DNA of 64,000 nt, from assembly GCF_001194135.2 (NCBI RefSeq), contig NC_068993.1, positions 31,624,962 through 31,688,961 of the forward strand. Reading direction: 5' to 3'. The DNA is from Octopus bimaculoides (lineage: Eukaryota). The notes beneath the pieces were generated by a model. That model made no database searches. It was not told the DNA's origin and saw only the letters and a program-made list of their open reading frames with translations. Of the stretch, positions 1 through 64,000 are shown in pieces. The position numbers and the translations under genes were made by a program. Each line of letters starts with the position of its first letter. Within the stretch, counting starts at the first letter, position 1.

Positions 1-25148: not shown

Positions 25149-28100
25149 CATCATCATCATCATCATCATTTTCATAAGCATCTCCTTTCAATTCTGTTTT
25201 GATTTCAGGTCAGTGAAACGTACAGTATACATTGGTAGGCCATTAAAACATGCACACTAGATTGTTCATTTATAGAGTCATGTGACAGAAAAAAGGGAAG
25301 ACAGAGAGAAAAAGGAGCAAAATAAAAAATAGAAAAGTAAACAAATAAAATAATGGGGGAAAAGGAAAGATAATTTGCACCGACAATGCTCTTCTCAATA
25401 CGTGTGACGTACCAGTTAAGACAATCTTTTGCACTTCCTGCATGGATGGTAAGCCAGGGATCATTCTTAAATAACTTTCAGTTCCATTTTTGATCATTCA
25501 AAGTGCTCCTACAACAACTGGTATTGTAACCGTCTTGAGATGCCATATCTTTTCAGTTTCGATTAGCAGATCTTTATATTTTCTCAGCTTATCAAATTCT
25601 TTTGCTGCCGAGATATTATGGTTACAGAGTATACTCATGTCAATCAATAAATAAACTTTATTGCTTTTGTCTATCACAACAATATCTGGTTTAATGCCTT
25701 GATGGTCCGATCTGTACGTACTGGAAAGTGCCGAAGAATCGTTACATTTTCTCCCTCAGTTACAGCCTCAGGGTGGTGCTTGTACCATTTGTCAGCAGAT
25801 TTGATTTTATAATGCCGACACATTATCCAATATAGATACTGGCCAACTCTGTCATGACTTGATTTATACTCAACAGGTGCTGAAACCTTACATCCACAGA
25901 TTAGGTGGTCGATTGTTTCTATTCTATTGTTGAAGTATCGACACTTTGGGTCTCAACCATTTTTCATCACATTGGCTTGATAGTTCCGAGTCAATAAGTT
26001 CTGATCTTGGGCAACCAAGATAAAGCCTTCACTCTCTAGATTTAGCCCTGAACTCCGTAGCCACTGATGTGTGTACTTCTGGTCTACAACCGCTTGTTTG
26101 CTACAAGCCACATATTTGCCACGCAGTATTTTTTGTTTCCATCTATCAGCTAATTGTTCAAATGCATTTTGCTTTGCTACTGATTTCACCTCCTTTGTAA
26201 CTACAGTTGCTGCACTTCCATCATGCTGTTCAACCTGGGTATTATACATAAACTCACTTGAAAATTTTTTGTTCTCCTTATTCCTACCGTTTAATTTCGA
26301 CTTAAGGATCATTCTCAGTCTGTGCAAGTACTACATCTTAAATTTTTCTCTCATTCCTTTCTCCATCAATTTATCCATTTCCAAAATCCCCACGTACCTA
26401 CAGTCTGTCTCTTCTATCTGCTTCATAACCTCCCCCGACGGTATCGTTAGCCCGTCCATATATTTGATTTTGCCTCTCTTCAAGATTAACACACCACACT
26501 TTCTCAGTCCAAACTCCATTCTGATATCAGCAATGAAGGTATGTGCCGTATCAACGAGGGAACTGACTTGGGCTTCATCTTTACCATAAAGTTTGAGGTC
26601 ATCCATGAATAACAAATGGTTGACTTTTTGTTGGCGGCTTTTGAATATATATCCAGCTTTTGCTTTCCTCAGAATCAGTGTTAGTGGTATCAAGCATAGT
26701 ACAAAGATCAGTGGGGACAGGCAGTCCCCTTGGAAGATACCCCTCCTAATTTCTACTGTCCCTAAGCTTCTTCTGCATGCTGTCAGGTCCGTCCTCCACT
26801 TCGCCATACTTTTTCCAAGGAATCGCTCAACAGTCGATGTAATACCAAATAGGTTCATACATTCCATAATACAAGAATGTGGGATCATATTGTACGCCTT
26901 ACGATAGTAGATCCATGAAATGGCTAGGTTACTTTTCCTCCTCTTGCAGTCTCTATGTACAGTTTTGTCTATCAGGAGTTGATCCTTGGTACTTCTGCAC
27001 CTACGCCTGCAACCCTTCTGCTCATGTGGCAGGACTCCATTCTTTTCTAGATGTTCGTACATTGACTCTGCGAGTATTCCACTCAATAACTTCCACATAA
27101 GTGGCAAACAGGATATCGGCTTGTAATTGTCTACCGTATTGCCTTTTTCGACGTTTTTCAAGCACAGCACTGTTCTACCCAATGTCAACCACTCTGGTGT
27201 TACCTGGTCGGCATTTAACAAGGTGTTGAGTTGCACAGCTATTCGTGCATGACATTCACCNNNNNNNNNNTACTGTTTGTTTCAGTTCTTGCAACCATTC
27301 AGCATCCTTCTTGTGCTTCTTGTCTTTGCTCCAGATGTCACTCCAAAACCTTTGACGTTCAATGTTATCTGGTATCAACTCTTCATCTGTACACTCTCCA
27401 TTTATTTCTTTATAGAATCTCTTCTGATCTACTATGATTAACCTATTCTGGTGGTAACCCTTCATTCTTTGGTCGTATCTTACCATCTTTGCAACGAGGC
27501 GCTCTTTCAGTTCCTCCATCACCACTTTCAGGCCCTTCCTTTCAATATTATACTTCCTTTTCAGCGCCCTGTATTTTTGTTCGCTTTTAAGGTCCTCTTA
27601 CTCTTTTCTCTCTTCGGTCTAACACAGAGATCTCCTTCGGGAGCATGTCTAATCCGGCCTGTATTCTTCTTTTCCGTCATGGATCTTTTCTTTTGTCACT
27701 CTCATTATGTTTCTTATTCTTGACATCAAAGCCCACGTTTTCTGCTACAATAATTGCTGCCATGATCAAATTATTTGTTCTTGTGATGTTTGTTCGTTCT
27801 GATGTATTTCAGAATTTCATTGACATTTTTCGTTTCTTGGTTCAATTTCCATCGATCAACCTCTTTAAGTTTGCAAATAATGTCGCTATCGTTCTCTTGT
27901 AGCCTTGCCTTTATTCTGTCGTAGATTGCCTTTTGTTCATCTGTCATGTCACCATTAGTTTTATTGTCTTCTTTTAGATCATCTATATGTCTCTCATCAG
28001 GTAAACTACCACTGCTCCTTTCCTGTGCTCATCGTTATCTCTGCTGCTATTTTCCAAGACCCGTCTTTTGATAGCTTTGAGCTTCACTTCTGTGAACCAA

Positions 28101-28547
28101 CGATTTTTTTATTGCTCTAGCTTGGTCACATAGTCTCTGTCCCGTGAGTTGAAACAATCCCTTTTCTCTCTAATGATCATACATACGTTGTCGGTAACCC
28201 CTAATTTGAGCACCATTTTCATCTACCGGGCTGCTCATGTGGTAACACTTCATGACCATAGCATTAATTTGCTTGCTCCATCTACGCTGTGTGTGGTGGT
28301 CCCTTTTTGGATATCGACAGGCTGGAGCCAGACCAGAATCTCTGAGACTGCCGGGTGCAACACTGTCACCATCATTGGCTTCAGTTACATTACCACCGTT
28401 ATTCACGATATTTTGTTTTTTCATTGTCGCTCATATGATATGAGTTAGCGATTATCAGGTTGCGCAATTACCAGTGTTTTTATTGTAACACCATCACTAG
28501 ATGTATCATTAATCAGTCCATGGGAAGGCTCCACCCGTTTCCTTTCA
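25105..28547 (-). mobile_element. R4/Dong-type RLE non-LTR retrotransposon, near full length, defective
   Basis: N-terminal region, RT ([20 protein letters not shown]), C-terminal Zn-knuckle/RHD and PD-type restriction-like endonuclease region (KPDIVVID, KYKDL), ending HVLRRALSV. Flanked by (TAA)n-type arrays on both sides. Confidence 0.9.
26331..27236 (-). pseudogene. Reverse transcriptase domain of the Dong/R4-type LINE
   Basis: 301-aa open frame with [57 protein letters not shown]. Confidence 0.92.
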
Positions 28548-29139
28548 TTATTATTATTATTATCATCATCACTGATATCACTGATATTATTGTTTTTATG
28601 TGTAGTAGCAGCAGTGGTTGCAGCAACAGCAGCAGTAGCAGGGGTGGGGTATTGGTAAGGTTGGTAGTTGGGCCACAGATTCCTGTGCTATCATAATAAT
28701 AGTGTTTGTAGTATTAGCAGCTGCAGCATATTATTTTTATTTTTATCATTATCACCATTAGCACCACAATCATTGTTATTATCATTGTTACAATTTCCAT
28801 TTATTATTAAAAGGTTTTACTAAATGTTCTTTATTTTCAACTTTTGTCTTGTACAAGAGATAATCATAGATATGTGGTCGTGGGAGGAAATAGTTGAGTG
28901 GCAGCTTAATGAACAGATCATATTCTACAGGTCTATAAATATATTCGGCAGATTGTGGGGAGGTCAGCCATAGAGACAAAAGAATCTTTGCACCCATTGG
29001 GTCAGCAGAGGTCAAATGTGTTTACTACTACCAGTGACTACTGAGAGCGCTGCCTTGAAAAGAAGCAATTCAACATGTTCTATTTGTAATTACTGGTAAA
29101 AAAAAACAATAATACATATACACATACACACACACACAC

Positions 29140-29178
<39 letters not shown>

Positions 29179-29609
29179 TACATATATATGCTGATATTCA
29201 TGTCGTTGAATTTTAAAAAAGTTTTCTTGAGATGTTCGTTTGTCTCTCCACTTGGAGAATACAATAGGACTTTTGCAATGAAAAGTATATTTACATTTTC
29301 GAATACTCAGGGAGAGTCAAAAAGAAAAGAAAACCAGTTGTAGATAGTAAAGTTTTAAGATTTACTAAACATGGTCTTTTGTATGACCGCACGGAGAGAA
29401 ATAGTAGTTTTGGTGTTGATAGATTTATCTCCAGGCATAGTTTTTTGTGGTGTTTTTAAACTTATGACTTGTTCACTCTGTCTGTGTTAGTCCGAAAATT
29501 AAAAAAATTATTTTGTTTTGTTTGATTGGGTCGGTTAGTAAGCAACTTCGCTTTTCTTTATCTATAATTGTTATGCCCGGTTTATTATTTTCTAGCCTTT
29601 TGTCCGTTT

Positions 29610-30640
29610 GAACGGGAATGTCTCACAACATCTTAGATTTCTCCAACTCCAGTACTCTTTCGACTTGGTGATTGTACCATGTGTTTCGAGCTTCAAATCC
29701 CCGTTTTTGGCACAATTTCCGCTGTAAAACTTTTACAACCTGGTCGTGCCTCCATTTCTTATATTCTTCCTGTACCAACTTGGGGCATTCTGCCACACTG
29801 TGCACCACTCTCTTATTCCAAGTTCCACTTATTCCAAGTACATTAGTCTGACATATCCTCATATATATCTTTTACTCAAGTTGTTTTTATCGCTTGCTTT
29901 TGGGCTGCTACACTTAGGATCTCTGTTTCTTTCTTTTGATTGCCCCTTTTTTAACCAAACCCAAGATTTTGTCTTACATACGTCTTCAATGGCTCTTCAA
30001 AGTTGGCTATGCAGAGTTTTCTCTTTTGACTTGCTCTTTTCGTATTTCATTCTTATCTTTTTCTCCCATTAGGCGCTCCATCACCTGTTCTTTATTTACT
30101 GTCTTCAGTATTAGTGTTTCTATGCTGCGCTGTAAATACTCTACTAGCTTTTTCATTCCATCTCTACTCATTCTTCTACTGCTATTATGCCTCTTCTGCC
30201 CTGGTCTCTCGTCAAGTACAGCCGATTGGTATCAGCTTCCGGGTGGTGGGCTCCATACATTGTCAACAACTTCCTAGTTTTTTTTTTCTGTCAAGTTTCT
30301 TTATATCGTTTTTGGCCCAGTCTATGATTCCAACTCCACATTTCATTAAGTGTACTGCTTTTGAATTTATTACTTCATAAGAATTTTTGAATTCAGCTCT
30401 GACTGCAACAATTTTCTAACTCTCCTTGTGTACTCCCTACTAGTCATTTGTTTCCTTTTTACCACTTTTTCCATTTTTACTTATACCAACTGTCCTTTAC
30501 CAATCGCTCTCATTGTTTGCACATTTGGCATTTCAGTTCCCTGGCAACTTTCAAATCTTCCTCGTTTTATTTTCAATATAATGCACTTTTCTATCCTAAA
30601 TTCCATATCTACGTCATTTAAGAAAACGCATCAATTAAGA
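29610..30640 (-). mobile_element. Second, 5'-truncated R4/Dong-type LINE fragment
   Basis: LDRK..TRKLLTMYGAHHPEADTNRLYL...GRRG, then HSVAECPKLVQEEYKKWRHDQV...WYNHQVERVLE. Confidence 0.85.
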
Positions 30641-30662
30641 ATATGATTTTCTTCCGACTTTC

Positions 30663-31385
30663 AGAGCAGGAAAAATTACATCAAAAAATGATTATTAATA
30701 GATAGATATATAAATGTATAAAGCATGATTATTTAAAAATTTAATATATCTTACAATCGTTTCATGATTGTATTACCCTTCGACATGAAATCTAAAATTG
30801 ATAATCATTATAAGGCAATACATCCACTCGTCAGAGAAAAAGGGTGCATTTCTGTGTAGACAATCGAATGCTATTTAAAGATATAAGGAAAAGATATTGT
30901 TTAAAAAGTTAAGACATAGATGTGTGTTGGTCCATCCTTGGGCTAAAAATTTTGAACAAATTTTCTGCATTTGTGGATCACATATTGAAGAGAATGGATT
31001 TATGGGATTTATATCTACACTCAGCCATTATGGATTACTGCAGAGTATTTTACCACGGATGTGTATTGTTTCTTCAAAATTTTAAGCCCAAGGTTGGACC
31101 AACTCACATCTATAACAACAACATTTTAAACACCATTTTCATATATTTTTAAATAACATTGGATTGACTACATGGAAATTCACTCTTTTTCTCTGGCAAC
31201 AGGATGTATTGCCTAAAAATAATTATAAATTTTAGATTTCATTTCGAAGGGTAATAAAGACATGAAACGATCGTAAGATATTCTAAACTTTTTAAATAAT
31301 CATATTTATATATCTATCTATTAATATAATATTATTTTGGACGTATGTCTTCTGTGATGGTTTTTTATGTAATTTTTCCTGCTCT
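30663..31385. mobile_element. MITE-like element, family M1, long form (723 bp)
   Basis: 30663-30815 is the inverted repeat of 31201-31385 (agagcaggaaaaattacat...aggcaatacatcc); non-coding interior. Confidence 0.85.
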
Positions 31386-31834
31386 AACATTATAATATCT
31401 ATATATATGTGTGTGTGTGTGTGTGTGTCTGTGTGTCTGTGTGCGTGCGTTCATATATGTATATANNNNNNNNNNNNNNNNNNNNNNNNNNNNNNNNNNN
31501 NNNNNNNNNNNNNNNNNNNNNNNNNNNNNNNNNNNNNNNNNNNNNNNNNNNNNNNNNNNNNNNNNNNNNNNNNNNNNNNNNNNNNNNNNNNNNNNNNNNN
31601 NNNNNNNNNNNNNNNNNNNNNNNNNNNNNNNNNNNNNNNNNNNNNNNNNNNNNNNNNNNNNNNNNNNNNNNNNNNNNNNNNNNNNNNNNNNNNNNNNNNN
31701 NNNNNNNNNNNNNNNNNNNNNNNNNNNNNNNNNNNNNNNNNNNNNNNNNNNNNNNNNNNNNNNNNNNNNNNNNNNNNNNNNNNNNNNNNNNNNNNNNNNN
31801 NNNNNNNNNNNNNNNNNNNNNNNNNNNNNNNNNN

Positions 31835-31877
<43 letters not shown>

Positions 31878-32091
31878 TTATGAGCGATAGTGGTGTCAAT
31901 TAGACCGAGAGGTTTCAGGTAATGCTGAGTAAGTGCTTTGGATAGACCACAGTTAAGTTCCAGGTTCGATGGTTATGCGAATAAGTGGTCCAACGTAGGT
32001 CATATATCAGCGTGTGAATATAGGATATACTTTTTGTAATGAGATAAAAAAACCAAGGCCGTGTATAATATAGAACATTTATAAATCGAAT

Positions 32092-32316
32092 GACTTACAG
32101 CTATTTCCAGGATATTTATTATAACCCTTCATCGGAGACGGTTTGAGAGGATGATTAAGCAATAGTTATGTATACCATTCTGCCAAAACAATGGATTTAC
32201 AAATACAATATCCCTACATCCACTCTATATTTCCTATCTTAACTAAACTAACTATTGCTTAATCATTTTCTCACACCGTCTCCGATGAAGGGATATAATA
32301 AATATTCTGGAAACAG
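32092..32316. mobile_element. Fold-back element of two inverted Penelope-type termini
   Basis: 68-bp arms 32101-32168 and 32249-32316 with about 6 mismatches, 80-bp spacer; each arm carries CCGATGA-A-GGG...GAAA. Confidence 0.8.
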
Positions 32317-32319
32317 GGT

Positions 32320-32470
32320 TTTAGTAGAAGAAATCGACCCCAGGGCTAATCTGTTGTATGCCTAGTATTTATTCTATAGGTGACTTTTGCCAAACAGTTA
32401 AGTTACGTAAACATAAATACACCAGCATCGGTTGTCAAGCGATGGCGGTTGGAGGACTCACAGAGATACA
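32320..32470 (-). mobile_element. SINE family A, 3' half
   Basis: aaatcgaccccagg...cctagtatttattctat...accagcatcggttgtcaagcgatgg; the rest lies in a microsatellite and gap. Confidence 0.8.
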
Positions 32471-32508
32471 CACACGCACACACACACACACACACATATA
32501 TATATGTG

Positions 32509-32550
<42 letters not shown>

Positions 32551-33407
32551 NNNNNNNNNNNNNNNNNNNNNNNNNNNNNNNNNNNNNNNNNNNNNNNNNN
32601 NNNNNNNNNNNNNNNNNNNNNNNNNNNNNNNNNNNNNNNNNNNNNNNNNNNNNNNNNNNNNNNNNNNNNNNNNNNNNNNNNNNNNNNNNNNNNNNNNNNN
32701 NNNNNNNNNNNNNNNNNNNNNNNNNNNNNNNNNNNNNNNNNNNNNNNNNNNNNNNNNNNNNNNNNNNNNNNNNNNNNNNNNNNNNNNNNNNNNNNNNNNN
32801 NNNNNNNNNNNNNNNNNNNNNNNNNNNNNNNNNNNNNNNNNNNNNNNNNNNNNNNNNNNNNNNNNNNNNNNNNNNNNNNNNNNNNNNNNNNNNNNNNNNN
32901 NNNNNNNNNNNNNNNNNNNNNNNNNNNNNNNNNNNNNNNNNNNNNNNNNNNNNNNNNNNNNNNNNNNNNNNNNNNNNNNNNNNNNNNNNNNNNNNNNNNN
33001 NNNNNNNNNNNNNNNNNNNNNNNNNNNNNNNNNNNNNNNNNNNNNNNNNNNNNNNNNNNNNNNNNNNNNNNNNNNNNNNNNNNNNNNNNNNNNNNNNNNN
33101 NNNNNNNNNNNNNNNNNNNNNNNNNNNNNNNNNNNNNNNNNNNNNNNNNNNNNNNNNNNNNNNNNNNNNNNNNNNNNNNNNNNNNNNNNNNNNNNNNNNN
33201 NNNNNNNNNNNNNNNNNNNNNNNNNNNNNNNNNNNNNNNNNNNNNNNNNNNNNNNNNNNNNNNNNNGGTGAGAGGGATAACTACCCTTGGCAAACAGGAC
33301 ACAGTCGTGTGTCGATAAGCCAGCTGGAGGAGATGTCCTCCTGGGGCTAAAAGCAACAGTAACATCCACCCCTAGGGGTCAGCCACACTTAAGTGGCAAT
33401 ATACTAC

Positions 33408-33442
<35 letters not shown>

Positions 33443-33975
33443 TGTATGTAAACACACACATGCATAAAAACATACACACGCACATAGATACATACATACG
33501 TACGTACGTACATACATACATACATACATACATACATACAAACATACATACATACATAGACATACATTGTTCAATGTCTATTAATCTATTGTAAAAAACA
33601 ACGGAAGACAACGCGTTACCAAATATTTGCACTCTTTCAATGTTTGCAAAAGCCGTGTTTCCGAAAAAATATCAGTAAATATTTGCATTATACTCATTAA
33701 CACACATAATCATACATTCTATGTATGCATGTATGTATGTTTGTATGTATGTAAGTATGTATGCATGCATGCATGCATGCATGTATGTATGTATGTATGT
33801 ATGTAAGTATGTATGTATGCATGCATGCATGCATGCATGTATGTATGTATGTATGNNNNNNNNNNTGTATGTATGTCGATCGATAGGTTGATAGATAGAT
33901 AGATGCGTAGGTTGATAGAAGTAATAATACACACAGACACATAAATACACAAAAACACGTGAATATATACATATG

Positions 33976-34009
<34 letters not shown>

Positions 34010-34427
34010 CATATATATGTATGCATGTATGTATGTACGTATATGTATATAAATACATACACAGACATTTTATTTGACAAGATAATTAGCTATAATGCTA
34101 TAATGACACACATACACACACACACATACACACACATATATATATATATATATGTTTACAATGGACGTTCAGGGATGTATATGTCTACGTAGTCAGAAAA
34201 ATCAACGTTGTAGATGGTTGATGTTGCAAAGATTGGAACTTAACATTTATTTATGTTTAATCAGTTCTCGGTTCTGCAAGGAGGAAATTATTTTGATATA
34301 ACATCACTTGAGACAGACCAATAATCGATTCCTCAGGGTTAAAATATGTCATTCACTACTATATTTATTTATTTTCGTTTGCGTCCCATTGTTTATCATA
34401 CATTTATATGTACATATACACACATTA

Positions 34428-34516
<89 letters not shown>

Positions 34517-34964
34517 TACATACATACATACATACATACATACATACATACATAATACATAAATAGTTATGTATATATGCATCCTTGTATATATATACGT
34601 TTGTGTGATAAAAATGATAATCGTTGTATGGGATTTATACATATTTTAATGCATTGCTACACGCGTTTCTACAAATGACATGGAAATCACATTCTTGGAA
34701 TGATTACAATGCAGTCCATAGTATCCATGGATGTCGGGTAGATTATGTTCATGCATTCATTTCTTCAGCCATAAATTTATCCTACATTATATCGGCACAG
34801 CTCTGTGCGACCCAAAATAACTGGTATTGCTAGTTGGCATCATTAGGTTGTAGCCGATATAAGAGAACAGGAACTTTTATACGCATATTCAAAACGTTTC
34901 CAGTAAACGAACTTAAATAATATATATACTTATATATATGTATATATGTACATATATATATAGA

Positions 34965-35033
<69 letters not shown>

Positions 35034-35384
35034 ATGTATGTATGCATATATGTATGCTTGTGGGTATATACGCATGTGTTTATATACAGAATTATATGGC
35101 GTAATGCTTAAATGGTTCGCTTTGTTGCTAAGAGATCCCGGGTTCGTTCTTTTCTCTCAAATTTCATTTTCTCTTGCCTTGGTTCGACGTATACGTTATG
35201 AGTGCACGTGGACCGATTGTACCAATAATCCTAAACGTACGATTTTCTTACACACTATGTCACGCTGATTCCACCTGAAAAATTGCAGAAAGTGTCCGTG
35301 TATCTGCGGGACTCTCAACCATTTCATATTAATTCAATGAATAGGTAAATCGTTCAACTGAATACTCATCGTCGAAACACCCAC

Positions 35385-35785
35385 AGAGATCCACGGTCTT
35401 TCTTCCTGTCTTTATGTTTGAGGATATGTGAATCTGTGTGTATGTGTGTAGGCGCATGTTTACGTACATGTACGTTTATGTGTGCGCAGACGCGTAGGTG
35501 CGTGTAGGCACGTAGGTATGGTCGGTTTAAATGCTGAAGTGTTAAACGAGTATACTATAAATTAGTGAAGTAGAAAATATTTCAAGTATATTAGACACCT
35601 AAAATGTCGTAAGATCAAAGAGATTGTAAACAGGACTTCTTGTTTGTTTTTGTTTTTGGTTTTTTGTGTTTCGAAAAGGTGAACATCGTTAGAGTCGCTG
35701 AAATAACAATAGGTGTTGTGAAACAAGTAGCTACTTTTGACCTACCATATATTGCATGTAAAATGGCTTCTACTAAATTCTGGAG
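35385..35785. repeat. Diverged duplicated block, copy 1 (partner 41460-42005)
   Basis: Shared ordered motifs cggtctttctt, ggatatgtgaat, cggtttaaatgct, gttaaacgag, tataaa, agagtc.ctgaa.taacaat.ggtg, aagtagctactt, atggcttctactaaattctgg. Confidence 0.85.
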
Positions 35786-36059
35786 TATCTTAAAATATTC
35801 CAATACTAATTGTTATTGAATTCTATGTATGAATTATCGATTATAAATTCTTAGAAAGTTGCACCTTCCGGAAAAAACAGATGCAGAAAAATAAAGCATA
35901 TAGAGTAAATCTATCTTCAGAAATGAAAAGATCTTTTCATAATTACATCTATATTTCAATATACTTGATATATATCAAATATACATCGGCATATATCAAA
36001 AGAGAATCTGAAATTTTAAATTTTAAACCGTATGTATATATTTGTTTCAAATATAGGCA

Positions 36060-36195
36060 AAGAGACAAGAATTTTTAGGGGTGGGGTTTAAACCGACACA
36101 AGCAATAGAATAACTTCACTGATACTCTATCATATCAGCTTTGAAAGAATGAAAAGCAAAGCTGTCCTCGGTGAGATTTTAACTAGGAACCAAAA
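36060..36195 (-). mobile_element. Degenerate SINE family C fragment
   Basis: gaaagaatgaaaagcaaagctgtcctcggtgagattttaact resembles the reverse complement of the family C core. Confidence 0.5.
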
Positions 36196-38163
36196 GGGCA
36201 GGGAGAAAAACTCTAATGGTTCTATCTGATGTTGTCAAGTGCGATATTTGACTGTCCAAATTTTATCACTTGAAACTAATTCTTGGAGAATATATAAATA
36301 GTGCACTGCAACGATGGAGATGATAGATAAATGAAAGACCTTATTTAAAACTACGAGAAGGATCATTCAATTTCGTATTAAGATTTAATCAAATATTTAC
36401 AAATCTGTGATATATTTAATCGAAAACTAATTCAGCTGCAAATACAAAAAAGTTTTATGGATGGAAGGAATTCAGTACATCCCTCAAGCGATTTCTAATT
36501 ATCCTGTAAAATAATATTTGGAGTCTCGGGTATACCTATTTCTTAGAATAGGGAAAAATCACATTAGGACGTTATTTATTCTTTAAGATGAAATTCATAC
36601 AATAATATATACGTCATTCTATAAAGAAGTACTCGGCCAAATTTTATACGTCAGATGTGCATGTGTCCATGCGCATGCGTATATGGATGCATGTGCGTCT
36701 ATATGGGTGTCTATATGGACATGCGCCTGTGTAGAAAGATTTGTATTCTTAGTTCTTAGAGACAGTTATGCTTTATGGAAATATTGACTGTAGTGGACTA
36801 ACACATTATCCAGTAGGAAATTAATCTCCCCTCCACAGTCTGCTGTAGCTGAAGACCAATGTCTTATGACATCTTAGATCTTTTATGTATGAGTGTCAGA
36901 GGGAGAGAGAGAGAGAGAGAGAGAGAAATTGTGTGTGCATGTGTATGTGTGTGCGCGCTCGGGCGTGTACATGTGTATGAGTGTGCGCGCTCGGGCGTGT
37001 ACATGTGTATCGATGTATATGGATAAGATCCAGAAATCCAAGACTACCAACGTTGTAAGCTTCAAGCAGACTGCGGCAGATATAGAATACAAAAAGTAGA
37101 CAGTGTATGCTCAGGAACAAAAGCATTTTACAGGCATTTAAGGCTACACATTTTTCCCCATATCGAAGTTACGAGAAAATTCGATAAGCTGAAGGTTTCA
37201 GTATAGCTCTTGATTAGCAATTAGCGTAAAAAACGAGTAAAATGCAAGCTATATATCTTTCTTAGCTAGCTTATCCTCTATTGTAATAATTACAGAACGA
37301 AGGGTATTCAAATTACCTAATCATCAGGCCGAGAATACCTTAATTAAATGAAGGTTACATTGTTACTTGGAATTCTCAAGTTAACTCACCGCAGATCTAA
37401 GTTGAAATGAATAGCGAAGCCAGAAGAACAGAATAAAGGGAACAAATGATTGAAGCAATAAAACGGTCAAGAAGTAAGGAAGAGAATACTGAGGTGAAAT
37501 ATGTGTGAGTGGGAGTCGTATAGAGCTATAGAAAAACTGAAGGGGGAAGAAAGAGGAGGGAGATAGGAGAGGATAGTTGCTGTCGTTAAGGGGAAAGAAT
37601 AATTGTGAATATTTAACTGAGATGGTGCAGAGAAAGACTAGCTGACCAGAAGGTATTGATTTATTGCGGCTAACTGCGCTGGTACTACTGACAATTGGTC
37701 TACATCATAGTACATATAGACACCTGCACACCCACGAACATACACACCCACTCTTCACACCTGTGGTATTAGCATGCATATATAAGCTTGCGGACACATG
37801 CACACACATGCACACACTCAAACACATGCTTATATGCCATGGCTGAGCGCGCGTGAATAGCATGAGTGTAGCACTCCTTTGCATGTAATTATACGCAAAT
37901 ATGTTTGAGTGCTCAAAGGCGCACGCAGCCATAGCTATAAGGCGCCATATGCATACGCGCACTCATCTACGCATATAACTACGCACATACCCCCATATAC
38001 AAAAGGTTAGGGTGCAAGTATATACGCGGACCTACGAAAAGAAAAGAGAAACGAAGCAAAAAGAAAAAAGGAAAAGGAAAAGATAAAAATGTTTTCAAAT
38101 AAGAAGAAAAAGGGGAAAATAGGGGAAACAGGGGAAAAATGAATATATAATGGGGGTATGCTC

Positions 38164-38205
<42 letters not shown>

Positions 38206-38234
38206 GTGTGTGCGTGTGCGCGCGCGTGATGTCG

Positions 38235-38480
38235 TGTGACCTAGTGCTTAGGTTGTAGATTGTTGCACTCACGATCGGTAGATCGTGGCTTCAATTCCCT
38301 GACTGAGCGGTGCGTCGTGTTCTTGAACAAAACATGTCATTTCACGTTGCTCCGTTTCCCCTTTCAATCAAAAGGTAATGTCGGCCTACTCGCCTGGCCA
38401 GCGAGGATGGTGTCATTTGCAAAAGCATATTGTGACCAGTGATGTGTAAAAATATCTGATAGCCTGGTGGGTCACGTGAC
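38235..38480 (+). mobile_element. tRNA-derived SINE family D
   Basis: Head gtgacctagtgcttagg...cactcacgatcggtagatcgtggcttcaattccc (A/B-box-like), followed by gtgttcttgaacaaaaca..tcatttcacgttgctcc. Confidence 0.6.
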
Positions 38481-38554
38481 ATATGGGCGCTGACACGTGC
38501 ATAATATATACATATATATATATTATCTATAGGGGAAGAATTAAAAAAAAAGAC

Positions 38555-39680
38555 AAATGACGAAGATATGTGGTGTAGACAACAAACAGATGTATTAGTT
38601 TAACGATCAGGAAGTGAAAAATTCTTTAACGTTTCGAGCCTACGCTCTTCCACAGAAAGGAACACAGAAAGAAATAAGGAGAGAAAATAAAGAATGTGTG
38701 GTGGCTAGCGATCTATCATGGCGAATGCCGGACAGAGGGGTCACACAGGAGAACTAGGAAGAAGGGAAGATAATAAAGTAGTGGTGATCCCAAAACGAAT
38801 GTGCGCGTGAGTGCATATAAGAGTGCATATGTGTGCGTGTGGAAAAGGGTTGGTGACCTTGATATGTCCGTGTGTGTATGTGTAGGTGTGTGGATCATGG
38901 TGTGGGCTTGGAAGTGGTCAGTGCTAGTGTGTGCGTGGTGGTGTGATGTGATATGGTGTTGTGAGGTATGGTGTGGTGGTGTGGGGTGTTGTGTGGTGGT
39001 GGTGGTGTTGGGATGTGGGGGAGGCGAGAGTGGGGAAAGCAAGTGAGGCGTGAGGTTACGAGGGAGGGTTGATGATGAAGGGAGAGGGAAAGGGAGAAGG
39101 TTGGTAGGAGTGAAGAGAAGAGAGAAGGAGTGTAGGAGTGATGAGAAGTAGGAGTCGGAGCAAGAGAACTGGGTGGGAGGAAATAGGTGTGAGAGGGAGA
39201 GAGAAGAGGGGAGGAGGGTTAAATTAAGAGGGCTAGAGAGTTGAGCCCATATGGAGCAAAAGTGCGAAGAGAGAAGATTAATCTCTGTTCACGACGAAAA
39301 CGGGAGTCCAGAAGGCCCCTGTGCAAGGACAATCCGAGCACAGGCAGGTGTTGCAAAGAGTGATCGGTAGAACGGAAATGGCACGAGACCGGGCTAGTCA
39401 GCCAAACAGCGTCCCGTTTGCCCGATATATAAAAAAGGGCAGAGAGCGCAGGAGATGCAGTAGTTGACATTGGTAGAAGAGTAGGTGAAGGAGTCGGTGA
39501 TATGATAGGGTCGATGCTGGGTGCCGGTAAAGAGGGTGGTCTTGGAGTGGTACGGGCAAGTGCGGAAGCGTGGGTGGGAGCAGGGCAACGAGCCGGGTTG
39601 GGAGGTTGGGTTAGGGAAGAAGCTGTGGATCAAGAGGTCTCGTGGTTATGGGCTCGTTTGAAGGAAGATAGAGCGGTCGG
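38555..39680 (-). mobile_element. Penelope-like element, 5'-truncated (GIY-YIG domain, 3' region, terminus)
   Basis: FKRAHN / PGSLPCSHPRFRTCPY...DSFTYSSTNVNYCISCALCPFLYIGQTGRCLAD / RREQRLIFSLRTFAPYGLN; 3' part homologous to 6785-7735. Confidence 0.9.
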
Positions 39681-39771
39681 ACTGGAAACTGCGCTTGCGC
39701 GGTGAACTTGAAAGGTTATAATATATAATGATGTGGCACGTGTCTCTAAACTATATGTTAATTGTTATGGC

Positions 39772-39846
39772 GCGGTCAATGATGAGAATTTCGCCTAGCA
39801 AATTATTTTACTTGCTAAATAAAATTCGAAATCTAGGCATGACTGT
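39772..39846 (+). ncRNA. Hammerhead motif, family 2 copy a (mutated core)
   Basis: GCGGTCA ATGATGA GAATTT..TAGCAA..TTGCTA..AAATTC GAAA TCTAG GCA TGACTGT; C3>A and GTC>GCA relative to copy b. Confidence 0.6.
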
Positions 39847-40237
39847 AAAAATAATAACAAGGTAAAAGATTTTATTTTTCATTCCCTTCGAAATTACTCT
39901 TAAATGTGGTTTTGGTCGTTTTGACTGGTTCTTCTAGCGTGTAAAGCTACCTGTTAAAGGTTGCTTTTCCTGGGCTTAAATGTACACTATTTTATATTGA
40001 AAATATGTTGTCAATTGACTTTTTATACGTGTAAGGCCATTGGTAGTGAAATTCCTAAAACCCGCTACCCTACATATTTTACGTATATGATTTTTAGCAT
40101 TTTCAGAAGATTAGTGCGGCATTTTTTCATTTGCTGCTGACTGAAAACTGCGCTTGCGCGGTGAATTTGAAAAATTATAATATATAATGATGAGACACGT
40201 GTTATTTGTCTCTAAATTATATGCTAATTGTTATGGA

Positions 40238-40312
40238 GCAGTCACTGATGAGAATTTCGCCTAGCAAATTATTTTATTAGCTAAATAAAATTCGAAATCT
40301 AGGTCTGACTGT
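40238..40312 (+). ncRNA. Type I hammerhead ribozyme, family 2 copy b (intact canonical core)
   Basis: GCAGTCA CTGATGA GAATTT-(30 nt)-AAATTC GAAA T CTAG GTC TGACTGT: 7-bp stem I, G-C closed stem II, minimal stem III with palindromic CTAG loop, GUC triplet. Confidence 0.85.
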
Positions 40313-40923
40313 AAAAGAATAGTAAGGTAAAAGTTTTTATTTTACATTCCCTTCGAAATTGCTCTTAAATGTGGTTTTGATCGTTTTCATTGCTTCTTCT
40401 AGCGTATAAAAACTATTTAAATGNNNNNNNNNNNNNNNNNNNNNNNNNNNNNNNNNNNNNNNNNNNNNNNNNNNNNNNNNNNNNNNNNNNNNNNNNNNNN
40501 NNNNNNNNNNNNNNNNNNNNNNNNNNNNNNNNNNNNNNNNNNNNNNNNNNNNNNNNNNNNNNNNNNNNNNNNNNNNNNTATATAAACATATATACATGTA
40601 TATATATGTATGTATGTATGTATGTATATGTATATGAAGGATATTTGAACTTTTTTATTATATAAAAATTGTAACACATGTCTTTGAGTACACGCATATA
40701 CACCCGCAGACACTTGTCTCTCTATGCTTGTAAAAATAAACAATTTATAACTGCAGTGAGATATATTTTCCTGAAAATTTTACTGTTGGTCCCAAGGGCT
40801 CGATGGATTTTGACATTAGTATATTTAATTATATCGCATGTAGAGTTAGATTAACACATAAATGAAGTGACTCAGGAAAACAAACTGTGCTATGTCGAAA
40901 CATAGTAATTATATAGCCAGAAT

Positions 40924-41082
<159 letters not shown>

Positions 41083-41459
41083 TAGCTGGCTAATTCGCAA
41101 TTTTACAACCTGAAGGCAGAAATATATATGACACTAATGTGACGAAGGTCACTAATCGGTACTAGTATTGCTAGAAATAAGAGTCAAAACAACTCAAAAG
41201 CCACAGACTCACTATCTTAATGACTGACAAGCTCCCTACAGCAGCAGATATATCCAGATCATCGATTGGTTTTGCATTTTGATGCTTACGCATCATAATG
41301 TTCAGGGGTGGTTCTCACTGCGCCTAAAGCTAAACTCAGTTTGCCATGTCAGCTTATAAGATTTCCGTTGAAATCATGAGCTGATTTCATGAAAGGTGAA
41401 AGTGAGAATTATTCATTCCAATGTAGAGATATCACCTTAATTATATTGTAAAAATAAAA

Positions 41460-42005
41460 GAAAGACTCTCGGTCTTTCTTTTTTTTTTTGTATGAGTGTG
41501 AAAGGATATGTGAATGGGTGTGTGTATGTGTGAGTGTGTACACGCATGTTTATGTATGTATATGATAATGTGTGCGTAGACGCGTATGTGTGCGCATGCG
41601 AGTATCTGCGCCTGTGTGCTCATGTGAACTAAGTCTAAACCCTTTAGCATTCAGATTACTGTGTTAAATGGTCATATATGAGAGGTTATATCTGGCTGGT
41701 TTGAACATAGAACGGTTTGAATATCTGAGCCCGTTTTGGCCGGTTTAAATGCTTAAATGTTAAACGAGCTCATTATAAACAAGTGGAGAAGTAGGAAGTA
41801 TTCCAAGTGTATCAGACGCCTAAAAATACATGCAGGTCAATGTCGAATGATCGAAAAGACTAGAGGCAGAATTTCTTGTTTATTTCAAGTGTTTCGGACA
41901 GGATGGACCTTGCTAGAGTCACTGAATTAACAATCGGTGAGACAAGTAGCTACTTTTTGACCACAACCGATTACACGTAATATGGCTTCTACTAAATTCT
42001 GGTAA
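41460..42005. repeat. Diverged duplicated block, copy 2 (partner 35385-35785)
   Basis: Same ordered motifs as copy 1, with an extra segment of about 130 bp around 41610-41735. Confidence 0.85.
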
Positions 42006-42629
42006 CCTCTGATTTTAATTCATCAGACAACCAGCATTACCTTTACATACGGATAAATTTGGATATATCGATATATCCACTCATCTTCATCGATTTGATC
42101 CTCATCGTTATCCAAGGTCTTTTTGCTGAACTCGTACATACAATCAACTGCATAAAAAGTAGGATATTTAAATTCTGATCAAAGCGCATACTTCCTGCGG
42201 CTTGGAAGATGCACAAATGTCATTTGCAAATTTGAATCCGGTATCCCGTGTATTCATTCATTTAATTGTTCGATAGATGAAAGGTAACAAATAATTCTGT
42301 AAATAAATGCTCCGTTTTTTCATCATTTATGGTATGATGAACCTAAATTATCCCTTACCTAGTCAATGCCACTGAGCTATGTGAACTGTTGGAATTAAAA
42401 AAGTTACGCAACATTGTTTATCATATTTGGCTTTTACTGGTAATTACATTATGCGAAAACATGAATCAGAAGCATAAACATCAATGCCTACACATGCAAC
42501 GTGCATACATACAAACTTGGCTATTCATTACACACTCACACACAGACACACATATGTTTGAAAGTAGATATTCTAATTAATAGAATGTCAGTGAAGCAGC
42601 ATATTTCTGCTGTAATGCAGAGTGTATCG

Positions 42630-42810
42630 TACCTGTAGCTTAAAGGGCCAGCCTTGTCACATTCTGTGTCACAATGAATTTCCATGTATACTATGTTGAG
42701 GGTACGCATGTCTGTAGAGTGCTCAGACACTTGCACGTTGACTTCACGATCAGGCTGTTTCGCTGATCGACTCAGCTGGAACACTCGTCGTCGTAGCCGA
42801 CGGAGGGCTA
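42630..42810 (+). mobile_element. SINE family B, 3' fragment (diverged)
   Basis: aaagggccagccttgtcacattctgtgtcac...gtctgtagagtgctcag.cacttgcacgtt...caggctgtttcgctgatcg...gacgg. Confidence 0.8.
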
Positions 42811-44689
42811 GGTAGCGTGTGTTGTTTTCTTGGTGTATAAGTTGGTTAGATGAACGAGTTCATTTGCCTTTAAATAGATACCATGACATAAACGACATAA
42901 ATCCTCACAATAAAAAGTAACAGCACTGTGAAAGTTAGGAATTTCATTGGCTTCCAATATTAACATTGAAAAAATACAGTGGATCCATACACACACACAC
43001 ACGCACACACACACACACACACATGTGTGTGTGTGCGTATATGTACACACACACATACATACATACATACATACATACATGCATACATAATACATTAGCT
43101 CTTCGTATAGCTGAAAAGTGTTAAAAACCAGATACTAAAGTGTATTACAGCTATTCATAAAACGCAGTTGATATATTAGAAAAGGAAAAAATGAAACCCT
43201 TCTCAAACGTGCAAATTGTTGTGTAACTTCAGAAGACTAATGTAATTTTCGCTAATTCTATGGAAATGAAGCTACATAACGAATCGTTGTAATAATTTAC
43301 AAAATACAACAAACGAATGGATAGGGGAAAATATCATATTTTGATACAATGTTTGGGGAATAAAGCGTAGAAGCTGCATTAAGTGTAGCATATGGTGATT
43401 AATTCAGTGATGAGATGTTTTACACTAGTAATAAGGTAGTTGCTGATCTACTAGAGATAGCAGCAAAGTTTGTTTCAAATCTTACATTATTGTTTTAGGT
43501 AAAGATAGCAAAGTGGGGAATGTAATTCCTATAATACAAAACAAAGAAAATTAACGAAATGATCACTTTCAACAGGTTTATTTCATTGGAACCGACTAAA
43601 GACTAAACAAAAGCAACAATATTGTCGGATACTACAGCCAAATTATTGCCTAATCGGGGAAAGAAACACGAAATCATTGGCCAAAATTCAGAGTCAGTGT
43701 GAGGCAGAATGAGAGAAAAAAAACTTTAAAATAGTATGCCATGATGCTTGGTTACACTCAAAACGACATCATTTTTTACTAAATCCATTTTATTAAACAT
43801 TGTTTCTGTCTACACTCCGACACTACTTGTCTTTTGTGCAGTATCCCAGTAATCTTCGTTAAGTCATAATATCTGTAAGCCGAGTGGAGCAGCTTTCTTA
43901 TTTACCCCGTTGACCACAGGATATTTGTGAGTTTTATCTTCCTGTTAGATTCCAGTAATATCCACTTGCAAAGTGAGATGGGTTTTGTTATGTTTGTGCA
44001 CCTTTAAACAAATGAGCGTTGGAGGTAGTGAGGCCAACCTAAAAATTTTGGCGAAAACGCGGATGTTTTCACTAGATAGAAGCTACGTGTCACCCCTCCT
44101 ATCCTACTTCACTCTGTAGATGGGTGGAATGAAACACACTAGACCAGTGACACTAGTCAAGCCGCCCTTCCCTTCTTCCGACAAAGAATGTTTACTAGTT
44201 CTATTTACGCAACTAGACAATAAGTATGTTTACTAAACACTTGCACTGAAGTATATTTGAACACATCTCTATACATACACACATGCATAGACATGTATAT
44301 ATGTATGTAAACATATATCTACTCATGGGCACACATATGCACATACCATGCACATACACAGATACACACACAAACACGCACACACACACACAAACACACA
44401 CACACACTTATTCTCAATAGATATACCGGCAAACAGATGTATATACATATTTGCACGCACTTATGCGAGTGTACATAGGTATGGGAACATCAAAACATAA
44501 ACAGCAATATTTTCACCTATTTGTTTTATTAAATTCACTATATTTCCTATCCATATATAATATTTATACTATGGTGAGTTGCAAATCGACAAAACCATGG
44601 CCATTAACTAAAACCTAATAGGAATTCGATATTTATAGCGAAGTGGCAAATATGTAGTTTACACTATTTACACCCAAGTATGGAAGTAT

Positions 44690-44710
44690 CAGTTTATTAT
44701 TATTATTATT

Positions 44711-44750
<40 letters not shown>

Positions 44751-44850
44751 TTGTTGTTGTTAATATCATTATTTTTGTAGTTGTTGTTATTATTATCATT
44801 ATTATCAGCAACATCATCATCATCATCATAATAATAATAATAATAATCTA
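44690..44850. repeat. Compound (ATT)/(GTT)/(CAT)/(AAT) microsatellite
   Basis: Directly visible; source of the polyN/polyD ORF. Confidence 0.95.
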
Positions 44851-45474
44851 CAAATAAATGCGTTACATCGGTTTCGATGTGTTTCTGTATATTTTCATCA
44901 GGTGTTAACAATATCTGCACGTTTGTGTGAATATGTAATATTAAATACATCTCCCCACATACTGCATGGCGAGGAGTGTACACGTAAAGCAATTAGATGA
45001 GGAAATTTAAAAACCGGAAGTCCTTTCTGGTTACTATCTTTTACAAGGCAATTTAATTTACTTTGGCGTAAATGCTGTAGGAATTTCATAATATAATTTA
45101 AAAACACAGATAAAAATGTGCGCAGACATGAGTAGACACATTACACTCAGTTACACGCGAGTACACGTACATACATGTACACATAACAGATAATGCTATT
45201 ATGAATTTTTTATGGACAAAACTTGCGAAATAAGAGCCAAAAGATTAAATTGTGAAATGAAGTGTCGATTGAACAAGGAAAATATTTTTTTCTTTTGTAA
45301 ATTCAATAATTTGATAGTCACTTTAAATGAATAATTACGTGAAGTAGGAAATGCCAATTATCTGGCTAGCCAGCAACATATTTATCTACCTAGCTTGCTG
45401 CAATATGCTTGTAAATAAAACAGCAATATATATATATATATATATATATGTATANNNNNNNNNNTATATATGTA

Positions 45475-46340
45475 TACAAATAATAAATGAATATATGCAT
45501 ATATACGTACATGTATGTACATACCTACATTACTTGTATATATAGATGCATATCTGGGTACAGGACGTTGCAAACAAAACGTAGACAAAATGATAAACAG
45601 AGTACAGAAAACACACAGGCCACATAGAGAACATTTCCTTCATCAGCTGCCACCATTCTAAAACTAAGCGTTTCGAAGAGTAGGGCAGGACGCATCGTTA
45701 GAATGGCTCTTCCCACGAACCACAAATTAAATTTGTACCATGGTGGAATGTAGTGGCGGACAAAAAAACAAGACAGGAAAACGAAACAGTGAATATAAAC
45801 AAAAAAGGCTATACGGCCAGACGTGAAAAAATATGTGTATACTGAACGCCGCGAAGCAACGAACTGGAAGGAAGCGGGACGAAGAATGTTCGTGTGCGTG
45901 CTTGGTGATAGCCAAGATAAGAAAGGAAGTAGGGCTGGACACATGTGACCAGCGAGGGGTAAGGAGAAAGAGTGGCAGAGGGAGATAAAAGTGTAGGAAG
46001 TAGAATATAGGTGAGCAACGAGAGACAGAGAGAAAGAGAGATATATAGTAGTAACAGAAGGAAGAACGAGAGGGGGGAAAAGATACACAGATAGATAGAG
46101 TCGCGTCAGAAATATAAAGTTCAAAACTTACTTGCAGGGACGACGCGTGCGTTCGATCATGTGATACAAATAATAAATGAGTATGTGCATATATACGTAC
46201 AAGTATGTACATACCTACATCTACCTGTATATATAGATGCATATCTGGGTACAGGACGTTGCAAACAAAACGTAGACAAAATGATAACCAAAGTACAGAA
46301 AACACACAGGCCACATAGAAAACATTTCCTTCATCAGCTG
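45475..46340 (-). mobile_element. Partial tandem of a Penelope-type terminal repeat
   Basis: 45475-45648 and 46165-46340 are about 175-bp near-identical direct repeats containing cagctgatgaaggaaatg on the minus strand; CT-rich spacer; no ORF. Confidence 0.65.
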
Positions 46341-47429
46341 ATATATATGTGTGTGTGTGCATGTATATATATCAGTGGGAACTCCGGCACTCGAGCGGTT
46401 CGGGCTTAGTCCGAGTATAAATTTAGTAAAGTGAACGTGTATCTACAAGCTGATTTAATTTCTGCTAACACTGACTTCAAGTTTGTAATTGCATCCAATA
46501 ACTTGCGCTCTTTTTATTGAGCCTCATCGCAGTTCATTAACTTTCGTTCACCGTCTTGCGGTCGTCTTAAAGTTGCCCTGTGTCAAAAAATATCATTCAT
46601 AGCAGATGTTCTCTCAATATCGTTGACCTGCGCCTGACTCGGTCTCAGAGCTTATAACCCGAATTGTTATAGGTAATCGTAAAAATTAAAAGTAATTCAA
46701 ACTCAATATTTTCTTGACAATGAATTTCTATAGAGATTAGGATTTAAATTCCAATCTATGAAATGTTTCCGTTCTACAATATTTTTATAGGAACGAAAAA
46801 TTATCCAGTAACTCGGACTAATACGAACGAGCCTAGTAGGTGTAAAATAACTGACATCTCATGTCAAGAGCAGGGGCGACAGTCAATTGCTGATGTTTGT
46901 TGTGCACTTTGCTGTCGTTACTTGATTGTTGTTATTCTGTGCGTATGTATGTAAAGATCAGTTGTGTTTTGCGGGGTTGTTTTATTTTTACCCTTAACTT
47001 ACAAATGGAGAAAGACAGTACTTGATATAAAAAATAATCCATTTGGGCCTAGAAATATTGCGAAAAAAACGTGAAATTCTTCGAGCAGGCATGTGTCATG
47101 NNNNNNNNNNNNNNNNNNNNNNNNNNNNNNNNNNNNNNNNNNNNNNNNNNNNNNNNNNNNNNNNNNNNNNNNNNNNNNNNNNNNNNNNNNNNNNNNNNNN
47201 NNNNNNNNNNNNNNNNNNNNNNNNNNNNNNNNNNNNNNNNNNNNNNNNNNNNNNNNNNNNNNNNNNNNNNNNNNNNNNNNNNNNNNNNNNNNNNNNNNNN
47301 NNNNNNNNNNNNNNNNNNNNNNNNNNNNNNNNNNNNNNNNNNNNNNNNNNNNNNNNNNNNNNNNNNNNNNNNNNNNNNNNNNNNNNNNNNNNNNNNNNNN
47401 NNNNNNNNNNNNNNNNNNNNNNNNNNNNN

Positions 47430-47465
<36 letters not shown>

Positions 47466-48349
47466 ACAGGAAGGACAACAAAAGAAAGAAAGAAACCTCG
47501 ATAGCATGCAAATAGAGGAATTGATCTGTTAAATATGTGACACTTATTCAGGAGTCAGGATTTATTTCGTCACTATATTTCTCAACATTGGAATACTTCA
47601 TAAAAATATACGTAAATATAAATACGTAGATACAATATAAATTATAAAACCTAAATATACTCGCATGATATTCTTATCAGTACGCCTTTAACAATCCTAT
47701 TAATAACACTTCGGAGATGATTAGCATGCATGTATTGACTAGTTTTGTTGGGTTTATGAAAAGGATAATATAAGCCATTATTTAGATTTAGAGTTACATC
47801 AAGAAAACTGACTGCTTTAAAAATATTTTCAAATATTACATCTAGGTTATATGTCTTAAGTAAACATTTTCTTGTTCTGTACTTTACCAGATGTAATAAG
47901 TTGTCCTGAACTCTTCCAAGTGTAATAATTTGTCCTGTAATTTTCCAGGTTTATAATCTTAACAATATTATTTATCTTGCTCATATTTTTCCATGTAGTC
48001 CATGTTTATTCGAGTCAATGCTATAATGCTAATTAATAATATGTCAAATATGTCAATTAGCGGTGTCGTTGATAATTATTTCGCTACCGCAATGACGCCG
48101 GTGACATATATTAAAAGTCCCCTTTATAGAATTATATTCATAAAAATGTATAGAACTATATTATCAACCTCAAATTTGACAAACAGACACTCATAACTTT
48201 TTTCTTTGAAAACTTCATTCCATGAGATTGACACCATGGTATTCCTCGAATTGATCTCTATCATTTTAGCTTAATTAAAATATAGTCTGCTTTTGAAATA
48301 AGAATTATACTTAAATCAAATGTTTTGCCCTATATTTTTTTCGTGATAT

Positions 48350-48650
48350 TTTACGTCCAGGGAAACTGACGAAAAGGCTCTTGATTATTTATCAGAACAA
48401 TGCTCCAGGACACAACTTCTTTTCAATGGCTATTGTGTGAGCGCGGCTTTGAACTGATTGATCGCCTCCATATTCTCCTGATTTGGCCCCATCTTACTAT
48501 CATCTGTTCCCCCAACATGAAAAGTCTTTTGACAGGGAACTAGTATCGCAGTGATGGTGTCATCTTTGCTGTTGAGGACTTTTTGACCAAGTTGAAAGCT
48601 TCTTCACAATTAGGATCGAAGCACCACTACAACACCCATGGAAAAATGTG
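48350..48650 (+). pseudogene. Mariner-family transposase C-terminal fragment
   Basis: YQNNAPGH...ERGFELID / PYSPDLAPSYYHLFPNMK..L.GN*YRSDGVIFAVEDF matches mariner QDNAPxH and YSPDLAPxD motifs. Confidence 0.85.
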
Positions 48651-49417
48651 CAGCCCATATACATCTGTTATTTCAGTTGAGTCATTAAGAACCATACAGA
48701 CATCAAAAGTTCTTCAATATATTTTATTGAGACAGGTTAGAATTTCACTTTTGTTGGTTCGTAAATTTATCTCAAATTCAAATTCTTCTCAATTTATGAA
48801 ACATAACTTTACATACTTGTGCTCGGGACATAATAACACAGTTATGATATTATTGAATATCAAATTTCTTATCAATTGGCATATTTGTTATATTACAGAA
48901 CCAACCGATAATTGCGTGGGATTTGAACTTGGTCCTGTATTTTAAATATGATCTTATCAAGAATTACTCAAGTTTCACTATATTTAATTTCGTGTGATTA
49001 TTAAAATTGAAACATGTCTATGGAATTCTGCATTGTGGTCTTTAAGCTTGTAAAGTTGTCTGCGGTTAAAAAATTCAGTACAATCATTTATGCAGGAATT
49101 AGAAGTTATTTCAATATTTGTTGTTAAGTTCATTAAGAGTGTTCTGATTTGTTTTCAGTAAGCATTTACCAATAACTTGAATATCAATGAAGAGTATGAA
49201 TAACTGTCTAGTTGGAAATCTTCCTAATCTTGTATGAAAAGCAAAGAGCCAGAAGCTGGTGAAATTTCAGCTGAAGAAGGAGAAAAATCAATCATTCATG
49301 GAAGACACTCTTACTCTTAGTGGGAGGATATTATGATATGGGTGGGGTGAACCGCAGAGCTCAATACCAGATGAAAGACACGAAAACGTATACTCTGAGA
49401 AATAATTATCTACCTAA

Positions 49418-49590
49418 GGCAGCGCGCCGGCAGAATCGTTAGCACACCAGGCAAAATGATTAACAGCATTTCATTCGTCCTTGCATTCTGAGTTCAGATT
49501 CCGTCAGGGTCGATTTTGCTTTTCTTCATTTCGGGGTTGAGCTCTTGGGTCGCTGCAACCCAAACTTGCTGGCCTTGTGCCAAAATTTGA
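49418..49590 (+). mobile_element. SINE family C (internally deleted)
   Basis: ggcagcgcgccggcagaatcgttagcacaccaggcaaaatg...ttctgagttcagattccgtcagggtcgattttgct...ggccttgtgccaaaatttga. Confidence 0.8.
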
Positions 49591-50759
49591 AAGCAATATT
49601 TGTCCATCTCAAATAAACGTTTACATAGATTCAAGAGCTACCAATGAGAAATGAGAAAATAGAGTCATCGAAGATTTTCACAAAATAAGAAGATAATCAT
49701 CATGAGATTCGATCGACAATGCTAAACAAACAAGAACCATATGAATACCTGTGTGCTATTGCCGCGTGTGTGCGTGTGTGCGTGTGTGCGCGCGTGCGTG
49801 TGTGCGCGCGTGCGTGTGTGCGCGCGTGCGTGTGTGTGCGCGTGCGTGTATGTGTGTGTTTTAATATGCATCAAAGATAAACTATGGAATGAGAGAAAAC
49901 GATATGCAGTTTTCAAGAAACTGAAAATTTTTGTGCTTGTTACTCTCATTAAATATCGTAACAGGATTGTTTAGTAAAAAGACGAGAATATTAAATAAAT
50001 GCAAATACAGAAGAATGAAGTCGCCTTTAATAAAACATTTATTCTGTGCGCATATTTTATATAAAGATAAACATGTACACATACATTAATAAATATGTAT
50101 GATTTACGTTCATGTATATAATATTCAGATGTGCATATAAGCATATATAAATATATCTACAGGTACGCTTGTATGTCCGTGGCGAAATGTAAAAATGTAA
50201 TAATAAATGTATATGCGTCTGCATATATATTTTCAGATAAATGGAAAAGGAATTATATGGGCTAGGTTTGTAAACACCATAGTTTTTTGTTTCTGGAATA
50301 ATAAACAATGGAGTTTAAATGATGTCAATATACATACACACACACACGCACACACGCACAAAAACACAAAAAACACTAACACCCACCACCCCTCACACAC
50401 ACACACAAAGTGTTGACTGTAAATAATCGAAGAGTTTGAATGTTTTCATGTTGCCATCACAAATATATAAATATATTCGTATGCATGCATGTGCTTTGCA
50501 TATACATATATGCGTATAACGAATTGTATGCATATGCTTGAGCGCATATATATATATATATATATAGTTTTTTTCTGTGTGTGTGCGTAGGTGTATGGGC
50601 TTACGCATACCTGTATACGTACACAAATACATATATATAATTATATATATATACATACACAGGCATTATAAATGTAAGTATGTATGTGTACATGTACACA
50701 TAAGATACTTATGCATACGGACATTTCTATAATAAATCCGTACTTATACATCTATATAC

Positions 50760-51010
<251 letters not shown>

Positions 51011-64000: not shown

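What the first reader, a model, noticed from the sequence alone, without database searches (positions are those of the whole stretch)
39680..40423. Retrozyme-like tandem repeat carrying an intact canonical hammerhead ribozyme
Seen: an ORF-less tandem repeat whose second copy contains every conserved hammerhead element. These are CUGAUGA (40245-51), a G-C-closed stem II with an extra TAGC/GCTA helix, GAAA (40294-97), a minimal stem III with a self-complementary CTAG loop, a GUC cleavage triplet (40303-05) and a 7-bp stem I. The first copy keeps the stems but has core mutations. Cleavage-site spacing is 466 nt, and an N-gap directly follows, so more units may be hidden. Known: type I hammerheads in tandem non-coding repeats define metazoan non-LTR retrozymes, which yield monomeric linear and circular RNAs; minimal palindromic stem III motifs can act as dimers. 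Inference: this is an octopus retrozyme-like or non-autonomous PLE-dependent element. It abuts head-to-head the truncated 5' end of a Penelope endonuclease fragment at about 39680, yet does not match that element's own terminus.
Basis: partly seen in the sequence, partly recalled or inferred. Interest (0 to 1): 0.9.

Follow-up and report, generated by a model that had tools for sequence, protein, structure and literature searches.

The report
Decayed hammerhead repeat beside Penelope fragment
A non-coding ~460-base unit, present 1.6 times in tandem, carries one intact and one mutated hammerhead self-cleaving RNA motif and abuts head-to-head a broken Penelope-type retrotransposon; it is most likely an old, inactive copy of a known kind of ribozyme-bearing parasite of Penelope elements.

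Summary
There are 1.6 tandem copies of a 459-466-nt, 32% GC, ORF-less unit: 39680-40138 and 40139-40423, the second cut by a 155-N gap. They are 87.5% identical. Copy 2 has a complete type I hammerhead (40238-40312). Copy 1 has the same helices but a dead core (C3>A, U16.1>C). A motif of this quality is expected about 5e-5 times per window by chance.

On the minus strand a 5'-truncated Penelope-like element (PLE) meets the array head-to-head at about 39680. It consists of a frameshifted GIY-YIG endonuclease plus a 3' UTR, about 38530-39690.

Membership is not secured. No Rfam hammerhead model reaches threshold; the best is RAGATH-1-hammerhead at 13.4 bits against 56.3. Only one HHR is intact. 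No second copy of the unit exists in the window or in any collection I could search. The organism ("octopus") could not be verified.

Best reading: a decayed roughly dimer-length insertion of a non-autonomous, PLE-dependent hammerhead repeat (non-LTR-retrozyme-like). It was possibly laid down together with the inverted PLE fragment in one PLE-style event. This is a new member of a known kind, of moderate to low interest, not 0.9.

The parts
38498..38529 (.). (TA)n-type microsatellite abutting the 3' end of the inverted PLE fragment
   Evidence: TRF row 38504-38531; regex stretch 38498-38525; sequence read. The second copy of this PLE tail (ends about 7765) also abuts a (TATG)n/(TA)n tract.
38530..39218 (-). 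3' untranslated tail (about 690 nt, C/T-rich on the coding strand) of a 5'-truncated Penelope-like element
   Evidence: 72% identical over 39371..38505 to a second copy at 6787-7765(+), E 2e-156. No hammerhead-like motif even with a relaxed descriptor. No similarity to the repeat unit.
39219..39690 (-). Decayed C-terminal part of the PLE ORF. It comprises the ..LSSFKRAHN linker motif, the CX4(C>F)xxC linker, and a GIY-YIG endonuclease (YIGQTGR ... PYGLN, stop at 39221-39219). It has at least two frameshifts and one in-frame stop. It is 5'-truncated at about 39672-39690.
   Evidence: phmmer of 39397-39645(-) against 1.84e9 representatives gave 567 hits at E<=1e-3, best 3.4e-13. Long hits P0038 and P0080 carry RVT_1 plus a C-terminal GIY-YIG. 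tblastn of 150 hits covers 39237-~39690. A profile of the upstream motif aligns iFsqppLiSFKRdkN to VSSPTALSSFKRAHN (39689-39645), i-E 1e-3. Pfam on the fragment alone found nothing.
39680..40138 (+). Repeat unit copy 1 (459 nt, 34% GC, no ORF above 60 aa)
39772..39846 (+). Degenerate hammerhead of copy 1. Stems I and II are kept. The core is broken: AUGAUGA 39779-85 (C3>A) and GCA 39837-39 (U16.1>C, C17>A).
   Evidence: Alignment A1; coordinates. The effect of the C3 and 15.1-16.1 changes on activity rests on established hammerhead mutagenesis knowledge and was not tested here.
40139..40423 (+). Repeat unit copy 2 (285 nt visible, cut by the gap)
   Evidence: 87.5% identical to copy 1 over 273 columns; extra 7 nt at about 40201-40207
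40238..40312 (+). Complete type I hammerhead motif with predicted cleavage 3' of C40305. It comprises stem I 40238-44/40306-12, CUGAUGA 40245-51, stem II 40252-57/40288-93 plus 40262-65/40280-83, GAAA 40294-97, and the helix III segment AUCUAGGU 40297-40304.
   Evidence: (stems I and II are in the MFE fold, z = -2.65)
40424..40578 (.). Assembly gap (155 N) hiding the 3' end of the array
   Evidence: 11 of 17 gaps in this window sit next to TA-type microsatellites
40579..40636 (.). (TA)n/(TATG)n microsatellite immediately right of the gap; possibly the other half of the target microsatellite
   Evidence: This is weak evidence, because gaps here usually border microsatellites.

Best explanation
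The locus is an old, now inactive insertion of a short non-coding hammerhead-bearing retroelement. The unit is about 460 nt and at least 1.6, probably about 2, units are present. It belongs to the kind that depends on Penelope-like elements, that is, a metazoan non-LTR 'retrozyme' or a PLE-terminal-repeat derivative.

Proposed life cycle of the family (inferred from published families, not shown here):
1. A tandem array is transcribed.
2. The type I hammerheads cut 3' of GUC. Helix III is only 3 bp with a 2-nt loop, so two hammerheads probably pair through the self-complementary AUCUAGGU segments and act as a double hammerhead.
3. The ~466-nt monomer, with 5'-OH and 2',3'-cyclic phosphate ends, is circularised by a host tRNA ligase.
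4. A PLE reverse transcriptase copies it for more than one unit length.
5. The PLE GIY-YIG endonuclease integrates the multimeric cDNA, preferentially at (TA)n microsatellites.

At this locus the array meets a 5'-truncated PLE copy of the opposite orientation at about 39680, inside a TA-rich microsatellite. This is the standard PLE insertion layout of an 'inverted 5'-truncated copy next to a direct copy'. I therefore think both halves were laid down by PLE machinery, possibly in one event.

Since then the two units have diverged by 12.5% and copy 1's ribozyme core is dead. This locus could at most be cut once (at C40305) and cannot release a monomer from the visible sequence.

Shown: the repeat, the motif, its improbability by chance, the PLE identity of the neighbour, the orientation and the junction. 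Inferred: catalysis, dimer action, circular RNA, PLE-mediated mobilisation, and co-insertion.
For: - Complete hammerhead core and three helices in copy 2, type I topology. Stems I and II appear in the unconstrained MFE fold.
- Chance expectation is 4.6e-5 per window, or about 1.5e-6 with a self-complementary helix III. The motif lies in the only long-period tandem repeat of the window.
- Unit properties match the published description of metazoan non-LTR retrozymes (150-450-bp repeats, GC <45-50%, no ORF, type I HHR with short palindromic helix III; PMC7229834, PMC4209133). The period is 459-466 nt, GC is 32%, and there are no ORFs. The whole monomer folds better than shuffles (z = -2.6).
- The repeated region starts within about 10 nt of the 5' truncation point of a PLE EN fragment in inverted orientation. 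PLE fragment ends are rare: there are 4 fragments in 59 kb. By my rough estimate an exact head-to-head abutment by chance is about 1e-3.
- 'Inverted 5'-truncated copy adjacent to the direct copy' and microsatellite targeting are described PLE traits (PMC8557442). Both PLE tails in the window end at TA-type microsatellites.
- The double-hammerhead pairing is energetically feasible: -33.2 kcal/mol against -23.8 for two open monomers.
- A 2026 preprint shows that vertebrate retrozymes derive from PLE pLTRs.
Against: - No Rfam hammerhead model reaches threshold. Only RF03152 scores, at 13.4 bits against 56.3.
- Only two copies exist, so there is no real covariation test. The HHR block is no better conserved than its flanks (92% against 89-90%).
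- Only one intact HHR is present, which fails the '>=2 consecutive complete HHRs' criterion.
- No other copy of the unit was found in the window or in any collection reachable here. Family status is therefore unproven.
- The 42-nt stem II arm is atypical.
- The double-hammerhead is less stable than alternative folds (2 x -18.6; cofold -42.7).
- The right end of the array is in a gap, so target-site duplications and true array length are unknown.
- The microsatellite right of the gap is weak evidence, since 11 of 17 gaps border microsatellites.
Confidence: 0.55

Rival explanations
1. It is a solo PLE terminal repeat that was tandemly duplicated in place. The ~460-nt segment is the HHR-bearing pLTR or terminal region of a different PLE family, inserted in + orientation next to the inverted fragment. 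It was later duplicated locally by slippage or unequal crossing-over. There is no independent retrozyme family and no circular RNA cycle.
For: - PLE HHRs reside in pLTRs, and most occur as single motifs from truncated PLEs (PMC4209133).
- The long helix II (6 bp plus extension) is more PLE-like than canonical.
- The 2026 preprint proposes that PLE terminal sequences seed local tandem repeats.
- Four PLE fragments of at least two families lie in this one window.
- Only 1.6 units are visible and no second locus was found.
Against: - The left limit of the repeated region coincides (+/-10 nt) with the PLE 5' truncation point. That is expected for an inserted multimer but would occur only about 4% of the time for a random local duplication of a 460-nt segment (my estimate).
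- The unit has no coding remnant. A profile of the PLE region upstream of EN gives <=0.3 bits in all six frames.
- The unit has no similarity to any PLE piece in the window.
Confidence: 0.27
2. It is a chance hammerhead look-alike. An ordinary AT-rich tandem duplication happens to contain CUGAUGA, GAAA and GUC with complementary flanks, and there is no ribozyme function, past or present.
For: - No Rfam hammerhead hit at threshold.
- No extra conservation of the motif between the copies.
- Only one of two copies has the core.
- In a multi-gigabase genome, about 2 motifs of this stem quality are expected by chance (4.6e-5 per 59 kb), if the first stage scanned everything.
Against: - With the self-complementary helix III, the expectation falls to about 1.5e-6 per window.
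- The motif also sits in the window's only long-period tandem repeat and directly against a PLE end. Both are the known habitats of animal HHRs.
- Copy 1 keeps all three helices with a structure-preserving A-U to G.U change.
Confidence: 0.1
3. It is a C/D-box snoRNA-like gene or retrocopy. CUGAUGA/AUGAUGA would be box C, CUGA (40305-08) box D, and GCAG/CUGU the terminal stem.
For: Weak Rfam matches to several C/D snoRNA models over exactly this 75-nt span: snR60/Z15 16.7 bits, ceN53 14.9, SNORD33 14.3, SNORD56 12.1, and snoR118 16.3 in copy 1. Copy 1 has a consensus box C (AUGAUGA).
Against: - All scores are far below the gathering thresholds (36-50 bits) and have E of about 1-8 on a 91-826-nt search.
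- No copy has both a consensus box C and a box D. Copy 2 has CUGAUGA with CUGA; copy 1 has AUGAUGA with AUGA.
- A 3-nt spacer separates the terminal stem from box C.
- The hammerhead reading explains the additional GAAA, the G-C-closed stem II and the palindromic helix III, none of which a snoRNA needs.
Confidence: 0.03

Closest known systems
Metazoan non-LTR retrozymes (type I HHR tandem repeats; Cervera & de la Pena 2020, PMC7229834), e.g. the 350-390-bp mussel repeats
   Same: Head-to-tail non-coding repeat of a few hundred bp, low GC (32%), and one type I hammerhead per unit. Helix III is short with a palindromic loop, implying dimeric action. The locus coexists with PLEs in the same genome region.
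   Different: Only 1.6 units are visible and only one HHR is intact. The unit (459-466 nt) is at or above the upper end of the published 150-450-bp range. Helix II is a 42-nt extended arm rather than 4 bp plus loop 2. No family, expression or circular RNA has been shown. Rfam hammerhead models do not score it.
PLE-associated minimal hammerheads in pLTRs (Cervera & de la Pena 2014, PMC4209133)
   Same: Physical association with a PLE. Larger-than-usual helix II (6 bp proximal), a G10.1-C11.1 closing pair, palindromic 15.2-16.2/loop 3, a probable dimer requirement, and probably low intrinsic activity.
   Different: Helix I is long (7 bp against 4-5). There is no unpaired nucleotide between A9 and G10.1. 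The repeat does not flank an RT-EN ORF. The neighbouring PLE is inverted, and its own tail is unrelated and lacks an HHR.
PLE composite insertions: an inverted 5'-truncated copy adjacent to the upstream pLTR (Craig et al. 2021, PMC8557442, fig. 2 legend)
   Same: A 5'-truncated PLE copy lies head-to-head with a direct HHR-bearing repeat. The 3' ends lie at TA-type microsatellites. An assembly gap sits at the structure.
   Different: The two arms are not copies of one element: there is no inverted repeat (0 pairs). The direct arm is a non-coding ~460-nt unit in tandem, not pLTR-ORF-pLTR.
Rfam RF03152 RAGATH-1-hammerhead (best-scoring hammerhead covariance model)
   Same: The model aligns stem I, CUGAUGAGA, CGAAA and GUC in register.
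   Different: It scores 13.4 bits against a gathering score of 56.3. The model's 9-bp helix III is replaced by a 2-nt loop, and helix II carries a 37-nt insertion. It is not a member.

Membership tests
Hammerhead ribozyme, type I | Conserved core: C3 U4 G5 A6 N7 G8 A9, G12 A13 A14, A15.1-U16.1 pair, H17 at the cleavage site | tested here: met
   Copy 2 has CUGAUGA 40245-51, GAA-A 40294-97, U40304 and C40305. Copy 1 fails (C3>A, U16.1>C).
Hammerhead ribozyme, type I | Three helices around the core, with helices II and III closed and helix I open; G10.1-C11.1 closes helix II | tested here: met
   Stem I is 7 bp. Stem II is 6 bp plus a 4-bp distal helix. Helix III is 3 bp with a 2-nt loop, unstable as a monomer. 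Stems I and II are in the MFE fold.
Hammerhead ribozyme, type I | Recognition by curated covariance models (Rfam Hammerhead_1/3/II/HH9/HH10 and variants) at gathering score | tested here: not met
   No match at gathering score over the whole window. No hammerhead match at E<=10 on 826 nt. Only RF03152 at 13.4 bits against 56.3 on 91 nt.
Hammerhead ribozyme, type I | Occurrence beyond chance | tested here: met
   0 of 2000 shuffles reach the observed quality. Expected 4.6e-5 per window, or about 1.5e-6 with a self-complementary helix III.
Hammerhead ribozyme, type I | Covariation in helices across homologues | tested here: inconclusive
   Only two copies are available. There is one A-U to G.U change in stem I, and the distal stem II is 4 bp against 6 bp. 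The HHR block is 92% identical against 89-90% for the flanks.
Hammerhead ribozyme, type I | Site-specific self-cleavage | not testable with these tools
   Needs in vitro transcription of monomer and dimer constructs.
Metazoan non-LTR retrozyme | Head-to-tail tandem repeat of about 150-450 bp, low GC, without ORF, LTR, PBS or PPT | tested here: met
   Period 459-466 nt (slightly above the quoted range), GC 0.32, longest ORFs 45-60 aa without relatives.
Metazoan non-LTR retrozyme | [quoted passage not shown] | tested here: not met
   Copy 1's core is mutated. Any third unit is hidden in the gap.
Metazoan non-LTR retrozyme | A dispersed family of such arrays in the genome | tested here: inconclusive
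   No other copy in the 64-kb window. The metagenome pattern scan gave 8 unrelated hits, and the protein-space proxies gave none.
Metazoan non-LTR retrozyme | Expression as monomeric linear and circular RNA | not testable with these tools
   Requires northern blot, divergent RT-PCR or RNA-seq.
Autonomous PLE pLTR | The HHR-bearing repeat flanks, in the same orientation, an RT plus GIY-YIG ORF of the same element | tested here: not met
   No PLE coding signal in any frame of the unit. The only adjacent PLE ORF is inverted, and its tail is unrelated to the unit. The gap leaves a downstream ORF formally possible.
Penelope-like element (the neighbouring fragment) | C-terminal GIY-YIG endonuclease with upstream Cys linker, homologous to proteins that carry a PLE-type RT | tested here: met
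   567 hits, best 3.4e-13. P0038 and P0080 carry RVT_1 plus GIY-YIG. The linker motif SFKR..N and the CX4CxxC region align. Pfam on the decayed fragment alone is negative.
C/D-box snoRNA | Consensus box C (RUGAUGA) and box D (CUGA) brought together by a terminal stem; match to a curated model | tested here: not met
   Rfam snoRNA models score 12-17 bits against gathering scores of 36-50. No copy has both consensus boxes.

The most novel reading that the evidence does not exclude
The head-to-head junction at about 39680 may be a single-event footprint of trans-mobilisation. During one PLE integration at a (TA)n microsatellite, the two 3'-OH ends made by the GIY-YIG endonuclease would have primed reverse transcription of two different templates. 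One was the PLE's own mRNA, giving the inverted, 5'-truncated EN plus 3' UTR arm. The other was a multimeric or circular hammerhead-repeat RNA, giving the direct ~2-unit arm. The two cDNAs would have joined at a patch of up to 10 nt of microhomology (39680-39689, where PLE coding homology and inter-unit homology overlap). If so, this would be direct structural evidence, in an invertebrate, that retrozyme-like RNAs are copied by PLE machinery. Until now that has been argued only from co-occurrence and pLTR phylogeny in vertebrates.
Probability: 0.25. Interest if true: 0.55.

Novelty: new member of a known kind. Interest (0 to 1): 0.33.

Why it matters
Hammerhead ribozymes in animal tandem repeats, and their dependence on Penelope-like elements, are established ideas. 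One more decayed copy changes little. There are two modest points of value.

First, no paper in the searchable library links retrozymes or hammerheads to cephalopods. If the source really is an octopus and the unit proves to be a family, it would extend the known host range. It would also add an HHR variant with an unusually long helix II that curated covariance models miss.

Second, the exact head-to-head junction between a 5'-truncated PLE and a hammerhead array with unrelated termini is what a PLE-mediated trans-mobilisation event should leave behind. A genome-wide census of such junctions would test the 'retrozymes are PLE parasites' model mechanistically rather than only phylogenetically.

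Tried and rejected
- Rfam at gathering score on the whole window, at E<=10 on 826 nt, and at E<=10 on 91 nt: no usable hammerhead hit.
- TRF: does not report the repeat, because 1.6 copies is too few. The repeat finder and blastn do report it.
- External copies of the unit:
  - A gapped pattern TGATGAGAATTT-N24-36-AAATTCGAAA in metagenome contigs gave 8 hits, all unrelated by inspection.
  - A chimeric query of all stop-free translations of the unit against 5.8e9 proteins gave none.
  - Exact look-ups of two window ORFs were not on record.
- PLE route to same-species loci:
  - The spliced EN query found nothing in the word-indexed search.
  - Cluster look-up of the top HMMER hits was uninformative; one is from Lepisosteus.
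  - An RT peptide from 57.7 kb gave a single distant hit on an unrelated contig, L009, with no HHR and no unit similarity.
  - Conclusion: the source genome is not in the reachable collections.
- Is the unit an antisense PLE ORF? Low-stringency tblastn gave suggestive colinear scraps (LTY..NF, IIDRAI, FHxxxxYT). I rejected this hypothesis because a profile of the PLE region upstream of EN scores <=0.3 bits in all six frames. The in-window RT copy at 57.7 kb also shows no DNA similarity to the unit.
- HHR in the PLE fragment's own tail: none, even with a relaxed descriptor.
- tRNA-derived SINE head: no tRNA-like sequence.
- The right-flank microsatellite as evidence of a single insertion: downgraded, because 11 of 17 gaps border microsatellites.
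- Literature searches for cephalopod retrozymes or HHRs: nothing relevant.
Full report
**Observation**

Reading 39000-41400 and comparing the region with itself confirms a direct tandem repeat. Copy 1 is 39680-40138 (459 nt). Copy 2 is 40139-40423 (285 nt) and is cut by a 155-N gap at 40424-40578. The copies are 87.5% identical over 273 aligned columns, and copy 2 has 7 extra bases near 40201-40207. Block spacings are 459, 465 and 466 nt. TRF does not list the repeat because there are fewer than two copies. The unit has 32-34% GC. Its longest ORFs are 45-60 aa. Nothing else in the 64-kb window resembles it.

**The hammerhead**

- Stem I is GCAGUCA 40238-44 paired with UGACUGU 40306-12 (7 bp, one G.U).
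- The core box CUGAUGA is at 40245-51.
- Stem II is GAAUUU 40252-57 paired with AAAUUC 40288-93. It is closed by G10.1-C11.1 and has a distal UAGC/GCUA helix at 40262-65/40280-83.
- GAAA is at 40294-97.
- The helix III segment is A-UCUAGG-U.
- The cleavage triplet GUC is at 40303-05.

Helix I is open and helices II and III are closed, so this is type I topology. An unconstrained fold of the 78-nt motif keeps stems I and II (-18.6 kcal/mol, z = -2.65). Helix III would be 3 bp with a 2-nt loop, so it cannot form in a monomer.

The segment AUCUAGGU is fully self-complementary when G.U pairs are allowed. A double-hammerhead built from two copies evaluates to -33.2 kcal/mol, against -23.8 for two open monomers. 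It is less stable than competing folds (2 x -18.6; cofold -42.7). Dimer action is therefore feasible but not demonstrated.

Copy 1 has AUGAUGA (C3>A) and GCA instead of GUC (U16.1>C, C17>A), while its helices are retained (A-U becomes G.U in stem I). From established hammerhead mutagenesis (my knowledge, not tested here), C3 and the A15.1-U16.1 pair are essential, so copy 1 should be inactive.

**Chance**

My descriptor finds only this one site in the window. That holds even when it is relaxed to stems of 3-4 bp, Y at position 3, any base at position 7, and an optional bulge. Two thousand dinucleotide-preserving shuffles of the window gave 42 relaxed hits, 7 stricter hits and none of the observed quality.

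A conditional Markov-1 simulation (6 million CTGATGA contexts) gives 4.6e-5 expected motifs per window with stem I >=7 bp and stem II >=6 bp. It gives about 1.5e-6 if the helix III segment must also be self-complementary (a single simulated event, so rough). In a genome of a few gigabases a few look-alikes of the first kind would exist. One that also lies in a long-period tandem repeat and against a PLE end is very unlikely to be accidental.

**What argues against**

Rfam does not recognise the motif:
- Nothing reaches gathering score in the window.
- No hammerhead family appears at E<=10 on 826 nt.
- On the 91-nt slice only RF03152 (RAGATH-1-hammerhead) appears, at 13.4 bits against a gathering score of 56.3. 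It aligns stem I, CUGAUGAGA, CGAAA and GUC in register but penalises the 37-nt insertion in helix II and the missing helix III.

The same search gives equally weak C/D-box snoRNA matches (12-17 bits against 36-50), because CUGAUGA resembles box C. No copy has both consensus boxes, so I give that rival about 3%. The hammerhead block is no better conserved between the two copies than its flanks (92% against 89-90%). With two sequences there is no real covariation test.

**The neighbour**

On the minus strand, 39645-39397 translates to ..RDLLIHSFFPNPTSQPGSLPCSHPRFRTCPY...NVNYCISCALCPFLYIGQTGR. A frameshifted continuation ends ..RTFAPYGLNSLALLI* at 39219. Pfam and the word-indexed protein search see nothing in this decayed fragment.

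An exhaustive phmmer search against 1.84 billion representatives gives 567 hits at E<=1e-3, the best at 3.4e-13. The long hits (P0038, 891 aa; P0080, 707 aa) carry RVT_1 followed by a C-terminal GIY-YIG domain. This is the canonical PLE architecture. The CX4CxxC linker that Craig et al. associate with Neptune/Nematis-type elements is present in the homologues. In this copy its second Cys is an F.

A profile of the motif just upstream (iFsqppLiSFKRdkN) aligns to VSSPTALSSFKRAHN in another frame, 39689-39645 (i-E 1e-3). The coding remnant therefore runs with frameshifts from about 39672-39689 down to 39219.

The 3' UTR continues to about 38530. It is 72% identical over 39371-38505 to a second copy of the same tail at 6787-7765(+). 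Both tails end at (TA)n/(TATG)n microsatellites, consistent with the microsatellite bias reported for PLEs. Neither tail has any hammerhead-like motif or any similarity to the repeat unit.

**Is the unit itself PLE coding sequence read backwards?**

Low-stringency tblastn produced tempting colinear scraps on the minus strand of the unit. I tested this hypothesis and rejected it. A profile of about 220 residues upstream of the EN domain, built from 17 long PLE proteins plus the window's own RT copy at 57691-58146, scores no more than 0.3 bits in any of the six frames of 39693-40423. That RT copy also has no DNA similarity to the unit.

PLE homology and inter-unit homology overlap by at most about 10 nt (39680-39689). 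In that patch copy 2 even reads VFSQ, like the PLE consensus IFSQ. I regard this as possible microhomology at a template switch, and it is unproven.

**Architecture and mechanism**

Reading the plus strand, the order is:
1. a TA microsatellite;
2. the PLE tail and EN in reverse orientation, 5'-truncated at about 39680;
3. the hammerhead unit in forward orientation, at least 1.6 copies;
4. the gap;
5. a TA/TATG microsatellite.

Craig et al. [quoted passage not shown] They also note that such structures break short-read assemblies. Here, however, the two arms are different sequences; there is no inverted repeat.

The left limit of the repeated region coincides with the PLE truncation point. That is expected if a multimeric cDNA was inserted. 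A random local duplication would show it only about 4% of the time. Four PLE fragments lie in this window, so an exact head-to-head abutment by chance is of order 1e-3 (my estimate).

The microsatellite right of the gap adds little, because 11 of 17 gaps in the window border such tracts.

I therefore favour this reading: a non-autonomous hammerhead repeat, copied for more than one unit length and integrated by PLE machinery, possibly in the same event as the inverted PLE arm. It has since decayed: the units differ by 12.5% and one core is dead.

The life cycle I propose is transcription, dimeric self-cleavage, ligase-mediated circularisation, rolling-circle reverse transcription and GIY-YIG integration. 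It is taken from published retrozyme and PLE work and is inferred, not shown, for this sequence. The 466-nt monomer is somewhat more structured than shuffles (z = -2.6), in line with the 'highly self-paired' retrozyme RNAs, but the effect is weak.

**Comparison and membership**

The locus works like a metazoan non-LTR retrozyme or a PLE-type hammerhead repeat. Membership of the active retrozyme class is not established:
- the '>=2 consecutive complete HHRs' criterion is not met;
- family status could not be tested;
- curated hammerhead models fail.

The ribozyme blends traits. Helices I and III are like canonical metazoan type I HHRs. The proximal helix II is long, as in PLE min-HHRs, but without their bulged nucleotide after A9. 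A further distal arm makes helix II 42 nt in total.

**Limits**

I could not obtain any related sequence from elsewhere:
- the metagenome pattern scan returned only unrelated hits;
- protein-space proxies returned nothing;
- exact look-ups of window ORFs were not on record.

The closest PLE protein (P0006, from a Logan contig) is only about 52% identical, and its origin is not given. The attribution to an octopus is therefore unverified. No paper in the library links hammerheads or retrozymes to cephalopods.

**Verdict**

The locus is a new, decayed member of a known kind, of modest interest. The most interesting open possibility is that the junction records a PLE-mediated trans-mobilisation event.

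Noticed in passing
window 6787-7765 (+): A second copy of the same PLE's EN C-terminus and ~700-nt C/T-rich 3' tail. It is 72% identical to 39371-38505(-), starts right after an N gap (6030-6784) and ends at a (TATG)n microsatellite. It shows that this PLE family is old and repeatedly targets TA-type microsatellites.
   Followed up: partly
window 57691-58146 (+): A well-preserved PLE reverse-transcriptase C-terminal region (tblastn E 1.5e-31 to P0007, a Lepisosteus protein; two in-frame stops). It is preceded by an N gap (57365-57615) and breaks off at about 58146. Its downstream low-complexity ORF resembles the N-terminal part of Logan protein P0006, whose C-terminal part matches the EN fragment at 39.4-39.7 kb. 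It may therefore belong to the same PLE family.
   Followed up: partly
window 61184-61637 (-): A further, more divergent PLE fragment (RT-EN linker region, 31-38% identity to P0007 residues 131-283). This makes four PLE pieces in 64 kb, yet only one hammerhead motif in the whole window.
   Followed up: no
window 26331-27236 (-): A 301-aa open reading frame with a clear RVT_1 reverse-transcriptase domain (Pfam E 8e-20). It is a non-PLE (LINE-like) retroelement fragment abutting a 10-N gap.
   Followed up: partly
window 39680-39689 and 40137-40148: At the unit boundary the minus strand of copy 2 reads AVFSQQQM, close to the PLE consensus IFSQPPL. At the PLE/copy-1 junction it reads AVSSPTAL, continuing into ..SSFKRAHN. 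So about 10-12 nt are shared between the PLE coding sequence and the start of the repeat unit. This could be microhomology at a template switch or coincidence.
   Followed up: partly
whole window (17 N runs, 5179 N): 11 of 17 assembly gaps are flanked within 60 nt by TA-type microsatellites, which cover about 3.6% of the window in 51 tracts. Gaps therefore mostly mark unresolved microsatellites, and their stated sizes should not be trusted.
   Followed up: yes
window 40924-41077: A long compound (GACA)n-(GATA)n microsatellite (38.5 copies, 94% matches), about 350 nt downstream of the gap.
   Followed up: no
L009 13992-16601 (ENA contig ctg131389, unrelated organism): The only word-indexed relative of the window's PLE RT peptide lies on a 366-kb eukaryote-like contig next to an 869-aa DNA_pol_B_2 gene, suggestive of a Maverick/Polinton-type element. 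It is not related to the finding.
   Followed up: no
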